Assembly (NCBI GenBank): GCA_020632095.1
Contig: JACKGF010000001.1
Span: 326,638 to 390,637 of the forward strand
Direction: 5' to 3'
Length of the DNA stretch: 64,000 nt
Origin: Candidatus Nomurabacteria bacterium
GTDB taxonomy: Bacteria; Patescibacteriota; Minisyncoccia; Phycocordibacterales; UBA918
Notes under the pieces: generated by a model
Told to the model about the DNA's origin: nothing
The model's database searches: none
What the model saw: only the letters and a program-made list of their open reading frames with translations
Shown: positions 1-64,000 of the stretch, one piece after another
Position numbering within the stretch: the first letter of the stretch is position 1
Layout: the number at the start of each line of letters is the position of its first letter
Position numbers and translations under genes: made by a program

Positions 1-511
1 TAGCCAGGGCATAGAAGGGGGCCTTGTCTCCTACAAATTCAAAGAGCCATCCCCCAGCATAATGACCAAACGCACCTGAAAGTGACATCCCGCCATAAAG
101 CATACTGAGGTAATGACCACGTCTTGGCATGCCCTGCACAAGACTTTGTAAATACGCACCCAAGACAGGTCCCGTCGCAACCATAGTAAATGCCCACAAC
201 GATTTACCGCCCATATACATAAAAATGTTAAGTGATGAAGCGTAGACGATTGGAAATATTATCCCGATACTTAAGCCGATTAACAAGATCTTCTTTCGCC
301 CCATTCCATCTGACAATCGTCCCAAATACAAACCGAGTCCAGCCACCAGTATGGAACCAAGCGCGTATGTCAGGCCGATTAAAAATCCATTGTCTGTCAG
401 TGATGTTAGATATACCGACTCAATGGGGGCCAATATCCACCCACCGATACTTGTAAGTGTTGCCAGCACGCTTCCAAGAAAAAAGAGAGCCAGTGGAGAA
501 CGAGTTGTCAT
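1..511 (-). CDS. MFS-family transporter, N-terminal part (gene continues beyond window start)
   Basis: Minus-strand translation from the ATG (revcomp of ~509-511) reads MTTRSPLALFFLGSVLATL... It has several hydrophobic helices and the MFS loop signature GRLSDGMGRKKILLIG. The reading frame is open to the window edge, which is why it is absent from the ORF track. Confidence 0.6.
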   Translation of the reverse strand, partial: MTTRSPLALFFLGSVLATLTSIGGWILAPIESVYLTSLTDNGFLIGLTYALGSILVAGLGLYLGRLSDGMGRKKILLIGLSIGIIFPIVYASSLNIFMYMGGKSLWAFTMVATGPVLGAYLQSLVQGMPRRGHYLSMLYGGMSLSGAFGHYAGGWLFEFVGDKAPFYALA

Positions 512-809
512 ATGTCTATATTTTACCATCTCCTGTATAAAGTATTACATGTACCATGTCAGACTGTTGCCACAAAGAAGACGTTGTCACTGTCAGTGAC
601 TATAGATAGTAATTAGAAGAATCAATGTTGCTCTAAAGCCCCAAAGTAAAGCTCTACGGGGCTATATTTAATACACACCATACTCATCAAACAAGACACT
701 AACTGAACTCTCAATTACAACTTTTCCTATCAGTGTAATATGTATAAAAATTTACTGTTTTATGAAATAAAATCTTATTATACAAATATTCACATGATAT
801 ACTTTTAGG

Positions 810-1283
810 ATGAATAAGGTTATTGCAATTGTTTTCACATTAATGACATCATTAGCTGTTTATATTGACCTAATAAATTCTGGCTCAATAAGTGGGTATT
901 ATTTTGACCTAGGACTATTATTTTTTACCGGTTTTGTATGGTGGTTAGCACTAAGCCAACCAAACATTAGTGTGCGGCCAACTGTACTCGTTAAAAAACT
1001 TCCTTCCAAATCAAGAATTTTTAGATTATTTAGATTATTTATCTACATCTTAGTAATACAAGCATCAGGCTTTGCAATTTTTCCAGGATCCTTAGGCTCT
1101 AATGATCAACAAGGAAAATTGATTATCTTCCTTGCACTATCTACAATGTTTTCAACTATAGCAATTTTTGTGGCTGATAATTACTTAATTAAAAGTGGTA
1201 AAACATTAACAAAGGAAGTTGCTGTTAGAACTCTTCTTTTAATTGGAGCAATATGGCTCGTTATGTTTTTAACAACCTACTAG
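810..1283 (+). CDS. hypothetical 4-TM membrane protein in an AT-rich segment
   Basis: 157-aa ORF with four hydrophobic segments. The surrounding DNA looks AT-richer than the window average. I recognise no family. Confidence 0.4.
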   Translation: MNKVIAIVFTLMTSLAVYIDLINSGSISGYYFDLGLLFFTGFVWWLALSQPNISVRPTVLVKKLPSKSRIFRLFRLFIYILVIQASGFAIFPGSLGSNDQQGKLIIFLALSTMFSTIAIFVADNYLIKSGKTLTKEVAVRTLLLIGAIWLVMFLTTY

Positions 1284-1690
1284 CCATACTAATGAATTAA
1301 ACTTAGATGTCGACCACTTAAATTCGCTGTAACATGTAAAGTGACAGCACTATCCCTAGCAATACATACAGAAGGAGTGAACAGATCAACAGAAAATAAA
1401 ATTCTTACTTGTGGCGCTGTTGAGATGGGAAGGGTAATGTTCCAGTTGTTGCATTTGATTATTGTTTTGGTAGTTATGAAAAAATCTACATACGTCCAAG
1501 CTTCATACGAAGCAATAGTATCGTTACAGAAAAGCGCTCATCAGATAATAGAAAGATTTCCTACGCAACAAAAATTTTAAAGCTTAACGGAGTAATTGAG
1601 CATAGCGTGGAAATTATGTCTTAGTGTATACCAATAGTAATAATTGTCCTCGTCATTTGACAAGGATTCTTTATGCACAATACAAAAATT

Positions 1691-1710
1691 AACAGCCTGT
1701 TCAGGCTGTT
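1691..1710 (-). terminator. rho-independent terminator downstream of greA
   Basis: The hairpin is AACAGCCT-gttc-AGGCTGTT. On the minus strand it is followed by a T-rich run (aatttttgta), immediately 3' of the greA stop. Confidence 0.6.
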
Positions 1711-1738
1711 AATTTTATATGCGAATCTAGGTTTACAC

Positions 1739-2209
1739 CTAGTCTACCTTCAATACTTTGTACTTTTGCTTTCCAACTGGGGTTTCAAAATCAAATTCAT
1801 CACCCTTAGTCTTTCCCATCAAGGCTTCACCAAGTGGTGAAAGATATGACAGTTTTCGTTCGTGAATATTGGCTTCGTCTGAACCAACAATAGTATATTC
1901 TCTCTTATCCTTATCTTTATCTTTCTGAATAACTACTACTGAACCAAGACCAATTACATCTCCTCGCTTTTCATGAGCAACAATTTTTGCTTCTTTAATT
2001 GTCTTTTCTAGATAACCAATCCTCTCTTCAATCGCTGCCTGCATGTCGCGAGCTTCTTGGTACTCGGCATTTTCTGACAAATCTCCTAGACTTCGAGCGT
2101 ACTCTAGTGATTCTGCAACTTCCTTACGGCGAACGGTCTTAAGGTGGTCGAGTTCTTTCTTTAATTCATCGAACTTCTCTTGGGTTAAAAAGGCTTGTGT
2201 ATCATTCAT
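1739..2209 (-). CDS. greA: transcription elongation factor GreA
   Basis: 156 aa. The N-terminal coiled-coil (LTQEKFDELKKELDHL...RRKEVAESLEYARSLGDLSENAEYQEARD) and the C-terminal FKBP-like domain (VIGLGSVV...YTIVG...EANI...ISYLSPLGEALMGK) are both typical of GreA. Confidence 0.9.
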   Translation of the reverse strand: MNDTQAFLTQEKFDELKKELDHLKTVRRKEVAESLEYARSLGDLSENAEYQEARDMQAAIEERIGYLEKTIKEAKIVAHEKRGDVIGLGSVVVIQKDKDKDKREYTIVGSDEANIHERKLSYLSPLGEALMGKTKGDEFDFETPVGKQKYKVLKVD

Positions 2210-2313
2210 ATGCTAAATTTTCCCCAATTATACGCAGTAATCAGCGCGGGTCAAACTGTGGGTAACCATAAACATAAAAATAGCCCTAAATATTGTCTAC
2301 TTTGTTACAAATT

Positions 2314-2345
2314 CCGCCCGCACACATCTCTGGTGTACGGGCGGG
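2314..2345 (-). terminator. GC-rich hairpin downstream of the small membrane-protein gene
   Basis: CCGCCCGCACAC-atctctg-GTGTACGGGCGG, about 12 bp of stem with one mismatch. It sits between the 3' end of the 2351..2650 ORF and the greA start. Confidence 0.45.
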
Positions 2346-2350
2346 TGTGA

Positions 2351-2650
2351 CTAGCTATACTGTTTTTTTCCTCCAGGATATTTTCGATAGTAATGTATAC
2401 AACCGTTTGTAATACTCAGGAAAAATACACTGATACTCATCGTAAATGTAAGAGACCAATTTTGATGAAGCAAGGATTGGATGAGAATCAGAATCTGTAG
2501 CCCCCAAGATCCCCACGTCATCCCAAGCGATATTGATCGTGAGTCTTTTACTTTAATAAGCAATTTGATTTGGGGAAGAAACAACATCCATGTGAATAGT
2601 CCGGCCGTTGCAACCAGCCAGTCAAAAACTTGAACAAGCTCCGAATTCAT
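2351..2650 (-). CDS. PQ-loop/SemiSWEET-like small membrane protein (tentative)
   Basis: 99 aa with three predicted TM helices and an LPQIKLLIKVKDSRSISL segment. This resembles the PQ-loop motif of SemiSWEET/MtN3 proteins. Confidence 0.45.
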   Translation of the reverse strand: MNSELVQVFDWLVATAGLFTWMLFLPQIKLLIKVKDSRSISLGMTWGSWGLQILILIQSLLHQNWSLTFTMSISVFFLSITNGCIHYYRKYPGGKKQYS

Positions 2651-2726
2651 CTGAATACCTCCTAAGAACTTAGATACGCAAATATACAGTTTTTTTCCTG
2701 CACAGCAAGCACCTTACTCGAACTTC

Positions 2727-4460
2727 CTACTCCCCTATCTCCTCCTCAATCCCCAAGTACTCCGGCCGGTTAACTGACATCCACTGCACTACCTCGCCCA
2801 TTATCCTAGTCGCTCCCAAGGCGTTACTGCGCGGTGCATGATCCATCATTAGGATGAATGCATACTTAGGCTCCTCATAAGGCCAAAAACCGGCCGCCCA
2901 CGAGTTTACATAAGCATTACCTGCCCCAACCTCAGCTGTTCCCGATTTGGCTGCAATGGCGACATCTTTGCGCTCTAACGGTCTCGCCGTTCCACCATTT
3001 AAGGTAACCGTCTCACGCATCCCTTCATGAACTATTTTCATCAGGTCCGGATCAATACCAATATCAATTTTTTCACTTGTCTTACCTAATTCAACATGGG
3101 GAGTTAATAAGTAGCCACCATTAGCCAAAGCCGCATATGCTCGCAACATTTGAATTGGTGTAGCCAAAAAACCAAACTGCCCAATCGCGGTAAAGTAAGT
3201 GTCGCCTAAACGCCAATCATCATCAAACACTTTCTTTTTCCATTCTGGATCTGGCACAACTCCAGCCTGCTCTTCTGCTAAGTTAACACCAGTTAACTGA
3301 CCAAGGCCAAAGCGCCGATAATTAGCCGCCATCTTGGTAATCCCTAGTCCGGTCAAAGGTGTGGTCAATCCTGCTTGCGGAACCGCGATTTCTGGCAAAC
3401 CACCACCTACAATGTAGAAATAGATGTTTGAAGAAAAAGCAATCCCTTCTCTCATAGTCATCTTGCCGTGAGCGCGCCAGTCATTAAAGTAAGATGGTTG
3501 ACTCGGATTGTATGGATTAGGGATAACCAACGACCCGTTACTAAACAGTACTTTATCGGGTGATATGATATTGTTTTCAAGCGCTGCATAAGCTACAAAA
3601 GGCTTTACAATTGAGCCTGGTGTATAAACACCTCCAATCACTTTATTCAAAAAAGGAAACCGGTCATCTTGGTTGTACTGCTGAATAAGCTCCGTATCAT
3701 CACCATCAGCCATTACTTCTGGATCAAACGATGGGAAGCTAGTAAGAGCCAATATTTCACCCGTATGAATATCCATAATCGCAGCCGCTCCACTACGAAA
3801 ACCTGCTTTTATACTAGAAGTCGAAATAATGTTGTACATTGCTTCTGATAACTCAGCATCAATTGAGATCTTCAATTCCCCACCATCAACTGGTGCATCG
3901 ATTGCAAATTCACTCACCACTTCAGACAAAGCATCAACCTCAACAATCTTGCTACCATTGCCACCTTTTAAGACACTGTCAAAAGCTAGCTCAACTCCAC
4001 TTCGACCTAAGTAATCCGTACGAAAGAAGTACCCTCGATTATCCTTCTTTGGATAACTCACATAACCCAAAACTTGTCCCAAACCCAGTCTATCGGTGTA
4101 TGCTCGAATAGGAAAATCATATTCGCCTGACTCATCAACTTCATTCCAAACCAGCATTTCACCCCGCCGGTCATAAACCACTCCCCGCTCAGCAATAATC
4201 ATTCCTTTGTCGACACGATTGTTTTCAGCAATATTGCGAAACTCTTCACCACGTACAACCTGAAGCGAAAAAATTTGATACATGAAGGCACAGGTAATAA
4301 GCAAAAAAACTATCCAAACTGAACGAACATTCCGCTTGGTAATAGGTAGCTCGCGCTTACCTTCTAATCTAGCACGATTAAACTCGGGAATATTCGAAGA
4401 ATCAAGTAGAATCTCTTCTACTTCCACACTACCTGAATATCTATCACTGAGTTTTGACAT
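2727..4460 (-). CDS. mrdA: penicillin-binding protein 2 (peptidoglycan D,D-transpeptidase MrdA)
   Basis: 577 aa with an N-terminal membrane anchor. The transpeptidase motifs are present: SxxK (GSIVKPF), SxN (FSSNIYF) and KSG (AAKSGTAE). It lies directly downstream of mreBCD. Confidence 0.85.
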   Translation of the reverse strand: MSKLSDRYSGSVEVEEILLDSSNIPEFNRARLEGKRELPITKRNVRSVWIVFLLITCAFMYQIFSLQVVRGEEFRNIAENNRVDKGMIIAERGVVYDRRGEMLVWNEVDESGEYDFPIRAYTDRLGLGQVLGYVSYPKKDNRGYFFRTDYLGRSGVELAFDSVLKGGNGSKIVEVDALSEVVSEFAIDAPVDGGELKISIDAELSEAMYNIISTSSIKAGFRSGAAAIMDIHTGEILALTSFPSFDPEVMADGDDTELIQQYNQDDRFPFLNKVIGGVYTPGSIVKPFVAYAALENNIISPDKVLFSNGSLVIPNPYNPSQPSYFNDWRAHGKMTMREGIAFSSNIYFYIVGGGLPEIAVPQAGLTTPLTGLGITKMAANYRRFGLGQLTGVNLAEEQAGVVPDPEWKKKVFDDDWRLGDTYFTAIGQFGFLATPIQMLRAYAALANGGYLLTPHVELGKTSEKIDIGIDPDLMKIVHEGMRETVTLNGGTARPLERKDVAIAAKSGTAEVGAGNAYVNSWAAGFWPYEEPKYAFILMMDHAPRSNALGATRIMGEVVQWMSVNRPEYLGIEEEIGE

Positions 4461-4462
4461 AG

Positions 4463-4717
4463 TTAATCTCTTGTCGTCGTTAACTTTGGTTTAAAAAATT
4501 CGATAAATAAGTACCAAGCAATTGCTATAACACTTAGTACTGGAAATGTATAAAAAGCACCATAATAACCATCAATAATTATAGCTAATGGCACTAAAGC
4601 GTAAGATTGATATCTTAAACTAAAAACAAGCCCCGCTAATAAAGTTAAAATTATCCAGTTATGTAAAACTGATACCGTTATTATTAAATATAATAAAATT
4701 GCTAAAAATATACTCAT
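4463..4717 (-). CDS. mreD: small polytopic membrane protein, possible minimal MreD
   Basis: 84 aa, entirely hydrophobic. It sits between mreC and mrdA, the canonical mreD position, but is shorter than typical MreD, so the call is positional. Confidence 0.4.
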   Translation of the reverse strand: MSIFLAILLYLIITVSVLHNWIILTLLAGLVFSLRYQSYALVPLAIIIDGYYGAFYTFPVLSVIAIAWYLFIEFFKPKLTTTRD

Positions 4718-5634
4718 ATAGATTCTGATTCAGGAGTTGATGAAGCTTTTGTTGAGGTACCAATTTCACCGACTGTTAAACCTTTGACCAACAACTCTGA
4801 CTTCATTAATTCCAAAATATGACTATCAATTTCAGTAGCGGAATGGGCAATCTGAGATTGTTTACCAACCGACACTTGGAACAAGCTTGAGATAGAAATT
4901 TCGGGTGTGATATAGCCATATTGTTCAGGTTGAGTTGGTAGATTTTCCACGTATGAAATTCGACCAAACACACCTGGTTCAACACTTGGAAGATAGACAA
5001 GATTACCCACAGTAATCGGAATACCTTGTGGCACTCTTACACGCGCCACCCCACCACCATACCCTTCCATAGTCGCCACCACATTAGGACCACTAATAAA
5101 TGTTGATGTCTCAAAACCTGACGTAGTAAACAATTCCACAAATGAATAATCTGTGGCCGTATGCACAACTAAACCAATTACCACATCATCCCCAATAAAT
5201 ACCGGCGAACCAACTTCAACCCCATGATCAGAACCACGGTCAATCTGCAAAAAATCATAAGGAAGCTCATCAGGCCGAGCGATCACAGCTGCTAGAATCC
5301 TTGATTCCTCTTTCGCTCCCAGTAATTGCCTTAATCTTAAATTTTCTTCCAGCAACCTTTGCTGGGTAACATTCAACCCACCAGCTATCACCAATTCATT
5401 TTCTAGTTCTTGAATTTTATTTTGAAAGTACAAACGATCACGCACCATCATTGGAAACAAGCTTGAAGACTCCTTTAGCCACACGTCTGCAGAATGAATT
5501 GGATACATTATTACGGCAGCAGTTATAGAAAAAACTTTTGGTAGAGCCAAACCAATCAATACTACCAAAACTGATAATACTACCCATCTGGCAATACTTT
5601 TACGACTAGAGTTGTGTCGCGATTGTACCCTCAT
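4714..5634 (-). CDS. mreC: rod shape-determining protein MreC
   Basis: 306 aa with an N-terminal TM segment and a coiled-coil (QNKIQELENELV...EENLRLRQLL), followed by a beta-rich domain. It is adjacent to mreB. Confidence 0.8.
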   Translation of the reverse strand: MRVQSRHNSSRKSIARWVVLSVLVVLIGLALPKVFSITAAVIMYPIHSADVWLKESSSLFPMMVRDRLYFQNKIQELENELVIAGGLNVTQQRLLEENLRLRQLLGAKEESRILAAVIARPDELPYDFLQIDRGSDHGVEVGSPVFIGDDVVIGLVVHTATDYSFVELFTTSGFETSTFISGPNVVATMEGYGGGVARVRVPQGIPITVGNLVYLPSVEPGVFGRISYVENLPTQPEQYGYITPEISISSLFQVSVGKQSQIAHSATEIDSHILELMKSELLVKGLTVGEIGTSTKASSTPESESI

Positions 5635-6685
5635 GATCTAACAATATCTCATTATATTCATCTAGATTTTCTATCACGATTCCGGCCCCACGAATCACTG
5701 CCCGCAGAGGGTCTGGCACCACTATCACTGGAACTTGTAGTTCATGCTCAAGCAAGGGCGCTAAGCCAGGAATCAAAGCCCCACCTCCAGAAAGATGGAT
5801 TCCACGCTGCATAATATCAGCCAACACTTCAGGTGGTGTTTCTTCCAAGACCGCTCTTACTGTTTCGACCATAGTGTCTACCTGACCGGCCACCGCATCG
5901 CGCACATCAGTATCAGTAACCACCACCTCACGTGGTAAACCAGTCACTACATCACGACCACGGGCTACCAACTCCTTGCCTGAGTCTGATTGTGAAATAG
6001 AAGCAAGAGCAATCTTAGCATCTTCGGCCGTCTTCTCACCAACATAAACCTTAAACTGATCACGAATATATGACATTATAGAAGCGTTGAGATGGTCTCC
6101 CGCAATACGCAGATTACGCGAAACAACCAAACCATTTAGCGATATCACAGCAATGTCTGTCGTCCCGCCACCAATATCAATAATCATACTTCCCACTGCT
6201 TTGCCAATTGGTAGCTTAGCCCCAATAGCTGCCGCCATAGGCTCTTCAATCAAAAACACATCTCGCGCACCAGCATTTTTGGCTGCGTCTTGAGCAGCTC
6301 GCATTTCTACATTTGTAATACCCGATGGTACACCAATCAACATCCGAGGTGCCACCAAAGAACGCATCTCACTTCTAACCTTACCAATTAAATAAGATAA
6401 CATTTCCTCTGTCACCTCAAAGTCAGAAATCACTCCATCCACCAACGGTCGTATCACTTCAATATGCGATGGGGTGCGCCCTTGCATCGCCTTAGCTTCA
6501 TTTCCTACCGCTACCAACTGTCCTGTCTTTTTATTTATGGCTACAATAGTTGGTTCGTTCAAAACTATACCCTTCCCTTTGACATACACTAAAGTATTAG
6601 CTGTCCCGAGGTCAATAGCCATATCTGTCGACACCATTGAAAGGAGCGCATTTAATTGTCGCGTAAAAACGTTCATTTTGAACAT
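5606..6685 (-). CDS. mreB: rod shape-determining actin homolog MreB
   Basis: It has the actin-fold phosphate-1 motif (AIDLGTANTLVYVKGKGIVLNEPTIVA) and the DIGGGTTD motif. A length of 359 aa including the N-terminal amphipathic extension is typical of MreB. Confidence 0.9.
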   Translation of the reverse strand: MFKMNVFTRQLNALLSMVSTDMAIDLGTANTLVYVKGKGIVLNEPTIVAINKKTGQLVAVGNEAKAMQGRTPSHIEVIRPLVDGVISDFEVTEEMLSYLIGKVRSEMRSLVAPRMLIGVPSGITNVEMRAAQDAAKNAGARDVFLIEEPMAAAIGAKLPIGKAVGSMIIDIGGGTTDIAVISLNGLVVSRNLRIAGDHLNASIMSYIRDQFKVYVGEKTAEDAKIALASISQSDSGKELVARGRDVVTGLPREVVVTDTDVRDAVAGQVDTMVETVRAVLEETPPEVLADIMQRGIHLSGGGALIPGLAPLLEHELQVPVIVVPDPLRAVIRGAGIVIENLDEYNEILLDHEGTIATQL

Positions 6686-6946
6686 TGTACTACGTAATCA
6701 CAAACCAGCAAAATGTTTACCTTGTTGGTAGCAACCCTGTCAAAAAGATGTCCCTAGGAATTAGGTCGAAAATAGTCACGGGCTATGAATTTTCGTTTGC
6801 TCATTCAGGTAAGTACCTTACATAGAGTTCATTACAGCTCGCCACCAGTATAATCTCCCTTGGTAGGTCGATTCTGCTGAAGCGCCTGTATAAATTCGCA
6901 ATAGTTGCAAAAATTAAGGAATGAAATGACTATAATTTCTGTATGT

Positions 6947-6977
6947 CAGAATTTGTTCTGCCCTTGGGCAAATTCTG
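6947..6977 (-). terminator. hairpin downstream of proS
   Basis: CAGAATTTG-(13 nt loop)-CAAATTCTG is a perfect 9-bp stem about 20 nt 3' of the proS stop. It lies inside the roughly 310-bp noncoding gap before mreB. Confidence 0.5.
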
Positions 6978-6998
6978 ACCGCCTGACGGCTCCTTTGC

Positions 6999-8288
6999 TC
7001 ATTCAACAAAGTCTTCGTATAGTTCCTCTTCAGTTAGATTCCTCACCTCTCCATTAGCGCGAGTTACTACTTCAAAAGTACCGGCTTCTTTGGATTTTTT
7101 ACTAACTACTACTCGATACGGAATACCAATTAGATCACTGTCAGCAAACTTCTCTCCCGGCCTGGCTTCTCTATCATCATAGAGAACTTCCACTCCTAGT
7201 TTCTGCAAAGCAGTGTAAACCCCATCAGACCAATCACGAATCTCGTCGTCATCAGTGTTTAGAGCCACTAAGTGAACTTTAAATGGCGCAATACTTTCTG
7301 GCCAAACTATTCCTTTGTCGTCTGCAAATTTTTCCACCACAACCCCCATAACTCTAGTTATACCTATACCATAAGAACCCATCCAAACAGGCACCTTTTC
7401 TCCAGCATCATTTTTGAAAAACAACCCGACCTCCTCTCCCTTCTGTCGACCGAAGTTAAATATATTTCCCACCTCGGCGGTTTTAGTTTCTACTAATTCT
7501 TCTTGCGTTACACCCAATTCTGACAAATCAGTCTTAGCAAGCACTTCTTCATTTATTGCAATTCCTTTTTCGCGATTAATATAGGTAATATCCTCACCAG
7601 CTTCACATACGGTCTGGAACTCGTGACTGAACTCCGTGAATGCCCCACCAGCTGCAAAAGTTACAAAAGTGTCTCCTCCGATTCCAAGTCGATTAAAGAC
7701 ATTTGTATACGCAACTTTGCTAGCTTCATACATTTCTTCATGTTGCTCTTCAGTCTCGGCAAAAGAATACATATCCTTCATAAGAAACTCACGACCACGC
7801 ATAATTCCGCTCTTAGCTCGCAATTCATTCCGTAATTTATTTTGGAATTGATAAATCATTGTTGGTAGATCTTTATAACTAGAAATATGATTTATCATCA
7901 TATTTGCCAAAGGCTCTTCATGACTCCAACCAAAACCAACCTCTCCACCGGCCTTAAGTTCGCTTTTGAACCAAACATCTACCACCTCGTCGCTCCAACG
8001 ACTAGTACGTTCCCACAAATCTTTACGTTGTAGTGTAGTTGCAAGCATTTCCTGTCCAGAAACATTATTCATTTCTTCACGAACTATTTGCTTAATTTTT
8101 TCAACAACCTTCAAACCCAACGGCAACAGTTGATATACTCCCGCCATTTCTTTATGAATATACCCTGCTCGAATAAGCAACTGAGCATTTTTTGCCTGTT
8201 CGTCAGATGGTGCTTCTTTGAGTGTCTTTGTAAAAAGTCTTGATTGGCGCATGTTTTGTTTAGGATTAAAGAAGTCTAGCAATATCAT
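6999..8288 (-). CDS. proS: prolyl-tRNA synthetase (compact form lacking the bacterial editing insertion)
   Basis: A class II aaRS. RAGYIHKEMAGVYQLLPLGLKV matches the ProS N-terminus. The catalytic core plus C-terminal anticodon-binding region total only about 420 aa. Confidence 0.85.
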   Translation of the reverse strand: MILLDFFNPKQNMRQSRLFTKTLKEAPSDEQAKNAQLLIRAGYIHKEMAGVYQLLPLGLKVVEKIKQIVREEMNNVSGQEMLATTLQRKDLWERTSRWSDEVVDVWFKSELKAGGEVGFGWSHEEPLANMMINHISSYKDLPTMIYQFQNKLRNELRAKSGIMRGREFLMKDMYSFAETEEQHEEMYEASKVAYTNVFNRLGIGGDTFVTFAAGGAFTEFSHEFQTVCEAGEDITYINREKGIAINEEVLAKTDLSELGVTQEELVETKTAEVGNIFNFGRQKGEEVGLFFKNDAGEKVPVWMGSYGIGITRVMGVVVEKFADDKGIVWPESIAPFKVHLVALNTDDDEIRDWSDGVYTALQKLGVEVLYDDREARPGEKFADSDLIGIPYRVVVSKKSKEAGTFEVVTRANGEVRNLTEEELYEDFVE

Positions 8289-9363
8289 TGTAGGTCACTG
8301 CAATCATCAATATCATCAAAAGAGCAAATCCAAGCAAGTTTACTCTACCAGCCCAGACGGGAGGAATGTGGCTACCAGTTACAGCCTCGATAGCCACAAA
8401 GACTAAGCGTCCGCCATCGAGAGCAGGAAAAGGTAACAAATTAATTACTGCGAGATTAAGTGAAATAATTGCGGTAAATGTAAGTAGAGCGGTAATTCCA
8501 TATGCCGCGGCTTCTCCCACCAAACCAACAATCCCAACCGGACCAGCCACTTGAGAAAAATCTGCCTTACCAGTAATAGTTTGTTTTAACAATGAGCCAA
8601 GACCACCAGCAATTCCAGTTAATCCATTATACGTTGAGACGAATCCATCTGAGATTGCAGTGAAGAATGGTTTCCTAACCACCTCAACCAGCGACAACGC
8701 CGCTCCGACTAAATATCTATCTGGATTTTCCTTATCCAAACCTTGTACGGGGGTAATCGAGACCTTTTTATCCTCACCTTTGTAAGTATAAAAAACATTT
8801 ACACTTTCCGGAGCAGCATCTGTCACAAAACGACTAAATTCAGTTGGGGTTGGATTTTCAATTTTATTATTCTCATTCTCAACTGCGTTCACAACTGAAC
8901 CAGCTGGTATAACTGCAGCGGGGCTATCTGGCAAAACATCCATTATAGACAATTCAGCAGCACTAGTTGCATCAGCCTCATCGACCACTGTCGGCAAACC
9001 AATCATGTAGGTAAGACTAAACAAAAACCAAGCAAACAAAATATTCATTGTTACTCCAGCAATTAAAACTAGTGCTTGTGCCCACTTTGGTCTGGCAGCA
9101 AAAGAACGACTAACGTCTATCCCAGACTCTTTCTCCTCGGCCGCATCAGCAAAATTTTCACCCCATATCCGTACGAATCCGCCTATTGGCAAGGCGTTAA
9201 AGGTGTATTCTGTTTCCCCTTTCTTAACGCTAAACAATTTTGGAGGAAAACCAATACCAAACTCATCTACCCGCATGCCGGTTTTTTTAGCCACGATAAA
9301 GTGCCCCCACTCATGAACCAAAACCAAGACAAACAACACTAGTAAAAAAAGTATGACGGACAT
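8266..9363 (-). CDS. rseP: RIP zinc metalloprotease RseP (site-2 protease)
   Basis: It has an HEWGHF (HExxH) motif in the first TM helix, a central PDZ-like region and a C-terminal LDGG motif (NLLPFPALDGG). Confidence 0.85.
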   Translation of the reverse strand: MSVILFLLVLFVLVLVHEWGHFIVAKKTGMRVDEFGIGFPPKLFSVKKGETEYTFNALPIGGFVRIWGENFADAAEEKESGIDVSRSFAARPKWAQALVLIAGVTMNILFAWFLFSLTYMIGLPTVVDEADATSAAELSIMDVLPDSPAAVIPAGSVVNAVENENNKIENPTPTEFSRFVTDAAPESVNVFYTYKGEDKKVSITPVQGLDKENPDRYLVGAALSLVEVVRKPFFTAISDGFVSTYNGLTGIAGGLGSLLKQTITGKADFSQVAGPVGIVGLVGEAAAYGITALLTFTAIISLNLAVINLLPFPALDGGRLVFVAIEAVTGSHIPPVWAGRVNLLGFALLMILMIAVTYNDIARLL

Positions 9364-9371
9364 ATATTATT

Positions 9372-9914
9372 TTATTTATTCAACTCAGCTTCCTTACCTG
9401 TAAACAATTCCTCTAAAGACCGGTTAGCATCATCAACAGCTGACTGCACCCCTTCTCTTTGTGAAAACTTCTCATCTTCACCAATATCACCATCCTTCTC
9501 GGACTTATCAATTGCTTTCATTGCTTCATCACGTACTGCCCGCACCGAAATTCGTGCATCTTCTAGCTTACTCTTTGCTAATTTAAGTAACTGTACCCTA
9601 CGCTCCGAAGTGAGTTCTGGAAATATTACCCGTAATCCTGAAGAGTCAGTCACGATTGATACTCCTAGATCCGACTCGCGAACAGCTCGTTCTAAAGCCG
9701 CGATCTGTGAATTATCCCAGACTGAAATTCGCAAAGTCCGAGCGTCTTCCACCCCAATACTTCCAACTTGATTAATTGACATGAATGAACCATAGCTTTC
9801 AACCTTAACACTATCAAGCAGAGCGGGGTTAGCCTGGCCAGTCCGAATACTTGAATATTCCTTTTGTAACCATTCTTTAACCTCGTGTAATTTTTGTTTG
9901 ATGTCATTATCCAT
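9372..9914 (-). CDS. frr: ribosome recycling factor
   Basis: 180 aa with RTGQANPALLDSVKVESYG...LRISVWDNS and other typical Frr segments. Confidence 0.9.
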   Translation of the reverse strand: MDNDIKQKLHEVKEWLQKEYSSIRTGQANPALLDSVKVESYGSFMSINQVGSIGVEDARTLRISVWDNSQIAALERAVRESDLGVSIVTDSSGLRVIFPELTSERRVQLLKLAKSKLEDARISVRAVRDEAMKAIDKSEKDGDIGEDEKFSQREGVQSAVDDANRSLEELFTGKEAELNK

Positions 9915-9963
9915 ACAATGTAGATTCTATATACTTATTATAACCTTAGTGTAACATCTTATT

Positions 9964-10593
9964 TTAAGACCGACGAATTGGCAGACAGAGCGCAAGGTGT
10001 TCTAACAAGAATTTGTTTGAAGCACCTCTGGTCAATAAAAAGCGTGCTACGAACTCCAATTCACTCAAAATATCCGATTTTTCTTTTTTTATATATTGAA
10101 GTAAACCCTGCTTAATAGCTTGTTGCCAAGCAACATTCTTAGCTTTTAGTACCGTCTCAATATTTGACAACCGCTCGGCGTATGACAATCCTAGGAACTG
10201 CTCAAATTCTTCTGTCAGAGAGCTGCTGTCACTACCTAACCTGACTTCAAAAAAACGTGAAGCAAGTGTGGGTAAAACCTGAAAACCTTCTAACAAAATA
10301 AAAATGAATTTAGTGGAAACTGGTGGTTCCTCCAAAATTTTTAAGAGTGCATTCTGTGCCTCATGGGTAATAAAATCCGTCCTCACCACCAAAGTTTGAG
10401 TTTCAGTATTTTGTGGTCGATTGTTTGCAGTTGTGACCAACCTCCTAGCGTCATCAATTCCGAAACGTTCAATATAACTATCTTGTACTTCATCAAATTC
10501 ACCAAAACTAGCTAGATTAAAAGCTTGAACCGGTGAATGTTTAATCAAAATAGCATGATGAGGTGAATTCATACCCTCCATTATGACGCTCAT
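9964..10593 (-). CDS. holB: minimal DNA polymerase III delta'-like subunit (HolB-like, lacks P-loop region)
   Basis: It keeps the clamp-loader sensor motifs HEAQNALLKILEEPP and LPTLASRF but has no Walker A. At 209 aa it is much shorter than canonical delta'. Confidence 0.55.
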   Translation of the reverse strand: MSVIMEGMNSPHHAILIKHSPVQAFNLASFGEFDEVQDSYIERFGIDDARRLVTTANNRPQNTETQTLVVRTDFITHEAQNALLKILEEPPVSTKFIFILLEGFQVLPTLASRFFEVRLGSDSSSLTEEFEQFLGLSYAERLSNIETVLKAKNVAWQQAIKQGLLQYIKKEKSDILSELEFVARFLLTRGASNKFLLEHLALCLPIRRS

Positions 10594-10595
10594 GA

Positions 10596-12455
10596 CTATT
10601 TTTGCAAATCAAGAATATGACGAATTACCCGACGTAGATAGTGTTCAAAAGTTTCACCAGATTCATAAACAATACCTTGTTCATATCGCCAGCCATTCAT
10701 ATAATCAGTAATACTTTGTTTGATTTCTTGAGTTGCTCCTTCAAAACGACCAGCTAATAGTAGCGGGATCTGTAGCGGTGCTAACTTTTTAAACAAGGGA
10801 TGCTCACGTCCCTTAGGACCAGTACCAAACAAACCACTTTTCTTAAACAGCGACCACTCAACCAGTAGTTGTTGCAGACCATCATCAACTTCTTTTATGA
10901 ATAAAGGGTCGCCAACCACTGACGATGTTTTAATGTCAGAAGCTAGCGGTAAATCATTGGGTGTATGAAGTTTTGTACCTGATTCAGCCAACGAAGAAGC
11001 TTTAAGGGGAGACACGGGGGCGTCCGGCACTATTGGGGTTGCGGGGGTTTGGGTAATTGGGGGAACAGCTGGTGTATCAACTGTTGTTTGCACTGGAATA
11101 GCTTTTGGTGGTTCAAATGAAGCAGGTGTGTCTGGTACAGGCACTGGGATGTTTACTGAGACAGGAGTTTCTTTATTAGACCTAACAGTATCTGTATCTG
11201 GACCCCAAGATGACGCTATTAAATTTTCAGACCCTGCATTTAAAGAAGCTGGTGACGAAGGAAGATTATTAGGCACATTTGTATCAAGGTGCGACGGTTC
11301 ACCAAAATCAATTACTCTTGGAGTACGAACTGGCACAGGGGCCGGAATATCATAAGGAGCTACTACCGGACTATCGGGAATTGATGGTTGTGGAGATATA
11401 GGAACTTGAATTGGTGGTGAAAATGTTTCAGGTATTGGCTGTTTATTTTCTGTTTGTGGTACTGACTGAGGAGTAGCTACTGGTGAAGACTTAACAACGT
11501 TTGTTGGATTTTTTTCATATTCTTCAATAGTATTTTTTACCTCAATAAATGCGGTTTCTAGTCGCTTCATTGCAGACAAAGCAGAAGAACCACTGTTGAG
11601 CTTCTTCATAGCATCCAGCAAGGCCCCCATATACTCTCGACCAACCTCATTGTTTATATCTACTAAATTAACAGGATTACCGACCTTATCGTTAACAATA
11701 GATTTAATCTCTCTGATTCGTTGTAAATATTCACCTGGGTCATAGTTATTAGGCTCAGCCACTGGCGGAGTAGGTGCAGAAATAGGCGTAACAGGAGGTT
11801 GTGTTACCGGAGGTGTAGATATAGGTGCAGATGGCTGTGGAGGAGCGACTGGTGGTGTAACTGGGGCTGGAGCTGGAATCACTGGATCTTGGGTAACTGG
11901 TTCTGGAATAACTGGAGGAGCTGGAGTAACCGGCACTTGAACAGTTGGAGCTGGTGACGGAGGTATAACAACCTCAGGAGTTGGAGTTGGTACTGTTACC
12001 GGTACTACAGGCGGCTGAGCAATCTCAGTTGGAACTACAGGGACTTGAGGTTGGGTTGAGGGTTGAGTAGGAGGTTGAGTTTGAACCGGTGATGCAGCAG
12101 GCGCTGGATTGACCACCTGCCTAGTAACCGCAGTAGCAGAAAAAGTAGTTGGTGCAGGTCGCGACACACCAAAAGAAAACGCTGGCGCAGACCCCGGAAC
12201 AACAGCAACAGTTACTGGTACGACACCGTAGAAAACTATCTTCTGCTCAAGTGTAATCCTGACTGTTTGATCTTTACCACCATTTGAATATAAAAAGATA
12301 AGATCACGTAGTTCATTTTTTTCGGCCGCTGAAATGTCACTAGCTCTAACAGAAGCCAATAAATGAGCAATACCTTTTTGTGAATCGAGGTCAAACGTAA
12401 ATTGCTTAACGTCCCCCAAAGAACTATCGTTCGCCATATCTAAACATAATAACAC
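10596..12455 (-). CDS. hypothetical protein with long Pro/Thr/Val-rich low-complexity core
   Basis: 619 aa. A globular N-terminus is followed by about 150 aa of PxxP-rich sequence (TQPPTQPSTQPQVPVVP...), a small helical middle domain, a second P-rich stretch and a conserved-looking C-terminal domain (GPKGREHPLFKK...RRVIRHILDLQK). No family recognised. Confidence 0.6.
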   Translation of the reverse strand: MLLCLDMANDSSLGDVKQFTFDLDSQKGIAHLLASVRASDISAAEKNELRDLIFLYSNGGKDQTVRITLEQKIVFYGVVPVTVAVVPGSAPAFSFGVSRPAPTTFSATAVTRQVVNPAPAASPVQTQPPTQPSTQPQVPVVPTEIAQPPVVPVTVPTPTPEVVIPPSPAPTVQVPVTPAPPVIPEPVTQDPVIPAPAPVTPPVAPPQPSAPISTPPVTQPPVTPISAPTPPVAEPNNYDPGEYLQRIREIKSIVNDKVGNPVNLVDINNEVGREYMGALLDAMKKLNSGSSALSAMKRLETAFIEVKNTIEEYEKNPTNVVKSSPVATPQSVPQTENKQPIPETFSPPIQVPISPQPSIPDSPVVAPYDIPAPVPVRTPRVIDFGEPSHLDTNVPNNLPSSPASLNAGSENLIASSWGPDTDTVRSNKETPVSVNIPVPVPDTPASFEPPKAIPVQTTVDTPAVPPITQTPATPIVPDAPVSPLKASSLAESGTKLHTPNDLPLASDIKTSSVVGDPLFIKEVDDGLQQLLVEWSLFKKSGLFGTGPKGREHPLFKKLAPLQIPLLLAGRFEGATQEIKQSITDYMNGWRYEQGIVYESGETFEHYLRRVIRHILDLQK

Positions 12456-12497
12456 CCTTTACTTTAGTGTGAACTATTAATGCCAAAAAACTGTGTA

Positions 12498-14405
12498 TTA
12501 CAGGGTTTTGGTTTGAGCCTGATAACTATCCATTTCTATCAAAGTCATCCACTTAGCAAACAATTCTCCAAACTTCATGTCTGAATAAGAATCAAACTCT
12601 ACCCGCATTTCATCCAACAAATCTACCCACACTACAAAAGAATCATATTTTATATTTTCTTTATTTAGAATTGATTTAACCTCTTCATAGGACAAAGCAG
12701 CCAAGCTTTCTACTTCTGAGTTTTTCATATCGCACAAATAATCAAACGGACTAGCTGTCACTTCCTTAAGCCAACGCTCAAGTGCATCTATTGAAGTTTC
12801 TTCTATCTGAGCAACTGTTGTGGCAAGTACTCGGTCAAAATATTCAGGTGAACGGAAATTATCTTTAATGAACGACCGGTAAGGCTCTTCCATTAGATAT
12901 TTTCTAGTTAAAGAATTTTCATGAATTACTGATTCTGCTATTGGTATCCTTGGTACAGAGTCAGGAATAACTTTATTTATAGGATCATAAAGCTCAGTCC
13001 TAGCTACAACTCGTGACTCAGAATTAGAAATATTTTTAGGAACGAAGTTTCCTCTCACCTGATTGAATAAATTTAATTTAGGAAAAAATGCTTTAGATTT
13101 TTTAGACTTTTCCTGCACAATCTCTTCAGCTTTTTCAGCTACTGTAATAGACACTTTTCCGTCACCTTCAGTATCAGGAATAACAAACATTTCACACCGA
13201 CGTTTAGATAAAGGTAACCCCGATTCGGACTTCTCTTCCTCACAGATAGTTTCAACAAAAACTGGTTTTTTTATTTCTGCTTTTTTTGTATCACTTCTCT
13301 CAACCAATGGCAGCTTGTTATGATCTGAAACAATTTGACCTCTATCTTCTTTTTGTTTCTCTAAAGATTTTGTTTCTTCATATTTCTTCAACAGAACAAC
13401 TCTGACCGCATCGACGTTTTTTGTAATTTCAACAAATATCTGCTCATATTTTTCCAAAGCCAACATTAGAGCTGACTCAGCTTCTTTCTTTATATCAATT
13501 CCTTCAAGCCTAACCGTAAGTTTTTCGATCCTGCTTTGACTAACAGTTAATTCGGACAGATCGATAATAACTTCATCCGTCCGATAAGTAGGAGTAAACA
13601 GCGTTTCTAACTCATCCTTTACAACTTTAATTTTATCCAGTATTTCTTTAGCGTTATTTTTAACTTTTAACAATCTTTCAACCAAGTCTCCGATATGTGA
13701 ATCAATTTCACCTTCAACCTTATTTTCATTATGAATTTTATCTTGTTCCCCAGTAGAATTAACTTCCAAACTGATTGAGTCTTCAGCTTTTTCGGCCTCA
13801 GGTTTTACATAATATTTAAATTTAGTTTTGGGAACAATTTCAGTCAAAACCTCTTCTTCACCGATTTCGTTTTCTTCATCTTTTTCTACCTCATCATCTA
13901 CTTCTTCATCTTCTTCATCTTCTTCATCTTCTTCATCTTCTTCATTATCCTCACTATCACCCTCATCTAAGTAAACCGAGTAAGCTTCAATTAGCAAATT
14001 TCGTAAGGAGATTATTTCATTATATAAAGTTTGTAAACGCTCAAAATCTTCATCAGAAATTTCTTCGTCATTCGGCAAGACCTCCAATCGACACCTGTCT
14101 ACCAAGCCTTTCAATTCACTAAATTTATCTTGTAGCGAATCGTAAACTTTATCTCCTTCAATTTCAGCAGTTTTAAGCTTTTGATAGTCATCAGCCTTTG
14201 CGTCCTCCTCAAACAGAGAAGCATCGTCGTAAACTTGCTCAGCCGCTTTTAAAAATTGACCCAAGCCCTCGACTGTTTCTATATTAATAGCTTCAGTATT
14301 GTCGTCATCAGAATCATTATCAGTGTTAATAGGTGTTACTAAAGAAGTGTCATCATTGACGACATTTTCAATATCACTATTATCTTTTGATTCAAGAAAC
14401 AACAT
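12498..14405 (-). CDS. hypothetical highly acidic coiled-coil protein
   Basis: 635 aa. It contains a poly-acidic run (EDNEEDEEDEEDEEDEEVDDEVEKDEENE) encoded by a 9-bp tandem repeat, plus long predicted coiled-coil stretches. No family recognised. Confidence 0.6.
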   Translation of the reverse strand: MLFLESKDNSDIENVVNDDTSLVTPINTDNDSDDDNTEAINIETVEGLGQFLKAAEQVYDDASLFEEDAKADDYQKLKTAEIEGDKVYDSLQDKFSELKGLVDRCRLEVLPNDEEISDEDFERLQTLYNEIISLRNLLIEAYSVYLDEGDSEDNEEDEEDEEDEEDEEVDDEVEKDEENEIGEEEVLTEIVPKTKFKYYVKPEAEKAEDSISLEVNSTGEQDKIHNENKVEGEIDSHIGDLVERLLKVKNNAKEILDKIKVVKDELETLFTPTYRTDEVIIDLSELTVSQSRIEKLTVRLEGIDIKKEAESALMLALEKYEQIFVEITKNVDAVRVVLLKKYEETKSLEKQKEDRGQIVSDHNKLPLVERSDTKKAEIKKPVFVETICEEEKSESGLPLSKRRCEMFVIPDTEGDGKVSITVAEKAEEIVQEKSKKSKAFFPKLNLFNQVRGNFVPKNISNSESRVVARTELYDPINKVIPDSVPRIPIAESVIHENSLTRKYLMEEPYRSFIKDNFRSPEYFDRVLATTVAQIEETSIDALERWLKEVTASPFDYLCDMKNSEVESLAALSYEEVKSILNKENIKYDSFVVWVDLLDEMRVEFDSYSDMKFGELFAKWMTLIEMDSYQAQTKTL

Positions 14406-14425
14406 AAGAACAATTGTATTATATT

Positions 14426-17194
14426 CTACCTCATTGATGGCGCTGGTGGAACCGGTGGAGCTGGCTTTTGGTATCGAACGCGGATTTCTTCTTCTATTTC
14501 TGCTCGATCATATCCATATCTCTTATAACTATCCTCAATCAATCTTTGTACTCTGACCAAATCTGTCTCGGCTGGAGCCATAGTCCCCATACTAAAAGGA
14601 GGAGTTGGGGTACCGTTAGCTAATACCCTCATAAAAGCATTAGCATTAGGTACATTCATCAAATCACTAGCGGTAAAAGTAGGCTTAAACTGTTGTTCCA
14701 AAAACTGTGCGTCTTCCGGACCAACCCGAAAGGCCGCCATTGAACCAACGTTACCAAACACAGCATCTTTAATATCTGGCTGCAGCTGTGCGATAAACTG
14801 GTGTGCGATTGTCAGACCAAGCTTGTACTTTCGTGCTTCAGACAAAATAGCCGAAATGGAGTTAGTTGAAATATTTTGAAACTCGTCCATATGAAGATAG
14901 AACGGTGGGAAACTTTTAGTTGGGTCATCCACTCGTGACAACGCCGCCATCAAAATCTTTCCCACAAAAATCATACCGATCAAACTAGAGTTAATTTCAC
15001 CCAAACGACCCTTAGCTAAGTTGACCAAGAGAATCTTACGCTCATCCATTACCTTTCTAAAATCAAAAGCGGACCTTTGCTGACCAATAATCGGTCGCAT
15101 GTAGTCATTGGCAGTAAACACGTCAAACTTTGATACGATGTATGGCACGATATTTTCAAGTGAAGCTTCTCCACCTGCCTTGGTCGCAATTTCAGTCCAA
15201 AATTGTATTACTACAGGATTAGTTGCTTTCTCCAATTTTTTCTTTCGAAAAGGAGCATCAACCATTACTCGTCCAATATCCATCAAGGTATTACCGCTCT
15301 CAGGATCTTCCATCACCAACATTGTCGCATTACGAAAATACTGTTCAAACATCGGACCCATCGACTCCGGATTTGCTCCATACAATTTTTGGAAAATCGA
15401 GAAAAGTTCATTGACTACAAAAGTCTTCATTTCAGGCTTACTGTAGTCATACTCAAGCATATTAAGCCCAATCACCCTATCCATTCGTGATGGATCAAAG
15501 TAAATTATGTCTTGCTCACGCTCAGGCGGTACTGCCCCAAGTACATCCTCAATATCAGTACCGTGCGGATCAATCAGACAGACTCCTGACCCTTGCTGAA
15601 TGTCCTGGATAATCATGTTCTTCATCAAGGTTGTCTTACCTGTACCAGTCTGACCAATAATATAAAAATGACGCATACGATCGAGCTCACTGATGAATAT
15701 TTTTCGTTCAACGTTACGGTGCCTATTAATACCCAACAAAGTACCTTCGTTTGGCATCTCGGTTGGGGCTGGTGCGGTATTTGAGTGGGACTGCTTCACT
15801 TGTGGAGAAGCTAAGGTTCCATCACCCGGAAAATGCATTAATGTTGCTAGCTCTGCCAAAGACAGTGGGATAGTATTTTGAGTAGAAAACTGTCTAAATG
15901 AAAACGCCTTTTCTCCCATCCTTAAGTTCGAGCCGCTTAATGTCTTGAATTTAATTTGATTACCCGCGGTTGTATCAAACTGATTGAAGGTTGACTCTAG
16001 TTCAGTCAAAATTTGTTCCGCTCGATGCTTTTCCGTCGCTGACACAACCACCCTAATATTAACCTCAACTATTGGCTTGGCTATTTTCTTGCGGAATATT
16101 TCAATTGCCTGACTATCTACTTCCTTGACCGGTTCTATTTCACCCTCTTTTTTCTTAGAAGAAAAGAAAAAATCACTAACACTAGCCAAAATTTCACCGC
16201 CTACGGTACTGCGAGAAATCGCCTCGCCTGGCTTAGTTCCTTTTTCGACTAACTTTATCACTTCCTCGTAGGTTTTTTGGTAAGTTTTCTTCGGATGTCG
16301 AATTACAAACTGAATCGCTGCTCCCCCACCCTCACGCTCAATTTTAGAGAAAGCATTGAGGATCACTGCCAAAGGATCTGTAGAGAATTCGTCTTGGGTC
16401 TTGATTGAATAAATCGGGTTTTTCTTAAGTTCAAGATTGGCTACCAAAGTATGACCCTTATCAACATAGATATTGTAATCATGGACTTGTTCCTTCAGAA
16501 CAGCATTTGGGAAAAGCGATAAGGTCTGCTTTTCAAACAAAGATTTGAATTCATTTGGTACCGCTACATAAAAAATAATATCGTCACTATAATCAGCCAC
16601 TGCAATCTCAATGACGAAGTGGTTTCCTTCCTTGGCTGAACCAATGGTGCGTAGACCCGAGTATAATTGCTCCATCTTACCCACCAAATCTCCGAGCGCT
16701 AAATCATTACCATCAATCGACTTTTGGGCCGGCAATGTCACTTCATACAAGGTCATGTGCAAAACATGCCAAGGTGGTACCCCTTCTTTTAAATCAGCCA
16801 TTTCTACCCCACTTTGAATATGTTCAATTAGCCGCCTGTGAACCTCATCTATCACGTATGCGTTGGTGGTCTTGTCTAGTACCGTCAAGGCATTACGAAT
16901 TCCTTTTTCTAAGGCGATCTGCATAACTTCTTCCACCGGATCGTGCGCTGTATCAACCAACTCTACTGACTCAGCCAAAGCTTGCCCTTGTAACTCATAA
17001 TCCGGATGAAGAATTACTTTTGGTGTAAAGCTCACATACTCTTTGATCTGTTCTCGACCGAGCGTTTCACTATCGGCTTTATCTATCTCAGGCGTACGCG
17101 CCAGTACTTCACGCTCACGTTCTGCAATCTGCTGACGTAGAAAATTTATTTCCTCCTCCGGAGAAGAAAACTGCTTAGTATAGCCTTCATTCAT
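14426..17194 (-). CDS. FtsK/HerA/TrwB-superfamily P-loop ATPase (type IV secretion coupling-protein-like, soluble)
   Basis: 922 aa. It has Walker A (GQTGTGKTT), DPHG, Walker B (HMDEF) and a sensor (TIAHQFIAQL). The order and spacing resemble TraD/TrwB/VirD4 and DUF87 ATPases. The N-terminal domain of about 520 aa has no TM helices and no recognised family. Confidence 0.6.
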   Translation of the reverse strand: MNEGYTKQFSSPEEEINFLRQQIAEREREVLARTPEIDKADSETLGREQIKEYVSFTPKVILHPDYELQGQALAESVELVDTAHDPVEEVMQIALEKGIRNALTVLDKTTNAYVIDEVHRRLIEHIQSGVEMADLKEGVPPWHVLHMTLYEVTLPAQKSIDGNDLALGDLVGKMEQLYSGLRTIGSAKEGNHFVIEIAVADYSDDIIFYVAVPNEFKSLFEKQTLSLFPNAVLKEQVHDYNIYVDKGHTLVANLELKKNPIYSIKTQDEFSTDPLAVILNAFSKIEREGGGAAIQFVIRHPKKTYQKTYEEVIKLVEKGTKPGEAISRSTVGGEILASVSDFFFSSKKKEGEIEPVKEVDSQAIEIFRKKIAKPIVEVNIRVVVSATEKHRAEQILTELESTFNQFDTTAGNQIKFKTLSGSNLRMGEKAFSFRQFSTQNTIPLSLAELATLMHFPGDGTLASPQVKQSHSNTAPAPTEMPNEGTLLGINRHRNVERKIFISELDRMRHFYIIGQTGTGKTTLMKNMIIQDIQQGSGVCLIDPHGTDIEDVLGAVPPEREQDIIYFDPSRMDRVIGLNMLEYDYSKPEMKTFVVNELFSIFQKLYGANPESMGPMFEQYFRNATMLVMEDPESGNTLMDIGRVMVDAPFRKKKLEKATNPVVIQFWTEIATKAGGEASLENIVPYIVSKFDVFTANDYMRPIIGQQRSAFDFRKVMDERKILLVNLAKGRLGEINSSLIGMIFVGKILMAALSRVDDPTKSFPPFYLHMDEFQNISTNSISAILSEARKYKLGLTIAHQFIAQLQPDIKDAVFGNVGSMAAFRVGPEDAQFLEQQFKPTFTASDLMNVPNANAFMRVLANGTPTPPFSMGTMAPAETDLVRVQRLIEDSYKRYGYDRAEIEEEIRVRYQKPAPPVPPAPSMR

Positions 17195-17275
17195 ATATTG
17201 ATATATTAACGCACTAAAAAAGTGAATTAGTGTACAATCCCCTATTTAAAAAACTGACTTGATTTTCATTGAATA

Positions 17276-18091
17276 TTAATTACACAGAACCCCATTCAAC
17301 TTTTTTAGTAAGCTCCTATTTGCAGAAATGTAATCTCCTTCATAAATACTCACTACGCCTAAGTTTAAATCATTCATTTCCGCACCCGCCTCCCTAGCGA
17401 TTAAACTTCCAGCAGCAACATCCCATGGCTTCTGCTTTAATCGCACTATGCCGTCAATTCGACCACAAGCGAGGTAACAAAATTCAGCTGCCATTGACCC
17501 ACGACCAAAAACTGGATCAACCTTATTAACATTTGCAAAACCAAAATCTTTTAAATTTACAATGCTCTCTGATAATCTCTTATTCAATACTGCATTTTCT
17601 TTTTCATTTCCAGGGTATGCTGAGTAAGTTACTACAACTTCATCCAAATCCTCTTTATCACCTACTTCAATATTTTCGCCATTCATAAACGAACCTCCTC
17701 CTAGCACCGCATAAAACAATTCGTTTCTTTTTGGTAAAAACACTACTCCCAGAACTAACTCTCCGTCTTTCTCAAGGGCTATAGACACTGAAAAAGTATC
17801 CCTGCCACTAACATAATTATTTGTTCCATCAATCGGATCAATTATCCACCTGTATCGAGAAGATTCGTTTTTTTTACCAAACTCTTCACCCAGAAACCCA
17901 TGATCTGGAAATTCTTTCTCAAGAATTTTGATTATTAATAATTCTGAATCCCCATCTTGTTTGGTTGTAGGATTTATAAAATCAGACTCACTTTTAACAA
18001 ACCCAATATTTGACATTAATAATTTACCTGCCTCCATCGCAGCAAATTTTGCAACCGATAAAAATTTTTCATTCATAGATATCAATCCCAT
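17276..18091 (-). CDS. suhB: inositol monophosphatase family protein (SuhB-like)
   Basis: It carries the IMPase metal-binding signature WIIDPIDGTNNYV and the FPDHGFLGEE region. Confidence 0.8.
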   Translation of the reverse strand: MGLISMNEKFLSVAKFAAMEAGKLLMSNIGFVKSESDFINPTTKQDGDSELLIIKILEKEFPDHGFLGEEFGKKNESSRYRWIIDPIDGTNNYVSGRDTFSVSIALEKDGELVLGVVFLPKRNELFYAVLGGGSFMNGENIEVGDKEDLDEVVVTYSAYPGNEKENAVLNKRLSESIVNLKDFGFANVNKVDPVFGRGSMAAEFCYLACGRIDGIVRLKQKPWDVAAGSLIAREAGAEMNDLNLGVVSIYEGDYISANRSLLKKLNGVLCN

Positions 18092-18093
18092 CT

Positions 18094-18732
18094 CTAAAGA
18101 ATCCCCCGTTCCTTGGCGACTGCCAGCATTTCTTTTACATCTTCGTCTTGCAGTGATTCTTGAACATTAGTCCAAAGATCTAGATTAATCTTTGCCCACT
18201 TTAGGTATCTTTCTTTGGCTAGATCTGTATAAAAATAGATACCTTCCGCCAGTAAGGGTGTTTGTTCAGAAACAATCATGTTGGAAAGTTTATAAATATC
18301 GACCTTATTTTCAGTAATATATTTACTAGAGAATAAAATGGGAGTAATTGGAAGTATTTTAAAAAGTGAGTCAGCATCGCTAAGTGCTTTTCCTTCTTCC
18401 GATATTATATGCCCTCTCCTGCCAGTATGTGCTTCAGACACAACACTCTCAATCTGCATGATTTCCTCACCAGAATATCCAGCTTCAGTTAGAAGCTTGG
18501 CACGCAACTCTGAACCAGCTTCAGGCTCAGAGTTTTCTTGCACAACGTAGTTTAAATCATGAACTAACGCCGCTACTTCAACCAATTCGGTATCAGCCCC
18601 AATACTCTCCGAAAATTCCACAGCCTTCTTTGACACAAACTGCACGTGATGCCAGCCATGAAAAAGTAGCTTTTCATTATGTTCATCATATAGTTCCTTA
18701 ACTTTTTCCTTCAAAAAATCTATTTTTTGCAT
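18094..18732 (-). CDS. HD-domain phosphohydrolase
   Basis: H...HD metal-binding motifs are present (HGWHHV ... ALVHDLNYV). Confidence 0.7.
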   Translation of the reverse strand: MQKIDFLKEKVKELYDEHNEKLLFHGWHHVQFVSKKAVEFSESIGADTELVEVAALVHDLNYVVQENSEPEAGSELRAKLLTEAGYSGEEIMQIESVVSEAHTGRRGHIISEEGKALSDADSLFKILPITPILFSSKYITENKVDIYKLSNMIVSEQTPLLAEGIYFYTDLAKERYLKWAKINLDLWTNVQESLQDEDVKEMLAVAKERGIL

Positions 18733-18740
18733 AATTAAGA

Positions 18741-19838
18741 CTATTTCTTGGCTAACACTGCCCGCTTATAAACATCCAAGTGCTCGAGAGCAACGCCGGT
18801 GCCTTTTACTACACAAAATAAAGCTTGGTCGGCGACGGCGGCTTTGACGCCAGTGCGGCGGCGGATTAACTCTGGAAAGTTACGTAACTGCGACGTACCG
18901 CCAGTCATGATGATTCCACCGTCGATAATGTCAGCCGATAGCTCAGGCGGTGTACTTTGAAACACGTGCTTAATTGCTTTAATCATCTCACGCATTTCCT
19001 TGCCAATTGCTCGCACCACTTCATTACTCTTAATTTCGGTTGTTCGTGGCAAACCTGACAACATGTCACGTCCTTTAATCTCCATCGTCAACTCTTCTTC
19101 CAGTGGCAAGGCGGAGCCAACGGTAATTTTAATATCCTCAGCGGTCTTTTCACCAATCGCTAAGTTGCGACTTTTCTTGACATAATCAATAATCGCTGCG
19201 TCGATACGGTTACCTGCACATTTTACAGAATTGGAAGCCACAATTCCCCCCAAAGAAATCACCGCTACGTCGATGGTTCCTCCTCCAATATCAACTATCA
19301 TGTGACCTTGTGGTTCATATATTGGTACCCCTGCCCCAATCGCAGCCAAAATTGGTTCTTTTACCACATAAGCATTTCTTGCTCCGGCTTTCATCGCGGC
19401 TTCCACCACAGCCCGTCTTTCGGTCGAAGTCACACCAGCTGGCACCGACAGCATGACATCAGGTCGAAATAAATTGTATCGACTCATAGACTTGCGAAGG
19501 AAGTAACGGAGCATAGCCTCGGTCACCCGGTAGTCAGCAATTACTCCGTCCTTCATCGGGCGATAGGCGCGGATATTCTCCGGTGTACGTCCAATCATGA
19601 GCTTAGCCTCTGAACCAACCGCCAGTACTTTATTGTCCTCAGACACCGCCACCACCGAAGGCTCATTCAAAACAATCCCTTGCCCCGGCACAAAAACCAA
19701 AATACTAGTCGTACCCAAATCAATCCCAATCTTCGGAGTTAAGTTACCAAACATAAGTAGTGACCATAGTATCAGGGTGGCGAGAAAAGAAAAGCAAGTT
19801 AAATGAAAACCCGATATTACAAAACAAACCATCCGCAA
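18741..19838 (-). CDS. second actin-like MreB/Mbl paralog (true start possibly internal)
   Basis: IGIDLGTTSILVFVPGQGIVLNEPSVVAV, DIGGGTID and the rest of the MreB core are present. The 365-aa ORF begins with a hydrophobic 30-aa extension that may be upstream read-through; the start may be the M of MFGNLTPK. Confidence 0.8.
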   Translation of the reverse strand: MRMVCFVISGFHLTCFSFLATLILWSLLMFGNLTPKIGIDLGTTSILVFVPGQGIVLNEPSVVAVSEDNKVLAVGSEAKLMIGRTPENIRAYRPMKDGVIADYRVTEAMLRYFLRKSMSRYNLFRPDVMLSVPAGVTSTERRAVVEAAMKAGARNAYVVKEPILAAIGAGVPIYEPQGHMIVDIGGGTIDVAVISLGGIVASNSVKCAGNRIDAAIIDYVKKSRNLAIGEKTAEDIKITVGSALPLEEELTMEIKGRDMLSGLPRTTEIKSNEVVRAIGKEMREMIKAIKHVFQSTPPELSADIIDGGIIMTGGTSQLRNFPELIRRRTGVKAAVADQALFCVVKGTGVALEHLDVYKRAVLAKK

Positions 19839-19854
19839 CTCTAGGTCGGAAAAT

Positions 19855-19872
19855 AGTACGATTAATCGTACT
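19855..19872. promoter_or_regulatory. perfect 18-bp palindrome in divergent intergenic region
   Basis: AGTACGATTAATCGTACT lies between the MreB-paralog start and the PEP-CTERM gene. It is a candidate operator, and a TTGACA box lies about 30 bp downstream. Confidence 0.3.
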
Positions 19873-20008
19873 ATTTCGGTTAGTTTTGTTTGACAGGCAG
19901 GATTTTCTATATTACTCTTTCCCTGGGTATAGTTCTATTTGTCCGAGATATTCGGACTTGCCCTGTACAACCTTTTCCATAACAGTAGACAATTTGGAGT
20001 AAAACGGA

Positions 20009-20665
20009 ATGAGAAAGATTATTGCAGGACTAGCATTCGTCCTCATGGTGTGCACTGGAGTAGCGTACGCCGGGTATGAGGAACCAATGCCAGACAGCGG
20101 CTTCCTGAACGGCTTGGGAGCATGGAGCTTCGCCGGCAACGCCCCCGTTTTCACCAATTCACAAACGGTGTCAACTGGGGGGACGGCGGGCTCGGGACCA
20201 ACATCATTCACCACCATCAGTTCGCCGGAAGCCGGCAATTACGTCGCTATCTACGGCACCGCAATTCTGATGTCGCCAGTGGTCAAGGTAAAAGTTGGCG
20301 ATAAATTCATGAGCGTCGTGGCATTTTCGGGGGAAGACTATCCCCCATTCAATGACGCCTTTACGGTTGGGCTAATCTCAGTACTGACCGGCAACACACT
20401 TGCCTCGGTAACTTGGTCCATCGACACGATCGGTGGAGCCTACAGCCTCATGCCGTGGACACAGTTTTTGCACACGTTCACCGGCGACGACGAGTTGCAG
20501 TACTTCGTGAAGATCGAGAACATTCTCGACAGACAGTTAGACAGCTGGGGCTTCTCAACCGCTGGTACCATCCTTCGCGTACCGGAGCCCGCCTCACTGG
20601 TCCTGATCGCCATCGGCCTGTTCAGCATCTTCGTACTCGCTGGCCGTCGCCGCAAGCAAAAGTAA
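20009..20665 (+). CDS. secreted PEP-CTERM-domain protein (signal peptide + VPEP-TM-RRRK sorting tail)
   Basis: The N-terminal signal peptide is MRKIIAGLAFVLMVCTGVAYA. The C-terminus, RVPEPASLVLIAIGLFSIFVLAGRRRKQK, matches the PEP-CTERM consensus. The gene looks markedly more GC-rich than its neighbours. Confidence 0.7.
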   Translation: MRKIIAGLAFVLMVCTGVAYAGYEEPMPDSGFLNGLGAWSFAGNAPVFTNSQTVSTGGTAGSGPTSFTTISSPEAGNYVAIYGTAILMSPVVKVKVGDKFMSVVAFSGEDYPPFNDAFTVGLISVLTGNTLASVTWSIDTIGGAYSLMPWTQFLHTFTGDDELQYFVKIENILDRQLDSWGFSTAGTILRVPEPASLVLIAIGLFSIFVLAGRRRKQK

Positions 20666-20687
20666 CATCGTCGGCGTCGCCGGCAAA

Positions 20688-20718
20688 GAGGCCTACCCGC
20701 AGTGGTAGGTCTTTTTTT
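20688..20718 (+). terminator. rho-independent terminator of the PEP-CTERM gene
   Basis: AGGCCTACC-cgcagt-GGTAGGTCT followed by TTTTTTTAT. Confidence 0.7.
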
Positions 20719-20756
20719 ATTTCCCCAACTGACTCTAGACAAGGTGTATAGCATAT

Positions 20757-22274
20757 ATGCTATACTGTAGTGGTATGCAACATATCGGAAATATTATCGC
20801 GGATATTCGCGAAACTCAGGGAATTACTCAGCAAGCTTTAGCCAAGAAAATTAATACCACGCAAAGTGCTATCGCTAGAATGGAATCAGGCAATCAAAAT
20901 GTCAGCGCCGATATGCTGAAGAAAATTAGTAAGGCACTAGGCAAAAACCTCATCACTCTATCCCCTGGCACCGTCAACGTTTCTATCGAAGGAGGCAAGA
21001 AGCTGACTGGAATAATTGAAACCAACACCTCAAAAAACGGCGCCGTAGCTCTCCTCTGTGCCTCTTTAATAAACAAAAACACTACCACCCTGCACCATGT
21101 ACCACGCATCGAGGAGGTCCACCGAATAATTGAGGTGTTGGAAAGTATCGGCGTCAAAGTCGACTGGCAAGGCACCACCGTAGTAATCACCCCACCCAAG
21201 CAATTTGCTTTGGATAAAATCGACGAAGTGGCCGCCCGTAAAACCCGCAGTATCGTGATGTTTATCGGACCACTCATTCACCAATTAAAATCTTTTTCAC
21301 TTCCCCAGTCTGGTGGGTGCAAGCTTGGCAGTCGCACTGTACGACCCCACTTCTACGCTCTGGAAAACTTTGGTGTCAATATCAAAACCACTGATGACTC
21401 TTTTGTAGTAAAAGTAGTCGATAAGCGACCGGCGGAAATCATTTTGTATGAATCTGGTGATACAGTGACCGAAAACGCTCTGTTTGCTGCGGCTGGTCGC
21501 ACTAACACGACCGTTATTAAATACGCTTCTGCCAACTACATGGTGCAGGAAGTTTGTGCTTTTCTACAGCTGTTTGGAGTCAAAATTGAAGGGGTTGGTA
21601 CCACCACTCTAACTGTTACCGGTGTAGCACATATAGACCAAGCGGTTGAGTATACCCTGTCCGAAGACCCGACCGACAGTATGTTTTTCTTGGCAGCCGC
21701 CATTGTCACTCAATCTGAAATCACCATCACCCGCTGTCCGATTGAATTTTTAGAAATAGAACTTCTGAAGCTAGAAAAAATGGGCTTTAAATACAAGAAG
21801 ACCAAACCATATTTCAGTCACAACTGTTCAACCAAACTAGTAGACATCACGACCAAACCGTCAAAACTAAAGGCCTTACACGAAAAAATTCACCCTTCTG
21901 TTTACCCAGGCCTAAATATCGACAATCTTCCTTTCTTTGCTGTGATTGCTACCCAAGCAGATGGACAAACTCTTATTCACGATTGGGTTTACGAAAAGCG
22001 AGCTATTTACTTCACGGAGCTAGACAAACTTGGCGCTGATACCGTATTGGCTGACCCGCATCGTATCTACATCAACGGTCCAACCAAACTCCGCGCGACC
22101 GAGCTCATCTGCCCACCTGCCCTGCGTCCCGCCACTATTCTGCTTATCGGCATGTTGGGCGCACAAGGTCAATCTATCCTACGCAATATCTACAGTATCA
22201 ATCGTGGTTACGAGAAGCTGGTGGAGCGCCTCGCTTCGCTCGGCGCCTCAATCTCCTACCTAGACGAGTTCTAA
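20757..22274 (+). CDS. murA: UDP-N-acetylglucosamine 1-carboxyvinyltransferase with in-frame N-terminal XRE-type HTH domain
   Basis: Residues about 8-65 match the XRE HTH pattern (ETQGITQQALAKKINTTQSAIARMESGNQNVSADMLKKISKALG). From LSPGTVNVSIEGGKKLTG onward the protein aligns with MurA, including SKNGAVALL, the catalytic loop GGCKLGSRTV and C-terminal NRGYEKLVERL. No stop separates the two parts. Confidence 0.8.
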   Translation: MLYCSGMQHIGNIIADIRETQGITQQALAKKINTTQSAIARMESGNQNVSADMLKKISKALGKNLITLSPGTVNVSIEGGKKLTGIIETNTSKNGAVALLCASLINKNTTTLHHVPRIEEVHRIIEVLESIGVKVDWQGTTVVITPPKQFALDKIDEVAARKTRSIVMFIGPLIHQLKSFSLPQSGGCKLGSRTVRPHFYALENFGVNIKTTDDSFVVKVVDKRPAEIILYESGDTVTENALFAAAGRTNTTVIKYASANYMVQEVCAFLQLFGVKIEGVGTTTLTVTGVAHIDQAVEYTLSEDPTDSMFFLAAAIVTQSEITITRCPIEFLEIELLKLEKMGFKYKKTKPYFSHNCSTKLVDITTKPSKLKALHEKIHPSVYPGLNIDNLPFFAVIATQADGQTLIHDWVYEKRAIYFTELDKLGADTVLADPHRIYINGPTKLRATELICPPALRPATILLIGMLGAQGQSILRNIYSINRGYEKLVERLASLGASISYLDEF

Positions 22275-22307
22275 AATTTATTCTCACTATTAAAGTCTAT
22301 ATGAAGA

Positions 22308-22348
22308 CCCTAAAAAAACCTTTTGGTTAACCGAAAGGTTTTTTAGGG
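22308..22348. terminator. bidirectional terminator between murA and the convergent methyltransferase gene
   Basis: A roughly 16-bp stem, CCCTAAAAAAACCTTT-tggttaacc-gAAAGGTTTTTTAGGG, with A/T runs on both sides. Confidence 0.6.
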
Positions 22349-22418
22349 TTTCCTAATTACAAACCAAACAAAACCGACCAGTTTGACATTTATATCTGAA
22401 ATAGAACTTAATTAAGCT

Positions 22419-23105
22419 CTATTTTTGCATATACGCTACCCAATAATTCCTTTTGTAGCTTTGGTTATTCATTTTGGCGTAGTTAGATTTCTTTTCTAAT
22501 CTGAGAATAGAAAAATATTTTGAATACAGTTCGATGAAATCTGATTCGGTAAAAACTCGTTCAACTAATCCCATATCTTTATTTATGTAAGTGTCCTTTT
22601 CTAAACCTGGGTTTAACTTGATGAGGTTTTTAGTATGCTTGTCGCCGTCCTTACACAAACCCCGAAAAAAGAAGTAGCCCCCTGTTTTTAAAACTCTACT
22701 TGTTTCGGCTAGATAAATCTCTCGTTCTTTTTCATTCAACGAATTAGAAGACATAACATCAATCACCAAATCAATCGAATTGTCTTCAAGAGGATATTTT
22801 TCTCCAATATTTAAAACACGGTAATTTGTATTAAACAAACCTTGTTCAGACGCTCTTTGCTTTGCCAATTCGACCGCTGTTTTAGACAACTCAAACCCTG
22901 CCACTTGAAATCCTAAGTCGGCCAAGTAATTTCCATTACGACCAGTACCTGAACCAAGATCAAGAGCTTTTAAATTATTAAAATCATCACCCTGTTCTTT
23001 GCGCAGAAATTTGACAAATATCTTTAAATCCTTGCGTGGTTCTTCGCTCAGAGTAACTAATTTAGGATTATAATACTCCTTTTCCCACACCTCTTTTTGC
23101 GCCAT
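22419..23105 (-). CDS. class I SAM-dependent methyltransferase (small-molecule/protein type)
   Basis: Motif I LDLGSGTGRN and post-I acidic residue with the downstream Rossmann pattern are present. No DNA-MTase target-recognition motifs (DPPY/NPPY) were seen. Confidence 0.75.
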   Translation of the reverse strand: MAQKEVWEKEYYNPKLVTLSEEPRKDLKIFVKFLRKEQGDDFNNLKALDLGSGTGRNGNYLADLGFQVAGFELSKTAVELAKQRASEQGLFNTNYRVLNIGEKYPLEDNSIDLVIDVMSSNSLNEKEREIYLAETSRVLKTGGYFFFRGLCKDGDKHTKNLIKLNPGLEKDTYINKDMGLVERVFTESDFIELYSKYFSILRLEKKSNYAKMNNQSYKRNYWVAYMQK

Positions 23106-23238
23106 TCTAATATATTACACATGTTAGCTACACTTACAAACTAATTACGACAAATTTGAACATTTTTTTACTACTAATATTATAATTTGACTGTGAACAT
23201 CCTTAAAAAAAATAATTCTAAAAGGATATAATTCTCGC

Positions 23239-23487
23239 ATGAAAGTTACTTTTGAGGATTCTGTCCCTATACCCTATTCTAAAAAAAATAAACCTGCAAT
23301 CTCTGGAATGGCATCTTTTTTGATTAATAATTCATATGGTTTTATACGTAACGAAAATACTGCAAATAACATATTAGTATTATTTTCTTTAACACTAATT
23401 GTGTTGGCTGTTTATATATCAATCTCAATTCTTAAACCCCCTCCTCCTGAAGTAATATATTTACTTGATGGGAGTACCACCTTGTAA
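23239..23487 (+). CDS. small hypothetical single-TM protein upstream of pilin gene
   Basis: 82 aa with one strong TM helix (ILVLFSLTLIVLAVYISISIL) and a proline run. It is co-oriented with the pilin gene, 17 bp upstream. Confidence 0.35.
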   Translation: MKVTFEDSVPIPYSKKNKPAISGMASFLINNSYGFIRNENTANNILVLFSLTLIVLAVYISISILKPPPPEVIYLLDGSTTL

Positions 23488-23503
23488 AAACTGAATAGTT
23501 ATT

Positions 23504-24070
23504 ATGAAACAAAAAGAAAAAACCGGATTCACATTAATTGAGTTACTGGTAGTCATCTCAATCATTGGAATACTGGCTACAGTTGTGTTAGCTTCATTGA
23601 GTACAGCCCGTTTGTCTGCTCAATACACAAAAGCTCGCTCTGATATTAGGACTATTGGATATTTAATAACTATAGCCAGTCAAGAAAAAAGTACCCCAAC
23701 TTTGAACATAACCGGCAACACTTGTAGTGAGTGTGCTTGTAGAGCACAAGGAAATATTCATGCACTTGACCCAAATACACACGCTTGCTGGATAAATTAT
23801 AAGTCAGCAATAAACTCACTAAACCTAGCAACCAACGGTCTTTACTCTGTTAAAAATTTACCGATTGATCCTTGGGGTGGACCATATTTAATAAATGAAA
23901 ATGAAGGAGAGATGACAGCGTCTTTCCCAGACCCCTGTCACGGTGACAATATATCCTCAGCCGGACCTGACGGTATTTTTTACGACTCAGATGACATAGT
24001 TTATGGCCTACCTGTAGTAAGATGCTTATATGACCTAGGACCACACGTTCCAGAAACTAATTGGAATTAG
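23504..24070 (+). CDS. type IV pilin/pseudopilin (prepilin-type N-terminal cleavage/methylation domain)
   Basis: The N-terminus MKQKEKTGFTLIELLVVISIIGILA is the class III signal (G|FTLIE). The C-terminal domain has six Cys. Confidence 0.8.
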   Translation: MKQKEKTGFTLIELLVVISIIGILATVVLASLSTARLSAQYTKARSDIRTIGYLITIASQEKSTPTLNITGNTCSECACRAQGNIHALDPNTHACWINYKSAINSLNLATNGLYSVKNLPIDPWGGPYLINENEGEMTASFPDPCHGDNISSAGPDGIFYDSDDIVYGLPVVRCLYDLGPHVPETNWN

Positions 24071-24110
24071 TAAACAAATTCAAAACTAATGTTGTATTAT
24101 CAGCCACAGC

Positions 24111-24144
24111 GCCGCTTAATTGGCAAGCCTGCCAATTAAGCGGC
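24111..24144 (+). terminator. strong terminator after pilin gene
   Basis: A perfect 15-bp stem, GCCGCTTAATTGGCA-agcc-TGCCAATTAAGCGGC, followed by GTTTGCT. Confidence 0.7.
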
Positions 24145-24150
24145 GTTTGC

Positions 24151-24156
24151 TATAAT
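24151..24156 (+). promoter_or_regulatory. candidate -10 box (TATAAT) 9 bp upstream of priA start
   Basis: gctTATAATatatccgcATG has a consensus -10 hexamer. That implies a very short leader for priA. Confidence 0.3.
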
Positions 24157-24164
24157 ATATCCGC

Positions 24165-26057
24165 ATGTTTGTCATTCAAGTTACCCCTCTGATTCGCGGC
24201 ACCCAACTTGAATCTCTTTCATACTATTCTGGAGTTTCCTATGAGGTAGGAAGTTTTATTGAAGTTCCAATTAGGGGCAAAAAACAACCCGCTGTGGTGA
24301 TTGAAGTTAAGTCAGCCAGCCATACCAAAACTGCTCTAAAGGCAGCCACTTTCTCACTCCGAAAACTACCCAACCAGGCTGATCCGGTTATCTTACCTGA
24401 AACCATCAGGAAAACCGCCTCAGAACTAACAAAAATCTACTCTGCTTCTGTTGGATCAATTTTATACAGTTTGCTACCACCTGATGTCAGAAGCGGTAGT
24501 AGGCCCTACCCAAGATCAGAAGACAACACCCAAAACGAAGAAACTACTCCCCAGCTTCTCACTGCCAAAGTGGATGAGCGTTATGTAATTTACCAAGGGC
24601 AGATTCGTAGCATCTTTGCTCACCGTGGTTCGGTATTATTTGTCGTACCAACCGCTACCGAAGTCGAATATGCTGTAACAGCTCTTAGTCAAGGTATTGA
24701 AGATCGAGTAATTGTATTTTCCCCTAGCCAAACCAAACGTCAGCGTGACGCTTCATACAAAAAACTTGAAGATACTACTCTTACCAAATTAATTATCACT
24801 ACCCCAGCTTACGCTTATTTTGAAAGAATAGATTTAATTAATATTATTATTGAACAATCTGCCAGCGGACATTACGTAACCAGACAAAGACCGTACCTTG
24901 ACCACCGTGATGCTCTAATAACTTTTGCCAAAGTGTCTGGTCGTTCAATCCTGCTTGGTGATCTGACACCTCGCACTGAAGATGAAGCCAAACGTCGCGA
25001 TGAAATTTACTTAACCTACGGCGAAGAAGCTAAGCGAATTGCTTTTTCAGCCCCACTTACTATCATCACTCAAAAAGATAAACCTAAGCCAGAAACCCCT
25101 TTTCAGCTTTTTTCTACTGAATTAGTCACGAGCGTGGAGCGGGCACTGGAGGCACGAGGTCATGTCTTCTTTTATGCGGCTCGTCGTGGTCTCGCACCAG
25201 TGGTAGCTTGTATTGATTGTGGCTATATCTTCCGCTGTCCTGACTCCAACACCCCCTACTCACTCATGCGCACAATGAAGCATGGTCAGGAAGAACGTTG
25301 GTTTGTTTCTAGCACCTCAGGGCGACGTGTACGCGCCGCTGATGTTTGTCTCAACTGTGGCTCTTGGCGATTACGTGAACGTGGTATCGGTATCCAACAA
25401 GTATATGATGAGTGGAAAAATCTGTTGCCCAATTACAATGTAACCATAATGGACAACACCACCGCTTCCACCGCCAAACAAGCTAAAAAAGTCGCTGATG
25501 AATTTTTCGCTCAACGTTCAGGAGTATTAATCGGCACTCAAATAGCACTACCTTTCTTAAGTCAAGGAGTTGATGTTAGTGCGGTTATCTCACTCGACGC
25601 TGCCCGCACTATTCCTACTTGGCGTGCCGACGAATCTCTTTTCCGGCTATTAATGCGTCTCCGCGAATGTACTCACAAAGAAGTAATTGTTCAAACTCGT
25701 ACGGAAACTGACAACTTAATGATTCACGCTACCCGTGGCGCCATTGAACGTTTTTATGACGACGAAATTGCCCTCCGTAAGATGCTCCAATACCCTCCCT
25801 ACAGCACCTTTATTCTACTAACTTGGACAGGCACCAGTACCTCAGTCCTCGAGTTAGAAAAACCCATTAAATTAATATTAGAAAATCAGTCAGTCCAATA
25901 CTACAACAATCCCAACTCCACCAACAGCAAAACTCTTCGTCATGGCTTAATCCGTATCCCAAATTCAGACAAAGAACTTTACGTCACCTGCCTCAAAGCC
26001 ACCCGCAATCTACCACCCTACGTAAAAATCGAAATCAACCCCGAAAGGATTGTCTAA
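24165..26057 (+). CDS. priA: primosomal protein N' (PriA) homolog with degenerate helicase motifs
   Basis: A PriA-like N-terminal 3'-DNA-binding region is present, plus the Cys-rich zinc module (CIDCGYIFRCPDS ... CLNCGSWRL) and C-terminal GTQIALPF...QYPPYS regions. The Walker A (expected GxTGSGKT) and DEEH positions are replaced by non-consensus residues. It is followed by def-fmt, a conserved order. Confidence 0.7.
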   Translation: MFVIQVTPLIRGTQLESLSYYSGVSYEVGSFIEVPIRGKKQPAVVIEVKSASHTKTALKAATFSLRKLPNQADPVILPETIRKTASELTKIYSASVGSILYSLLPPDVRSGSRPYPRSEDNTQNEETTPQLLTAKVDERYVIYQGQIRSIFAHRGSVLFVVPTATEVEYAVTALSQGIEDRVIVFSPSQTKRQRDASYKKLEDTTLTKLIITTPAYAYFERIDLINIIIEQSASGHYVTRQRPYLDHRDALITFAKVSGRSILLGDLTPRTEDEAKRRDEIYLTYGEEAKRIAFSAPLTIITQKDKPKPETPFQLFSTELVTSVERALEARGHVFFYAARRGLAPVVACIDCGYIFRCPDSNTPYSLMRTMKHGQEERWFVSSTSGRRVRAADVCLNCGSWRLRERGIGIQQVYDEWKNLLPNYNVTIMDNTTASTAKQAKKVADEFFAQRSGVLIGTQIALPFLSQGVDVSAVISLDAARTIPTWRADESLFRLLMRLRECTHKEVIVQTRTETDNLMIHATRGAIERFYDDEIALRKMLQYPPYSTFILLTWTGTSTSVLELEKPIKLILENQSVQYYNNPNSTNSKTLRHGLIRIPNSDKELYVTCLKATRNLPPYVKIEINPERIV

Positions 26058-26107
26058 AAAATTAAACTCTTCGCTTTTTCGGTTTTTTTTGCTATAGTAG
26101 GAAAACT

Positions 26108-26626
26108 ATGGCCAAATTAGTACCATTAAACCACCCTGCCCTACACGCTATCGCAGAAGAAATTACCGCGGAGGAGTTTTCTAATGGGACAGTAGAAAAA
26201 ATTGTTAAAGACTTGAAAGAAGCAATTAAAACATACGATGTGGATGGTTACGCTGCCGTTGCCATTGCCGCACCACAAATTGGGGTTTCTAAACGAGTTT
26301 TTTTAATAGATGATCAGAGTGATCGCAAAGATTCACTACCTTCAATTGTGGCAGTCAATCCCCGTTTTACCAAACTTTCCAAAAAGACTCACGAGGCTGG
26401 TGAAGGTTGTCTTTCTATTCCTGACACCTATGGCTTAGTGACAAGACACCAAAACGTCACCATGGAAGCTAAGGATATTAATGGCAAAACCTATTCTCGT
26501 GGCGCCGGCGGTCTCTTAGCCCAAATCATGCAACACGAGTATGATCACCTAGACGGAGTCCTCTTTACCGACCGTGCCAACAAGGTTTGGACTAAGGGTA
26601 ATGAGCCTGAAGAATACGAAAAATAA
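26108..26626 (+). CDS. def: peptide deformylase
   Basis: The motifs GVSKRVF, EGCLSIP and QHEYDHLDG (HExxH) are present. Confidence 0.9.
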   Translation: MAKLVPLNHPALHAIAEEITAEEFSNGTVEKIVKDLKEAIKTYDVDGYAAVAIAAPQIGVSKRVFLIDDQSDRKDSLPSIVAVNPRFTKLSKKTHEAGEGCLSIPDTYGLVTRHQNVTMEAKDINGKTYSRGAGGLLAQIMQHEYDHLDGVLFTDRANKVWTKGNEPEEYEK

Positions 26627-26628
26627 TT

Positions 26629-27498
26629 ATGAAATTTGCCTACTTTGGTGGTGAACCGCTAGCAGTACCAGTTCTAGAAGAATTAAAAAAGGCTGATTTA
26701 CTACCAGAACTTATTATCTGTAATTCAGACCGACCGGTCGGCCGTGAACAAACTCTGACTCCACCACCCGCCAAGGTCTGGGCCGAAAAAGAAGGTCTTC
26801 CCACATTTCAACCAACCTCATATAAAGATCAGTCTCTATTCTCAAAGCTAACAGATTCAGACTGGGATATTTTTGTGGTAGTGGCCTACAATTTCATTCT
26901 ACCTAAGTGGATTTTAGATATTCCAAAACACGGCGTAGTAAATGTACACCCGTCATTACTACCAAGCTTGCGAGGGGCTAGCCCTATCCGTACCGCTATC
27001 AAAGACAACCTGCCTGACGAGGTAGGAGTCTCTATTATGTTGATGGACGAAAAGATGGATCATGGACCAATCCTTGACCAAGAGCAATTAGAAATCTCTG
27101 ACAAGAATTGGCCTATAGCTGGACCAAAACTCGACAAAACTCTAGCTAGGCTCGGCGGTAAATTGTTAAGTGAAGTATTACCGGCTTGGATAAACGATGA
27201 ACTATCACCTCAGGAACAAGACCACAACCTCGCCACCTACTGTGGTCGATTCCAAAAATCTGACAGTGAAATTTTTATCAATCCGCTCAAACTTCCTGGC
27301 GGGATGGACGCAAAAAAAGCCTGGCACACTATTAATGCTTTTGCTGGTATTGGCGACACATTTTTTACATATCAAGGAAAACGAGTCAAAATCAAAGAAG
27401 CGGAGCGAACCACTAGTGGTTCGCTCCGCCTACTTCGCGTAATCCCAGAAGGTAAGAAAGAAATGGATTTCTCTCAATATTTACAATCAATCACTTGA
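26629..27498 (+). CDS. fmt: methionyl-tRNA formyltransferase
   Basis: It has the formyl-transferase N-domain (NVHPSLLPSLRGASPI) and C-terminal domain, and directly follows def. Confidence 0.85.
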   Translation: MKFAYFGGEPLAVPVLEELKKADLLPELIICNSDRPVGREQTLTPPPAKVWAEKEGLPTFQPTSYKDQSLFSKLTDSDWDIFVVVAYNFILPKWILDIPKHGVVNVHPSLLPSLRGASPIRTAIKDNLPDEVGVSIMLMDEKMDHGPILDQEQLEISDKNWPIAGPKLDKTLARLGGKLLSEVLPAWINDELSPQEQDHNLATYCGRFQKSDSEIFINPLKLPGGMDAKKAWHTINAFAGIGDTFFTYQGKRVKIKEAERTTSGSLRLLRVIPEGKKEMDFSQYLQSIT

Positions 27499-27861
27499 TT
27501 AACCTTCAAGCATTTGTTCTTTAACCGCTCGCCCCCCTTGTTTATCAAGAGTAATTTGTTTTTCTTTTGCTTTACGTAATTCACTAACAACTTCATCTCT
27601 TACCTTGTCAATGGCCTTTTCAAAACTTTCTTCAGTTGACTCAGCCCGATACATAGTGCCATCCACCATCAGATTAATTTCTACTCGGTGCACTTGACCA
27701 TTTTGTTTTGGTGCCACTTTCTCAAACTCTACATCGCAGGTTATAGATTCATCTCCGTGCAAAAATTTCTCCAGCGCGTTCATTTTTTGGTCTACTACCA
27801 GAGCTAATTCTTCCGCCTCCGGAATACTATTGTACTTATAATTGATAGTTGGAAATGTCAT
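27499..27861 (-). CDS. hpf: ribosome hibernation promoting factor (HPF/RaiA, S30EA family)
   Basis: 120 aa with the beta-alpha-beta-beta-beta-alpha pattern. The sequence reads MTFPTINYKYNSIPEAEELALVVDQKMNALEKF...VHRVEINL. Confidence 0.85.
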   Translation of the reverse strand: MTFPTINYKYNSIPEAEELALVVDQKMNALEKFLHGDESITCDVEFEKVAPKQNGQVHRVEINLMVDGTMYRAESTEESFEKAIDKVRDEVVSELRKAKEKQITLDKQGGRAVKEQMLEG

Positions 27862-27878
27862 AGAATTTAGTTTATTTA

Positions 27879-28190
27879 CTAACCCTCACACGACTCACAC
27901 ACTGAATTACTAATATGTACTCTTGGTTTACTAACCTGAGCTACCACACCAGAATAAGCGTAATTTTCTCTAATATAATCAATGATATCGCTCGACTCGT
28001 GCATTGATACACCTTTTTCAATATCAACCAAAAACGGCACTTGACTCTGACCAGCTTTTTCTAGTAATTCATCCATTGCTGTCTCGTCTTCAGAAACATC
28101 CTTTAAATCAAACTCTACCTTGAGATTTTCTGCCATTTGCAAAACGCGTTGGCAAAATGAACAGTTTGGCTTGTAGTATAGTGTAAGCAT
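27879..28190 (-). CDS. glutaredoxin/NrdH-like thiol-disulfide oxidoreductase
   Basis: It has a CxxC active site in a thioredoxin-fold context (LYYKPNCSFCQRV ... VPFL). Confidence 0.7.
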   Translation of the reverse strand: MLTLYYKPNCSFCQRVLQMAENLKVEFDLKDVSEDETAMDELLEKAGQSQVPFLVDIEKGVSMHESSDIIDYIRENYAYSGVVAQVSKPRVHISNSVCESCEG

Positions 28191-28297
28191 TTTTTCTTCT
28201 ATTAACTTTTAACTCTTTCCATTATACTACGTTTTCAAACTTGCTAAAGGTCACTTTCTTCGACCTTAAAACAGATAATATTAAATGTCAAAACAAA

Positions 28298-28321
28298 ACA
28301 CCCCGCTGTGAGGCGGGGTGT
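28298..28321 (-). terminator. rho-independent terminator of csp
   Basis: ACACCCCGC-tgtgag-GCGGGGTGT is flanked by A and T runs and lies 14 nt after the csp stop. Confidence 0.7.
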
Positions 28322-28334
28322 TTTGTTTAGGAGA

Positions 28335-28535
28335 TTAAACCTTGTTTACACTTACTGCATTAAGTCCTTTTGGACCTTCCGCTACTTCAAATGAAACTAT
28401 GTCACCTTCTCGAAGTTCATCGAATTGTACGTTGACTAATTCATTTGAATGAAAGAAAAGGTCCTTTTCTTGTCCTTCGATTGCAATAAAACCGAAACCT
28501 CGGTCATTGATAGCAGCGATTTTTCCTTGTTGCAT
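28335..28535 (-). CDS. cspA: cold-shock protein (CspA family)
   Basis: 66 aa with RNP1 (GFGFI) and RNP2-like (LFFHSN) motifs. Confidence 0.9.
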   Translation of the reverse strand: MQQGKIAAINDRGFGFIAIEGQEKDLFFHSNELVNVQFDELREGDIVSFEVAEGPKGLNAVSVNKV

Positions 28536-28743
28536 ATTGTTTTGAAACTATTTTTTTTAATTACCAAACAAAGAATTCTGCACTTAAACTTGGTTTTAGA
28601 TTCCGTTCCGTACGGATCCTTATTTGATGTTTATCATGATAACATATCGCATTAATTTTGTCAAGCATTTCTGACTCAAGCATAAGAAAATCCCATCATA
28701 GTACAACTGAGAGGACTTCTCGGTTGTACTATAACAGGATTGA

Positions 28744-29028
28744 TTAAGCTTCAACTAGCTCATCTTGTGGTTTTTTCTTTTTTTCGCTACTAATTAATCC
28801 AACGTAAGCTAGTCTCTCAGGTAGTATCGAACTGATACCAGTCTGCTCCGCCTTTTTCCAGGTCATGAAAATTCTCTGACCGGGGAGTAAACCTGCAATA
28901 TACTTCTTAAATTCTGAAGACAAATAATCGACATTCTGTTTATAACCTACATCGTCGCGAATGTATGTAAAAGTAAAGTCCGAAGCACTAATGAAAGTTG
29001 CCGGACATATATATGCTTCCGGCATCAC
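28744..29028 (-). CDS. hypothetical protein
   Basis: 94-aa ORF with a plausible terminator hairpin downstream (about 28700-28732). No family recognised. Confidence 0.4.
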   Translation of the reverse strand: MMPEAYICPATFISASDFTFTYIRDDVGYKQNVDYLSSEFKKYIAGLLPGQRIFMTWKKAEQTGISSILPERLAYVGLISSEKKKKPQDELVEA

Positions 29029-29162
29029 TTTCTCCTAGTAAGTTGGTTAATGGGCTATCTTTTTTAACTATAAAGTAAAACCTGTATATGTCAATCAAAA
29101 TCGTTAATTTGACAAGCCTTATAAATTAATGCTAAGTTGTTCTTGCATATCCTGCTTCGGAT

Positions 29163-29531
29163 ATGCCTAAACTCCACATTTTACAGGAGATCCAAATGAA
29201 CGACGTTGAGACAAATGGTAAATTCGCAATCGGTGGATTTATCAAGTTCTTTCCAGAGGTTACTAAAGACCAGATTCAAGTGACTATCATGTGCTTGAAA
29301 CCGAAATGGGAACGTAAATTCCCAGGACGGTGGATATCGCCCCACATCAGAACTGCTGGCGATGACGGATCCTACCTTTTTGCTTTCATCCGTGAATCGG
29401 ATGGCACATGGGATGGAGGTTTTGGCGGAGAGATAATCGAAGATCTTCGCAGATACCTTGGTCGCGACGAGAAAGGCCGTCCAGCCGGAGTACACCAGTG
29501 GAACATTGGTGGAAATATAGACATGGTCTAA
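29163..29531 (+). CDS. hypothetical protein
   Basis: 122-aa ORF followed by a terminator. No family recognised. Confidence 0.45.
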   Translation: MPKLHILQEIQMNDVETNGKFAIGGFIKFFPEVTKDQIQVTIMCLKPKWERKFPGRWISPHIRTAGDDGSYLFAFIRESDGTWDGGFGGEIIEDLRRYLGRDEKGRPAGVHQWNIGGNIDMV

Positions 29532-29556
29532 TACCTGTCTCGGCTTCCTAACATGC

Positions 29557-29593
29557 GCCGCTTAACACTCTATTTAGAGTCAGTTAGGCGGCT
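29557..29593 (+). terminator. terminator after 29163..29531
   Basis: GCCGCTTAAC ... GTTAGGCGGC stem followed by TCTTTTTAT. Confidence 0.55.
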
Positions 29594-29655
29594 CTTTTTA
29601 TAGAATAATATTTTTAGCTTCAATTTAATTTTTTGATTTGAATACATATAGAGTA

Positions 29656-29797
29656 TAGTGAAGATATGAAAAAAGTTATTGGGGTAGGGGTAATACTGCA
29701 AACAGAAAGGGGTACATTTTTATTACAAGAGCGTAATATGAATGCTGAATTACACCCAGGAAGAATCGCACCCTTTGGAGGTGGCATAGAAAAATAA
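29656..29797 (+). pseudogene. NUDIX hydrolase N-terminal remnant (46 codons then stop)
   Basis: MKKVIGVGVILQTERGTFLLQERNMNAELHPGRIAPFGGGIEK* resembles a NUDIX N-terminus up to the start of the Nudix box (GGGIE). No continuation exists in any frame. Confidence 0.3.
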
Positions 29798-29895
29798 GTA
29801 AAAGGGAATCTAAACCTACTTGAAAAAAGTAATCGATTTGAAGACACTCTTCTTCTACTCCCTGACTATACATCTACATTTTCACCTAGTTATCT

Positions 29896-30046
29896 TAAAC
29901 GCCAACCAAATTCCAAAAATAGCGCCAAGGGCATTGAAAATAATTGAAGCAAAAGAAAAATAGTTAGCCCCCCAGAGCATTGGAATGTATCCACCTAAAG
30001 TCCCTCCGATCAACATAAACATGTACATTATTCTTTTTGACTGCAT
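29896..30046 (-). CDS. small (50 aa) membrane protein, below ORF-track cutoff
   Basis: Minus-strand ATG..TAA gives MQSKRIMYMFMLIGGTLGGYIPMLWGANYFSFASIIFNALGAIFGIWLAFK, two glycine-zipper-like TM segments. Confidence 0.3.
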
Positions 30047-30130
30047 ATAGTCTAAATTATATACCTAGCGAACTTTAAAGTGACTAGTTGTTAACCATAT
30101 GCCGAAACGTAAGACTGATATCCAAACAAA

Positions 30131-31657
30131 TCACCAATTGCTCATTCCTGTAAATTCAAACAATCGATATTCCAGAGTTTTGATCAGGCTTGAATCTGCG
30201 TAAGTTTCATATGGTAGAGAATAGCTCCTACCCTTTTCACCTAACCATTGAGAATCAAAGAAAGCCTGAGCATCCTTGATAGAAGTAGTAGAAGGAACTC
30301 CTTCAACCAAAATATCAGTTTCGAGGTTGTAGTTATCTAAATTTCTTCGAGTTAGATTTGCTGAGCCAAGGATTAAAGTTCGACTATCTCCATGAGAAAA
30401 AATCAACATCTTACTATGACACTGTTCACCATGTGTATTACACCACCGCACTTCTGTATTACCATTAGAATGTTTAACTAATTCGTTAGCAATCGGTCTA
30501 TTTGGTATACCATTCTTTTCTCTTCCAAAAGCATCTTTATTAGCATCAAACAACAACCTGAGCTTTACCCCTCTTTTGTCTGCTTCCTTAAGCGCTGAAA
30601 TAATGTTTCTATCTGAAATGTAAAACATCGCCATATCTAGAGAGTCTCCAGTCCCAAGTGAGTTTAGTGTATTTAATATTTTTTCTTTAATTGCTCTTTC
30701 CGTTAAAAACTGAACTGTAATATCTCCAGTTTCTTCTGATAAAGCATTTATTAAATCGCTTGGTGGTGGAGTGAAATTGGCGCCAGAAAATTCGACAACC
30801 GATTGCTCACTCCTAATGGCATCACGCCAAACAAAATCATCAACCCGTAAAGCGCTGTTACCATGTGCACTTGAACCATCATGAGGATTGGCTGAGGTAG
30901 CTAAAACTGAAATTCCAACTCGACCATCTCGCTCATAGTCAGCTATCAATAATTTACGGTGATTGGCTTTAAAATTAAGGATGTTTATATAAGTCTGAAT
31001 GTCAACCTTTGACTTCTTTGGATCAAGAGCATTAGGAAAAATACCAACATCTACCTTTTGCGGTATCCATTGCAATAAACTGCGCCAAAAAGCACTATAC
31101 AACGGATTGCTGTCCCTAAGCTTTTTCAAATCAGTAATCGTGACCGAAATACCGACCTGTTCTAACCTAGAAAAATACTCAGATTCAGATTCACCGTACA
31201 TAGTATTTAACGGATCAGAAATAACTTGAATTATCATGTCTGAGTTTTCTTGTTTTTTCTTAACTAAGGCTTCTGTCACTTCTTTACTCAACTGTCTATA
31301 TGATGATGTAGCCACACCGAGAAAATCATTAAACAAAAACATATCCAACACAATATATTGATTAGCACCATCAATCATAGAAATAACCTCATCAAAAATC
31401 TCTTGCTCGGACTGACGTACCCCACTATTATCTAAAAAGGAAACATCTTTGAAAAAAGCAATACTGTCTTCTGAAACCTTAAAAGAAGAACCCTCTAAGT
31501 TCACCCCAGCAGGTAGTGTTCTAATGTTATTGTACAACCCGACACAAAATATTAAAAAACAAATCAGATAAAAAATTTTCTTTTTCTTAGACAGCTTAGA
31601 GACATAAATCTTTACTTTATTCATTATTGAATAGTAACAAAAATACCTGTGTATCAA
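30131..31657 (-). CDS. phospholipase D-family protein with two HKD motifs (cardiolipin synthase-like)
   Basis: It has an N-terminal TM helix and two HxK...D/GSxN motifs (HRKLLIADY...TSANPHDGS and HSKMLIFSHGD...GSANLTRRN). Confidence 0.7.
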   Translation of the reverse strand: MIHRYFCYYSIMNKVKIYVSKLSKKKKIFYLICFLIFCVGLYNNIRTLPAGVNLEGSSFKVSEDSIAFFKDVSFLDNSGVRQSEQEIFDEVISMIDGANQYIVLDMFLFNDFLGVATSSYRQLSKEVTEALVKKKQENSDMIIQVISDPLNTMYGESESEYFSRLEQVGISVTITDLKKLRDSNPLYSAFWRSLLQWIPQKVDVGIFPNALDPKKSKVDIQTYINILNFKANHRKLLIADYERDGRVGISVLATSANPHDGSSAHGNSALRVDDFVWRDAIRSEQSVVEFSGANFTPPPSDLINALSEETGDITVQFLTERAIKEKILNTLNSLGTGDSLDMAMFYISDRNIISALKEADKRGVKLRLLFDANKDAFGREKNGIPNRPIANELVKHSNGNTEVRWCNTHGEQCHSKMLIFSHGDSRTLILGSANLTRRNLDNYNLETDILVEGVPSTTSIKDAQAFFDSQWLGEKGRSYSLPYETYADSSLIKTLEYRLFEFTGMSNW

Positions 31658-32380
31658 TTATATTTACACACAGACACTTCATATATAATAAATGTTATGA
31701 AATACAAAATTTTTCTTTTCACTGTCTTCGCTATCATCTGGGCCTGGGCAGCCTACAAACCACTTTATCCTCATGACTGGCTACTAGAAAATTATCTAGT
31801 TTTTTTATGGGTACCAATTATTGTAATTTCCAGTAAATACTTTAGGCTTTCAAACATTTCTTATACTCTCATCACAGTGTTTATGTGCATGCACGTTGTT
31901 GGCTCGCATTACACCTATGTTGAAGTTCCTTTTGGATTCACTCTTCAAGACTGGCTTGATGCTGACAGAAATATGTATGATAGACTCGTTCACTTCTCAT
32001 ATGGACTACTTCTCGCCTACCCAATCAGAGAGATGTTTATTCGTGTAGCACACGTACGTGGTTTTTGGGGTTATTTCTTTCCAGTCGATCTCACTCTCGC
32101 TTTTTCAGCAATCTACGAATTGATAGAGTGGCGCGCTACAGCAAATATTCCTGCTGAACTTGGACTAGCTTTTCTTGGTGCCCAAGGCGATGTTTGGGAC
32201 GCCCAAAAGGACATGGGGCTGGCTGGACTAGGTGCATTTTTAGCTATGATTATCGTATTCCTTATCCATGTAAAATATGATAAAAATGTTTGGAAAGAAT
32301 TGAAATCAAGCGTAAAAATTAACAAAAACGACACCCCTTTAGGCGAAGTGAAACTGAAAGAGATGCTGGAGCAAGAATAA
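31649..32380 (+). CDS. YjdF/DUF2238-like inner-membrane protein
   Basis: It is polytopic, with a HYTYVEVPFGFTLQDWL...RNMYDRLVHFSYGLL pattern that I recall from YjdF-family proteins. Confidence 0.5.
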   Translation: MYQLYLHTDTSYIINVMKYKIFLFTVFAIIWAWAAYKPLYPHDWLLENYLVFLWVPIIVISSKYFRLSNISYTLITVFMCMHVVGSHYTYVEVPFGFTLQDWLDADRNMYDRLVHFSYGLLLAYPIREMFIRVAHVRGFWGYFFPVDLTLAFSAIYELIEWRATANIPAELGLAFLGAQGDVWDAQKDMGLAGLGAFLAMIIVFLIHVKYDKNVWKELKSSVKINKNDTPLGEVKLKEMLEQE

Positions 32381-32474
32381 TTTCTAATACTTCAAAATTA
32401 AACCTGTAAATAAAAAGGCCCGGATGCGTTACACCCCCGGCACCTTTTGAAGTTGGCTCAGTTTTTAAGAAGCT

Positions 32475-33245
32475 TTAATCAACACCATACTTTTGACGAT
32501 AAGAACGAATTTCATTAAGAAATTCTGTTATGTTCGACTTAGTATAGTGAGCAATCTTAGCACCACTCTCAACTATCCTTTCGAGATACCTAACAAGGTC
32601 AGCCAGCGTTGCGATTGAAAAAACCGGAATGTCATAAAGATATTGCACTTCCTGCACGGCTGAAAGATTACCTTCACCTCGCTCCATTCGGTCAAAAGAA
32701 ACAAGTACCCCAGCTGGCTCTGCACCAGCCTCCCTTATAAGGTCTACTGACTCACGAACTGAAGTACCAGCGCTGATTACATCGTCACAAATAAGAATTC
32801 GTCCGGAAATCGGAGCACCAACTATTTCACCCCTTTCCCCATGGTCTTTTGGTTCCTTGCGGTTAAATGTAAAAGGAAAACTAATTCCATAAAGTTGATC
32901 ATAGGCCACTGCCAACGTAGAAACCAGAGGAATTCCTTTGTAGGCTGGTCCAAAAAGACTAACGCTCGATAGGCCATACTTCATCGCTTCATTGAGGCGT
33001 CGTGCATAGTACTCGGACAACATTCTTGCCCCTCGACCATCACTGAAATTTCCAGCATTAAAGAAATACGGTGAATTGCGTCCAGCTTTGGTAAAGAATT
33101 GTCCGAAAAGCAAAGCTCCTTGTGATATAGCAAACTCAACAAACGAGTCTGCTATCGAGGGTTCATCTCCCTTCTGTATAGAACCTTCGCCGATAATTAG
33201 ATCACTACCGTGTACACCATCTGTAAATCCAACATCTGCAACCAT
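32475..33245 (-). CDS. pyrE: orotate phosphoribosyltransferase
   Basis: It has an N-terminal PRPP-loop region (GALLFGQFFTKAGRNSPYFFN) and the PRTase motif (GRILICDDVISAGTSV). Confidence 0.7.
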   Translation of the reverse strand: MVADVGFTDGVHGSDLIIGEGSIQKGDEPSIADSFVEFAISQGALLFGQFFTKAGRNSPYFFNAGNFSDGRGARMLSEYYARRLNEAMKYGLSSVSLFGPAYKGIPLVSTLAVAYDQLYGISFPFTFNRKEPKDHGERGEIVGAPISGRILICDDVISAGTSVRESVDLIREAGAEPAGVLVSFDRMERGEGNLSAVQEVQYLYDIPVFSIATLADLVRYLERIVESGAKIAHYTKSNITEFLNEIRSYRQKYGVD

Positions 33246-33359
33246 AATTTATTCTCCTCGTTTACGATCGTGGCCCACCCTTGGAACCAAGTATCCAAAA
33301 GGAAGAATACTCTAATATCTTGTAAAATCAACAAATTCTACATGAATCCTGATCAGCTC

Positions 33360-33959
33360 TTATCCTTCCATTTCCTTAAAAACAATCGGGGCGTCAAGAT
33401 AACGTTTCCATTCTTTTATTTTGTGATTTAATGAGCGATTCTTAAAACCAACAATAGACAACGCTTCCCAAATAAACACCCAACCACCAATAAAGAATCC
33501 TTGCACCAATACGTCTAAGAAAAAATTATCTGAAAACTGAGCGTCAGAAATTACCGCCACTCCAAGTAAAGCAATTCCGATAATAAAATTTCTAATCATC
33601 CCGTGCATAACCTCAACTCTTTCTTTCTCCAACACATGCACTTTAAACGCGAATTGATTTTTAACGCCATCAATGCAAATGGCTTCTTTTTCTAAATCAT
33701 GCTCCAAACTTGGCATAGTAAAAACAACGGCTAAAGGATGTTTGATAGAAATATCTCTGGAACATTCCTCTAAAAATGATTGTAGAGCCGGATTCAAATC
33801 TCTGCGTATAAACGGAGCCGGGTCCCATTCATTAAAAATGTCCTCATAATTATCAACTGCTGCCTCTATCGTATAGCGATTAGTATCTTCAAATTTTGGG
33901 TAAACATGCTCAGTATTAACGTCTTGTGATTTCATAGACTGACATCTTACCACGAACAA
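33360..33959 (-). CDS. hypothetical protein with C-terminal TM helices
   Basis: 199-aa ORF with no recognised family. Confidence 0.45.
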   Translation of the reverse strand: MFVVRCQSMKSQDVNTEHVYPKFEDTNRYTIEAAVDNYEDIFNEWDPAPFIRRDLNPALQSFLEECSRDISIKHPLAVVFTMPSLEHDLEKEAICIDGVKNQFAFKVHVLEKERVEVMHGMIRNFIIGIALLGVAVISDAQFSDNFFLDVLVQGFFIGGWVFIWEALSIVGFKNRSLNHKIKEWKRYLDAPIVFKEMEG

Positions 33960-34068
33960 ACTACCCTCTACTTTTCAGGTTATTAATCCCCCAACTCTAC
34001 ATCTTTCCAGACACAGGGTTGTATTCTACGCCTAGGGTAGGCCCTAGGCGAGTATCTCAATCTATCTA

Positions 34069-34254
34069 TTAAACAGCGTCGAAACGGGCTTTATTCTCTC
34101 TCATCCATTTCTCCATATCTTCTTCAGTTTTTGATGAATCTGCCATCACATCGCTATGTGATTCCGCATAATGTGGACGAAGAGCCATCATCCATTCTTC
34201 AAAAGTCTCCCCTTCAGCCGTCACCTCACACAAATCACATTTTAAGGTTTTCAT
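34069..34254 (-). CDS. small hypothetical protein
   Basis: 61 aa with CDLC and His/acidic residues. It may be a metal-binding miniprotein. Confidence 0.4.
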   Translation of the reverse strand: MKTLKCDLCEVTAEGETFEEWMMALRPHYAESHSDVMADSSKTEEDMEKWMRENKARFDAV

Positions 34255-34427
34255 ATTAATTGATAACGTTAGAAATTAATAACTCCATACATCTTACAGG
34301 AAATTTTTTGTTTTACTTAAAAACACCAACCAGGTTTAAATTTTACAAACTAATTCAGCGTTTAACAAAAGAAAGTCCACTGTCGGGTGAACTTTCTTGA
34401 ACTTAAACATTCTTCATTATGTAAAGA

Positions 34428-34727
34428 CTAGGAAACTCGGGAAAACTTTCTGTCCCAGGCTCCATTAAGATGAAGGAACCCATCTTTGAAACTTTCGACG
34501 AGATGAGTTCCAGAGGGAGTGCTGTTTGACAAGGTGACCAACATACCCCCCTTTGCTTGCTCATAACTTATTACCGTCGAGCTACGAGCTTTTAAATTTT
34601 CGAATGCTCTCAAAAAAGAAACCGATTCCTTCTCGGTAAGAATTGCCGAAAAAGAAACTGTTTGTCCAGCCGGGACATCCGGTTTTTGTAACATATTACG
34701 CAACCTACTTTTTCTCCGTCTCATCAC
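34428..34727 (-). CDS. hypothetical protein
   Basis: 99-aa ORF with a basic N-terminus. Confidence 0.4.
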   Translation of the reverse strand: MMRRRKSRLRNMLQKPDVPAGQTVSFSAILTEKESVSFLRAFENLKARSSTVISYEQAKGGMLVTLSNSTPSGTHLVESFKDGFLHLNGAWDRKFSRVS

Positions 34728-34947
34728 TAAACTCCTGTAAAAAGAACCTGCTAGCTATCCAGTTATTAATAATATCACAGCCAGTCTGAACATATTGTAT
34801 TTGAAAATAAATATTATCGAATGACTTGCAGTAAATAAATATCTGTATACAAAAAACCGCCAGAGGTTTACGAAACATGATGCTTTATTTTTTCTGAGAT
34901 ACAGTTATACTGCAAACCTAAGTTAATACCCTAAAATAAATATCAAT

Positions 34948-35169
34948 ATGGAAGAAATGGAAATTAAAGATGTAAACGGAAATGTGTTGAAAAACGGAGA
35001 CAACGTAATTGTTATTAAAGACCTTAAAGTAAAAGGTAGTTCAGGTGGTTTGAAACAAGGAACCAAAGTAAAAAATATCCGCCTCACCGACGAACTTGAA
35101 GGTCTGACCGGAAAAATCGACGGTATGAAAGGCATCTATATCAAACCAGAGTACGTAAAGAAGGCTTAA
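34948..35169 (+). CDS. PhnA/YjdC C-terminal-domain protein
   Basis: [41 protein letters not shown] closely parallels the C-terminal domain of E. coli PhnA ([39 protein letters not shown]). Confidence 0.7.
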   Translation: [73 protein letters not shown]

Positions 35170-35208
35170 TCTATAGCACTTGGTAGACTAACTTCAAGGC
35201 AACTGATC

Positions 35209-35685
35209 CTACAACCGTCGCGGATCATAGGCCCAATGTAGTATTGCTTGCCTTTGCTTTGGTCGGCAAGACTGGTCACCCGGTCGACAATTGTGAGCTA
35301 TTTGGGAAGCATGGCGAGTGATGGCTTTCCAGCGTTTAATCTGACGCTCATCATCTTCATGACGACGCCCTAGGTAGTACCGACAATACCACTGAAACCA
35401 ACCTCGCGGATCATCTTTATGTATCCAACCCTTAGCCTGCCACACCGACAATGGTTGACTAGCGTTTACACCATAATAATTGAGTTCTTTGTGTTGTTTT
35501 CCATCAACCGAGAGTTTAGCGTTTTTGAACCAAGCTTTTGGAAATTCCTTTGGTTTATCACCAAAATACAACCCTCCAAACACTCCTAGCTCTAACATCT
35601 CCTCCGGGGTAAGGTGTGGTTTAAATTCTGGGTGAAAATTCTCACCAATCTTTTCAGTTATTAAGTAGACATAACCAGTCTGCAT
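35209..35685 (-). CDS. hypothetical conserved protein (start trimmed to the internal Met that removes the overlap with the upstream gene)
   Basis: The ORF-track frame is 35209..35751, but the first 22 codons overlap the upstream gene. It has Trp/His-rich motifs (WFQWYCRYYLGRRHEDD). No family assigned. Confidence 0.4.
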   Translation of the reverse strand: MQTGYVYLITEKIGENFHPEFKPHLTPEEMLELGVFGGLYFGDKPKEFPKAWFKNAKLSVDGKQHKELNYYGVNASQPLSVWQAKGWIHKDDPRGWFQWYCRYYLGRRHEDDERQIKRWKAITRHASQIAHNCRPGDQSCRPKQRQAILHWAYDPRRL

Positions 35686-35692
35686 TGAATCA

Positions 35693-36493
35693 TCAACAAT
35701 TATTTCCTTCATAATTATAAAAATGCTTAGGAGGTAGCGGGAAAAATGCACTAGTACGCTTCTTGTACTCTTGAAAAGCAGGATTATCAGCGAAACTCTT
35801 TTCTAACATCGGAATTCCTGATACTTTCAATATGAGAAAAGTAATGGTTAAGGGACTAATAAGTGCTATGTAGCTGAATGGCAAAGTAGCTGTCATTAAC
35901 CATATTCCCCACCACATGGTGACTTCCCCAAAATAATTTGGGTGCCGTGAATATTTCCAAAGCCCCTTGTCCATAATCATCCCGTGTGCTGGCTTACTTT
36001 TCAAAAATCTATCAAGCTGCCAATCCCCTACCACCTCAAAGAAATACCCTAACAGCCAAACCAACAGACCAATGATTGTGATTGGACCTAGTTGATAACT
36101 CGTCCCATATAAGTTTACGTGAACAAACGAATAACCAACCACGACCATCAGAAATCCTTGCAGTAAATAAACCTGCAAATAACTACGAAGATAAAACCAT
36201 CTACCCCACTCATCACGCCATTTTTTATAACGAAAGTCTTCAGGCTTTTTTAAATTTCGTAAAAATATCCTGAGTGATAACCTAACTCCCCACAAACCGG
36301 CCAGGACAGTCAGTAACAAAGACAGATTTCCACCTGACCCACTATAGTAACTAACTAAAGCAACAATAAATATCCCTATACCCCAAGCCACGTCAGCAAT
36401 ATCATTCCGCCTAATAATTAAAGACAGAAAAAACAGACTGGTCACAAATATACCAATAACAGAAAAAGTTAAGATTGATTGGTCAAAAACCAT
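35693..36493 (-). CDS. DUF1295/ICMT/steroid-5alpha-reductase-family membrane protein
   Basis: It is polytopic with the C-terminal signature GLWKYSRHPNYFGEVTMWWG that is characteristic of this superfamily. Confidence 0.6.
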   Translation of the reverse strand: MVFDQSILTFSVIGIFVTSLFFLSLIIRRNDIADVAWGIGIFIVALVSYYSGSGGNLSLLLTVLAGLWGVRLSLRIFLRNLKKPEDFRYKKWRDEWGRWFYLRSYLQVYLLQGFLMVVVGYSFVHVNLYGTSYQLGPITIIGLLVWLLGYFFEVVGDWQLDRFLKSKPAHGMIMDKGLWKYSRHPNYFGEVTMWWGIWLMTATLPFSYIALISPLTITFLILKVSGIPMLEKSFADNPAFQEYKKRTSAFFPLPPKHFYNYEGNNC

Positions 36494-36496
36494 ACA

Positions 36497-36904
36497 TTAC
36501 AAAAGGAAGGTTTTACCTAAATAATAACTGACAGCTGCTACACTACTAGTGAGAACTGTCCCCCATATCAAGTCCACCACAGTCACTAAGACCGGCCAAT
36601 CTTTTATCGTTGCGAGATTGGTAAAGTCATAGGTAGCATAAGCAAAGAACCCAAACAATGCTCCCAACATGACTGCTTTCCCGAGAGAGCCAGCTTCCAG
36701 CGCTGGATGTACCGCAAAGATAATTATCCCGACAATATAGATGAGATAAAATACAATCGCAGCCACCCAATTGACAGGGCCAAGTAGGAAGCCAATTTGT
36801 GACTGATAAAACTTGGTTGCCACTGTTCCAAGCCAAAGCATGTCTATCAGTAAAAAGGCTGGAATTGTCATCAAGTACAGATAGAAAAATTGTATAAATG
36901 TCAT
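36497..36904 (-). CDS. hypothetical 4-TM membrane protein
   Basis: 135 aa and hydrophobic throughout. The IS200 left-end hairpin lies about 45 bp upstream of its start. Confidence 0.45.
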   Translation of the reverse strand: MTFIQFFYLYLMTIPAFLLIDMLWLGTVATKFYQSQIGFLLGPVNWVAAIVFYLIYIVGIIIFAVHPALEAGSLGKAVMLGALFGFFAYATYDFTNLATIKDWPVLVTVVDLIWGTVLTSSVAAVSYYLGKTFLL

Positions 36905-36929
36905 GTTATAGATTCAAGTAAGTAATCGT

Positions 36930-37525
36930 TAATTGCGCCAGCCTAAACCACCGCCTCCGGCGGTGGTGATCAAAAAAAAGGTTCCACCAGTCTATCTAGT
37001 ACTATTAACATAGCTCCAGTGATGAAGGCACTGAAGCTATGAAAACACAATATAAGAAATTGTCACACACCGTATGGCTGTGTACTTATCATATCGTATT
37101 TTGTCCTAAATATCGATATAAAATCCTAGAAGGAAAAGCCGAAGTATTGGTACGAAACTACTTCTACCAACTCTGTGGAAGAAAAGACCAAGTAACGATT
37201 GAAGAAATAAATATCCAACCAGATCACGTCCACATGATAATCTCCATACCACCAAAATACTCCATTTCAGATATGATGGGATACCTGAAAGGAAAAACTG
37301 CTCTCAAATTATTTCAAGAACAAAAAACCATGACCAAACGATACTGGGGAAGACACCTGTGGAGTCGTGGGTACTGTGTATCCAGTGTGGGTCTGAATGA
37401 AGAACAGATACGAAAGTATGTGAAATGGCAACAAGAACGAGATTCTAAAGGTTAACATTAACCACTAATAATTTATGCCTTCTAGGCTGGAGTTCATACC
37501 ACCGCTTTTAGCGGTGGTTGTTGAT
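36930..37525 (+). mobile_element. IS200/IS605-family insertion sequence (tnpA-only, about 600 bp)
   Basis: A Y1 HUH transposase gene is flanked by subterminal hairpins. LE is ACCACCGCC-tcc-GGCGGTGGT at 36947-36967. RE is CCACCGC-tttta-GCGGTGG at 37499-37517. Both are preceded by related GCCAGCCT/AGGCTGG sequence. Confidence 0.75.
37039..37455 (+). CDS. tnpA: IS200/IS605 family transposase TnpA (Y1 HUH)
   Basis: 138 aa with HTVWLCTYHIVFCPKYRYKIL, the HUH motif (DHVHMIISIPP) and catalytic Tyr region (YVKWQQ). Confidence 0.9.
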   Translation: MKTQYKKLSHTVWLCTYHIVFCPKYRYKILEGKAEVLVRNYFYQLCGRKDQVTIEEINIQPDHVHMIISIPPKYSISDMMGYLKGKTALKLFQEQKTMTKRYWGRHLWSRGYCVSSVGLNEEQIRKYVKWQQERDSKG

Positions 37526-37893
37526 TGCAAAACAGTCGCAAACGAAACCCAAAGTAGGTACGGAATATTCACATAAACTACCCAAGGAAAGTATGGGTAA
37601 ATTACAAATCCAGCCCACACCATAGTCCCTAGTACTAACAGAATATCTAATGCTGCCAAGAGATTGTTTTGTAGCCCGAACTGTAGTGGAGTGAAAGCAA
37701 AGTTAAAAACTAAATTAAGAATAAAAGGTAACAACACTATGAAAGGAAGAGTCCCTTTCGTGTACTTATACGCAACAAAACCGAATGATACAGCGATTAT
37801 TAGATAAAGCACACTCCATACCGGCCCAAATACCCATGACGGTGGTGCCCACTCAGGCTTAATAAGTGTTTGGTACCAAGTATAAGTTGACAT
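37465..37893 (-). CDS. tspO: TspO/MBR family tryptophan-rich sensory protein (C-terminal tail encoded by IS200 right end)
   Basis: N-terminal WYQTLIKPEWAPPSWVFGPVWSVLYLII is the TspO signature, and there are five TM helices. The last roughly 17 codons (…TTTAKSGGMNSSLEGINY) are the reverse complement of the IS200 RE hairpin. Confidence 0.8.
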   Translation of the reverse strand: MSTYTWYQTLIKPEWAPPSWVFGPVWSVLYLIIAVSFGFVAYKYTKGTLPFIVLLPFILNLVFNFAFTPLQFGLQNNLLAALDILLVLGTMVWAGFVIYPYFPWVVYVNIPYLLWVSFATVLQSTTTAKSGGMNSSLEGINY

Positions 37894-37898
37894 AAAAT

Positions 37899-38527
37899 TT
37901 ATTTTATAGGAATAATTATTTCATTACGTAGCACAAGCGGCATAGACAGTGGAGGATTATATCTTGCTACTTGAATTTCTCCCGCAACCTCCAGACCATC
38001 TTTTTTCAATAAAGCTACTAGTTCCTGCTTTTTCGTTTCCACCCTTTTTTCAGTGGGATACCAAGTAAAAGCGAGGACCGCTACTTTACGTGCATCAACC
38101 TCAGCAATGGTAACTTGGGGATTATTTGGCATCGGCAGCGTTTCTAGTGTGTACTCCGAGGCAACACAAAAGAAATCGTCCTAGAATTCTCATTTTTTTT
38201 AGTATCAATCACAGGCACCGTCATGGCAATTTTTTCTGATGTTTCGTTTTCGAGCACGGGCGCGGTCATAGCAATACTGGCACGTGAAGTATTGTTTCCA
38301 AATATATAATCAGCAATTATTCCAAATCCTTTACTGGTCGCTTCATTATACTCACCAATCACATCCGTTTCCGCAATAATGTAAGGAGTATACTGACGAA
38401 TCTCATACCCACTACGCTTTTCAATGGTAGTAAATTTAGGCTCCTCAATATTTCTAATAACCAAATAACTGCCAACAATCCAAATAACCAACAGAGCAAT
38501 TAACCCTAATCCAATATAGTAATACAT
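37899..38527 (-). pseudogene. SOUL heme-binding-family protein split into two ORFs by a frameshift
   Basis: ORF 38144..38527 (EEPKFTTIEKRSGYEIRQYTPYIIAE...MTAPV...ISFVLP) is the N-terminal two thirds of a SOUL/HBP domain. ORF 37899..38132 (VAVLAFTWYP...ARYNPPLSMPLVLRNEI) is its C-terminal third, in a different frame. Confidence 0.6.
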
Positions 38528-38737
38528 ATATAAATTATACCATTTTTAATTAACAGCAACGTTAATTAAACTAATCTATTATCACTTTAACCAGAAAACT
38601 CACTAGAAGATGTCAGCGAGAGTGGAAGTTTACGAGTTATACCTAGAGCAGCCCTAGCAAAATTATCACTTACCCGAAAAAAACAACGAGAACATCGAAA
38701 CCTTATATAACAATCATCCTTTATCTACTGTGATTAT

Positions 38738-39298
38738 CTAAGAAAATAGCACGCTGTCTGAGTGTATTTCTTTCAGATATTGCTTATAACGAACATCAGT
38801 CAAATGCAATTTGTAATTCAAACGTGTGAAAACGATTTTATACCGCTTTTTAAATTTGCCCCGTATAGTTGTTTGAATCTGAAATGAGGCAATTTTATTG
38901 ATTGGAATTTTTGCAAACAACAGAGTTCCCAGTGTCACCTGTGTCACCCCATCTCCCCTCACCTTAACCTCAGCTGTAGCAATTGATCCTGAAGCTGACC
39001 CTTCAATCTGATACATAAAACCAGCCGTTTTTTTACCAGAAGCAACCGACATTGGAACAAAAACCACTTCCTGTTTAGCAGTAACATTTATTTCAAGAAA
39101 AAACTTACCCAATGCTTTATCCTCTTCACCTTTTTTCTTAATCTTCTGAAAGCGACCCTGATTCTTTTTCACCTTAACATCAATATAGGTGTCCTTACCT
39201 TCCAATGCATTCGCTTTTACTAATTGTGCCCGCAACGTTTTTATTTGAGCATTTAGTTCCTTTAAAAGTTTTTTGTTGTCACCAGTTATTTTTGCCAT
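38738..39298 (-). CDS. hypothetical protein (N-terminal coiled coil + beta-rich domain)
   Basis: 186-aa ORF with no recognised family. Confidence 0.45.
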   Translation of the reverse strand: MAKITGDNKKLLKELNAQIKTLRAQLVKANALEGKDTYIDVKVKKNQGRFQKIKKKGEEDKALGKFFLEINVTAKQEVVFVPMSVASGKKTAGFMYQIEGSASGSIATAEVKVRGDGVTQVTLGTLLFAKIPINKIASFQIQTTIRGKFKKRYKIVFTRLNYKLHLTDVRYKQYLKEIHSDSVLFS

Positions 39299-39432
39299 AA
39301 CTTAATTATAGAACAAGACAAAAGGTCTTCGGATAGTAAATGGGAATAAAAATCTTAAAATCAATGAGTGACAAAGTAAACAATGACTGACCTTCCGTTA
39401 TTTTCAGACGATGAGGCAACAAGTAGAAAAAA

Positions 39433-40071
39433 TTACTTTTGCTCTTTTTTATTCCAACGTAATGCTGCAATGTATATCTCGGCCATTATTTTTTGGATTT
39501 CAAAAAATTCTGAAATCAGACGGGTAACCTGTAAGGGAACTTCTGCCAGATTTCCATTTTTTAAAAGGTCGTTTAACTCTCTCTCTATATCATCAGCTCG
39601 CATCACCATTTCGTCACTGATATTTTCAACCTCTCTCTTCCAGGAATGTATTTTTTCACACTCTCTATGAATAGTTGGCAATATTTTCTCTTTAAGCGCT
39701 TCTCGGTTAGCCTTGGCAATTTCCTCAGCTTCCATAGCACTACGCCTGCGACCATCTTCTTTATGAGCGGCTTTCCAAGCAGTAGTCATCAGGTCGTCAA
39801 GATTCTTCTCTATTTCTGCTTGAGCAACCTCGGCTTCTAAAATTTGTCTATCGATCTCATCCGATTCGCGTTTAATAGCTAAGAGGTCATTCTTGTCTTC
39901 CTCTCCCGTAAATTCATTCGCCAACTCAGCCTGAACCTTAAGTTCACCAGCTAGTTTTTGCCCTAGTTCCTCCAGTGATATTTGAACCTTATGTAATTCC
40001 GCTTCTGTATCCCGATAAGCCTTCCGACTAGGGTCTTCCTGATAACCGCCTCCGAATTCATTTTCTTTCAT
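39433..40071 (-). CDS. hypothetical coiled-coil protein (start set at internal MKENEF)
   Basis: It is a long alpha-helical, acidic, heptad-rich protein. The ORF-track frame extends to 40143, but its first 24 codons look like spurious hydrophobic read-through. Confidence 0.45.
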   Translation of the reverse strand: MKENEFGGGYQEDPSRKAYRDTEAELHKVQISLEELGQKLAGELKVQAELANEFTGEEDKNDLLAIKRESDEIDRQILEAEVAQAEIEKNLDDLMTTAWKAAHKEDGRRRSAMEAEEIAKANREALKEKILPTIHRECEKIHSWKREVENISDEMVMRADDIERELNDLLKNGNLAEVPLQVTRLISEFFEIQKIMAEIYIAALRWNKKEQK

Positions 40072-40269
40072 AGTAAATAAAGTATACCTAAAACCATCGA
40101 TGTAACAACCCGATATGCACCCAAGTAGTCTATATATCACCACCTGAAGGATTTACCTCAATGAAATATCCTAAGAATAATCCTGCATTTTTCACGCAAA
40201 ACCACCACATTTTGAATCAATACGCGATGCAACGTTTTTTTGTTAGAAAACTGACTTACCCATGTATAC

Positions 40270-42090
40270 CTATTTCAACTGAGATTTTACTAATTTTGCA
40301 AAAGTATTGATGTCGGCCTCTTGAGCTTTTAGCGCTTTAGTGAAAGTATCGGCTTTTGTGGTATCGATTCCAATACTCTTGAAGATATTAGCAACATTAT
40401 CCGAAGCTCCTGCCGTGAGGAATTGGTCGATTTGTTGTATATAAGAATTATCTTCTTTATACTTAGTAGCCATAATAGTACTCATCAGCAAACCAAATGC
40501 GTAGGTGTAGACATAAAATCCATAACGTAGGTGTGGGATAGAGACGAAGCTGTAACCGTCCGCTTCATTCACAGTAACAGCCGGACCCAAGTAGGTCTTC
40601 AGATGCTTTTGGGTCATCTTGCGGAACTCCTCTTTAGACATTGCACCTTGTTTGTTAATAGTATTATGAATATCTAACTCAAGATTAAAAAAGGCAATCT
40701 GGCGTTGGATAGTCGCAATGTCTCTAGTAATGCGATCATGTAACAACACAGTTTTTTGAGCTACGGAAGCTTGTTTGTACACTACGTCAAAAACAAGATT
40801 CTCAAATAAAGTACTGGCGGTCTCAGCGGTTACTGTCGAGTGACCTTCATAAAATGTAGTGCGTTGCTTACTACGTTCAGCATGGATGGCGTGCCCCATT
40901 TCATGAGCCAGTGTCTCAAGTGATTTAAAATTGCTAACATGATTAAGCTCGACCTGTGTCGGCAGACCTACCTCAGCAGACATAAACGCTCCACCCCGCT
41001 TCCCTTTCTTTGGAAAAACATCTATCTGACCATTTGTAAGCATTCTGTCAAAAATCTGACCATATTCTGTCTTGAGACTATAGAAAACATCTCTACAAAT
41101 TTCTACCGCTTGGGTGAAGTCAATCGCTATTTCTTTTCTGATTGAGTCATATTTCTGACTATAGTCGATAGTGTCAACACCATGATACTGAGCTTTAATT
41201 TTATAAAACTTCTTACTCAAAACAAAACCTTTAGTACTAACTGCTTCTACCAAATTCTCAATGCTTTTTTCAGTATCTTCATACCTAATAGCCGTCGCAC
41301 TATACGGCTTATGATAACCACGCAATTCATCTTCAGTACGAACATCAGTTATGATAGCGTTAAATTCATGTTCGGCCACTTCAGCGATCTGTTCCATCTG
41401 GGCCATTATTAGCTTCCATAACTTTGGTTTTTGCTTACTTGGGAGAGTTTCTATCAGGTTTGATGCTTCATTTATTGGAAGCTCTTTACCAGACCATTTA
41501 ATTTCACGGTTTCCAATTATTTTCTCAGTCATCTCTGTCCACATCTCATATGACTGTCGACTCTTTAAGTTTACAATTTTCTCTTGATCTTCACTCAGAT
41601 GATGACTAGCCTTAATAAACACTCTCTCAAGATAATAACGGAAATGCTCCAACACTGGGTCCTGCAAAAGCTTAGTTTGTTGCTGTTTAGTAACTGATCC
41701 TAGGGCATGCTTAAAAAAAAGCATCTCGGACTGGAGTTTTTGAAAACGACGATGGATAAGAGCTAACTGCTGATTGGCTAAGCTATCATTTGTATTTAAC
41801 ACCATCCGAAAATAGAAATATCGCACTGGACGACTACTTTCAGGCATACCTGCCAACACCTCTTTTTCAGTCAAAGCTTTTTCAAGTACTTTTGCATCAG
41901 AGGTAAAATCCTTTCCTTTCCATTTCTTAATAAAGGCTCGATAAGCCTTTTCGGTTGACTGTAAATCAGCCTCAATCAGTGGGTCTTTTTCAGATTTGTA
42001 GTAAAGTTTTTTTAAGTCCCATTCGGTTTTAATAGCACCAAGCTTTGGAAGTTCTCGAGTTGCTTTAAATTTAAACATCTTAACTTGCAT
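40270..42090 (-). CDS. pepF: oligoendopeptidase F (M3B family)
   Basis: 606 aa with the HEXXH zinc motif (LAHEMGHAIH), a downstream Glu and the M3 architecture. Confidence 0.85.
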   Translation of the reverse strand: MQVKMFKFKATRELPKLGAIKTEWDLKKLYYKSEKDPLIEADLQSTEKAYRAFIKKWKGKDFTSDAKVLEKALTEKEVLAGMPESSRPVRYFYFRMVLNTNDSLANQQLALIHRRFQKLQSEMLFFKHALGSVTKQQQTKLLQDPVLEHFRYYLERVFIKASHHLSEDQEKIVNLKSRQSYEMWTEMTEKIIGNREIKWSGKELPINEASNLIETLPSKQKPKLWKLIMAQMEQIAEVAEHEFNAIITDVRTEDELRGYHKPYSATAIRYEDTEKSIENLVEAVSTKGFVLSKKFYKIKAQYHGVDTIDYSQKYDSIRKEIAIDFTQAVEICRDVFYSLKTEYGQIFDRMLTNGQIDVFPKKGKRGGAFMSAEVGLPTQVELNHVSNFKSLETLAHEMGHAIHAERSKQRTTFYEGHSTVTAETASTLFENLVFDVVYKQASVAQKTVLLHDRITRDIATIQRQIAFFNLELDIHNTINKQGAMSKEEFRKMTQKHLKTYLGPAVTVNEADGYSFVSIPHLRYGFYVYTYAFGLLMSTIMATKYKEDNSYIQQIDQFLTAGASDNVANIFKSIGIDTTKADTFTKALKAQEADINTFAKLVKSQLK

Positions 42091-42341
42091 TTAACCAGTA
42101 AAATAATTGTTGAAAGTATACCAACAACCATCCTCCTAAGGATATCATCTTGTGCTGTTTGTAGGGAGTGTTGAATACACTTACATCCTTCGACTAGGTT
42201 TACCCTAGTCAGGGCTTAAAATTTGATATTTTAACTTATTCTTGTTCAGGACAAAGATTTTTACCAACATAATAATCAAATTAAAAAACAGACCTAGCAT
42301 ATTTGCTAGGTCTGTTTTCTTACTATTTATGATTTGCTGAG

Positions 42342-44465
42342 TTATTTAGCTACCTCCAACTTCACATCGTCAACGTATCCGTAATCATAGAAACTACTTC
42401 CGTTCAGGATGAAGCGAAGAGCAAAGGATGAAAGGTAGTTTGTTTCAGCTGGAAGAGTAAAGGTGTAGTCGTGTAATTTACCATCCTCCTCAAGGTCATC
42501 ATCACTAATCCGAGTTAGCTCAACCCATTCTGAGCCATTGAAGTATGATGCTGCCATATATTCGTCTGAGTTGTCTAGACTTTTAGCGCCCATTTTAAAT
42601 GAAACTGTCACATTTGAATAATCCGCTAATGATATTGTTTTTTCAATACCACTTTCTCGACGAAAGCGTACACTATGGGTACCATTTTTGGGTGATTTAC
42701 TATTCCAATTAGCGAATCTGGTTTTATCCCATGAGAGTGATGACTCAAATGTGTCTAAGAAGATGATAGTTGACTGTACAGGGTCAGGAGTTGGTTGAGG
42801 ATTGGTTGCCGAATATTTCTCTAGATAATCTTCGACAGACCAACCGATGGTCTCTTGATCAAAAGCAACCTTCCACCAATTATATCCATTATCCGCACTT
42901 GGACCGGCTATCACGTATCCATATTGACCAGTCGGTATAGGTTTTATAACAGAACCTGACAAGGATGGTGAGGTCCGTAAATTCAGAGGTCCGTCACTAA
43001 CCCGTACCAAATCATTCAATGAGAATTTCATTGATGGGGGTACAGTCGTTGGATCTGGTGTAGGGTCTGGTGCTGGTGTAGGGTCTGGAGCGGGAGTGGG
43101 AACTGGAGTGGGAGTTGGATCTGGTGCTGGAGTTGGATCTGGTGCTGGAGTTGGATCCGGTGTTGGGGTAGGATCTGGGGCAGGTGCTGGGTTTTGGGCT
43201 AATGCTGGAGTAGCTAACATCATCCACCAACCCTTGGTGTGATCAGCTCCAGTGTAGTAAAGATATGGTTCTTTAGTTGTTGGGTCAAAGGTGATCTGTG
43301 GCGCAATAATCTCGTCTTTTTCAAGGATAACATCATCTTGAGTCAAGACAGGAGTATTACTTGTGCTCCAAGGACCAAAAGGTTGATCAGCGGTAGCGTA
43401 AAAGATCGCCTCTTTTTGATTGTAATCACCTGTTCTGACAGCTACAAAAGTGTCGTCAGGCGCCTTTGTTACTTGTCCTTCCATACCAATTGGTGTTTCC
43501 ACTATTTTGAAGTCACTCCAGGTGTGACCATCATCAACCGAAGTAGCTCCGATCATCCATACCATAGTGACAGAATTTGGCGGAGCGTTCCAACCAATAA
43601 AGGTTAAATATAGTATTCCGTCATGTTCGACCACACTTGGGGAGGTCATGGTGTAAACGTCTTTACCAGCAATATTTCCATGTTTAACTACTGGGGCTTC
43701 TGACTGTTTGTAAGGACCATCTACAGAGCTTGCTTCAGCAAGATAGATATCTGCTTGAAATAGATCTTCGTTTGGATAACCGATATAATAAATTTGGTGA
43801 GTGCCACTATCGGTCTTTCGATAGAAAGGAGTTTCTTTATTGATATCCAAGCCAGAAGGGCCAGTCTTATAAACCACCGGTTTACCAGCTTGCCAGTTAG
43901 TCCATGATGTACCGTGTACAAGCTTGATGGCTTGATGATCTTCATAATCACCAGAGTAGATCATATTAAAAGAGCCTGGTTTGTCTATAAACACATGCCC
44001 GTCAGCCGCTACCTCGTAAGTGTAGGCTTGATTGTTTATTTTGTCCCTAAAGACTGGATTATTGGTATAACGGTTCCAAATCGGAGTGGTGATAGTCTGA
44101 CCAGTGAAGGCGTATTTGCTCAGATTATCATTATTACCCGAAAACGCCATCGGTATTGTTTGGTTGAGTAAGCCTGAGTTTAGCAGAGCTTGTTCAGTGA
44201 GTGGCCCATAGACCTTACCACTGGCGGTAATGCCCAGTGATGCCTGCAAGGCTTGGACAGCGGTTGCTGTTTTGGTTAAATAATTACCAGTCTCTTCTTC
44301 AGAGAAATAACCAAGTTTTTTAAGGACAGACTGTAGTGTCACTACCTGTGAACTTGATTCACCATATTGTATTGAGGCAGTGGGTACAGGGATGTTTTTA
44401 GCTGTTGCAACAAATGGCTGTGCTGTGATTGCTACCGTAAATAGTAAGGTCAGTATTTTTTTCAT
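42342..44465 (-). CDS. secreted multidomain protein: peptidoglycan-binding domain + beta-propeller hydrolase-like domain + Pro/Thr linker + SH3b + C-terminal beta-sandwich
   Basis: It has a signal peptide (MKKILTLLFTVAITAQPFVATA) and a PG_binding_1-like segment (VVTLQSVLKKLGYFSEEETGNYLTKTATAVQALQ). An NPV/DG-rich repeat region suggests a GH43/32-type propeller, which is tentative. There is a (PAPDPT)n linker and an SH3b-like segment (NLRTSPSLSGSVIKPIPTGQYGYV...WWKV). Confidence 0.6.
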   Translation of the reverse strand: MKKILTLLFTVAITAQPFVATAKNIPVPTASIQYGESSSQVVTLQSVLKKLGYFSEEETGNYLTKTATAVQALQASLGITASGKVYGPLTEQALLNSGLLNQTIPMAFSGNNDNLSKYAFTGQTITTPIWNRYTNNPVFRDKINNQAYTYEVAADGHVFIDKPGSFNMIYSGDYEDHQAIKLVHGTSWTNWQAGKPVVYKTGPSGLDINKETPFYRKTDSGTHQIYYIGYPNEDLFQADIYLAEASSVDGPYKQSEAPVVKHGNIAGKDVYTMTSPSVVEHDGILYLTFIGWNAPPNSVTMVWMIGATSVDDGHTWSDFKIVETPIGMEGQVTKAPDDTFVAVRTGDYNQKEAIFYATADQPFGPWSTSNTPVLTQDDVILEKDEIIAPQITFDPTTKEPYLYYTGADHTKGWWMMLATPALAQNPAPAPDPTPTPDPTPAPDPTPAPDPTPTPVPTPAPDPTPAPDPTPDPTTVPPSMKFSLNDLVRVSDGPLNLRTSPSLSGSVIKPIPTGQYGYVIAGPSADNGYNWWKVAFDQETIGWSVEDYLEKYSATNPQPTPDPVQSTIIFLDTFESSLSWDKTRFANWNSKSPKNGTHSVRFRRESGIEKTISLADYSNVTVSFKMGAKSLDNSDEYMAASYFNGSEWVELTRISDDDLEEDGKLHDYTFTLPAETNYLSSFALRFILNGSSFYDYGYVDDVKLEVAK
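43041..43192. repeat. imperfect 18-bp tandem repeat (about 8 units) encoding the (PAPDPT)n linker
   Basis: ggagttggatctggtgct units recur with variants on the plus strand. They lie inside gene 42342..44465. Confidence 0.8.
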
Positions 44466-44718
44466 GAGAAATAATTTCTTATTTTTAGTAATTAATATAT
44501 CTGAATTAATTATACTTTATAAAAAAATCATTATTAACCTCTTACAAACAGCTAGTGTATACCACAAGATAAAGTTCTTACATGTAAAACCTAAACAAAA
44601 AATCTACTCTATTTACTTCCATTTCAGGAATGTACAAAATAAATTGTAAAAAAGGTTATACAAAACAGTAAAGAACTGGAATTAAAAATATAAATAACTA
44701 AGACACCTTCAATAAAAT

Positions 44719-44751
44719 ACCGTCTCGACAATTGCCAATTGTCGAGACGGT
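44719..44751 (-). terminator. perfect-palindrome terminator downstream of 44812..45135
   Basis: ACCGTCTCGACAATTG-c-CAATTGTCGAGACGGT is a 16-bp stem flanked by A/T runs. Confidence 0.7.
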
Positions 44752-44811
44752 ATATGTCCGCCTATACTACAGAATGATTGTCCAACTCTGCGCTTCGCAA
44801 ACATTGACTCT

Positions 44812-45135
44812 TCATCTCTCAACCTTAATACCGCCCGAGAAGACAGCTTTGAAATCATAGAGGCAATAGCCACTTCCGTCGTCGATATTAAAACGAGACC
44901 AATATCCTGGAGGAAGCACGTCATTGCCCAGAAGATCTTCTCCCCAGCTATCCTGATCAACATTCGATGCATAAAGACGATACATCACCAACGGAGTTTT
45001 GTTAATAACATCGATATGCCTGTCTAAATTATCAGACGCGCGTACGGACCCGACGATAACCATCAAGCAAAGCATCAGACTCAACATCTTAGTTTTAGCG
45101 TTCATTTTGAATCCTCCTTTTGATTGTTGAAACAT
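44812..45135 (-). CDS. small secreted hypothetical protein
   Basis: Internal start MNAKTKMLSLMLCLMVIVGSVRA gives a signal peptide, followed by an approximately 75-aa Cys-containing domain. Confidence 0.45.
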   Translation of the reverse strand: MFQQSKGGFKMNAKTKMLSLMLCLMVIVGSVRASDNLDRHIDVINKTPLVMYRLYASNVDQDSWGEDLLGNDVLPPGYWSRFNIDDGSGYCLYDFKAVFSGGIKVER

Positions 45136-45442
45136 TCCACCTTGCCCATCTCAACATAAGACGAGCGGTCTAAGTACTCTATACTTGAGAACACCAAGAA
45201 CGCTCACCTTATATTATTCCACCCTATAAATTAACATAGCCCAAAAATAGTGTCTATCTACAAAAAAGCAGATTCTAACGTGAAATACAACACTTGAAAT
45301 AACGCAAAAAAAACGCCCTTAATCTAGCATAGCTCCACTTAAGGTTACCTTAAATTGAGTCTGTAAACATTAGTTATGTTTTGTGTCAACATACATCCCC
45401 CACCCATTATCAAATTCAACACTAATGTATGGCGCAGTACAC

Positions 45443-46423
45443 CTATACCAACACCTGCTCCGCAACTATTTTAGACATAACCAATATCTCGCCAATCGAA
45501 CCGCCACCTAAACGACCTTTGCCGTGCATGCCGTAAGCGCACTCCCCAAGCGCGTACATATTTTTAACGGTTGTTTCTCCGTATTTATTAATTTTGATGC
45601 CTCCCAGCACAAAATGTGGCTCTATATCAAGAGCAATCCGCTGTTCCCCGTTTACCGCAAATCTTTTTACCGTTTTTTGGTACTCTTTACAAATGTCGTC
45701 AAACCGATGGTGGGCATTGTGAGCGCGCACTAAATGATGAGTCAGTACGAGTCTCTGGCTTTTTTCATCCACAAAATCGAAACTATATAAATCATCACTT
45801 GGAATACACACTCCTTTTGAATAAAATGGATGCTTCATTACCAAATCCTGATACAAAACCCTACACCCAGCCTCTCCAGCAATCTCAAACATGTTGTTTT
45901 TAACCCGCTCGTCTTCAAACTTCTCGGACAGCCTCGCCCTCAGCCCACCAAAACAAAACACCACTTTTTTACAATGAATCTCCCCTTTTGAAGTCTGAAC
46001 TTCAATATATTTACGTTTCTTATACACTGAAGTCACTTCTGCATAGACTCGACTAAATTCAGACTCTTTACGTATTTTGTTAAGTAGTGACATCGGGTCA
46101 CTCACCTTTGCTCCTAAGTATGAAGGCTCCATTTTGGTTAAATGACTCAAATAGGTTAACTCATCATCAATATTGTTCACAAAGACATTGACCAGTTGCT
46201 TGTTAGCTTTACCATAACTAGCAGCATTCATTGATTCTTTGAGTGAAGTTTGTTTAACCCCTCTAGAGCGAATATTGTAATACGACTTATCGCTAACTGT
46301 TTTCATGTCTGGCGCTACTATCAAGAAGTTACGATTGTTGTTTGCAAGTAAATGATGCGCTAGATACAGTCCCGAAAATCCTGCCCCGACGATTAGTGTA
46401 TCTGTAGTTTTAATTGTTTTCAT
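45443..46423 (-). CDS. FAD-binding-2 family flavoprotein (NadB/SdhA/FrdA-like FAD domain only)
   Basis: N-terminal dinucleotide motif LIVGAGFSGLYLA is present. C-terminal YALGECAYGMHGKGRLGGGSIGEILVMSKIVAEQV parallels the NadB/FrdA segment (AIGEvsyTGLHGANRmasNSLlEclVyG). At 326 aa it lacks the capping and C-terminal helical domains. Confidence 0.55.
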   Translation of the reverse strand: MKTIKTTDTLIVGAGFSGLYLAHHLLANNNRNFLIVAPDMKTVSDKSYYNIRSRGVKQTSLKESMNAASYGKANKQLVNVFVNNIDDELTYLSHLTKMEPSYLGAKVSDPMSLLNKIRKESEFSRVYAEVTSVYKKRKYIEVQTSKGEIHCKKVVFCFGGLRARLSEKFEDERVKNNMFEIAGEAGCRVLYQDLVMKHPFYSKGVCIPSDDLYSFDFVDEKSQRLVLTHHLVRAHNAHHRFDDICKEYQKTVKRFAVNGEQRIALDIEPHFVLGGIKINKYGETTVKNMYALGECAYGMHGKGRLGGGSIGEILVMSKIVAEQVLV

Positions 46424-46445
46424 TTTAGTTATGATTATTCTTTTT

Positions 46446-46475
46446 ATGTTGATATTAAAAAACTGCCTTAGGGGG
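46446..46475 (-). terminator. terminator downstream of the channel-fragment ORF
   Basis: AAAAAACTGCC-ttaggg-GGCAGTTTTTT. Confidence 0.6.
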
Positions 46476-46630
46476 CAGTTTTTTATTAATGGAGAAAAAT
46501 AAATCTACACATCAAAACACAACCGCCCCAAAAGCCAGGCAGTCCACCAAGATGTATTGATTTGACGATAACTATTCATATATAAAGTATACAACCCTCA
46601 TCAGAAAAATCCAGTCTCAATATTTAAACT

Positions 46631-47047
46631 TTACTTATCTAACCTTGATGAGCCGAGCAGACGGCGTTCGACCGATTGACCGACGATTGCTATCAGTAAA
46701 CCAAAGAGTAATAAGCTAGTGAACTGAATACCAACAACCAAAAGTTTGGCTGAGACTGACAGTTCAACATTACCAATACCACCACCAAGCAAGGCCATTG
46801 TAACCCACAAGATAGATGACGGAATATCTTTGAAAAATAAGTTTGTATCGCCCTCTACTTGATAGAGTAAACTACCAAATGCTACAACAGCAATAAACAG
46901 AATGATCAAATAAATTTTAATTGATATACTCCTCACCTCCTCCACCTTATTACTATTTCCGTTGGCAAATTTGCTTATTCGCGCTAGTTTAGCCAGTCGC
47001 GACATTCTGAGAAATTGGAGCAGGCGCAATATGCGAGAAGCCTTCAA
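46631..47047 (-). CDS. voltage-gated ion-channel-like fragment (S4-S5-pore-S6 only; no ATG start, probably 5'-truncated)
   Basis: It begins with an S4-like segment (RILRLLQFLRMSRLAKLARISK), then two TM helices flank a pore-like loop (TMALLGGGIGNV). The reported M is a TTG codon. The frame stays open upstream into the adjacent MITE-like element. Confidence 0.4.
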   Translation of the reverse strand: MKASRILRLLQFLRMSRLAKLARISKFANGNSNKVEEVRSISIKIYLIILFIAVVAFGSLLYQVEGDTNLFFKDIPSSILWVTMALLGGGIGNVELSVSAKLLVVGIQFTSLLLFGLLIAIVGQSVERRLLGSSRLDK

Positions 47048-47065
47048 GAAAGTGAGATTGAGGTA

Positions 47066-47173
47066 ATGGGGATACGTCCGTTATTTATGCATTTTGTGTG
47101 TTCTAATATTAGCTAAATTCCATTATAAAATTACAACACAGATTCTGGCATTATAACGGACGCCTCCCCATTC
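47066..47173. mobile_element. MITE-like element copy A (about 108 bp, 20-bp terminal inverted repeats)
   Basis: TIRs are AATGGGGATACGTCCGTTAT ... ATAACGGACGCCTCCCCATT. The AT-rich core is identical to the copy at 52123-52236. Confidence 0.6.
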
Positions 47174-47302
47174 ACCTTAATTTGCTCCGCGTGCTGGACG
47201 AGTTTCGAACCTTTGATTGAGCGAGATTAGAAAATGAGTTGCAGTATTTTGAGCTTGTAAAGAATTAGGCCTGGCGGGAGTGCCGCCAGGCCAGAGTGCT
47301 AC

Positions 47303-47812
47303 TTACGCAGCAAGAAGTTCGTCGTAGTCCTTGCTGAGCAAAAATGAGAGGGCTTCCACCCAAAGAGTTGCTTTTGCGAGGTCTTGTGCGATGCGCTTTA
47401 CTCCGCGCGCACCAGGAGGAGTCCAGAACTTATTTGCTCCGAGAGGATATCTTGCTTCATAGAAAGAAAAAATTCCCTCGCTCATCCCGTTTCTACCCCC
47501 GACGTCAAGAATGTCGCATACGGTATTCCACTCAAACCCTTCACGGGTATGGTTGAACACCACAGCCCCTACGACCATACCGATGTCCCAGTTGACTTTA
47601 CGGAGGTGGTCAAGATGCTTCCCTCCAAGCCAACCAGTAATGGCTGCATCCTCGACAATCGGCCAGCTCCATTTGTGGCAACCAGCACAGACGAGGTAGA
47701 AGTCTTTTTCTCGGTTGAGGTGAACGTGCGATTTTAATTCCGAGAACGTACGAAATTCTTCTTCAAAGGTCATTTCAAGCTCCTTACAGTTAGGAGTTAT
47801 GTGAAGCCACAA
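47303..47812 (-). CDS. hypothetical protein
   Basis: 169-aa ORF with no recognised family. A likelier start is MTFEEEF. Confidence 0.4.
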   Translation of the reverse strand: MWLHITPNCKELEMTFEEEFRTFSELKSHVHLNREKDFYLVCAGCHKWSWPIVEDAAITGWLGGKHLDHLRKVNWDIGMVVGAVVFNHTREGFEWNTVCDILDVGGRNGMSEGIFSFYEARYPLGANKFWTPPGARGVKRIAQDLAKATLWVEALSFLLSKDYDELLAA

Positions 47813-47902
47813 TTAGCAACACAAAATAATGATACCATAGTAATACTACTGCGTCAAGTAATGCTCCGGTAGATTCAATCTTGAAGTGCAACACCCGTAA
47901 GT

Positions 47903-48556
47903 TCATAGAACAAAGAATGTTCCAGCTTGATGTATCTTGTGCCAACGTTCGTAATCAAGATACCCTTTGTCCATGACGTAGTACGCACCACGCTCGAACG
48001 TAATCTCATCTAGGAAATTCACGTCGTTCACTCTGCCTTCAGTGATAGTGAAAAACGCAGGAATAGAGCCATTTAAATCAAGTTGCATGTTCAGCTTAAT
48101 CGAAGAATGTTGAGCATCGAACCGGGCCCAGCCGAACAGACTTAAACACAAATCTATCACCGTTGAGTCTAGCAGATAGACTGTCGCATCTAAATCAAGC
48201 TCAATGATTTCTTTTGACTTTGGATCCATTGGTCTGGCTCTGGCAATGAGCACCATCGCTAGGTCTCGGTAGATTCTCCAGTCTCTTTTCTGGTTGGCTG
48301 AGGCCAAGGTGTTGCGGGCGATTTTTTGTCTAAAGCCAAGGTGATACAACTTTTCTTCGTGAGCACCCAGACAGGTGATAATATCGCGAAGACTTTCCCG
48401 GTATGCCAGCTGACCGAAGATCATGGCTGTGAATTGTTGTCGGCAAGATAATTTTCGAATGCGGTACTCACCATTATATCTCTCCACACATTTTCTAAAC
48501 TCATAATCATCGACAAACTCCATAATTTGAGAAAACACGTAGACACCTCGATTCAT
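47903..48556 (-). pseudogene. IS4-family (DDE_Tnp_1) transposase, N-terminal fragment only
   Basis: FSQIMEFVDDYEFRKCVERYNGEYRIRKLSCRQQFTAMIFGQLAYRESLRDII...LDSTVIDLCLSLFGWARF...YVMDKGYLDYERW matches the N-terminal half of IS4/ISH8-type transposases. The ORF stops after 217 aa. No C-terminal continuation or inverted repeats were found. Confidence 0.65.
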
Positions 48557-49153
48557 AATGATAGATTAAGTCTGATAAACTCAATCTATTATTACTGAAA
48601 AAACTGGTTTTGGATTGAAATCGAAAAAACCTAATTATACAAATGATACTTATAAATTAAGGGTTGTTTGAGATTTTGGGAAGTTAAACGGGACACTAGT
48701 GGGACAGGGACAATATTTTATTGATTTTTGTGGTGTGATTTTTTCTTCCAGTAGCAGGAGTTTCTCGGCTTACACCGCAGTACAGGTTGTCGATATTTTC
48801 GCTTCCTGCGGTCGCAAAATACCTGACCAACCTCTACGAATCCTGATAAAAGCTCTCCCAGAGCTTGCTCTGGCGGCAGGAATTCTCGCCTTACAGGCGC
48901 AGTACCCCAATTGGATATTTTATTTCCTTTCAGTCATAAAATACCTCAATCGGGTTTCGAATCCTGACGTAACAGTCCCCCGGACTTTTACTCCGCCGGA
49001 GCATTAAAAACAAAGCCACGCCCAAAGGCGTGACTAAGTTTTTATATGCTCGCTTGGAGGGACAGTTTTCGAACTTTCGATTGGGCAGGTATATACTCAG
49101 ATTTTGACTTCCACCTTAAGTGTATAAATCGTTTAGTAGCTATTGCTCGATAA

Positions 49154-50497
49154 CTAGTAAACCCTTTCCATATCAGCTCCGTCAGAGGAAATAGTCTGAG
49201 CTTTACCATCTTTTACTTTTTTGAATGTAATTACTTCTCCAGGTGTGCCAAAGCCAATCTTGTCTTGGTTTTTGAATGAGTGCTGTTTTACTTTTTTATA
49301 TTTAGACCAAGCCTGTACAGGATTAGATGCTGAAGCTCCAAACCCCACCAAATCATCTCCCGTACTTACAATAACCATGTCACCCCATCGATTGCGGTAC
49401 ATGCCTGAGTATGGCTCATTAGGAATAGACTTTATATCCTTTGAATCTTTGAGGTCATAAATCAACCTCATTAGGTTATCACTAACAGCTCCAGCAGTAT
49501 TTGACTGCGTATTTGTAAGGACAATTACTTGGACATTATCTTCAATATGGCTAATGGCATTAGTTACATACCCAGCAAAACCTCCTGAGTGTCCGTACGT
49601 TTGTTGACCTGTGACAGTTTCGATACAAAGTCCTAATCCATACATTTCGTCTTTACTAACAATACTCTGCACCTGTCGCATTGCTTTTCGAGACTCTCTA
49701 TTAAGCACACTCTTCTTACTATCAGGATGTAAGGATGATAAGAACAAAGCCAAGTCTTGCACATTTGAAATAAATCCAGTTGCAGGAGCATAGGTATTTG
49801 TTTTAATGTTCGGCTCTTTTTGTCGATCTATCACATCTGGTGTCCAGCGTTCATACCCTCTAGTTAGTTTTGCTGGTATCTTATCCGGTAAATCTGGAAG
49901 AGTATTTTTTAATCCGAGTGGTTTGGTGATATTTTCAGTGACATATTTATCATAAGAGTCACCAGATACTTTCTCTATAACAGCTCCAAGTATGGAGTAC
50001 CCATGATTTGAGTACTTCATGGTCGTAGCATTATCAAACACAATTGCTTTTGAAGAGACCGTACCCTCAAGCTTAGTTGGAAACTTATCATTTACCCATT
50101 GCTGTGCATCACCATCTCGGAAGAGTCCAGCATTGTGCGAGAGTAGCTGCCGGATAGTGATGTTAGAAAGATTAGTTTCTTTAGTCTTACCCTTAAACCA
50201 AGATAAATAATCAGAGACTTTATCATCGAGTCGAAGTTTACCTTTTTCTTGGAGTTGCATAATGCTTACCGCTGTAAACATTTTAGACATCGATGCAACT
50301 CGAAATTGGGCATCTGTCTTCATCTCTATATCTTTTCCAATATCGGATAGACCAAATGCGCTAACATATTTAGGTACACCATTTACTGCAATACACACCA
50401 CTGCGCCAGGCGTATGGTCATAACGGATTTTCATTGGTAGCCAGTTATCTACAATTTTCCCCGCAACTTTGATTGCTTCAGTTAATTCTTTTTTCAT
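49154..50497 (-). CDS. serine hydrolase of the beta-lactamase/transpeptidase superfamily (class C-like)
   Basis: SxxK (ASMSKMF), YxN (YSNHGY) and HSG (GHSGGFAGY) motifs are present in the correct order. The protein is 447 aa. Confidence 0.7.
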   Translation of the reverse strand: MKKELTEAIKVAGKIVDNWLPMKIRYDHTPGAVVCIAVNGVPKYVSAFGLSDIGKDIEMKTDAQFRVASMSKMFTAVSIMQLQEKGKLRLDDKVSDYLSWFKGKTKETNLSNITIRQLLSHNAGLFRDGDAQQWVNDKFPTKLEGTVSSKAIVFDNATTMKYSNHGYSILGAVIEKVSGDSYDKYVTENITKPLGLKNTLPDLPDKIPAKLTRGYERWTPDVIDRQKEPNIKTNTYAPATGFISNVQDLALFLSSLHPDSKKSVLNRESRKAMRQVQSIVSKDEMYGLGLCIETVTGQQTYGHSGGFAGYVTNAISHIEDNVQVIVLTNTQSNTAGAVSDNLMRLIYDLKDSKDIKSIPNEPYSGMYRNRWGDMVIVSTGDDLVGFGASASNPVQAWSKYKKVKQHSFKNQDKIGFGTPGEVITFKKVKDGKAQTISSDGADMERVY

Positions 50498-50500
50498 AAT

Positions 50501-50824
50501 TTATTCAAAATCTAATAATGGAAACACATCCAAAGCTACTTCTTCGTATGGGTGATTATCTTTCAGAACCTGCTTTAGTAGTGGAAGTTGGTCCTTGGTA
50601 CAAACAAACTCAATCACTACCTCATCTACTTCTTCTAGTTTACCAGCTTCTCCAATATGAGGATTAGCTTCAACATTTGGCATAAAATAGCCCTTTCCTT
50701 TAGTCACAAAGCTACAGTGGCTATAGTTGCCTATTTTTCCTATTCCTGCGTCACCTATAGCCATTCTGACCCTTTCGGAGGCGTCTTCTGGACAGGTTAG
50801 CCATACTTTTACTCGTTCTTGCAT
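50501..50824 (-). CDS. small protein resembling the NIF3/YqfO metal-binding insert domain (tentative)
   Basis: 107 aa. DAGIGKIGNYSHCSF...HPYEEVALDV resembles the HPYEEPA-containing region of NIF3-family proteins. Confidence 0.4.
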   Translation of the reverse strand: MQERVKVWLTCPEDASERVRMAIGDAGIGKIGNYSHCSFVTKGKGYFMPNVEANPHIGEAGKLEEVDEVVIEFVCTKDQLPLLKQVLKDNHPYEEVALDVFPLLDFE

Positions 50825-51254
50825 AGTAGGCAGTATATCAAAAAATCTTCACTTTAATGACATTTAGTTTGTAACTACAGAAAAAGAAATACTCGAAATA
50901 AACTCGAAAAAGTGTTAAATCCAGTCGACAAACTGTTTGTTTTAACTTTTAGTCTGTAACAACTTAAATTTAAAAAACGAGAGAGATAACCTGAGAACAT
51001 GCATTTTCATGTCGACAAGGTATGTTCACTTAGGTTTAAAACTCTGGCTAGGAGTTGATCTATGGCTGGTGAAGCAAGGTCTATGAATTAAAGATACCCT
51101 TAAGACTCTGCATGGGTAACGTAGTAACTGCGTTTTTCATACGTATCCTTTCTTATGAGTTTTTTGAACACCCAGTTCAAACTGAGACGTGTGAAGTAAA
51201 CAGTTTTTAATAAGAGAAGTCAACCAAAAGATCGAATCCTCTCGGAGGTACATA

Positions 51255-51283
51255 GAAAAAAGCACTATAAATAGTGCTTTTTT
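51255..51283. terminator. terminator-like hairpin inside a 550-bp noncoding gap
   Basis: AAAAAAGCACTAT-aa-ATAGTGCTTTTTT could act in either direction. It is immediately followed by a tRNA-3'-end-like remnant (…GGTTCGAACGTCC…CGGAGCAA on the minus strand). Confidence 0.4.
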
Positions 51284-51375
51284 CGTTGCTCCGCTGGGTG
51301 AAGGACGTTCGAACCGCTAGTTTTTAGTATATTTTATTTTCACAGGTCTGATTATTAAAGTATACTAGTTAGATT

Positions 51376-51855
51376 ATGGGCATCCTCTCGAGACATAAGC
51401 AAGAAATGGCGAAGGCTGAAATATTATACAAGGATGTAAAGTTTGTGTTTTGTCCTTACTTTAAAAATAATGTTACCTTTAATTCTGACGGATTTCACCA
51501 TTTGAGATACAATGGATCTGGTAGTGAACGTGAAAAAATATCTCAAATGAATAAATTCGCTTTATTACCTAAGGCGATTGAGATTATTAGCAAATCAGGT
51601 ACTTTGCAGCAATACCGAAAACAGTGGGGAGCGGTCGGTCGAAAAAGGAACTCTGATGGCTCAAGACCAATGAAAGAAATGGAGTATTTTGCATTTGAAG
51701 GAATTCTTGGGACTGGTGCAAATATGCTCCGGGTAAAAGCAATTGTTCGGCGTGCAGGTAATGGGGAGCCACATTTTTGGAGTGTTATGTCAGATGTGAA
51801 TCTTAGAAGAAAATCATCATACAAGCTTGCTTCAGACGATATCATTGATGAGTAA
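51376..51855 (+). CDS. hypothetical protein
   Basis: 159-aa ORF followed by a clear terminator. No family recognised. Confidence 0.45.
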   Translation: MGILSRHKQEMAKAEILYKDVKFVFCPYFKNNVTFNSDGFHHLRYNGSGSEREKISQMNKFALLPKAIEIISKSGTLQQYRKQWGAVGRKRNSDGSRPMKEMEYFAFEGILGTGANMLRVKAIVRRAGNGEPHFWSVMSDVNLRRKSSYKLASDDIIDE

Positions 51856-51863
51856 TAAAAAAG

Positions 51864-51886
51864 TCCCTCAAGAGAGGGATTTTTTT
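51864..51886 (+). terminator. rho-independent terminator of 51376..51855
   Basis: TCCCTC-aaga-GAGGGA followed by a run of seven T. Confidence 0.65.
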
Positions 51887-52037
51887 ATATGCCTGCCTTC
51901 AGCTTACAGAATATGTTGGCTGAACGGGGCTTTCGCCCACAGGCATATCTAAACTTTATACTAGGTGCTTATAAATTGCAAGAATTTTTGCTGAATTATA
52001 ATTAAAAAACAACTTAGGTTCGAACTCGTCCTATCAA

Positions 52038-52283
52038 GTAATGGGGATACGAAGTAATGGGGATACGGAAGTAATGGGGATACGTCCGTTATTTATGCAT
52101 TTTGTGTGTTCTAATATTAGAAGTAATGGGGATACGTCCGTTATTTATGCATTTTGTGTGTTCTAATATTAGCTAAATTCCATTATAAAATTACAACACA
52201 GATTCTGGCATTATAACGGACGCCTCCCCATTCACCTCTCCCCATTCACCTCCGCCTCCCCATTCACCTCCTCCCCATTCACC
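52038..52283. mobile_element. composite of nested/tandem MITE-like copies (copy B) abutting tRNA-Asn 3' end
   Basis: The left TIR unit gtaatggggatacg occurs four times, one of them attached to a 50-bp partial core. Then comes one full copy (52123-52236) identical to copy A. After it the right-TIR end tccccattcacc is tandemly repeated about four times up to 9 bp from the tRNA. Confidence 0.6.
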
Positions 52284-52291
52284 TTAATTTG

Positions 52292-52363
52292 CTCCGGCGG
52301 CAGGATTCGAACCTGCGACCAATTGATTAACAGTCAACTGCTCTACCGCTGAGCTACACCGGA
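52292..52363 (-). tRNA. tRNA-Asn (anticodon GTT)
   Basis: The minus strand reads TCCGGTG-TA-GCTC-AGCGGTA-GAGC-A-GTTGA-CTGTTAA-TCAAT-TGGTC-GCAGG-TTCGAAT-CCTGC-CGCCGGA-G. It folds as a canonical cloverleaf with anticodon loop CU-GUU-AA and discriminator G. No CCA is encoded. Confidence 0.85.
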
Positions 52364-52567
52364 ATGAAAAGAAAATTAGAATCACCATAGACTCCTTTAA
52401 TTCTTGTTGTGAACGATACAAATACTTTTATATCGAACGTAGCTATACCCCATCTAACAATGATGAAGTAGTGCTATTGTACAGAAAAATTCTGGTAATT
52501 CAACTACACACAATGACAATTATCGGGTATTACTTTACCGACCTAAAATCTCAAGTACAATTGAACT

Positions 52568-53431
52568 ATGCCTGAATTACCAGAAGTAGAAACCGTTAGA
52601 ATGCAGTTAAAGAGCAAGGTGGTTGGTAAAACCATTACTAGCGTGGAGGTTTTTCATGCTAAGAGTGTAAATAATGATGAAACTATTGAAGATAGGTTGG
52701 TCGGGAAAGTAATTGCGGAAATTGACCGAATTGGGAAATTGATGATTTTTTCTTTTGTTAATGAGGATAACTTGTTTTTATTGGCTCATTTGAAGATGAC
52801 GGGGCAGTTTTTTTATTTGGATGAAGGTGGTGAAGCGGTCGGTGGCGGTCACTCAGTGACCGCCACCGACCGCGACCTCCCTGGTCGCCACACCCGCGCC
52901 ACTATCCACTTCACCGACCACTCCGCCCTACACTTCAATGACATGCGAATTTTTGGTTATCTTAAACTCACTGACAAAGCCGGCCGAGACGCTGCCAAAG
53001 CTCGCTTCGGACCCGAACCAATCAATCCCAAATTCGATACTGAATGGTTTTACCAAAAACTAAAAAAGCGAAAAACTCCCATCAAAGCCGCCCTACTCGA
53101 CCAAACCTTTATCGCTGGTTTAGGTAATATTTACGTTGACGAAACACTGTGGCGGGCCAAGGTTCGCCCTACACGCTTGGCCGACAAAGTCACCAAGAAA
53201 GAGGCGGCGGCTATCGCCGCCGCCTCCCGTGATGTCATGAATGAATCCATCAATGTCGGTGGCACCACCTTCCAACATTTCAAAGACACCGGTGGTAAAA
53301 ACGGCAATTTCAAAGACTACCTAAAAGTTTTCGGTCAACAAGGTAAAAAATGCGAACGTTGTGGTGGTACAATCGAAAAAATCCGCTGTGCAGGACGCGG
53401 TACGCATTATTGTCCCAGTTGTCAGAAGTAG
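52568..53431 (+). CDS. mutM: formamidopyrimidine-DNA glycosylase
   Basis: N-terminal MPELPEVE, an H2TH region and a C-terminal zinc finger (CERCGGTIEKIRCAGRGTHYCPSCQ) are present. Confidence 0.9.
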   Translation: MPELPEVETVRMQLKSKVVGKTITSVEVFHAKSVNNDETIEDRLVGKVIAEIDRIGKLMIFSFVNEDNLFLLAHLKMTGQFFYLDEGGEAVGGGHSVTATDRDLPGRHTRATIHFTDHSALHFNDMRIFGYLKLTDKAGRDAAKARFGPEPINPKFDTEWFYQKLKKRKTPIKAALLDQTFIAGLGNIYVDETLWRAKVRPTRLADKVTKKEAAAIAAASRDVMNESINVGGTTFQHFKDTGGKNGNFKDYLKVFGQQGKKCERCGGTIEKIRCAGRGTHYCPSCQK

Positions 53432-53448
53432 CGTGCTAAAATAAATAA

Positions 53449-54273
53449 ATGCTAGCCAAATCTCTTACCTTAGGGTTAATTATAATAATATTCATCAACG
53501 TTTTCATGCTTATGAATGGCCGAGATTCAGACAATGAAGAATTAGTTGAGGATGACACTTCAGAGAAAATAAAAATTATTGAACCGACTGCAAAAAACAT
53601 CAACAGATCTTATGATGAGATAGTAAGTGAATATAACGAAACGGGTGGAATTGAAATTTCTGGGTCAGAGTACAATTCTAATAGGGAGATTCAAGACTTT
53701 GTTGATTTAAATAGCAAAAAATCTACCTTAAGTACAGAAACCCAAGCAAACTACTGTAAAAGTAGGCCTTTGGAAATATCTACCTCTTCCATCAAGAGTT
53801 TTGATAAGGGTCTAGTCTTTCCAAACCTTAATTACCACAATGAACGTTGGGGAGACGGCGACACCTTGTCCTCATTATGGCTAAGCTGCAACAACGACTG
53901 GTCTCGCTCCCCGTCAGACCCAATCACAATCTATACCCCAAGCTCAAGCTGTCACTTAGAGAATGATTTTACATGTAACTACTGGGTTGACTATAACCCA
54001 GATGAAAAGCCACCTTTCCAGGTTGCATACAATCATGTAGACAGTTGGGCGGTTCACGAATCTCACTATGTTAGATATAATCTCGACCCAGCTTACACAC
54101 TCATTGACTCTAGAAAAATTAAATCATTCGACACAACTCTCTATGTCTTTGCTGGAAATGACAGGTATGTGGTTTTGACAGACGATAATACTTTCTCACG
54201 CTTTATCGAACTGAATATGAATATGGAACTAATGACATCCTACGTAGACCAGATTGTTTTGCGAAATAACTAG
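53449..54273 (+). CDS. hypothetical membrane-anchored protein
   Basis: An N-terminal TM helix is followed by an approximately 240-aa Asn/Ser/Asp-rich extracytoplasmic domain with several Cys. Confidence 0.45.
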   Translation: MLAKSLTLGLIIIIFINVFMLMNGRDSDNEELVEDDTSEKIKIIEPTAKNINRSYDEIVSEYNETGGIEISGSEYNSNREIQDFVDLNSKKSTLSTETQANYCKSRPLEISTSSIKSFDKGLVFPNLNYHNERWGDGDTLSSLWLSCNNDWSRSPSDPITIYTPSSSCHLENDFTCNYWVDYNPDEKPPFQVAYNHVDSWAVHESHYVRYNLDPAYTLIDSRKIKSFDTTLYVFAGNDRYVVLTDDNTFSRFIELNMNMELMTSYVDQIVLRNN

Positions 54274-54317
54274 CATCAAGTCTTTTATAACAGCCCTAAT
54301 TTATAAAACTTCATAGA

Positions 54318-55007
54318 ATGATTTTAGCATTGTATAATCGCACCATGCAGACTAATATTGATCCTACATGGTATACAATACTAAAAGATGAACTGAATGA
54401 AGAGTATTTTCAAAAACTAACACAAAAAATTAATCTGGCTTACAAAAACCACTCTGTGTTCCCCACGAGGGAAAATATTTTTAATGCCTTTAGGCTTTGT
54501 CCTTTTGACGAAGTAAGAGTAGTGATTCTGGGTCAAGACCCTTACCACGCACCCGGCCAAGCACATGGACTGGCTTTTTCTGTGCCTGACGGAGTAAAAA
54601 TTCCTCCGTCTTTGCGAAATATATATAAAGAAATTAACGCTGATTTGGGAGTAAAAACAACGGAATCAGGTAATCTGGAACACTGGGCTAAGCAGGGAGT
54701 TTTACTACTCAACACCACCCTTACCGTCGAAGCCGGACAAGCTGGTTCTCACCAAGGTTTAGGCTGGGAGACTTTTACCGACACAATTATAAAGAGAATT
54801 TCCTACGAAAAAACTCATATCGTCTTCCTGCTCTGGGGCGCTTCCGCTATTAAAAAGTCAGAACTTATAGACGCAAGCAAACATCTTATACTAACCGCCC
54901 CTCACCCTTCCCCACTCTCAGCCCACCGCGGCTTTTTGGGCTGTCGACACTTTAGTCAGACTAATGAATATTTAAAAAAGCACTTTATTCGAGAGATCGA
55001 TTGGTAA
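54318..55007 (+). CDS. ung: uracil-DNA glycosylase (family 1)
   Basis: The water-activating loop GQDPYH, LLLN and the C-terminal HPSPLSA motif are all present. Confidence 0.9.
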   Translation: MILALYNRTMQTNIDPTWYTILKDELNEEYFQKLTQKINLAYKNHSVFPTRENIFNAFRLCPFDEVRVVILGQDPYHAPGQAHGLAFSVPDGVKIPPSLRNIYKEINADLGVKTTESGNLEHWAKQGVLLLNTTLTVEAGQAGSHQGLGWETFTDTIIKRISYEKTHIVFLLWGASAIKKSELIDASKHLILTAPHPSPLSAHRGFLGCRHFSQTNEYLKKHFIREIDW

Positions 55008-55014
55008 ATAGACT

Positions 55015-55037
55015 AGGCGGCACCGAAGGTGCCGCCT
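55015..55037. terminator. hairpin between convergent ung and atpC
   Basis: AGGCGGCACC-gaa-GGTGCCGCCT is a 10-bp GC-rich stem. It may be a bidirectional terminator even though no long T-run follows. Confidence 0.5.
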
Positions 55038-55410
55038 ATACTCAGTAATTCCAAAGAAAACTGAAAAAATATCTCCTTGCACGGTCAAAAAATGACCCAT
55101 CCCCGTCTCCGCCCGTCTCCTCTTCAATCTGAGAACATACCGGGCGACCCCAAGGATCATCTGAGTGACCACCGCTTTCTTCTGAGTCACTCAAAGAAGA
55201 ACGTGCATTTGTTAAGCCAAACTTATCATCAAGCATGATTTTTACCTCCATAAAAACAAAGAACTTACAATGATTAATATGTCACATATGAACACAAAAT
55301 CAATCCCTTCAAATTTATTTTACTACTCCAAAGATATTTGTCTAACAAAACTGACCGGCGCCTTTGGCGCAGGTCAGTTTTGCATCATAATCACCCTCGT
55401 CACTTCACCA

Positions 55411-55866
55411 TTAATTAGCACTATCTTCAGTCGATATCGCCTGACGATGATGAGTCCTGTGCTTTCTAGCCAACTGAACCCGAGTTACTTCTTTGTCGAA
55501 CATTTCAACTAGCGTAGGATAACTTTCATCTGATACGGAAGCTTCATTCATGATTTTTTCCGCTCTTTGCTTCGCTTCCTCCGCTCGTTCTAAGTCCAAG
55601 TCTACTGCCTTTTCCGCTGTATCAGCCAAGAGTAAGAGCACATTGTCGTGAAATTCAATAAAGCCACCAGAAATAGATAGTCTAATCTCTTCATCCTTTG
55701 GACCTTTACGGATCGCTACTTCCCCTGATTTGAGCCCTGCTATATAAGGAATATGATCAGGCAAGACCGTCACTTCACCCTCTCGCACCGGTAGAGTGAT
55801 TTGATAAACCTCATCATCAAAGACAATCTTTTCAGGGGTAATGATTTTAAAAACTATCTTTTTCAT
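55411..55866 (-). CDS. atpC: F1 ATP synthase epsilon subunit (with C-terminal basic extension)
   Basis: It follows atpD and has the N-terminal beta-sandwich pattern (ITPEKIVFDDEVYQITLP..GEVTVLPDH). Confidence 0.8.
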   Translation of the reverse strand: MKKIVFKIITPEKIVFDDEVYQITLPVREGEVTVLPDHIPYIAGLKSGEVAIRKGPKDEEIRLSISGGFIEFHDNVLLLLADTAEKAVDLDLERAEEAKQRAEKIMNEASVSDESYPTLVEMFDKEVTRVQLARKHRTHHRQAISTEDSAN

Positions 55867-55871
55867 TTTAA

Positions 55872-57275
<1,404 letters not shown>

Positions 57276-57289
57276 CTAATAAGACCTAA

Positions 57290-58243
57290 CTAACCTTCTA
57301 CCGCCGCCATACCGGCCGACAGTTCTGCAATCTCTTGCGTCACCTTGGCTTGTCGCAACTGGTTGTAAGCTAAGGTAAACTCTCCGATCATATCCTTAGC
57401 TGCTTCAGTAGCGTTGCGCATAGCCAACATTCTGGCCGCTTCCTGCGAAGCATTAGACTCCAAGAGTGCGTGATAAAGTTGCATCCGGAGGAGTCTTGGC
57501 ACTAGAGTTCTCAAAACCTGTTCCGGACTTGGTTCAATAGTGTATTCCGACTCCAATTTCTTCACCTTTTCTAACTTTTCAGTTTTAATCTCTTCATTAA
57601 TATAACTTGGTTGTGGATGTTTATCCATTTCGTCCAACTCATCTTCCACAGCACCGTATGACAACGGAAGAATACGACGTGACCTAGTCTTTTGTACCAT
57701 CGGTGAAATGTAGTCGGTGTAGACCAACACTACCTTATCGTACTTTTCAGCGTCAAATTCGTCTCGCAACAAACGAGAGACTGAACTAATTGCTTCCATA
57801 CTTGGTTCAGACACAATGTCAGGGTATGAAGCAACGATTTTTTTACCAAACCGTCTCAACATTTTGTCTCCTTTTTTTCCGATAGACAAAAATTCTATAT
57901 TGTTAAGTTCGGCGTTTTTTGCTTCAAGCTTTTCAATTTGAGATCGCACCTCTTTGATAATCTGGGTGTTAAAAGAACCACACAAACCTCGATTTGAGGT
58001 CACTACCACAATCAATACATTCTTAACCGTTCGGGTTTTAAATATAGCAATATTCTCTAGTTTTACCGCCTGAGACACTTTTTCTAGCACCTGGAGTGCA
58101 CTCTCAGCGTAAGGACGAATAGCAATCACCTTAGCCACTGCTTTACGCATCTTAACCGCCGAAATCATCTCCATAGCGGCAGTGATCTTACTGGTATTCT
58201 TGGTACCTTTTATGCGCTGTTTTAAATCTTTGGTTGAAGACAT
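57290..58243 (-). CDS. atpG: F1 ATP synthase gamma subunit
   Basis: N-terminal IKGTKNTSKITAAMEMISAVKMRKA and C-terminal helix are typical of gamma. It sits between atpA and atpD. Confidence 0.9.
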   Translation of the reverse strand: MSSTKDLKQRIKGTKNTSKITAAMEMISAVKMRKAVAKVIAIRPYAESALQVLEKVSQAVKLENIAIFKTRTVKNVLIVVVTSNRGLCGSFNTQIIKEVRSQIEKLEAKNAELNNIEFLSIGKKGDKMLRRFGKKIVASYPDIVSEPSMEAISSVSRLLRDEFDAEKYDKVVLVYTDYISPMVQKTRSRRILPLSYGAVEDELDEMDKHPQPSYINEEIKTEKLEKVKKLESEYTIEPSPEQVLRTLVPRLLRMQLYHALLESNASQEAARMLAMRNATEAAKDMIGEFTLAYNQLRQAKVTQEIAELSAGMAAVEG

Positions 58244-58253
58244 GATTAAATTA

Positions 58254-59759
58254 TTAAGCGATTGCAGTGATATCTTTATATTTCTGAATATATTCTTTCA
58301 GAAGATCTTCAACGGCTGGAGTGAGAGCTTTTTCTTGTTGCAGACTGTCGATTACTGCCTTACCTTCATTGTTAAGGTAATCATGGAAGTTCTTCTCCCA
58401 TTCAACTAAATCCTCCACTGCCACATCATCAAGATGACCCCGAGTCAGTGCATAAAGGGCGGCTACTTCATGTTCGACTGATAGCGGTGAGTACTGTGCT
58501 TGCTTCAGCATTTCCACTCCACGCTTTCCTCGTTCAATTAGTTTTTTAGTTTTATCATCCAAGTCTGAGCCAAATTGAGCAAAAGCTTCCAATTCACGGA
58601 ATTGTGCCAAGTCCAAACGGAGAGTTCCCGCCACTTGTTTCATCGCTTTGATTTGCGCTGATGAACCCACCCGAGAGACTGACAAACCAACGTTTAAAGC
58701 CGGACGAATTCCTTTGTAGAAAAGGTCAGACTCTAGATAAATTTGTCCGTCAGTAATCGAAATCACGTTGGTTGGAATGTAAGCACTCACGTCACCACCT
58801 TGAGTTTCAATAATCGGCAGAGCCGTTAGTGAACCGCCGCCATTTTCTTCGTTCAACTTAGCACTACGCTCTAACAATCTGGAGTGAAGATAAAAAACAT
58901 CTCCTGGATAAGCTTCTCGCCCAGGTGGACGTCGTAAAATAAGTGAGATTTGTCGGTAGGCTGCAGCGTGTTTTGACAAATCATCATGGACCACCAAAAC
59001 ATCTTCACCTTTATCCATAAAGTATTCACCGATAGCTGTACCAGTGTAAGGAGCCATGAAAGAAAGTGATACCGGCATCGCCGCTCCCGCTACTACAACT
59101 GTTGTGTATTCCATTGCTCCAGCCTCCTCTAACATAGAGACAATACGTGCCACCTTAGACTCTTTCTGACCAATTGCTACATAAATACACTTCACTCCCT
59201 GCCCTTTCTGGTTGATGATAGTGTCGATAGCCACCGCTGTCTTTCCAGTCTGACGATCACCAATAATCAACTCTCGTTGTCCGCGTCCAACCGGGATTAA
59301 GGCATCAATCGCTTTAATACCAGTTTGCAATGGTTGATGAACTGACTTTCGTGTAATAACCCCCGGAGCAATCTTTTCCACTGGATACCTAACATCAGTC
59401 TTAATCTCACCTTTGCCATCCAGTGGCATACCAAGCGCATCGACCACTCGGCCAATCATTTTTTCACCCACTGGTACAGAAAGAATCTTTCCGGTCGACT
59501 TAACCACGTCGCCTTCTTTAATCACTTTCATATCACCCAGCAACATGATACCCACTTGGTCTTCTTCCAAGTTTAGTACTACTCCCAAGTCCCCATTAGG
59601 AAACTCGACCATTTCTGAAGCCATTGCACCAGCTAGTCCGGAAATACGAGCCACACCATCGCCCACCTCCAAAACAGTTCCAACCGATTCTTCAGATACT
59701 GACGATTCAAATCCTTCGATTTGTTTCTTGAGCTGTTCAATAATATAGTCCTTATTCAT
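58254..59759 (-). CDS. atpA: F1 ATP synthase alpha subunit
   Basis: P-loop GDRQTGKTA is present and the protein is 501 aa. Confidence 0.95.
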
Positions 59760-59798
59760 AATAAAATTATAATTACATCGTTAATTTTTACAAAATAT

Positions 59799-60209
59799 TT
59801 ATCCAATTCGCAACGCTTGGCGAAACTTCACAATATTTTTAACCACACTACCGTCAATCATCTTATCTCCGACTCGTATCATCACCCCACCCTTAAGTTG
59901 GGGGACAATTTTTTTAGTTAGAAAAATTTCTTTACCGGGATAAGTTTTCTCCACATAATCCGCGATATTTTTATCACCTTCAGCGTCAAGTGGCTCAGCG
60001 CTTTCCACTTTCACACTAAGAATATTATTTTCTTTATTGTATATATCTTCAAACAACCGAATGATATGATGAAGATATTTGGTGTGATGTTTCTTTCTTA
60101 AGACCTTAACAAAATCAGACAGGACTAGAGTTATCTCATTTTCTGTTTTACCTTTTGTTAATTCAAACAAAAGCTGGGCATATTGTTTAGGCTGAATTCG
60201 TACACTCAT
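59799..60209 (-). CDS. atpH: F1 ATP synthase delta subunit (OSCP; short form)
   Basis: N-terminal YAQLLFEL and a C-terminal GGVMIRVGDKMIDGSV pattern are present. The gene sits between atpF and atpA. Confidence 0.75.
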   Translation of the reverse strand: MSVRIQPKQYAQLLFELTKGKTENEITLVLSDFVKVLRKKHHTKYLHHIIRLFEDIYNKENNILSVKVESAEPLDAEGDKNIADYVEKTYPGKEIFLTKKIVPQLKGGVMIRVGDKMIDGSVVKNIVKFRQALRIG

Positions 60210-60231
60210 AAATAAAACAGAATTTAACTAA

Positions 60232-60723
60232 TTAGACTTTCTTAAATACAGCCTTAATAAACTGCTTATCGTCTTCCGTCTCGTAACGCTTCTGAATTAA
60301 TTTTTCAGTTGCATCAACCACCAACTTTGTCATATCGTCCTGAACGTCAAACATGATTTGATCTTTTTCTTGTTGAATTTTTAGTTGAGCATCAGCCGCA
60401 ATTTTCTTAGTTTCAGCTTCAGCCTTACTCAAAATAACGTGAGCACTTTTATTAGCTGTTTCTTGTGCTTCTTCAATAATCACGCGGGCTTCTTTTTTGG
60501 CGTTCAAGACAATTTGGTCTGACTCGCTTTGTGCATTTTGTAGTAACTTCTGTGAAGCTTCTACATCATCTGCACTTTGTTTGATTTTCTTTTTTCTTTC
60601 TTCAAGCAACTCTAAAACCGGGTTGTAGGCAAACCGATAGAGCACGAAAACGAGAATGGCAAAATTAATTAATTGTGCCAAAAAAATGCGTAAATCAATT
60701 CCTAATGCTGTGAGTAATTCCAT
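60232..60723 (-). CDS. atpF: Fo ATP synthase b subunit
   Basis: A single N-terminal TM helix is followed by a long charged helix, in the expected operon position. Confidence 0.8.
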   Translation of the reverse strand: MELLTALGIDLRIFLAQLINFAILVFVLYRFAYNPVLELLEERKKKIKQSADDVEASQKLLQNAQSESDQIVLNAKKEARVIIEEAQETANKSAHVILSKAEAETKKIAADAQLKIQQEKDQIMFDVQDDMTKLVVDATEKLIQKRYETEDDKQFIKAVFKKV

Positions 60724-60750
60724 AGATTCTTTGAAACTTAATAGTTTCTA

Positions 60751-60978
60751 TTATCCGAATAGGATGATAAGAGTTACCACCAAAGCGTAAATAGCAGTTG
60801 ATTCTGCAATCGCCATAGTCACAAATAGTAGCGGTGTGATTTGACCCTGTACTTCAGGATTACGACCAATCGCTTCCATTGCCTTCGCTGCAATTAAACC
60901 TTCACCAACAGCTGACCCGATTGCTCCTAATCCAATCGCCAAACCGGCTGCTATTAATCGTGCTGATTCTATATCCAT
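60751..60978 (-). CDS. atpE: Fo ATP synthase c subunit
   Basis: 75 aa forming a two-helix hairpin, with a GxGxGxG region and the conserved carboxylate (E) in helix 2. Confidence 0.9.
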   Translation of the reverse strand: MDIESARLIAAGLAIGLGAIGSAVGEGLIAAKAMEAIGRNPEVQGQITPLLFVTMAIAESTAIYALVVTLIILFG

Positions 60979-61018
60979 ACTTTTTTAAAATAAATTGTTA
61001 ATACCCTCTTTTTTAACC

Positions 61019-61852
61019 CTATGTTACCACCGGGTCTGCCGGAGCAGGCAGCTCCGAGGCCATAGTGATAAAGATAGTAGTCAAAAGAGAAAATACAAAC
61101 GCTTGAATAATGGCTGACAAAAGCCCTAGAAACATGAACGGTAGTGGCAGAAAATACGGCATCAAAAACAACATCACTACCGCCAATACTTCACCAGCGA
61201 AAATATTACCGAACAAACGGAATGAAAGTGAAAGTATTTTTGCCAATTCACTGATAATTTCCATCAATCCCAAGATAAAGTTGAGCGGACTGGAAAAATT
61301 AATAAACTTCTTCAAGTAACCAAATGGACCATAGGTGACAATCGCCACAATCTGAACAGTGATTACACTCACTACAGTCAACATTAAGACAATACTATAG
61401 TCAGCCATCACAGACCGGAACAATGAAGCTTCACCATAGTGTATGGCTGCCTCCCCCGGCAGAAAACCAAAAAGATTAGTAAACAAAATAAAGAAAAACA
61501 TTGTAAAGACTAAAGGAAAAACCCTCTTGGTCTTACTATCGTCTTTGGTGATAGTATCAACGAATTTATACCCGCCCTCAATCAGTAGTTCTACGATGTT
61601 TTGAAAAGTGCCTGGCTGTTGTTTTAGTGAATACTTCATCCTAACAGCAGTAACAATCAATATCAGTGATAGGACAATTTCCCAAAAGAAAGAATTAGTG
61701 ACCGGAAAAGAACCGATCGTAAACAATATTTCAGGGGCGAGGAATACCTTAATAGACGCATCAGGGTCTTTTTCCAGGCCGAGAAAAACAGAAAGTGCCA
61801 ACAAAACACAGATAAACAGTGTAGTGTATAGTCCTGATTTAGTATTAAACAT
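61019..61852 (-). CDS. atpB: Fo ATP synthase a subunit
   Basis: It is polytopic, with the conserved Arg in LSLSFRLFGNIFAGE. Confidence 0.9.
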   Translation of the reverse strand: MFNTKSGLYTTLFICVLLALSVFLGLEKDPDASIKVFLAPEILFTIGSFPVTNSFFWEIVLSLILIVTAVRMKYSLKQQPGTFQNIVELLIEGGYKFVDTITKDDSKTKRVFPLVFTMFFFILFTNLFGFLPGEAAIHYGEASLFRSVMADYSIVLMLTVVSVITVQIVAIVTYGPFGYLKKFINFSSPLNFILGLMEIISELAKILSLSFRLFGNIFAGEVLAVVMLFLMPYFLPLPFMFLGLLSAIIQAFVFSLLTTIFITMASELPAPADPVVT

Positions 61853-61863
61853 ATTTAATATAA

Positions 61864-62151
61864 CTATTCTTTAGTTTCCACTTCAGCTAATCTAGCCTTT
61901 TCTTCGGCTTCTTTAACATCGGCCGCTTTGATGTGTTCATTTGAGACTTTCATGAATTTCATGATTTTTCGAAACATTAGTATGTTGGTCAAGACAAAAG
62001 CTGTGGCAATAGCAAAAAACAAAAATGTTTTATTGGTGCCAAAATATCTATCCAACATATATCCGGCTCCGCCGAGAAAAAAAACCGGTCCGAGGATGGC
62101 TGTTGCATTAAAAAGGAAGGCCTCTCTTAAAATCGTGTTTTTCATAAACAA
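61864..62151 (-). CDS. atpZ: AtpZ/AtpI-type small membrane protein preceding atpB
   Basis: 95 aa with two TM helices. It has a G..FLGGAGYMLDRYFG pattern like ATPase_gene1-family proteins and sits at the operon head. Confidence 0.55.
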   Translation of the reverse strand: MFMKNTILREAFLFNATAILGPVFFLGGAGYMLDRYFGTNKTFLFFAIATAFVLTNILMFRKIMKFMKVSNEHIKAADVKEAEEKARLAEVETKE

Positions 62152-62362
62152 TGAACCCAGAACCCCAACAGATTACACCAAATGACTAATTTTGCAATGA
62201 TGTTTTTGGACTAACTCAATATAGTAGAAACTAGATCGAACAACACCACAACCGAGCCAAACAAGTCATTTGGCTACTAATTCCTCTGGTGGATAAATCC
62301 AATAAAATATAGATAAATAATCCGAGACCTACTCATTAGCCACACAAACTCTCACAATACAC

Positions 62363-62695
62363 CTAATACGGAATCTGGCACTCTTCGAAGCAGTGGGCGT
62401 TGCGGTTTAGGGAATATAACTTTTCTCTACCTTGTCTGACAGTACTCACCGCGTCGACTCCTCTTAAAATATTTAAATGATGAGTAATAGTAGGTTGTCG
62501 TAACCCAACTTTTTCGGTCAGTTCCGTCACAGTTAGACCATCAACACTTTTTCCTAAAGCACACACAATAGTATAGCGACTCTTTACTCCAACTACCTTA
62601 AAACAATCTGGGCAAAGTTCTTCCTCAGAGGTAACACTGGCTTTTACCCATTTTGGCCTCGGGTAGGTAATCGATTCTATTGATTTGTCTGACAT
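62363..62695 (-). CDS. ArsR/SmtB-like winged-HTH regulator with N-terminal CPDC motif (tentative)
   Basis: LTVTELTEKVGLRQPTITHHLNILRGVDAV...GREKLYSL fits the ArsR HTH-wing pattern. It is divergent from nrdD. Confidence 0.45.
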   Translation of the reverse strand: MSDKSIESITYPRPKWVKASVTSEEELCPDCFKVVGVKSRYTIVCALGKSVDGLTVTELTEKVGLRQPTITHHLNILRGVDAVSTVRQGREKLYSLNRNAHCFEECQIPY

Positions 62696-62766
62696 ATTGT
62701 ATTCTGAATAGCTGCGTGTAAGTCTATTTTAAAGTTAATAACACTATCCACATAATTAAATAATAT

Positions 62767-62815
62767 ATAGATGACTATCTATGTTTATAATCAACCAATA
62801 GATGTCCGTCTATAG
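62767..62815. promoter_or_regulatory. pair of 16-18-bp imperfect palindromes 31 bp apart upstream of nrdD
   Basis: ATAGATGACTATCTAT at 62767-62782 is a 6-4-6 palindrome. ATAGATGTCCGTCTATAG lies at 62798-62815. The spacing and position resemble tandem NrdR-box arrangements, although the sequence differs from the NrdR-box consensus I remember. Confidence 0.3.
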
Positions 62816-62867
62816 TACCACGCTCCGAAGGCGAGCTGGGCATATTATTAACTCTCAATTTTCCTAC

Positions 62868-64000
62868 ATGAACACAAAAAAACTTAACTCTACTTTAAAG
62901 AAAATCGTCAAACGAGATGGTGTAGTTGTGTCATTTAATTCCCAAAAGATAACCCGTGCCGTAGAGAAAGCTATGCGCGCCTCAGGTGAATTAAAAACCT
63001 CTGCTCCTCTAAAAATCACAAACCTGGTGACCGACGAGTTGCAAATAGCTTATAAAAATAACCCGTCCTTTATTGTCACCGTTGAAGGAGTTCAAGACTT
63101 GATTGAAAAAGCTTTGATGGATCAAAAATTTACCACCACCGCTAAAAACTACATTCTTTACCGTGAACAACATGCTCATATTCGTCGCATGGTCAGCACT
63201 GAATCAATCAGCTTGGTGGATAAATACCTCGATAGTGCTGATTGGATGGTAAAAGAAAATAGCAATATGGCATTTTCTTTACAAGGACTAAATAACTACA
63301 TTGCTTCAGAAGTCAGTAAGACGTACTGGCTAGACAAAATCTATCCCCCCGAAGTCCGAGACGCTCACCAGAGTGGGGATATGCATATTCACGATCTTAA
63401 TCTTCTATCAGTCTATTGTGTTGGCTGGGATCTGTACGATTTACTAATACGCGGTTTTGGTGGCGTACCAGGCAAAGCCACTAGTAAGCCGGCCAAACAT
63501 TTCCGTAGTGCACTCGGACAAATGACCAACTTCTTTTACACCCTTCAGGGTGAAGCAGCTGGCGCACAAGCTTTTTCCAATGTCGACACTCTGCTTGCAC
63601 CTTTTATCTATTACGATCATTTGTCATACGATGAAGTCAAACAAGCTTTGCAAGAATTTGTTTTTAACGTAAATGTTCCGACGCGAGTTGGTTTTCAAAC
63701 CCCTTTTACCAATGTTACTCTCGACTTGTTAGTACCATCCTTTTACAAAAACCAACGAGTCATACGGGGTGGAGAAAAATGCAAAGAAACCTACGGTGAA
63801 TTCCAAAGAGAAATGGATACCTTCAACCGCGCCTTCTTGGAGGTAATGAGTGAAGGCGATGCCTCTGGTCGAGTCTTCACCTTCCCGATTCCCACCTACA
63901 ATATCACCAAGGATTTTGACTGGGACAACGACCGAGTATCATACTTGTGGGAAGCGGCCGCCAAATACGGTATTCCATATTTTTCAAACTTCATCAACTC
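62868..64000 (+). CDS. nrdD: anaerobic ribonucleoside-triphosphate reductase (class III), N-terminal about 375 aa; continues past window end
   Basis: An ATP-cone start (LKKIVKRDGVVVSFNSQKITRAVEKA) is present. NrdD-typical segments follow (GDMHIHDL, YCVGWDLYDLLIRGFGGVPGKATSKPAKHFRSALGQMTNFFYTLQGEAAGAQAFSNVDTLLAPF). There is no stop before position 64000. Confidence 0.8.
   Translation, partial: MNTKKLNSTLKKIVKRDGVVVSFNSQKITRAVEKAMRASGELKTSAPLKITNLVTDELQIAYKNNPSFIVTVEGVQDLIEKALMDQKFTTTAKNYILYREQHAHIRRMVSTESISLVDKYLDSADWMVKENSNMAFSLQGLNNYIASEVSKTYWLDKIYPPEVRDAHQSGDMHIHDLNLLSVYCVGWDLYDLLIRGFGGVPGKATSKPAKHFRSALGQMTNFFYTLQGEAAGAQAFSNVDTLLAPFIYYDHLSYDEVKQALQEFVFNVNVPTRVGFQTPFTNVTLDLLVPSFYKNQRVIRGGEKCKETYGEFQREMDTFNRAFLEVMSEGDASGRVFTFPIPTYNITKDFDWDNDRVSYLWEAAAKYGIPYFSNFIN

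Follow-up and report, generated by a model that had tools for sequence, protein, structure and literature searches.

How did a single GC-rich gene, coding for a protein with a signal peptide and a PEP-CTERM tail, come to lie between two conserved genes of a bacterium assigned by its NCBI name to Candidatus Kaiserbacteria (Patescibacteria/CPR, Parcubacteria group)? Cells of the Patescibacteria type have no outer membrane, and the ways in which these ultra-small organisms recognize their hosts and attach to them are largely unknown. PEP-CTERM proteins are described, in a summary contained in PMC3237569, as confined to Gram-negative bacteria, and the gene can serve to test the rule by which such proteins occur only there and always together with an exosortase. 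On balance, we favour the view that this gene is an allele of a surface-protein cassette which evolves fast and is located at a fixed hot spot between mreB and HTH-murA, and that the allele was imported from a lineage of the same group with a higher GC content.

The gene and its surroundings

In the window, i.e. the whole 64-kb stretch of DNA analysed, the open reading frame at 20009..20665 of the plus strand was confirmed as the gene of a PEP-CTERM protein of 218 amino acids. Its GC content is 55.4%, with a GC3 of 0.676, compared with 40.4% GC for the whole window, and its GC3 deviates by z = 5.2 from that of the 58 other non-overlapping ORFs (mean 0.362, sd 0.060, maximum 0.515). Such a deviation from the host composition is one of the marks of a horizontally acquired island. 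A three-segment maximum-likelihood segmentation delimited a tract of 57.0% GC at 20037-20705, with immediate flanks of about 45%; the left edge of the tract lies about ten codons inside the coding sequence and the right one within the terminator, and the promoter region, the 5'UTR and the first codons are of host-like composition. Windowed GC and codon usage thus bear out the single-gene compositional island proposed in the preliminary description. The GC content of near 58% estimated there holds for the peak in 300-nt windows (58.3% at 20400-20699), but not for the mean of the gene, and of the two spurious antisense ORFs mentioned, both of which exist, only that at 20440..20754 is antisense, the one at 20413..20751 being on the plus strand in another frame. 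The frequency of third-position C is 0.42 in the gene and 0.14 in 19 pooled host ORFs. Since it is only 0.09-0.15 in the host genes for ATP synthase, RRF and HPF, translational selection of the kind seen in this host does not explain the GC3 of the gene, and was rejected as its source.

The left conserved flank is a second MreB/Mbl paralog (18741..19754, minus strand; NF010539, 442 bits; PF06723), which shares 40% identity with the canonical MreB (5606-6685, adjoining mreC) and whose conserved start is the ATG at 19754-19752 rather than a TTG further upstream at 19838. Upstream of the PEP-CTERM gene, a perfect palindrome of 26 nt (19851..19876, AAATAGTACGATT/AATCGTACTATTT) includes the motif ATAGTAC, which is also conserved near the mreB start in relatives. 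A putative promoter, TTGACA-17 nt-TACTCT, can be read from the sequence at 19890..19918 of the plus strand; as its -10 hexamer matches the consensus at only 3 of 6 positions, it was missed by the consensus scanner. The ribosome-binding site GGAG (19996..19999, plus strand), 9 nt 5' of the ATG, is aligned in all occupants of the site. That the gene has its own terminator, as stated previously, was corroborated by a terminator scan, which found a hairpin with a 13-pair stem followed by a T-run (20685..20716, plus strand); the other occupants of the site are each followed by a terminator of their own too, which lies at the corresponding position but differs in sequence.

On the right, a perfect 20-nt palindrome (20746..20765, GTATAGCATATATGCTATAC) marks the edge of the insertion site. 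Its core, ATAGCATATATGCTATA, is unchanged in six aligned loci with an occupied site, and the palindrome is recognizable, with few substitutions, in ten empty-site or other relatives; it is probably the operator of the adjacent gene. This gene, the right conserved flank, encodes an XRE-type HTH domain fused to MurA (20775..22274, plus strand; PF01381 and PF00275; NF006873, 309 bits). Its conserved start is the ATG at 20775, the mechanically called ORF beginning at 20757, and its product shows 64-87% identity in 80 Patescibacteria species.

Sorting signal and fold of the protein

The claim of a signal peptide combined with a PEP-CTERM tail proved correct. The N-terminus, as read from the sequence, consists of MRK, a hydrophobic core and a cleavage site between AYA and G, so that the signal peptide comprises about residues 1-21 (20009-20071, plus strand). 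The confident AF2 model of the protein (pLDDT 88) has a helix at residues 2-16. The tail (residues 191-218; 20579-20662, plus strand) is made up of VPEP, a TM helix, placed by AF2 at 196-217, and RRRKQK, and ends in RVPEPASLVLIAIGLFSIFVLAGRRRKQK; residues 191-216 match TIGR02595 with 22.7 bits (cut-off 16) and PF07589 with 24.2 bits (cut-off 20.7). Both features that define membership in the PEP-CTERM sorting-domain class, the N-terminal signal peptide and the tripartite C-terminal signal, are therefore present.

Between these signals, about residues 23-190 (20075-20578, plus strand) form a CBM-like beta-sandwich in the predicted structure. The fold is similar to that of beta-sandwich CBMs (the porphyran-binding CBM 8xmz, CBM16, CBM61, CBM4 and CBM22; CBM_4_9 and DUF642); however, none of the CBM models of Pfam and NCBIfam matches the sequence of the window protein significantly, and the protein is a stand-alone module with no enzyme attached. 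In the Pfam search nothing other than PF07589 was matched; CBM_4_9 (PF02018) and DUF642 (PF04862), one or other of which is carried by a few distant members of the family, were not reached. No curated Pfam or NCBIfam family was found for the N-terminal domain of this protein and ten relatives. Named NCBIfam families of PEP-CTERM proteins (PepA, THxN, FxDxF, QFxxD, NF038129, XDP1 and others) scored 12-20 bits against cut-offs of 50-125, through the tail only, and the ten relatives likewise stayed below these cut-offs. The flocculation protein PepA of Zoogloea (NF033554) resembles the window protein in being small, secreted, of the PEP-CTERM type and from an activated-sludge organism, but the match to its model is limited to the tail (17.3 bits, cut-off 80) and the window protein is not a member of that family.

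A PEP-CTERM tail with no exosortase in the window

The N-terminal signal peptide and the tripartite C-terminus, with its Pro-Glu-Pro motif, TM helix and basic cluster, are those of the PEP-CTERM/exosortase (EpsH, XrtA) system as outlined in the summary of Haft 2006 given in PMC3237569, and many proteins of the classical exosortase-bearing phyla share the N-terminal domain family as well. The host, in contrast, belongs to the Patescibacteria and is not a Gram-negative bacterium with an outer membrane. An exosortase, sought as a protein of about eight TM helices matching PF09721, TIGR04178 or TIGR02602, is not visible in the 64-kb window, and it is for this window that the 'genome with no visible exosortase' of the preliminary description holds true: none of the ORFs with at least three predicted TM segments (RseP, DUF2238, DUF1295, DUF2177, TspO, AtpB, an ion channel and small unassigned proteins) matched the exosortase and archaeosortase models. 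Nor was an exosortase found among the polytopic ORFs of the related loci, which amount to 1.08 Mb and consist mainly of the murA neighbourhood, or within 6-10 kb of nine Patescibacteria copies of the family. Classical PEP-CTERM genomes often encode twenty or more tailed proteins, whereas a tail HMM applied to the tails of 2,541 ORFs, taken from Patescibacteria DNA totalling about 1.1 Mb, a sample that is not genome-wide, recovered only the family of the window protein.

The PGF-CTERM/archaeosortase A system of archaea represents a homologous class of sorting signals in an envelope devoid of outer membrane, which indicates that PEP-CTERM-like tails can work in monoderm-type envelopes, although the archaeal motif is PGF and not PEP, and the window encodes no archaeosortase homolog. 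The searchable literature contained no publication in which exosortase is connected with Patescibacteria, Parcubacteria biology or CPR. Closed genomes would be informative in either case: if they lack exosortase, the tail must work differently in these species, and if they encode it, exosortase biology reaches cells without an outer membrane.

A hot spot between mreB and HTH-murA

All 80 related loci belong to Patescibacteria, and in most of about 75 related species mreB and HTH-murA are separated by a gap of 60-120 bp. The gene analysed here sits in this gap. A homologous gene occupies the same site in 7 of the 12 species of one Kaiserbacteria-group subclade, namely in the window and at the related loci L006, L013, L019, L010/L086, L087-90 and L093/94; all these loci fall within this subclade, and the three nearest relatives of the window species are all occupied. 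The occupants are 25-49% identical to one another, while the neighbouring proteins are highly conserved (MurA 82-94%, MreB 88-95% across the subclade). Unrelated inserts are present at the same site in L075, L076, L082 and L084. One genome carries two paralogs of the family (L019 and L091).

The elevated GC3 is restricted to some alleles, z being highest in L013 (10.1), followed by the window allele (5.2) and L093 (2.7). The remaining occupants match the GC3 of their hosts, including L006, L019 and the sister allele L087, and the unrelated inserts are not GC-elevated either. The site itself therefore does not raise GC, and a site-wide elevation at the hot spot was rejected. GC-rich hosts are present within the same subclade; one of them, L010, has a genome of 53% GC and a same-site copy with a GC3 of 0.64.

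Replacement-type flexible genomic islands are hypervariable surface-structure loci located between conserved genes. The hot spot is like them in its conserved flanks, in the very divergent homologous alleles at one position, in patchy occupancy, in the deviant GC of some alleles and in the lack of mobility genes, but it holds one small gene instead of a cluster of genes, and neither allele polymorphism within a population nor a recombination tract in the flanks was seen. All contigs encoding the exact MurA or MreB of the species carry the identical allele, so that no population polymorphism is apparent; no empty site or other allele is on record within the species, and an exact 33-mer of the host-like 5' end had no match in JGI metagenomes. 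Identity of the flanks to sampled relatives showed no outlying high block (63-85% in 150-nt blocks, with means per relative of 72-80%), and homologous replacement is thus not demonstrated by raised identity to any of them. Around the gene there are no flanking direct repeats, integrase, transposase, phage genes or Rfam match, and the only tRNA of the window is at 52291. A phage vector was rejected, as no viral relatives were found.

Relationships of the family

The wider family is common in Burkholderiales, Planctomycetes, Cyanobacteria, Desulfobacter and Gammaproteobacteria. A phmmer search among 15 billion proteins gave identities to the window protein of 36% at most (39% by global alignment), its best relatives being at 33-39%, and no DNA similarity to any locus was detected outside the species. 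No donor of the window allele was found, the closest proteins being 36-39% identical at most. A five-sequence alignment of the family searched against metagenome contigs retrieved one locus only, from an unrelated organism of 67% GC.

Sequence comparison places the window allele in the Patescibacteria subfamily. The protein scored 82.3 bits with an HMM of the Patescibacteria clade and 72.7 bits with one of the rest of the family; this margin of 9.6 bits is modest, while for outsiders the Patescibacteria model scores 60-97 bits below the other. Moreover, among 180 family proteins, the indel signature S[TD]xG..G[PA]TxFxT is present exclusively in members of the clade, including the window protein. 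The neighbour-joining tree could not place this protein because of its long branch, and grouped it with a spurious match, P0050.

Origin of the GC-rich allele

Homologs at the same site in six other species, the better score with the Patescibacteria HMM, the clade-specific indel and the lack of any protein more than 36-39% identical indicate that the gene family is resident in the clade, and that the recent event may have been a replacement of an allele and not the arrival of a gene. The recent horizontal acquisition envisaged earlier is consequently retained in part: the foreign composition stands (GC3 z = 5.2), but a one-off arrival does not agree with the homologs in those six species. In the history that we favour, the hot spot would be a cassette site of a Kaiserbacteria-group subclade from activated sludge, and the current allele, between about the tenth codon and the terminator, would have been imported after the species split from its sampled relatives, which would account for its high GC. 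Its source would be a lineage of higher GC in which the cassette also occurs; another organism of the Kaiserbacteria group is the most plausible candidate, and the exchange would have taken the form of a replacement bounded by the two conserved flanks.

The immediate clade comprises four species, three of which possess alleles rich in GC and have promoter-like sequence in common. This could alternatively represent an old GC-rich state kept by a gene-specific force. According to such an explanation, which we consider rather improbable, the gene is an old resident, inherited vertically since the common ancestor of the window species, L087, L093 and L013, and its GC3 is kept high through GC-biased gene conversion, the site being a hot spot of recombination, or through selection acting on the mRNA or codons. 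It is consistent with the occupation of the site in all four of these species and with the left-flank motif and promoter-like element common to the window, L013 and L093 (in the latter two, TTGACA-N17-TAC(C/T)(C/T)T aligns upstream in the same arrangement). L013 and L093, moreover, are the closest pair both for the gene (49%) and for the host (MurA 94%), and the flanking mreB and murA of the window also show a GC3 excess of about 2 sd above the clade norm, an observation that we likewise count towards the import. However, the sister allele L087 is host-like, L006, L019 and the four unrelated inserts are not GC-elevated, and the housekeeping, typically highly expressed genes of the window display no enrichment in third-position C.

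A recent direct transfer of the gene from a Gram-negative exopolysaccharide producer, for example a Burkholderiales floc-former of the same sludge, appears very doubtful. The abundance of the wider family in such phyla, the GC-rich composition, the confinement of PEP-CTERM to Gram-negatives described in the PMC3237569 summary, and the importance of PEP-CTERM proteins in floc formers of activated sludge (Gao 2018, as cited in PMC11393006) would all suit this scenario. Against it are the homologs that six related species have at precisely this site, the HMM score and the indel that place the protein with the Patescibacteria clade, and the best Gram-negative relative, which is only about 34% identical. 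Furthermore, the GC3 of 0.68 suggests a donor of approximately 53-57% GC rather than a betaproteobacterium of 65% GC.

An artefact of assembly or binning, in which reads of a GC-rich organism were joined chimerically to a Kaiserbacteria contig, is hardly credible in spite of the abrupt GC change and of the breaks of two assemblies at 20066 and 20084, adjoining the GC transition, as four contigs from independent samples and different assemblers (ERZ27248697, SRR8206192, SRR14234111 and SRR12358676; MEGAHIT k141, Logan) cross both junctions at 100% identity, homologous genes occupy the same place in related species, and the gene is neatly framed by the RBS, the terminator and the conserved murA palindrome. 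Two further contigs, GCA_020428725.1 and ERZ28655857, begin within the gene and extend across its right junction with 99.97-100% identity; the chimeric join considered in the preliminary description is thereby ruled out by six independent contigs.

Possible function

The gene is equipped with a promoter-like element, an RBS and a terminator of its own, and its product is probably exported by means of the Sec signal peptide and would display the CBM-like beta-sandwich outside the cell. The C-terminal tail of VPEP, TM helix and RRRK would hold the protein at the membrane, acting either as a plain anchor or as a substrate cleaved and re-attached by a putative enzyme of the exosortase type. Its likely role is to bind a polysaccharide, either of a host cell or of the floc matrix. 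A secreted, membrane-tethered module of the polysaccharide-binding type would constitute a concrete candidate for an adhesin directed at host or matrix, one whose rate of evolution is about ten times that of the adjacent genes, and which is either exchanged or lost at a single fixed position.

A broader and more speculative proposal, which we put forward tentatively and regard as unlikely in its entirety, is that this clade of Patescibacteria has domesticated a PEP-CTERM family without canonical exosortase, the tail serving as an anchor or as the substrate of a new sorting enzyme, and that a hypervariable CBM-like adhesin, the alleles of which pass from one species to another at the mreB-murA hot spot, determines the host cell or exopolysaccharide to which the episymbiont binds. 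In the window protein, two residues that are near-invariant in the family are changed (N29 to D and E33 to L), and its ligand binding may therefore be altered.

The GC-rich gene and its product

The gene encoding the PEP-CTERM protein (ORF 20009..20665, +, 218 aa) belongs, as one allele, to a hypervariable surface-protein cassette that resides at a conserved hot spot in a subclade of Kaiserbacteria. The NCBI organism name of the host is Candidatus Kaiserbacteria bacterium (Patescibacteria group, Parcubacteria group). With moderate confidence, we consider that the unusual composition of this allele most likely stems from its import out of a GC-richer lineage within the Kaiserbacteria group.

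The compositional island noticed in the preliminary description is real. The GC content of the ORF is 55.4%, compared with 40.4% for the whole window, and its GC3 (0.676) lies 5.2 sd above that of the 58 other non-overlapping window ORFs of at least 100 aa (0.362 ± 0.060, maximum 0.515). The excess consists mainly of third-position C (0.42 vs 0.14 in 19 pooled host ORFs). A three-segment likelihood fit delimited the GC-rich tract at 20037-20705, with 57.0% GC vs about 45% on both sides; it starts about 10 codons inside the coding sequence and ends within the intrinsic terminator (20685-20716), and the promoter region, 5'UTR and first codons are host-like in composition. Both overlapping ORFs that had been described as antisense do exist, but 20413..20751 uses another frame of the gene's own strand, and hence is not antisense.

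The signal peptide and PEP-CTERM tail proposed for the product are present. The tail, RVPEPASLVLIAIGLFSIFVLAGRRRKQK, scored above the curated cut-offs of both TIGR02595 (22.7 bits, cut-off 16) and PF07589 (24.2 bits, cut-off 20.7), and no curated family among Pfam and NCBIfam models was found for residues 22-190. Homology searches did recover relatives, all distant: when 1.84 billion representatives were searched exhaustively with phmmer, only 58 were obtained, and these are 24-38% identical to the window protein. Almost all of them are 190-250 aa long and share its architecture, that is a signal peptide followed by NGxFE.G.LTGWT, DY.P(F/Y)ND, VG.YG.T.WT, N..D....S..DN, and finally VPEP, a TM helix and a basic cluster. 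Profile search extended the family to 255 members, those named coming from Pirellula, Algisphaera, Moorena, Desulfobacter, a gammaproteobacterium, Burkholderiales and Kaiserbacteria; PF02018 (CBM_4_9) or PF04862 (DUF642) is present in a few of the 255. In the AlphaFold2 model built on a 38-sequence alignment (pLDDT 88, pTM 0.77), an all-β sandwich lies between two helices, one N-terminal (2-16) and one C-terminal (196-217). Within the family the window protein is divergent, two near-invariant residues being replaced (N29 by D, E33 by L). The product is a genuine PEP-CTERM protein and bears a CBM-like module. One family member, P0048 (464 aa), carries the jelly-roll domain fused to a long C-terminal region without the PEP-CTERM tail, so that this module also exists in a second architecture.

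A conserved hot spot between mreB and HTH-murA

The second mreB (18741-19754, -) and HTH-murA (20775-22274, +) are divergent in about 75 related species, usually with a gap of 60-120 bp. Of the 80 loci obtained by searching with the neighbouring HTH-MurA protein, all came from Patescibacteria MAGs, and several belong to the HK-STAS series (Shatin activated sludge; PMC8518188). Homologs of the GC-rich gene occupy the gap in the related loci L006, L013 and L019, in L010 and L086, where the orientation is inverted, and in L087-L090 (protein P0060) and L093/L094 (protein P0025). Every one of these homologs has its own RBS and its own terminator, differing in sequence and located 20-30 nt before the murA palindrome. 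This perfect palindrome, GTATAGCATATATGCTATAC (20746-20765), directly precedes murA; its core is invariant across six aligned occupied loci, and it is recognisable with a few substitutions in ten other relatives inspected. It marks the right edge of the insertion site. As judged from sequence, it also looks like an autoregulatory operator predicted to control murA, a cell-wall enzyme gene; in about 80 Patescibacteria species MurA bears an N-terminal XRE-type HTH fusion (same position in L006-L085). Another perfect palindrome, of 26 nt (AAATAGTACGATT/AATCGTACTATTT, 19851-19876), lies between mreB and the promoter-like element of the PEP-CTERM gene, and a second inverted repeat (19819-19830 / 19878-19889) encloses it. 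The palindrome contains an ATAGTAC motif that is conserved beside the mreB start in relatives.

In a neighbour-joining tree of MreB and MurA, all occupied sites fall within one subclade of 12 species (7 occupied, 5 empty), and the window groups with L087, L093 and L013, all four being occupied. The occupants are only 25-49% identical in pairs, vs 82-94% for MurA and 88-95% for MreB. The genome of L019 holds a paralog, L091, away from the hot spot. A further paralog, L095 (1710-2348), lies directly upstream of tuf and rpsJ and next to a truncated upstream ORF, on an AT-rich contig; its protein clusters with the Patescibacteria clade. Unrelated inserts occur in the gap of other species (L075 5267-5848, L076 4210-4866, L082 5238-5807, L084 5211-5723, L064 3890-4243 and L018 5595-6001), and therefore the site is a general insertion hot spot. 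The L076 insert encodes a 5-TM protein of 218 aa, and those of L082 and L084 encode proteins of 170-189 aa that are alike by eye. No tRNA, flanking direct repeats, Rfam match or mobility genes were found near the site, and no relatives on viral contigs.

Origin of the unusual composition

The horizontal acquisition put forward in the preliminary description survives in altered form: a lone foreign gene is ruled out by the homologs at the same conserved hot spot, and later import of the allele is favoured. Neighbour-joining placement of the window protein within the family was unsuccessful because it sits on a long branch. Its domain alone scored 82.3 bits on an HMM of nine Patescibacteria-clade members vs 72.7 bits on an HMM of 58 others, while genuine outsiders (Burkholderiales, Pirellula and four others) scored 60-97 bits lower on the former than on the latter. 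Among 180 family proteins, the indel signature S[TD]xG..G[PA]TxFxT is confined to the window protein, its own partial copy P0001 and five clade members. Further features common to the window, L013 and L093 are a left-flank motif and the promoter-like element TTGACA-N17-TAC(C/T)(C/T)T.

The same three alleles exceed their hosts in GC3 (window, 0.68 vs 0.36, z 5.2; L013, 0.79 vs 0.44, z 10.1; L093, 0.63 vs 0.44, z 2.7), and the genes of L006, L019, L087, L091, L095 and L010 lie within about 1.6 sd of their own hosts. The host of L010 has 53% GC and its copy a GC3 of 0.64; therefore, GC-rich carriers of the cassette exist inside the subclade. Synonymous sites in the flanks should be saturated between species, considering that nucleotide identity is 72-80% where the proteins are 82-95% identical. 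Any gene inherited vertically should by then match the composition of its host, which is why later import of the allele is favoured over retention. In mreB and murA, GC3 exceeds background by 0.13-0.14 in the window vs 0.03-0.05 on average in the clade, which weakly suggests that a longer tract was imported. No high-identity block was outlying in either flank relative to relatives (blocks 63-85%, per-relative means 72-80% nucleotide identity); hence, the sampled species include no recent partner.

A serious rival to import is a gene-specific bias, maintained so as to keep this gene GC-rich. Translational selection for high GC3 is opposed by the C3-poor housekeeping and typically highly expressed genes of the window, and an effect of the site by its unrelated occupants, whose GC is not elevated. 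The chimeric join that had been offered as an alternative is ruled out, as independent assemblies of four runs or samples (ERZ27248697, SRR8206192, SRR14234111 and SRR12358676) yielded contigs that encode the identical protein and cross both junctions at 100% identity to the window. Two further contigs, JAGQMI010000070.1 (NCBI) and ERZ28655857 scaffold_15701, cross the right junction at 99.97-100% identity and start inside the gene, at 20066 and 20084, respectively, less than 20 nt apart and just past the GC transition at 20037. Repeats do not account for these starts; strain variation or a drop in coverage could be the cause.

Exosortase and the fate of the tail

What makes this locus worth following up is the question whether these Kaiserbacteria cells process the PEP-CTERM tail by an exosortase. 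No exosortase or archaeosortase model matched the window ORFs with at least three predicted TM segments, and the polytopic ORFs of related loci (1.08 Mb) gave no match either; PF09721 was likewise found in no called neighbour in the 6-10 kb around nine Patescibacteria copies. It was reported that PEP-CTERM is confined to Gram-negatives, and that the species bearing it all have exosortase (Haft & Varghese, PMC3237569). The former confinement is contradicted by the Kaiserbacteria copies. In the analogous rhombosortase system, an enzyme with a single target tends to be encoded adjacent to it (Haft & Varghese, PMC3237569); such adjacency, which might be expected here by analogy, is not displayed by this family. 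When 2,541 ORF tails from the sampled Patescibacteria DNA were searched with the tail HMM, only members of this PEP-CTERM family were recovered. No literature linking exosortase or archaeosortase with Patescibacteria or CPR was found in the searchable library, where papers pairing PEP-CTERM or exosortase with Patescibacteria, Parcubacteria or OD1 did so in unrelated contexts only. Of the 11 clade copies tabulated by eye, 7 have an exact VPEP despite an overall identity of about 35%, which hints at selection on this motif.

Other content of the window

The window also encodes a type IV pilin, a VirD4/DUF87-type ATPase, a divergent PriA, MreC and RseP. Its two MreB paralogs are 40% identical; the first (5606-6685) adjoins mreC (4714-5634), and the second adjoins the hot spot. 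Upstream of the second mreB, a conserved block (10596-17194, -), syntenic in L087-L090 and L093, encodes a DUF8128/DUF87 VirD4-like ATPase (922 aa) and then two proteins of about 620-635 aa without a family match. Further on, neighbouring genes (35693-36904, -) encode the membrane proteins DUF2177 (135 aa) and DUF1295 (266 aa), the latter being steroid-reductase/methyltransferase-like, and a TspO homolog lies nearby (37465-37893). Such content is unexpected in a reduced genome.

Follow-up and report, generated by a model that had tools for sequence, protein, structure and literature searches.

The gene at positions 20775 to 22274 of the window (the whole 64-kb stretch of DNA that we analysed, from a tiny-genome bacterium of the Patescibacteria) encodes a MurA enzyme with an N-terminal helix-turn-helix (HTH) domain of the XRE/Cro-C1 type in the same polypeptide. 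We consider it probable that this protein, HTH-MurA, is a bifunctional 'trigger enzyme', a working MurA that would also act as an autorepressor through a palindrome in its promoter; all four elements of this picture, namely binding to DNA, repression, catalysis and where transcription starts, are inferred. MurA carries out the committed, antibiotic-targeted step of cell-wall synthesis, and a repressor domain built into MurA would give peptidoglycan (PG) synthesis a form of regulation that is new. Autoregulation of MurA by a fused DNA-binding domain is not described in the literature searched.

Reading frame and domain structure

The forward-strand ORF from 20757 to 22274 encodes 505 aa, with the HTH and MurA domains in frame and no stop codon between them, which bears out the translated fusion proposed in the first-pass annotation. 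The start chosen there, 20757, was moved to the ATG at 20775, the conserved start of HTH-MurA (MQHIGN...), giving a protein of 499 aa with 100% identity to NCBI protein MCA9357062.1. We rejected 20757 because this ATG is part of a conserved promoter palindrome and is not conserved among relatives: in many of them its equivalent is out of frame, or a stop precedes the conserved start by 2-9 codons. Database entries for HTH-MurA include the 505-aa as well as the 499-aa form, and for most relatives in the database the called protein has 499-500 aa, HTH included; the 505-aa gene calls begin inside the candidate operator. An example of an N-terminal peptide of HTH-MurA is MQHIGNIIADIR. The features of the gene are as follows.

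20775..22274, forward strand: HTH-MurA coding sequence, 499 aa plus stop
20757..20759, forward strand: upstream in-frame ATG within the palindrome, used as start in the first reading and by some gene callers; not the conserved start
20775..20951, forward strand: XRE/Cro-C1-type HTH domain, residues 1-59 (Pfam HTH_3, AF2 helices)
20856-20885, forward strand: recognition helix T28-T-Q-S-A-I-A-R-M-E37, within the HTH domain
20952..20978, forward strand: flexible interdomain linker, residues ~60-68 (AF2 pLDDT <50 at residues 60-65)
20979..22271, forward strand: MurA (UDP-GlcNAc enolpyruvyl transferase) domain, from Pfam, NCBIfam, residue mapping and Foldseek
21033-21035, 21318-21320 and 21921-21923, forward strand: MurA catalytic residues K87, C182 and D383, respectively (also N88, R158, R187 and R477)

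An HTH_XRE domain had been read in the first ~65 residues, and Pfam HTH_3 confirmed it with a match to residues 14-65 of the 505-aa ORF (E 1.9e-14; score 53.9 bits, cutoff 23) that spans profile positions 1-52 of 55. The AF2 model shows the HTH helices, the linker and the MurA fold. The HTH part forms helices at residues 2-14, 19-25, 30-37 and 45-55 (pLDDT 70-89), that is, four main helices, plus a short fifth. With a score above the gathering threshold and a helical bundle fold, the domain belongs to the XRE/Cro-C1 HTH class. Seven of its residues (R12, Q19, T28, R35, E37, G39 and N42) are invariant in 122 sequences.

The MurA that follows is complete, as the first reading had it: Pfam EPSP_synthase (PF00275) matches residues 78-492 of the 505-aa ORF over profile positions 2-417 of 417 (E 1.7e-47). 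The NCBIfam MurA subfamily model NF006873 scored 309.4 bits, above its cutoff of 297, whereas the scores for the stricter equivalog TIGR01072 (300.4 against 392.7) and for NF009470 (213.8 against 552) were below theirs. Because of the low TIGR01072 score we assign the protein to a divergent (CPR-type) MurA subfamily. The AF2 model of HTH-MurA has a pLDDT of 90.9, and Foldseek aligned it to >40 solved MurA structures with target-normalised TM scores of 0.88-0.95, with NikO and AroA lower; Pfam PF00275, AF2 and Foldseek thus agree on the two-domain EPSP-synthase/enolpyruvyl-transferase fold.

Compared with canonical MurA from E. coli and E. cloacae (PDB 1UAE, 1NAW and 3SWD; TM >=0.9), HTH-MurA has the same catalytic residues, its K87, N88, R158, C182, R187, D383 and R477 corresponding to E. 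coli K22, N23, R91, C115, R120, D305 and R397. It also appears to have the flexible Cys-loop (pLDDT <50 at residues 182-184). It differs in sharing only ~25% identity with canonical MurA, in the UDP-sugar loop (ESGDT in place of KVSVG, so that GDT replaces the SVG of E. coli), in a small insertion near residues 340-375 and in the HTH extension of ~68 residues, which canonical MurA lacks. The seven core catalytic residues are invariant in 80/80 sequences (the window and 79 loci). The same holds for nine positions when those aligned to E. coli R331 and R371 are added, and these nine are intact in 123/135 wider relatives; positions 331 and 371 are alignment-dependent in pairwise alignments, and we therefore base the core claims on the seven residues. 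Judged by these residues, the enzyme looks intact.

The first-pass annotation had also considered that translation starts at an internal Met, which would leave the HTH-like region untranslated and make the fusion an annotation artefact. An in-frame Met does exist, at residue 47, and it is all that speaks for this reading, which we reject as hardly credible. Residue 47 is Thr or Leu in 19/80 sequences, and with a start there only half of the HTH would be made. Promoter and -10 lie where they would serve the upstream ATG, database calls include the HTH, and unfused orthologues begin just before the MurA fold rather than at residue 47. Moreover, pN/pS is 0.29 for the HTH and 0.21 for the MurA part, with synonymous sites saturated (pS 0.79), which shows purifying selection on the HTH region.

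The palindrome at the HTH-murA promoter

The search for palindromic sites that the HTH could bind, suggested with the first reading, yielded a perfect palindrome overlapping the gene's own -10. The elements of the promoter region are as follows.

20685..20716, forward strand: intrinsic terminator of the upstream PEP-CTERM gene, a 13-bp stem followed by a T-run
20746..20765, no strand: candidate operator, a perfect 20-bp palindrome, GTATAGCATA/TATGCTATAC, with arms 100% complementary
20748-20763, no strand: conserved palindrome core ATAGC-N6-GCTAT, 11 nt before ATG 20775
20758..20766, forward strand: putative extended -10 element TGcTATACT, overlapping the right arm of the palindrome

The terminator lies only 30 nt from the palindrome and isolates the HTH-murA promoter. 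A consensus scan for a classic -35/-10 pair at this promoter found none, and we therefore read it as an extended -10 promoter. The -10 is separated from ATG 20775 by 8 nt, and the mRNA is probably leaderless. A search of 19700-22600 for known RNA elements in Rfam gave nothing, even at E <= 1.

The exact core ATAGC-N6-GCTAT occurs once in the 64-kb window, and the search of the window for further sites returned one with a single mismatch (at 41288), which is within chance expectation. Similarly, 71/80 related loci have exactly one exact site per ~9.5 kb, always just upstream of the gene. The exact palindrome is present in 72/80 fused sequences (79 relatives and the window) and in 0/6 unfused orthologues. 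It ends 9-14 nt before the ATG in 61/72 sequences, and its flanks are not conserved; the position matrix shows conservation of T10 G11 C12 T13 A14 T15 A16 n T18.

As the right arm overlaps the -10, its conservation is confounded with that of a promoter element, and the specific case for an operator is made only by the left arm, its loss where the orthologue is unfused, and the symmetric variants. The six unfused orthologues have no HTH remnant; all of them keep the extended -10 (TGCTAnACT-like) and none has the left arm. The symmetric variants concern the fourth base of the palindrome, which covaries with the second residue of the recognition-helix motif, G/C going with TTQS and T/A with TSQS. 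A TTQS (or STQS) helix was paired with ATAGC..GCTAT at 89-90 loci and a TSQS helix with ATATC..GATAT or ATAAC..GTTAT at 13-16 loci, the change in the site being symmetric in both arms; two loci were discordant and a few sites were hybrids. On a tree of the MurA domain only, this covariation comes down to about three independent helix transitions. The palindrome is most likely the operator of the fused HTH, and its place on the gene's own -10, its conservation and the covariation with the helix support autoregulation among the roles suggested from the first reading, which also included nucleoid or partner tethering.

A second motif upstream of the palindrome, TTTTCC(C/A)CAA, was considered as an additional regulatory site and rejected; in compact loci it belongs to the divergent mreB promoter, of which it forms the spacer and -35.

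Distribution of the fusion and its catalytically dead relatives

Patescibacteria form a radiation that is very large and for the most part uncultivated, and they have few transcription factors. Relatives of HTH-MurA are encoded in 369 species-level Patescibacteria genomes; hundreds of species use the fusion. We retrieved the genome loci of 80 of the 369 confirmed matches, 79 of them full-length. The search for orthologous fusions proposed earlier thus found the HTH in 79/79 full-length loci, with matches running from residues 1-4 to ~499. All of at least 120 90%-identity clusters among the matches listed have the HTH + EPSP_synthase architecture, fused forms are still seen at 31-38% identity, and the fusion is present in genomes labelled Liptonbacteria, Taylorbacteria, Colwellbacteria, Doudnabacteria and Tagabacteria. 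These proteins are annotated simply as MurA. The fusion, unfamiliar at the first reading, is not rare: it is widespread in Patescibacteria, and HTH_3 has been given as a 'promiscuous' domain associated with PF00275 (PMC9394408). That paper only lists the domain association, and our literature search found no description or interpretation of the HTH-MurA fusion.

The chromosomal setting of the gene points to a housekeeping role. In six unfused orthologues the gene order is mreB(-), murA(+) and a large downstream ORF, which matches PriA in four, with def/fmt next in four. Fused loci have mreB upstream in 75/80 and a 630-aa ORF downstream in 72/80, and by this synteny the fused gene occupies the slot of the unfused murA of related Patescibacteria (mreB / murA / priA-like / def / fmt). 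In some lineages murD, ddl or murB adjoins the intact fused gene. A second MurA was found neither in the 64-kb window nor within +/-4-5 kb of any intact-fusion locus (~120 loci). The fused gene is thus likely to be the housekeeping murA copy. An NJ tree with Fitch parsimony gave 20 HTH gain/loss changes, a count inflated by fragmentary sequences and long-branch effects, from which we therefore conclude no more than that fused forms are interleaved with unfused ones.

We also found relatives, here called HTH-pseudoMurA, that have lost catalytic residues and lie in mur clusters. The paralogues examined carry a MurA-type (EPSP_synthase) annotation despite these losses, and a model of the pseudoenzyme retains the MurA fold (TM 0.90). 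Four distinct contexts were examined. In 4/4, an operon that includes an intact unfused murA (with murB and/or mur ligases) runs divergently from HTH-pseudoMurA, which is directly followed by a mur ligase or ddl gene. The palindrome lies mid-way in the 40-75-nt divergent promoter region. These arrangements suggest that catalysis was lost from the fused copy in some lineages, where the copy persists as a dedicated regulator beside an intact murA, a regulatory role that would have outlasted the catalytic one. They would also illustrate cleanly how a bifunctional protein can split into an enzyme and a pseudoenzyme regulator.

Proposed mechanism, alternatives and known systems

In the mechanism that we propose, two HTH domains of a dimer would bind the half-sites ATAGC and GCTAT, whose centres are separated by 11 bp, roughly a turn of the helix. 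As the -10 and the start of the probably leaderless mRNA lie under the site, bound HTH-MurA would exclude RNA polymerase; the committed-step PG enzyme would thereby repress its own gene, which would make it a trigger enzyme of the BirA / PutA / NadR / RbkR kind. More speculatively, dimerisation or affinity for DNA may be tuned by what the MurA domain has bound or by its conformation. Candidate signals are the open and closed forms reached via UDP-GlcNAc or PEP, and the known tight 'dormant' complex with UDP-MurNAc. Such tuning would couple murA transcription to precursor supply. An abundant enzyme with an HTH on every molecule would be expected to saturate a single operator unless binding is of low affinity or ligand-gated. 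We know of no evidence for functional MurA dimers.

Three other readings were weighed against the proposed autorepression. The palindrome could be a promoter element or the site of another regulator, with the HTH tethering the nucleoid, contacting proteins or binding elsewhere, and the extended -10 in its right arm, kept in unfused orthologues, is compatible with this. We nevertheless find this unlikely, since the left arm goes with the HTH only (the exact palindrome being found in fused but not in unfused sequences), the symmetric two-arm change tracks a recognition-helix residue, and the same palindrome family accompanies the HTH into the unrelated context of the mur clusters. Bound to the palindrome, HTH-MurA could instead activate transcription, or it could be a dual regulator with the divergent mreB also under its control. 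XRE-type regulators bound at -10/start positions are typically repressors, and the position of the site over the -10 and start region is the classic one for a repressor. In the window, moreover, an inserted gene and its terminator separate mreB from the candidate operator. Activation or dual control thus seems quite improbable to us, even with a promoter that has no recognisable -35, a -35-like element of mreB ~10-25 nt from the palindrome's left edge in compact loci, and a site common to two divergent promoters in the degenerate systems.

Equally improbable, in our view, is that the MurA-like domain is a sensor or dimerisation module only and that another murA elsewhere supplies the activity. 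The dead HTH-pseudoMurA relatives do resemble dedicated regulators, the score is below the TIGR01072 equivalog cutoff, and the window covers 64 kb of a ~1 Mb genome. Against this, the core catalytic residues that are invariant in 80/80 sequences are lost in the true pseudoenzymes, the gene sits at the syntenic position of its relatives' unfused murA, and an intact murA adjoins all four degenerate cases but none of the ~120 intact fusions, nor is there one in the window.

A broader form of the autorepressor proposal, which we advance tentatively and rate just short of an even chance, is that the HTH-MurA family consists of metabolite-sensing transcription factors with the MurA (EPSP-synthase) fold as effector domain. 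Most Paceibacteria-type Patescibacteria would then have a true enzyme and repressor in one, with DNA binding gated by UDP-GlcNAc, PEP or UDP-MurNAc. In some lineages a sub-functionalised dead-enzyme regulator would use one palindrome, common to face-to-face promoters, to control a divergent murA-murB / mur-ligase cluster. If true, the committed PG step would have its first described circuit of dedicated transcriptional feedback, and the MurA (EPSP-synthase) fold its first use as a transcription-factor sensor. Known control of MurA is post-translational, by UDP-MurNAc feedback complexes and, in Firmicutes, by PASTA-kinase/ReoM/ClpCP. The proposal offers a concrete candidate operator, a recognition-helix residue covarying with one operator base, and natural 'controls' in the unfused orthologues and dead-enzyme paralogues, and it is testable in vitro and with E. 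coli reporters without cultivating the organism.

A close parallel is RbkR, the archaeal riboflavin kinase and transcriptional regulator, whose DNA binding was shown biochemically to be stimulated by CTP and suppressed by FMN (PMC5397151). Like HTH-MurA, RbkR has an N-terminal DNA-binding domain fused to a pathway enzyme with conserved catalytic residues. Most genomes have no orthologue of the enzyme other than the fusion, some lineages no longer have the DNA-binding domain, and it was comparative genomics that located the operator, upstream of the pathway genes of the regulator itself. RbkR differs in its MarR-type winged HTH, its CTP-dependent kinase fold, its archaeal origin and its place in cofactor metabolism, and its ligand effects are measured, those of HTH-MurA hypothetical. 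BirA, NadR and PutA are named as classical 'trigger enzymes' in the account of Commichau and Stulke (2008) as cited in PMC5397151. In each of them one polypeptide is a metabolic enzyme and the repressor of its own pathway genes, and the architecture and candidate operator of HTH-MurA would fit this class. In BirA the enzyme's ligand drives the dimerisation on which DNA binding depends, and a dimeric operator could plausibly be gated by a MurA domain in this way. BirA, NadR and PutA differ from HTH-MurA in serving vitamin, cofactor or amino-acid metabolism; a trigger enzyme for cell-wall precursor synthesis was not found described in the literature searched. The likeness to BirA, NadR, PutA and RbkR is one of logic, not ancestry: Pfam and NCBIfam matched HTH-MurA to HTH_3-type and EPSP_synthase/MurA models only, with no homology to the domains of these four proteins.

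The DNA-binding part itself resembles the XRE/Cro-C1 autorepressors (434 Cro/cI, SinR and many antitoxins), with which it shares the short helical HTH_3 domain, the Q-S motif at the beginning of the recognition helix, and a palindromic (here candidate) operator that overlaps the protein's own promoter and has half-sites about one helical turn apart. HTH-MurA matches antitoxin and phage-repressor NCBIfam models, all of them far below cutoffs, and its C-terminal partner is a 430-residue enzyme, whereas these autorepressors carry a small oligomerisation or toxin-binding domain.

Reading frame, start codon and predicted structure

Domain searches upheld the in-frame joining of an XRE-type HTH to MurA that the first-pass annotation had described. 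The ORF listing of the window contains a frame at 20757..22274 (+) encoding 505 aa, in which residues 14-65 match HTH_3 (Pfam; E 1.9e-14, 53.9 bits, cutoff 23) and residues 78-492 match EPSP_synthase (Pfam; E 1.7e-47). The solved structures that match the protein best are MurA enzymes throughout, with E values down to 4.6e-51. Because it scores 309 bits with the NCBIfam MurA subfamily model NF006873 (cutoff 297) but only 300 with the strict equivalog TIGR01072 (cutoff 392.7), we regard the protein as a divergent MurA.

The start of that frame, by contrast, has to be moved. The 100% identical database protein (MCA9357062.1 / MCB9814086.1, from Candidatus Nomurabacteria/Kaiserbacteria) is 499 aa long and begins with MQHIGN, that is, at ATG 20775, and the counterpart of this codon is kept across 79 related loci. 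In the same loci the upstream in-frame ATG is often missing, or a stop lies 2-9 codons 5' of the conserved start. We therefore rejected ATG 20757, which is a piece of a conserved palindrome, and place the gene as follows:

20775-22274, + strand, HTH-murA, the fused gene, 499 aa

Some gene callers pick the ATG at 20757-20759, inside the candidate operator, which yields database entries of 505-506 aa; a start at 20757 adds six spurious residues, MLYCSG.

It had also been suggested that translation starts at the internal MLKKISKAL, leaving the HTH-like region untranslated. The HTH codons are under selection, with pN 0.23 and pS 0.79 (saturated) among the 79 relatives, a ratio of 0.29, and the ratio for the MurA part is 0.21. 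In 19 of the 80 sequences Thr or Leu stands in place of the internal Met, and murA orthologues that lack the HTH begin directly ahead of the MurA fold rather than at the MLKK position. For these reasons we reject the internal start.

With E. coli MurA (from NC_000913) as reference, the counterparts of K22, N23, R91, C115, R120, D305, R331, R371 and R397 are invariant in the window protein and all 79 loci (80/80); the seven core residues in the window protein are K87, N88, R158, C182, R187, D383 and R477. An AlphaFold2 model of the full protein (pLDDT 90.9, pTM 0.84) shows HTH helices at 2-14, 19-25, 30-37 and 45-55, a disordered linker with residues 60-65 below pLDDT 50, and a MurA fold over the remainder, where confidence is low only at residues 182-184 of the Cys-loop. 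Flexibility of this loop is also known from solved MurA structures. Foldseek aligned the model to MurA structures with TM 0.88-0.95, the top match being 6q03, a closed UDP-MurNAc complex.

Spread of the fusion and gene neighbourhood

Orthologous fusions, which the first-pass annotation proposed to look for, are widespread. Both domains are present in all 120 of the 90%-identity clusters listed (80-100% identical to the query), and scanning GTDB with one genome for each species gave 369 relatives. We fetched the loci of the best 80 of these; 79 are full-length, all from Patescibacteria, and their matches span residues 1-4 to about 499, HTH included. Fused forms occur down to 31-38% identity at the 50%-cluster level, and the named sources include Liptonbacteria, Taylorbacteria, Colwellbacteria, Doudnabacteria, Tagabacteria and Minisyncoccia. 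When 122 fused proteins sharing 52-88% identity with the window protein were aligned, HTH residues R12, Q19, T28, R35, E37, G39 and N42 did not vary.

Around HTH-murA the window carries:

18744-19754, - strand, mreB
20009-20665, + strand, an inserted PEP-CTERM gene between mreB and HTH-murA
20685-20716, intrinsic terminator of the upstream gene, isolating the HTH-murA promoter

Downstream follow a methyltransferase gene, a pilin-like gene, a 630-aa ORF, def and fmt. Divergent mreB lies upstream in 75 of 80 fused loci, and the 630-aa ORF downstream in 72 of 80. An unfused CPR-type MurA clade (431-451 aa, 64-88% identical to the related protein P0121) is interleaved with the fused proteins, and six unfused loci (L135-L140) have the core order mreB (-), murA (+) and a 620-640-aa ORF or its remnant; this third ORF is PriA-like in four of them (Pfam), and def and/or fmt come next in four. 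Because the core order is common to both kinds of locus, the fused gene is the positional orthologue of ordinary murA. No second MurA-like region was found within the 64-kb window, nor within 4-5 kb on either side of any locus where the fused gene is intact, and murD, ddl or murB adjoin the intact fused gene in some lineages (L085-L090, L075, L130).

The product of the inserted gene is a secreted protein of 218 aa whose C terminus bears a PEP-CTERM sorting motif (PF07589); the gene has 55.4% GC against 40.4% for the window, carries its own terminator and sits between mreB and the candidate murA operator. Homologous insertions occupy the same gap in a few relatives (L001, L006, L014). A protein of this kind is odd in a Patescibacterium, since PEP-CTERM/exosortase systems belong typically to Gram-negative bacteria that produce exopolysaccharide. 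Nearby, 14429-17194 (-) encodes a 922-aa protein with weak matches to HerA/DUF87 and TrwB-type ATPases, and 23504-24067 (+) the pilin-like protein, whose N terminus has a methylation motif. The 630-aa ORF (24165-26054, +) has no Pfam match here, and its homologues in relatives match PriA_3primeBD weakly.

The palindrome, the promoter and the degenerate paralogues

A search for operators that the HTH could bind, another earlier proposal, found a perfect 20-bp palindrome, GTATAGCATA-TATGCTATAC, at 20746-20765, directly upstream of HTH-murA. Its exact core, ATAGC-N6-GCTAT, occurs once in the 64-kb window and once each in 71 of 80 related loci of about 9.5 kb, always immediately 5' of the gene; within 300 nt upstream it is present in 72 of 80 sequences, window included, and in 61 of these 72 it stops 9-14 nt short of the ATG. 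In a position matrix the symmetry reaches T(-1)/A(+16) and the flanks are near-random, so this is not general intergenic conservation. A conserved extended -10 (T10-G11-c-T13-A14-T15-A16-n-T18) overlaps the right arm (GCTAT), whose conservation is thus confounded with that of the promoter. The window -10 has its last base at 20766, and with the ATG starting at 20775 there is room for a leader of a few nt at most, so that the mRNA is probably leaderless. Neither a -35/-10 consensus pair at this promoter nor an Rfam element around the HTH-murA start was found.

On the mreB side (- strand, 19755-19800), an extended -10-like TGATACTAT lies 11 nt before the mreB ATG, GTACTATTGT beside the mreB start is conserved in relatives (compact loci such as L005, L002 and L015), and TTTTCC(C/A)CAA, 20-29 nt left of the murA palindrome, corresponds to the spacer and -35 part of the divergent mreB promoter. 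This lineage may have many promoters that would give leaderless mRNAs.

Three independent lines, all from sequence comparison, suggest that the palindrome belongs to the fused HTH. One is covariation. The first residues of the recognition helix read T-T-Q-S for the window clade and T-S-Q-S elsewhere. Of the 112 loci whose site is clean, 90 combine xTQS with ATAGC..GCTAT and 13 combine TSQS with ATATC..GATAT, the remaining 9 being hybrid or discordant; two loci in the 113-locus tree set are fully discordant. The rule also holds for one-mismatch sites and for ATAAC..GTTAT in L141, a third symmetric allele. Both arms of the candidate operator change at the same base, as a symmetric dimer would predict, and by comparison with 434 repressor the varying helix residue corresponds to a position that contacts bases where helix 3 begins. 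With the helix state changing about three times on a tree from the MurA domain only, the covariation is suggestive rather than overwhelming. The six unfused orthologues serve as a natural deletion control for the candidate operator: all keep the extended -10 (TGCTATACT, TGCTAAACT or similar; TGCTAnACT), 8 to about 30 nt from the ATG, the left arm (ATAGC) is absent upstream of murA in all six, and tblastn found no HTH remnant in any. Finally, the palindrome travels with the HTH into mur clusters of dead-enzyme paralogues.

In these paralogues, 12 fused proteins, the catalytic set is lost; it is fully intact in the other 123 relatives, with no intermediates. The Cys-loop is destroyed, and substitutions have removed R91, R120 and R397 in most cases. 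We examined four distinct contexts:

L082 (similar to L118), 10001-11518, HTH-pseudoMurA
L083 (similar to L084), 9975-11477, HTH-pseudoMurA
L141, 8014-9536, HTH-pseudoMurA
L142, 3506-5003, HTH-pseudoMurA

Further such proteins are P0137, P0146, P0149, P0222 and P0232. In all four contexts the gene diverges from an operon with an unfused murA plus murB and/or mur ligases, a mur ligase or ddl gene lies directly 3' of it, and ATATC-N6-GATAT (ATAAC-N6-GTTAT in L141) is central in the 40-75-nt divergent region. In L141, TTGACT and TTGACA -35 boxes border the site, one on each strand, which gives face-to-face promoters. Core catalytic residues are intact in the two unfused murA copies aligned (L082, L083). 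The retained palindrome and mur-cluster setting thus point to a regulatory half maintained without catalysis, and loss of catalysis only beside an intact neighbouring murA is what sub-functionalisation of a bifunctional ancestor should produce. The pseudoenzyme P0274, modelled with AF2 (pLDDT 87.5), keeps the MurA fold (TM 0.90). The pseudoenzymes lack the PEP-binding arginines and the Cys but retain part of the ESxDT loop, which lines up with the UDP-sugar loop, a hint, and only that, that nucleotide-sugar sensing might be retained. Precomputed Pfam annotation still assigns an EPSP_synthase (MurA-type) domain to the HTH-pseudoMurA proteins.

Candidate mechanism and known systems

We infer from the position of the site that a dimer would bind the two half-sites, 11 bp apart centre to centre, and block RNA polymerase, the outcome being negative autoregulation of murA. 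More speculatively, the ligand state of the MurA domain might gate DNA binding, which would avoid saturation of a single operator by an abundant enzyme. MurA makes large open/closed movements, and the structural matches include tight complexes with UDP-MurNAc and a PEP-Cys adduct (3swd, 3su9, 3swe, 3swg, 8d84). BirA and RbkR are precedents for such gating.

Functionally, HTH-MurA would be a trigger enzyme of the BirA, NadR, PutA or RbkR kind, although none of these is homologous to it. The principle of an enzyme doubling as a repressor is already known; the components and pathway step, the operator and the pseudoenzyme offshoot appear to be new. We found no description of the fusion in the literature on MurA with an HTH or in CPR, Patescibacteria or Parcubacteria. 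Such regulation of MurA as we found described is post-translational. A paper on fungal EPSPS (PMC9394408) lists HTH_3, uninterpreted, as a 'promiscuous' domain associated with PF00275 in 218 multi-domain proteins, and databases name the fused protein plain MurA.

What the first reader, a model, noticed from the sequence alone, without database searches (positions are those of the whole stretch)
47060..52365. tRNA-Asn-associated variable segment (about 5 kb) bounded by repeated element copies and degenerate tRNA 3'-end remnants
An intact tRNA-Asn(GTT) lies at 52292-52363 on the minus strand.

The string ccttaatTTGCTCCG...TTCGAACC, which is the 3' acceptor and T-arm region on the plus strand, recurs in degenerate form at about 47180-47217 (next to MITE copy A) and about 51288-51325 (after a terminator-like hairpin). 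All three end with CGGAGCA on the minus strand. This is the pattern left by successive integrations at a tRNA gene, each duplicating its 3' end.

The enclosed DNA carries a decayed IS4-family transposase, a beta-lactamase-family serine hydrolase, a Nif3-like miniprotein, two orphan hypothetical proteins and a 550-bp noncoding gap. No integrase survives. It is probably an eroded genomic island.
Basis: partly seen in the sequence, partly recalled or inferred. Interest (0 to 1): 0.6.

Follow-up and report, generated by a model that had tools for sequence, protein, structure and literature searches.

The report
Serine-integrase scars beside tRNA-Asn
The 5.1 kb next to the tRNA-Asn gene is the eroded remains of several mobile elements inserted one after another by large serine integrases, and a near-identical strain still carries a live element at exactly this site.

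Summary
The tRNA-Asn, both repeat copies and both tRNA-like strings are where stated, and are far beyond chance. The "eroded island built by serial integration" reading is essentially right, but the mechanism differs.

The strings are not decayed copies of the tRNA 3' end. They share only an 8-bp core with it (CGGAGCAA, the last 5 nt of the tRNA plus CAA). The rest of each string is an element-borne attP arm, and that arm is also the coding 3' tail of a large serine recombinase (LSR) gene.

- **Live case.** A 99.9%-identical strain has an LSR element inserted exactly at this core. The window is its empty attB.
- **LSR clade.** LSR genes run into tRNA-Asn in two further species. A large LSR clade in candidate phyla radiation (CPR) bacteria shows either tRNA-encoded tails or free tails of the kind these strings encode.
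- **More sites.** The segment holds at least four such tails (47182, 48865, 49046, 51286), not two.
- **Repeat element.** The "MITE" belongs to a very widespread hairpin-repeat family unrelated to the strings. Why a copy follows the core at both ends is unresolved.
- **Limits.** No island-free strain or relative was found, and no integrase domain survives in the window.

It is a new variant of a known kind, of moderate interest.

The parts
52291..52363 (-). tRNA-Asn(GTT), the target gene. Its T arm and acceptor 3' strand (52297-52323) form the B arm of attB.
   Evidence: ARAGORN; Rfam RF00005, 74.1 bits.
52289..52296 (-). Crossover core CGGAGCAA (TTGCTCCG on the + strand): the last 5 nt of the tRNA plus CAA. 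This is the only block shared by attB, attL and attR of the live element in the sibling strain.
   Evidence: Homology of L001 to the window starts at 52289. L047 follows the window through TTGCTCCG and then diverges.
52036..52288 (.). Repeat-element cluster B plus a 4-7-nt spacer. It holds partial end repeats (52036-52084), a half copy (52068-52120), a full hairpin element (52120-52237) and four end repeats (52223-52284). It forms the B' arm of the attB used by the sibling-strain element.
   Evidence: attR in L047 3703-3760.
52017..52035 (-). Fragment 'D': GGACGAGTTCGAACC, a truncated type-A-like arm in inverted orientation, abutting the far end of cluster B. Its origin is unresolved.
   Evidence: The only 0-mismatch hit of GGACGAGTTCGAACC in the window; sequence read.
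51376..51855 (+). Orphan ORF (159 aa), cargo of unknown function. Its terminator-like hairpin is at 51864-51879.
   Evidence: No hit in Pfam, PHROGs, NCBIfam or PADLOC. The identical protein is present in 7 contigs.
51286..51325 (+). Site C: core TTGCTCCG plus a P arm that encodes LLRWVKDVRTASF*. A perfect 14-bp hairpin (51255-51284) precedes it on the + strand.
   Evidence: (D7, I18). The same site type occurs in L007 6881-6931 and L010 8836-8886, and a related one at the far end of the 7.5-kb LSR element in L004.
50501..50824 (-). 107-aa protein, a stand-alone homolog of the insertion domain of Nif3-family proteins (cargo).
   Evidence: PDB 2gx8 residues 160-260, E 8e-25. Pfam gives only a weak CutA1 match.
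49154..50497 (-). Beta-lactamase-family serine hydrolase, 447 aa, AmpH/PBP4-like (cargo).
   Evidence: PF00144, E 1e-59; phrog_382, E 6e-63; all NCBIfam matches below their curated cut-offs.
49046..49144 (+). Site B: core-like ATGCTCGC plus a P arm that encodes MLAWRDSFRTFDWAGIYSDFDFHLKCINRLVAI. This is a fossil free-form LSR tail. A terminator-like hairpin (49014-49035) lies just before it.
   Evidence: tblastn against the tails of P0111 (E 1.3e-5), P0050 (2e-5) and P0076 (1e-5); motif scan; hairpin.
48740..48970 (+). Site F, decayed, with a still more decayed tandem copy at 48740-48864. TTGCTCtGGCGGCAGGAaTTC (48865-48885) mimics the tRNA-Asn 3' end. It is followed by a frameshifted tail ending ...QSGFES*.
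   Evidence: the repeat finder D15, 94% to 52289-52305. The best non-self matches to the tRNA 3' end in the whole window fall here. tblastn to the tail of P0120, E 4.5e-4.
47903..48556 (-). Truncated IS4-family transposase (217 aa; the C-terminal ~130 residues are missing).
   Evidence: DUF4372 plus DDE_Tnp_1; NF033592 positions 3-203 of 332.
47303..47812 (-). Orphan ORF (156-169 aa). Its terminator-like hairpin is at 47268-47292.
   Evidence: No family hits; hairpin.
47182..47221 (+). Site A, the outermost junction (attR type): core TTGCTCCG plus a P arm that encodes LLRVLDEFRTFD*.
   Evidence: It is 95% identical over 39 nt to L007 7580-7618, which lies in another species and has no MITE.
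47060..47181 (.). Repeat-element copy A plus spacer. It lies outside the inserted DNA, in the old tRNA-distal flank (B' arm), directly upstream of the ion-channel gene (46631-47047, minus strand).
   Evidence: It folds as a long hairpin, z -6.9. The repeat number differs between strains (L003, L053).

Best explanation
Positions 47190-52288 are a tandem stack of remnants of at least four mobile elements. Each was inserted by a large serine recombinase (LSR) at the 3' end of tRNA-Asn.

**Mechanism.**
- The crossover lies inside the 8-bp core CGGAGCAA (shown).
- In the free element, the LSR gene reads through this core into the attP 'P arm', which encodes the last 12-35 residues of the enzyme (shown for homologs, inferred for the fossils).
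- After integration, the LSR gene sits next to the tRNA and ends in a tRNA-encoded tail (LLRRQDSNLRPID*). The old tail is left at the far end of the element as an attR junction (shown in the sibling strain).
- Each later integration at the tRNA pushes older junctions outward (inferred).
- Deletions and an IS4 insertion then removed the integrase genes and most cargo (inferred).

**Result.** What remains is four fossil tails (A, F, B, C), all on the + strand and reading toward the tRNA, plus stray cargo genes and terminators.

**Still active.** The site is an active attB. In the window it is empty; in a 99.9%-identical strain it is occupied.
For: **1. Natural before-and-after pair.**
- L001 is 99.92% identical to the window from 52289 onward. 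It has a 531-aa LSR (Resolvase plus Recombinase domains; phrog_95, E 1e-74) whose reading frame runs through the core into the tRNA.
- L047, from the same sample, matches the window up to TTGCTCCG and then continues with element DNA.
- attB, attL and attR share only CGGAGCAA.

**2. Other species.** LSR genes overlap tRNA-Asn in L004 (8048-9742 against tRNA 9730-9802) and in L009 (7963-9576 against 9537-9609). The L004 element ends 7.5 kb away at a site-C-like junction.

**3. C-terminal tails of the top 120 LSR homologs** (at least 3095 hits with E <= 1e-20; the source names given are all CPR groups apart from one Elusimicrobia record):
- at least 44 carry tRNA-encoded tails, and 15 of these end at the stop codon that is the reverse complement of the Asn anticodon loop;
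- about 13 carry free-form tails such as LLAWQDAFRTYDW... and LLRIVNDVRTIF...

**4. The window strings encode the same free-form motif.**
- They translate to LLRVLDEFRTFD*, MLAWRDSFRTFDW... and LLRWVKDVRTASF*.
- The motif occurs nowhere else in the 64 kb and in 0 of 200 shuffles.
- Site B matches homolog tails at E about 1e-5.

**5. Geometry.** TTCGAA lies 9 nt from the core in the tRNA, and TTCGAA or its TTCTAA variant lies 14 nt from it in sites A, C and E. This equals the 5-bp outward shift of the zinc-ribbon-domain motif in attP relative to attB reported for serine integrases (PMC3783163).

**6. Conservation.** The same site types, in the same orientation, lie downstream of tRNA-Asn in L007 (three sites), L010, L012, L013 and L019.

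**7. Free form.** L177 shows an attP-state LSR (TTGCTCCG, then 14 nt, then TTAGAACC) on a 36-kb contig with no tRNA within 10 kb.
Against: - No LSR catalytic or recombinase-domain remnant survives in the window, so the fossils are assigned from their tails only.
- No strain or relative lacking the 5.1 kb was found.
- GC content does not differ from the surroundings.
- Serine integrases are not known to use attL as a target, so how repeated integration at an occupied site happens is unexplained.
- The sequence after the tRNA core equals the sequence after the outermost junction: the spacer ATTAAG plus the repeat element in the window, and a terminator in L007. The simple serial model does not predict this.
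- The 5-bp shift rests on one shared hexamer that is also constrained by coding (F/V-R-T). Site F does not show the shift.
Confidence: 0.8

Rival explanations
1. Classical tRNA islands, typically made by tyrosine integrases, integrated one after another. Each duplicated the tRNA 3' end, and the copies have since decayed.
For: - Direct repeats at both ends include the tRNA terminus.
- One fragment (48865-48885) really is a near copy of the tRNA 3' end: the repeat finder gives 94% over 17 nt (D15), and 14 of 15 nt match.
- L012 has an exact 27-nt duplicate of the tRNA 3' end 126 nt downstream.
Against: - Sites A, B and C share only 8 bp with the tRNA and have a 5-nt longer geometry that could not have served as a tRNA 3' end.
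- They are 90-95% conserved between species whose Fpg proteins are about 72% identical.
- They encode LSR tails.
- No Phage_integrase hit was found in the ORFs scanned or in the gene calls of the sibling-strain element.
Confidence: 0.05
2. An integron-like cassette array. Small integrase-less units, each ending in a conserved P-arm site, are inserted at tRNA-Asn by an LSR supplied in trans. On this view the segment is not the debris of full elements.
For: - L007 has three units of 0.5-1.1 kb. The second and third each contain one ORF in the tRNA direction. All three units end in a site of type C, A or E.
- Site types recur across species with different cargo.
- Each core is followed by a terminator-like hairpin.
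Against: - The sites are the coding tails of LSR genes, so they derive from LSR-bearing elements.
- Cargo orientation in the window is mixed, and an IS remnant shows decay.
- No circular cassette and no trans-acting integrase has been shown.
- The tail in window site A has acquired a premature stop relative to L007.
Confidence: 0.1
3. The strings are chance similarities, or are parts of the MITE-like repeat, and the segment is ordinary chromosome.
For: Site A abuts repeat copy A, and the tRNA end abuts copy B. GC content is not distinct from the surroundings.
Against: - Sites A and C occur without the repeat in other species.
- The repeat occurs in at least 120 contigs, generally away from tRNA genes.
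- Chance is excluded.
- An element demonstrably integrates at this core.
Confidence: 0.02

Closest known systems
Tandem arrays of integrative genetic elements at tRNA and tmRNA genes (Islander/TIGER work; PMC7192596)
   Same: Repeated integration at one conserved RNA gene. The core is restored at the element ends. The stacked elements decay and recombine.
   Different: - The integrases here are large serine recombinases. PMC7192596 reports tRNA or tmRNA use for only 14 of 297 (4.9%) serine integrases, and states that such use had not been reported before.
- The repeats are 8 bp, not a copy of the tRNA 3' end.
Phage large serine integrases (A118/LI, phiC31, Bxb1, SPbeta)
   Same: - Resolvase plus Recombinase domain architecture.
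- A short crossover core with hybrid attL and attR.
- The attP arm motif lies 5 bp further from the centre than in attB (PMC3783163).
- The integrase gene is adjacent to the att site.
   Different: - The target is a tRNA 3' end rather than a protein-coding gene.
- attP lies inside the integrase gene's own 3' end, so the protein's C-terminal tail changes on integration.
- No biochemical data exist for this clade.
SSV1-type archaeal integrases (attP inside the int gene; from my own knowledge)
   Same: The attachment site lies within the integrase coding sequence, the target is a tRNA gene, and integration alters the integrase gene.
   Different: - Those are tyrosine recombinases whose gene is split in two.
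- Here a serine recombinase only swaps its last 12-35 codons and keeps an intact catalytic body.
Integron cassette arrays and CALINs (clusters of attC sites lacking integron-integrases)
   Same: A one-sided array of small units, each ending in a recombination site, next to a fixed platform. Arrays without an adjacent integrase exist.
   Different: - The sites are not attC hairpins.
- There is no IntI or attI.
- The sites are fossil integrase tails.
- Cassette mobility has not been shown.
MITE and REPIN-type hairpin repeats
   Same: The bounding element is about 110 nt long, has 20-25-nt inverted ends, folds as a long hairpin, and is present in very many copies in metagenomes.
   Different: - No direct target-site duplication is seen.
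- The ends carry variable runs of partial end copies.
- No autonomous partner or transposase has been identified.

Membership tests
Element integrated by a large serine recombinase | An LSR gene (Resolvase plus Recombinase domains) within the element, next to an att site. | tested here: not met
   There is no LSR domain in the window segment (tblastn; Pfam). The feature is met for the live element at the same site in the sibling strain (L001 5884-7479) and in L004 and L009.
Element integrated by a large serine recombinase | attL and attR are hybrids that share only a short core with attB; an empty attB is available for comparison. | tested here: met
   Window (attB) against L001 (attL) and L047 (attR): only CGGAGCAA is common to all three.
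Element integrated by a large serine recombinase | The attP half-site carries the outer (zinc-ribbon-domain) motif 5 bp further from the centre than the attB half-site (PMC3783163). | tested here: inconclusive
   TTCGAA lies 9 nt from the core in the tRNA, and TTCGAA or TTCTAA lies 14 nt from it in sites A, C and E. The hexamer is also a coding constraint (F/V-R-T), and site F lacks the shift. No binding data exist.
Element integrated by a large serine recombinase | Recombination activity of the enzyme on these sites. | not testable with these tools
   This needs an in vitro or in vivo recombination assay.
Classical tRNA-gene genomic island (tyrosine integrase) | A tyrosine integrase gene or remnant. 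| tested here: not met
   No Phage_integrase hit in the segment's ORFs that were scanned or among the called genes of L001 and L047. Short pseudogene fragments were not searched exhaustively.
Classical tRNA-gene genomic island (tyrosine integrase) | The flanking direct repeat is a copy of the tRNA 3' end (typically 15 nt or more). | tested here: not met
   Sites A, B and C share 7-8 nt with the tRNA terminus. Only the internal fragment at 48865-48885 copies about 20 nt.
Integron-like cassette array | An integrase and primary site adjacent to the array, with cassettes consisting of an ORF plus a site in a uniform orientation. | tested here: not met
   No integrase lies beside the array in the window. 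ORF orientation is mixed. L007 looks cassette-like, but mobility is untested.
MITE (the bounding repeat) | Terminal inverted repeats and many copies. | tested here: met
   47-50-nt arms at 72% complementarity, with a conserved 20-nt end motif. At least 120 metagenome contigs carry exact end motifs.
MITE (the bounding repeat) | A target-site duplication and a related autonomous element. | tested here: not met
   No direct duplication in 54 distinct flank pairs. No transposase with these ends was found. The nearby IS4 remnant was not seen to have similar ends on reading the sequence.

The most novel reading that the evidence does not exclude
The locus is one window onto a very large, apparently undescribed clade of CPR large serine integrases that specifically target the 3' end of tRNA-Asn.

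- Their attP arm is the coding 3' tail of the integrase gene itself. Integration therefore swaps the enzyme's last 12-35 residues for a tRNA-encoded tail.
- This swap could act as a built-in switch of activity or directionality.
- The discarded tails pile up as a readable record of past integrations. They may even act as sites at which integrase-less single-gene units are mobilised in trans, as the L007 array suggests.
Probability: 0.25. Interest if true: 0.7.

Novelty: new variant of a known kind. Interest (0 to 1): 0.55.

Why it matters
Serine integrases are generally held not to target tRNA genes: PMC7192596 found 4.9% and called for proof. Here a natural empty/occupied pair maps such an integration to an 8-bp core. 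Homolog tails indicate that a large CPR clade does this routinely.

Three consequences follow:
- **Island detection.** Finders that look for duplicated tRNA 3' ends would miss these islands.
- **A new marker.** The fossil integrase tails give a simple sequence marker for past integrations in CPR genomes, which have few recognised mobile elements.
- **Candidate tools.** The clade offers att sites of known geometry for new integrase tools.

For the window itself, the practical result is that the beta-lactamase-family gene, the Nif3-domain gene and the two orphan genes are horizontally acquired cargo.

Tried and rejected
- **Viral contig scans.** Scans for site A, site C and the repeat end motif gave 0 hits. 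A search for LSR relatives there gave one weak locus.
- **Synteny test.** tRNA-Asn next to Fpg is conserved in many relatives, but no relative has the channel or FAD gene, or any island gene, within 10 kb.
- **Island-free strain.** Exact-protein look-ups found the segment in every near-identical strain.
- **Rfam.** It found only the tRNA. The microRNA and snoRNA matches are far below their thresholds.
- **Composition.** There is no GC signal.
- **Defence systems.** PADLOC found nothing for the island proteins.
- **Pseudo-tRNA reading.** I first read the strings as T-loop, T-stem and acceptor of some other tRNA, and read 48940-49003 as an inverted pseudo-tRNA. I dropped both readings. The strings are integrase tails, and the plus-strand TTCGAATCC encodes the conserved ...FES* end of one tail class.
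- **LSR body fossil.** A longer 'fossil LSR body' at 48902-49045 (the P0076 alignment) is weak and gapped, so I claim only the tails.
- **Central dinucleotide.** Attempts to place it by arm symmetry gave no consistent answer.
- **Repeat element at both ends.** Its target preference could not be established from the flanks, so its presence at both ends is still unexplained.

Full report
**What is there.**
The window comes from a Patescibacteria (candidate phyla radiation, CPR) genome. Its Fpg protein is 76-77% identical to the closest relatives found, which are Candidatus Nomurabacteria and Paceibacterota genomes assembled from metagenomes.

tRNA-Asn(GTT) lies at 52291-52363 on the minus strand. 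A palindromic element of about 110 nt occurs as copy A (47060-47177) and copy B (52120-52237), which are 99% identical. Copy B carries an extra half copy and runs of partial end repeats. Both copies are followed by CACCTTAATTTGCTCCG.

The two tRNA-like strings are at 47182-47221 and 51286-51325. All four TTCGAACC octamers in the 64 kb lie within 47204-52313.

The gene content is also as described:
- a truncated IS4 transposase;
- a beta-lactamase-family hydrolase;
- a stand-alone Nif3 insertion-domain protein (PDB 2gx8, E 8e-25);
- two orphan ORFs with no family hit.

**A natural before-and-after pair.**
Exact-protein look-ups found contigs from near-identical strains.

L001 is 99.92% identical to the window over 11.1 kb, but only from 52289 rightward. 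To the left of that point it carries a 531-aa large serine recombinase (LSR). The protein has Resolvase and Recombinase domains and matches phrog_95 'integrase' at E 1e-74. Genes upstream include one with a terminase small-subunit (GP3_package) hit. The LSR reading frame runs ...HPS LLR RQDSNLRPID*, so its last 13 codons (LLRRQDSNLRPID) are the reverse complement of the core and the tRNA.

L047 comes from the same sample. It follows the window from 48514 through repeat B and TTGCTCCG, and then diverges into 3.5 kb of other genes.

The three junctions, written in the tRNA orientation, are:
- attB (window): GCCGC-CGGAGCAA-ATTAAGG, then the repeat element;
- attL (L001): GCCGC-CGGAGCAA-GCTAGGATG;
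- attR (L047): TTCTAAATGTATCCAACCAG-CGGAGCAA-ATTAAGG.

The exchange is therefore confined to the 8-bp core CGGAGCAA. An 8-bp overlap cannot produce an assembly chimera, so the window holds a genuine empty site.

**The same arrangement in other species.**
LSR genes overlap the tRNA-Asn 3' end in L004 (complete chromosome CP060229; LSR 8048-9742, tRNA 9730-9802) and in L009 (LSR 7963-9576, tRNA 9537-9609). In L004 the element ends 7.5 kb away at ...CGAACGTCGTCCCAAGTT-CGGAGCAG, followed by a hairpin.

**What the strings are.**
The strings are not decayed tRNA ends. TTCGAA lies 9 nt from the core in the tRNA but 14 nt from it in sites A and C, and TTCTAA holds that 14-nt position in the live element's site E.

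They are conserved across species whose Fpg proteins are about 72% identical:
- site A is 95% identical over 39 nt to L007 7580-7618;
- site C recurs in L007 and in L010;
- an E-like site lies at L007 8074-8103.
None of these has the repeat element nearby.

Read on the + strand, in the LSR frame, the sites continue the integrase reading frame:
- site A: LLRVLDEFRTFD*
- site C: LLRWVKDVRTASF*
- site E: LLRWLDTFRTLNWSK...
- site B (49046-49144): MLAWRDSFRTFDWAGIYSDFDFHLKCINRLVAI.

A protein search with the L001 LSR returned at least 3095 homologs at E <= 1e-20. The top 120 are 43-100% identical. The source names given are all CPR groups apart from one Elusimicrobia record. Their C-terminal tails fall into classes:
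- at least 44 are tRNA-encoded (LLR[RG]QDSNLRP...);
- 15 of those stop at GAT TAA, the reverse complement of the Asn anticodon loop;
- 53 end at LLR or LLRG;
- about 13 are free-form, such as LLAWQDAFRTYDWAKAI..., LLRIVNDVRTIF..., LLRTWDDVRE... and LLRLLNTIRTSL...

The window strings belong to the free-form class. A pattern built from that motif hits only sites A, B and C in the six-frame translation of the 64 kb, with 0 hits in 200 shuffles. Site B aligns to homolog tails at E about 1e-5.

A free-state example is L177. Its LSR ends ...TTGCTCCG, then 14 nt, then TTAGAACC, on a 36-kb contig with no tRNA within 10 kb.

The strings are therefore attP 'P arms', the integrase gene's own 3' tail, left behind as attR junctions.

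The 5-nt extra spacing equals the shift of the zinc-ribbon-domain motif between attP and attB described for serine integrases (PMC3783163). I treat this as suggestive only. The hexamer is also constrained by coding, and one site class (F) does not show the shift.

**Anatomy of the segment.**
Going outward from the tRNA:
1. the core (52289-52296);
2. repeat cluster B (52036-52288);
3. an inverted, truncated type-A-like fragment, 'D' (52017-52031);
4. orphan orf159;
5. site C (51286-51325), with a perfect hairpin beside it;
6. about 430 nt of noncoding DNA, then the Nif3-domain gene and the hydrolase gene;
7. site B (49046-49144), with a terminator-like hairpin (49014-49035);
8. site F (48865-48970), which begins with a near copy of the tRNA 3' end and matches the tail of P0120 at E 4.5e-4, plus a more decayed tandem copy (48740-48864);
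9. the IS4 remnant;
10. orphan orf169 and its terminator;
11. site A (47182-47221);
12. repeat A, and then the channel gene.

All four tails read toward the tRNA, as serial integration at one core predicts. No LSR catalytic or recombinase-domain remnant survives. Window site A has a premature stop relative to L007, consistent with decay.

Further fossil tails in the same orientation lie downstream of tRNA-Asn in L012, L013 and L019. L012 also has an exact 27-nt duplicate of the tRNA end.

**The bounding repeat.**
These fall into sub-families of 85-170-nt hairpin elements, often several per contig. Many are preceded by partial end copies like those in the window, and they are not generally near tRNA genes.

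No direct target-site duplication is visible. Copy A folds as a long hairpin (z -6.9).

One thing is not explained: why a copy sits 4-7 nt after the core at both ends, and why the duplication ends exactly at the element's terminus. L007 shows an analogous pattern. The terminator after its tRNA core resembles the one after its site A. Possible explanations are:
- targeted insertion of the repeat element;
- gene conversion between the two copies;
- replacement of the tRNA-proximal part of the island by recombination with an unoccupied allele, which would also explain the loss of the integrase genes.

**Limits.**
- No island-free genome was found. Relatives share tRNA-Asn next to Fpg, but they share nothing on the other side of the tRNA.
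- All near-identical strains carry the segment.
- GC content is unremarkable.
- How a second element integrates at an occupied site (attL) is unclear for this enzyme class.

**Comparison with the literature, and novelty.**
Tandem arrays of integrative elements at tRNA genes are well known (PMC7192596). That paper also states that serine integrases had not been known to target tRNA genes, and found only 14 of 297 cases. My literature searches found no description of CPR serine integrases at tRNA genes.

I rate this a new variant of a known kind. It is an ordinary eroded island in outline. The unusual parts are the integrase class, an attP embedded in the integrase's own coding tail, and an 8-bp core instead of a duplicated tRNA end.

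Noticed in passing
window 47060-47177 and 52036-52284; loci L057-L176: The end motif AATGGGGAnnCGTCCGTTAT of the bounding repeat is found exactly in at least 120 metagenome contigs from many environments. It defines several sub-families of 85-170-nt hairpin elements. Many of the copies listed are preceded by variable runs of partial end copies. L103 carries four elements in 2.3 kb. The autonomous partner and mechanism are unknown.
   Followed up: partly
window 47122-47151 and 52182-52211 (minus strand): Each repeat copy contains a promoter-like site (ATGCCA, 18 nt, TATAAT; 10 of 12 matches). The one in copy A points at the ion-channel gene that starts about 75-115 nt downstream, so the repeat may drive that gene.
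   Followed up: no
P0001-P0120 (homologs of L001 5884-7479): A very large LSR clade, at least 3095 hits at E <= 1e-20; the source names given are all CPR groups apart from one Elusimicrobia record. Its members end either in tRNA-encoded tails or in free-form tails. 53 of the top 120 stop right at LLR or LLRG, possibly through gene-call truncation at the tRNA boundary.
   Followed up: partly
L007 5777-8103: In this relative, tRNA-Asn is inverted relative to Fpg. It is followed by three units of 0.5-1.1 kb, which end in sites of type C, A and E. The layout resembles a cassette array.
   Followed up: partly
L003 96-312, L053 861-1040, L047 3520-3720, compared with the window: The number of terminal partial repeats of the hairpin element differs between near-identical strains and between the two copies (1, 4 or 5 on the core side). 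This implies rapid slippage or conversion.
   Followed up: no
L179 10001-11728: An LSR with a free-form (attP-state) tail sits on a 116-kb contig among housekeeping genes (dnaK, dnaJ, grpE), 5 kb from a tRNA-Lys. It may be an internal junction of an array or a domesticated copy.
   Followed up: no
window 52835-52873: A perfect 19-bp inverted repeat with a 1-nt loop lies inside the fpg coding sequence, in a locally GC-rich stretch.
   Followed up: no
L047 3813-4718: The far end of the live element encodes a 301-aa protein with an N-terminal SEC-C zinc motif. It gives only short, weak PADLOC 'E2' matches over that motif.
   Followed up: no

Follow-up and report, generated by a model that had tools for sequence, protein, structure and literature searches.

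A probable internal-deletion MITE of a Patescibacteria Y1/RAYT-like transposase element, with stuttering ends, at a tRNA-Asn island hotspot

The window, the 64-kb stretch of a Candidatus Nomurabacteria genome analysed here, carries two copies of a short element. In a self-comparison of the window, 47060-47177 and 52120-52237 aligned with 99% identity over 118 nt, in agreement with the sequence-only reading of this DNA, which had called the two copies essentially identical. Because the conserved terminus runs 4-5 nt outside AATGGGG, we refined the limits of the element to 47061-47177 for copy A and 52121-52237 for copy B, 117 bp each and both on the + strand. Copy A consists of AGGT plus the left end up to the right end plus CACCT and is free of stutter (arrays of partial ends) in the window strain. 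Its left terminal inverted repeat (TIR; 47065-47084, + strand, AATGGGGATACGTCCGTTAT) is of the 'TA' type and precedes a TGTGTTCTAATAT box conserved family-wide, and its right TIR (47153-47172, - strand, AATGGGGAGGCGTCCGTTAT) is of the 'GG' type. AATGGGGATACGTCCGTTAT occurs on the + strand at 47065, 52073 and 52125, and AATGGGGAGGCGTCCGTTAT, its inverted partner with 2 mismatches, on the - strand at 47153-47172 and 52213-52232. The 20-bp terminal inverted repeats that had been proposed are thus present, and shuffles of the window contained no match to the 20-mer terminus. The TIRs can be extended to ~47 nt at 72% complementarity. The longest coding potential in the 117-bp unit is a single ORF of 4 codons, and the unit folds into a long hairpin on either strand (-47 to -48 kcal/mol, z = -8.2).

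Copy A contains a promoter-like site (47122-47151, - strand; ATGCCA, an 18-nt spacer and TATAAT, a match to the consensus only). It adjoins a transposase ATG, which the window element retains along with little more, and corresponds in position to the region upstream of the transposase start in the full-length elements described below. Read from 47151 to 47122, this site is directed at an ion-channel-like ORF on the - strand (46631-47047) that starts ~15 nt from copy A and whose similarity to the Ion_trans profile is confined to the C-terminal part (positions 91-234 of 241). This ORF may be truncated and may be transcribed from the candidate promoter within the MITE.

The 4.8 kb between the copies hold a truncated IS4-like transposase and a beta-lactamase-fold gene. 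The former, a DDE transposase (47903-48556, - strand), is reduced to DUF4372 and the first half of DDE_Tnp_1, and contigs from other samples break at this gene. For the ORF at 47303-47812, public assemblies contained no record. An inverted pair of 16-17 nt, GGACGAGTTTCGAACCT (47196-47212) and AGGTTCGAACTCGTCC (52016-52031), bounds the inter-MITE segment, each member lying 5-20 nt from a MITE; the pair could represent island ends or decayed tRNA T-arms. Elsewhere in the window, a perfect 19+19-nt palindrome (52835-52873; GCGGTCGGTGGCGGTCACT A AGTGACCGCCACCGACCGC) lies within the coding sequence of fpg (formamidopyrimidine-DNA glycosylase) and may be an in-frame palindromic insertion. On the - strand, 42342-44465 encode a secreted-looking protein of 707 aa with a long low-complexity linker of Pro, Thr, Asp and Ala (PAPDPTPTPDPTP...).

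The sole tRNA that ARAGORN and Rfam called in the area is a tRNA-Asn (GTT; 52291-52363, - strand; 74 bits in Rfam). The 3' end of this tRNA is followed, after 6 nt, by copy B and its extra right-end units. Adjacency to tRNA 3' ends, which had been noted for the element, holds for copy B and its real tRNA-Asn but not for copy A, next to which there is only a tRNA-3'-like fragment (47182-47211, - strand). Neither ARAGORN nor Rfam called this fragment a tRNA; it is similar to 51286-51315 and appears to be an island junction or att remnant. A 13-nt right flank, TTAATTTGCTCCG, follows copy A at 47177-47189 (+ strand) and recurs after copy B at 52284-52296 (+ strand), where 52291-52296 lie inside the ARAGORN tRNA-Asn and 52289-52290 just downstream of its 3' end. 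The last 8 nt of TTAATTTGCTCCG form the end of tRNA-Asn, and the same 8-nt end is common to the tRNA-like fragments at 47182, 51286 and, in degenerate form, 48865. tRNA-3'-like fragments bearing TTGCTCCG were seen at 47182-47211, 48865-48881 and 51286-51315, and in reverse orientation near 48985-49000. Both copies lie on junctions of the genomic-island array by the 3' end of tRNA-Asn.

The ends at copy B are amplified, as the sequence-only reading had pointed out. Copy A has a single GTAATGGGGATACG (47063) and a single TCCCCATTCACC (47165). Copy B has four of each, GTAATGGGGATACG at 52038, 52054, 52071 and 52123 and TCCCCATTCACC at 52225, 52239, 52257 and 52272; about 0.3 occurrences would be expected by chance. 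To the left of copy B there are three partial left ends, or 'restarts' (52036-52120, + strand), of 16, 17 and 52 nt, each of which starts with AAGTAATGGGG and breaks off at a different internal position; the third (52069-52120) is a 52-nt partial left end rather than a short motif. To the right there are three extra right-end units (52238-52284, + strand) of 14, 18 and 15 nt, each ending with CCCCATTCACCT.

A scan of one genome per species with a degenerate terminus pattern, AATGGGGANNCGTCCGTTAT, matched 18 genome loci. For most of them the title of the MAG contig names a Patescibacteria lineage, namely Paceibacteria, Kaiserbacteria, Saccharibacteria, Adlerbacteria or Minisyncoccia. The same pattern matched at least 120 further loci in metagenomes. 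The window copies had been taken for a nonautonomous TIR element, and this view gained its partner with matching TIRs, a Y1/RAYT-like element of Patescibacteria. This parent element is ~764-765 bp long and consists of two imperfect inverted ends of ~45 nt around one gene. The terminus of the parent ends reads (G)GGTA-AATGGGGA(TA/GG)CGTCCGTTAT and is followed by a TGTG..TAAT box ~25 nt inside, so that conservation reaches well past the search pattern. At several loci the conserved end leads directly into the 3' end of a reverse-strand ORF, and on the far side of the transposase gene lies the inverted end, ...GGACGTATCCCCATT. A near-full Y1 gene is bracketed or adjoined by such ends in 16 loci, and the same termini bracket a ~764-bp Y1 element in L014, L007, L008 and others. 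The left end of the window element is 85-90% identical to the ends of transposase-bearing elements. A tblastn search with the L014 protein as query found no Y1 transposase gene within the 64-kb window.

The transposase gene encodes 220-223 aa (223 aa for the L014 ORF at 1711-2382). The L014 protein matches Pfam Y1_Tnp with an E value of 8.7e-17. Its best NCBIfam model is REP_Tyr_transpos with 69 bits, which is below the 80-bit cutoff of that model, and the NCBIfam IS200 model gives 21.5 bits only. In an alignment of 30-34 homologues, the H-W-H motif and Tyr122 are invariant. The AlphaFold (AF2) model of the transposase has a pLDDT of 87, and its best fold match in the PDB is 4ER8, the E. coli TnpA-REP bound to a REP hairpin (E 5e-7); the TnpA structures of ISDra2, IS200 and IS608 rank below it. 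At the level of sequence, phmmer found no match to the transposase among solved structures. A C-terminal extension of ~95 aa is helical in the AlphaFold model. No Pfam HTH or Bac_DnaA_C domain was found in this extension among 30 members, which beyond Y1_Tnp gave only scattered single-member Pfam noise at E <= 1. It contains the conserved motifs KGxPxG..W and RGPGRPK. The near-invariant, AT-hook-like RGPGRPK closes the extension (residues 186-220 of P0001) and, from its sequence, could touch the AT-rich sub-terminal DNA. A single end shows no stable sub-terminal hairpin like those of IS608 or of REPs.

Homologues of the transposase fall into 3470 protein clusters at E <= 1e-10. Among the best 120 of these 3470 clusters, every match with a named source comes from a Patescibacteria lineage, and the organisms named among the best homologues include Pacebacteria, Taylorbacteria, Parcubacteria and Minisyncoccia. 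Many homologues lie on contigs of ~1 kb, which hints that the elements are multi-copy or strain-variable. One contig, L057, carries two divergent Y1 paralogues (640-760 and 10060-10110; 66% nucleotide identity), each of which has a separate TIR (core GGGGTCAG) and a separate stutter; at one of the two, the restarts take in the last codons of the gene.

When each left end was paired with the next right end, the spacings among the matches listed fell into discrete classes of 84-85, 103-119, 145-155, 474-480 and 763-767 bp. The 763-767-bp class comprises the full elements, and the 103-119-bp class includes the 108-bp spacing of the window copies. Among the matches listed, the 84-85-bp class has 41 pairs and the 145-155-bp class about 30. 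The internal sequence differs wholly between the size classes, and the termini are retained. In the 151-bp class, the first ~10 codons of the transposase are fused to its last codons, and L006 is a larger deletion derivative that keeps the first 28 codons. These graded remnants of transposase codons identify the MITEs as classical internal-deletion derivatives of the Y1-transposase element.

The MITE-size and deletion-derivative pairs among the matches listed represent 80 unique flank contexts after removal of duplicate flanks. Target-site duplications (TSDs) had been expected for a mobile element; in these 80 pairs we found none of 2-5 bp at any offset, and the sole signal of the test was the palindromic TA inside the repeat. 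However, this absence is no argument against a Y1-derived MITE, since it is what is expected for Y1/HUH enzymes of the IS200/RAYT type. Among the matches listed, conservation of the flank ends at -5 with a consensus of GGGTA before AATGGGG, which places the true terminus ~4-5 nt beyond the motif recognised earlier. The two ends of an element co-vary: among the unique pairs listed, 71 are TA/TA and 13 are GG/GG, and the rest, apart from the window copies, differ by single changes. Hybrid TA/GG ends are present in the window copies (47065-47172 and 52125-52232) alone among all pairs listed, which may make the window MITE a poor transposase substrate.

The family as a whole is clearly dispersed. 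On L067, a contig of 2.3 kb, four 151-bp copies with 94-99% identity lie in different flanks. At L022 (233-367) an 85-bp MITE lies between 20-nt direct repeats, TCTCCGAACTTTACTACTCA, unlike all other copies; this may reflect insertion into a repeat or a local duplication. Outside sites A and B of related strains, which have a 13-nt flank in common, the 108-bp subfamily was not found, and its specific 23-mer, GGGGATACGTCCGTTATTTATGC, had no match in metagenomes. A BLAST comparison of the flank pairs with all loci retrieved recovered no empty site and gave only repeat-confounded matches and stutter-length alleles.

Overall, we consider it very probable that the window element is a MITE that arose by internal deletion of a ~764-bp element of the RAYT branch of HUH/Y1 transposons (IS200/IS605 superfamily) in Patescibacteria. 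This is supported by ends homologous to those of elements with a transposase, by graded deletions, dispersed contexts, absent TSDs and co-varying ends. The MITE would thus comprise the two ends and the start codon region, the remainder of the parent being lost, and since it keeps no more than these parts it would be mobilised in trans. By analogy with TnpA-REP and IS608, we infer a cleavage chemistry that proceeds through a single-stranded intermediate: in single-stranded DNA the two ends would pair into a hairpin, the Y1 enzyme would cut at the termini, and it would rejoin the ends without duplicating the target. The mobile parent is of a type common in Patescibacteria, and its ends are unusually unstable, or 'stuttering'.

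The hairpin also invites a different explanation. The element could mainly serve as a functional structured RNA or regulatory hairpin, for instance as a terminator downstream of a tRNA, a processing element or an mRNA stabiliser. In favour of this, both strands fold into a very stable hairpin, tRNA-Asn is followed on its own strand directly by copy B, and there is precedent for such co-option of REP and MITE hairpins (Di Nocera 2013, PMC3733652). However, the arms of the hairpin are the transposase-associated TIRs, neither strand has a T-run after the hairpin, and the family has no consistent placement at tRNAs or gene ends. Moreover, the internal sequence differs completely across the size classes while the termini are kept. 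An Rfam search of 46000-53500 returned only the tRNA and sub-threshold miRNA and snoRNA noise; at the element itself there was a spurious miRNA match (E 0.017; 30.6 bits compared with a gathering score of 77). The suggestion of the sequence-only reading that the element might be a structured RNA thus found no above-threshold family, and the predicted hairpin is the TIR pair itself. We regard a mainly RNA-based or regulatory function as very unlikely, while regulatory co-option of the hairpin of a Y1-derived MITE is possible.

Placement next to tRNA 3' ends had likewise been considered a property of the element. Among the matches listed, an end lies within 150 bp of a tRNA at 5 of about 140 loci, compared with about 3 that chance would give on a rough estimate. 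We therefore rejected tRNA targeting as a trait of the family.

Stutter is a family-wide trait and not an oddity of the window locus. Among the matches listed, 97 of 321 unique end contexts (30%) have a further AATGGGG-like core motif within 30 nt outward of the end, and 115 arrays of 2-9 units are present with unit lengths of 7-69 nt. The arrays are laid out as flank, an end broken at one position, an end broken at a second position and so on, followed by the full element, and in 157 of 196 units among the matches listed the unit consists of an end prefix plus the bases that precede the terminus. L090 has seven restarts, and restarts in L007, L046 and L090 include part of the transposase gene. 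Related strains differ in their arrays at both window sites. At site B, the number of left-side units is 0 (L145, L147), 1 (L142) or 3 (window, L144, L146), and on the right side there are 4 units in the window versus 5 in L142. At site A, the right end has 1 or 4 units, and only some strains have a 35-nt left restart; L149 and L141 have four right-end units, and L141 has the 35-nt partial left end. These counts vary between strains whose adjacent look-up protein is identical. The alleles are not assembly noise, because the same ones recur in independent assemblies.

Two simpler origins of the stutter were considered. Nested insertion was rejected because whole elements cannot be assembled from the left units of 16, 17 and 52 nt and the right units of 14, 18 and 15 nt. 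Simple slippage is disfavoured, as the breakpoints of the units differ and no microhomology was seen at the junctions inspected; an array whose members each have a different inner breakpoint is not the expansion of a single slipped unit. Since all units begin with the terminus but break off at different inner positions, we prefer repeated terminus-specific cleavage and rejoining by the Y1 enzyme, in abortive or one-ended events, as the putative cause. A stronger version of this idea, which we put forward only tentatively and regard as rather unlikely, is that stutter is a direct footprint of RAYT/TIRYT chemistry, in which cleavage would be followed by rejoining or re-initiation at variable internal points and the arrays would turn over between near-identical strains. 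If true, the family would offer a natural and still-active model for how REP/BIME-like clusters and REPIN-like doublets form from an IS-like ancestor, and the formation of clusters and doublets would be ongoing in the reduced genomes of Patescibacteria.

The setting of the window arrays raises a further alternative, namely that the repeated AATGGGGA motifs are arm-type sites of an integrase and that the '110-bp element' is the att part of tRNA-Asn islands. Arrays of short motifs do flank a tRNA integration hotspot here, and sister strains have an integrase-bearing prophage at the same tRNA. In L019 (5884-7512), a prophage with a large serine recombinase of 531 aa abuts tRNA-Asn, with no MITE alongside. 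Yet the junction of this prophage is devoid of such motifs, and more than 100 unrelated loci that lack tRNAs and integrases have these motifs and arrays too, there flanking a Y1 gene. We consider an origin as integrase arm sites largely ruled out and highly improbable.

The tRNA-Asn nevertheless is an island integration hotspot, and this bears on how a Y1-derived MITE came to be present twice. In L142 (3700-7259; from the same sample as L019), the left flank of the site-B MITE is as in the window, and beyond TTGCTCCG a different, SEC-C-domain island occupies the same tRNA. Copies A and B could accordingly stem from one block duplication, by island integration at tRNA-Asn, recombination or gene conversion between MITE-bearing att regions, rather than from two transpositions. 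The 13-nt right flank TTAATTTGCTCCG is identical at both sites, and in two other samples (L141 and L149) the array of right-end units seen at copy B recurs unchanged at site A. The window diverges from L142 and from L019 at TTGCTCCG by the tRNA, more tRNA-like fragments bearing TTGCTCCG are present at 48865 and 51286, and the cargo between the copies is of the island type (IS4-like transposase, beta-lactamase-fold gene). However, the common block starts exactly at the left terminus of the MITE, unlike a random segmental duplication, and a transposase that used the outermost right-end unit, or a CGGAGCAAATTAA-like target, could yield the same picture. Furthermore, the tRNA-like flanks are strongly diverged past the 13 nt while the MITEs are 99-100% identical. 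On balance, the common flank, the stutter array found at both sites and the divergence of the islands make duplication or exchange of a block somewhat likelier than two transpositions, and we lean slightly towards it. This is compatible with the MITE origin of the element. The sequence-only reading had held that two copies from a single segmental duplication would speak against a mobile element; a single duplication fits the window copies, with their common 13-nt flank and the stutter array of sites A and B, but not the family, which is dispersed.

RAYT-type transposases and their REP and REPIN passengers are abundant, and their movement and origin are still largely inferred. The present family, which is very widespread in Patescibacteria, shows the whole series from a 764-bp TIR-flanked element through partial deletions to doublets of 85-152 bp, and its fast-changing arrays of partial ends may record how the enzyme cleaves and rejoins. 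The dynamic end arrays are the single feature that merits further study. For the annotation of CPR MAGs, the family accounts for many intergenic repeats labelled 'hypothetical' and many contig breaks, and the locus described here is flagged as a recombination-prone tRNA-Asn island hotspot.

The closest known kind of element is the TIRtron, which encodes a TIRYT, a RAYT-like gene product with long TIRs in place of REPs (Di Nocera, De Gregorio & Rocco 2013, PMC3733652). GGGGWSAS is common to many TIRtron TIRs, and TIR repeats are found singly, as dimers or in groups (PMC3733652). The Patescibacteria elements resemble TIRtrons in having a RAYT-like Y1 gene between long TIRs instead of REP stem-loops and in repeats that are single, dimeric or clustered. 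Their TIR cores GGGGATAC and GGGGAGGC match GGGGWSAS at 7 of 8 positions each, and the L057 paralogue core GGGGTCAG matches it exactly. We class these elements as a Patescibacteria family of the TIRYT/TIRtron type. TIRtrons probably correspond to subclass 2.1 of Quentin et al. (2018, PMC6006769), to which those authors assign most TIRYTs and whose proteins carry a C-terminal HTH. In 30 Patescibacteria proteins no Pfam HTH (Bac_DnaA_C, HTH_23, HTH_28) was found. The literature searched contained no description of this family in Patescibacteria. Compared with TIRtrons, the family differs in its Patescibacteria host and its very compact size of 764 bp, and a full internal-deletion MITE series and pervasive terminal restart arrays are documented in it.

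In REPIN-RAYT systems (Bertels & Rainey 2011, PMC3116915), too, a non-coding doublet of inverted ends of ~85-150 bp forms a hairpin and lacks a TSD, and the associated enzyme is a RAYT-type Y1 transposase; the best structure match of the present enzyme is TnpA-REP (4ER8). However, the arms of the Patescibacteria doublets have no GTAG tag and are not self-palindromic REPs, the copy number per contig is low, and the transposase scores below the NCBIfam REP_Tyr_transpos cutoff. The doublets are also plainly deletion derivatives that still contain transposase codons. Given ends with neither a GTAG tag nor a self-palindromic arm, the element is functionally REPIN-like rather than a REP-based REPIN. 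With the IS200/IS605 elements (IS200, IS608, ISDra2) the parent has in common the Y1 HUH fold, the Pfam Y1_Tnp domain, a size of ~0.7 kb and the lack of a target duplication. Classical members lack TIRs; their two ends differ in their sub-terminal hairpins, and insertion takes place 3' of a fixed target of four or five nucleotides. The present ends, by contrast, are inverted repeats with no conserved external target past -5. Since TIRs are present and a fixed external target is absent, the parent is not a classical IS200/IS605 member. Finally, classical bacterial MITEs such as Nezha, RUP and NEMIS/Correia are likewise non-coding, ~100 bp long, bounded by TIRs of 15-30 bp, IS-derived, intergenic and dispersed. 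They originate from IS elements with DDE transposases and have TSDs, whereas the MITE presented here is of Y1/HUH origin and has none.
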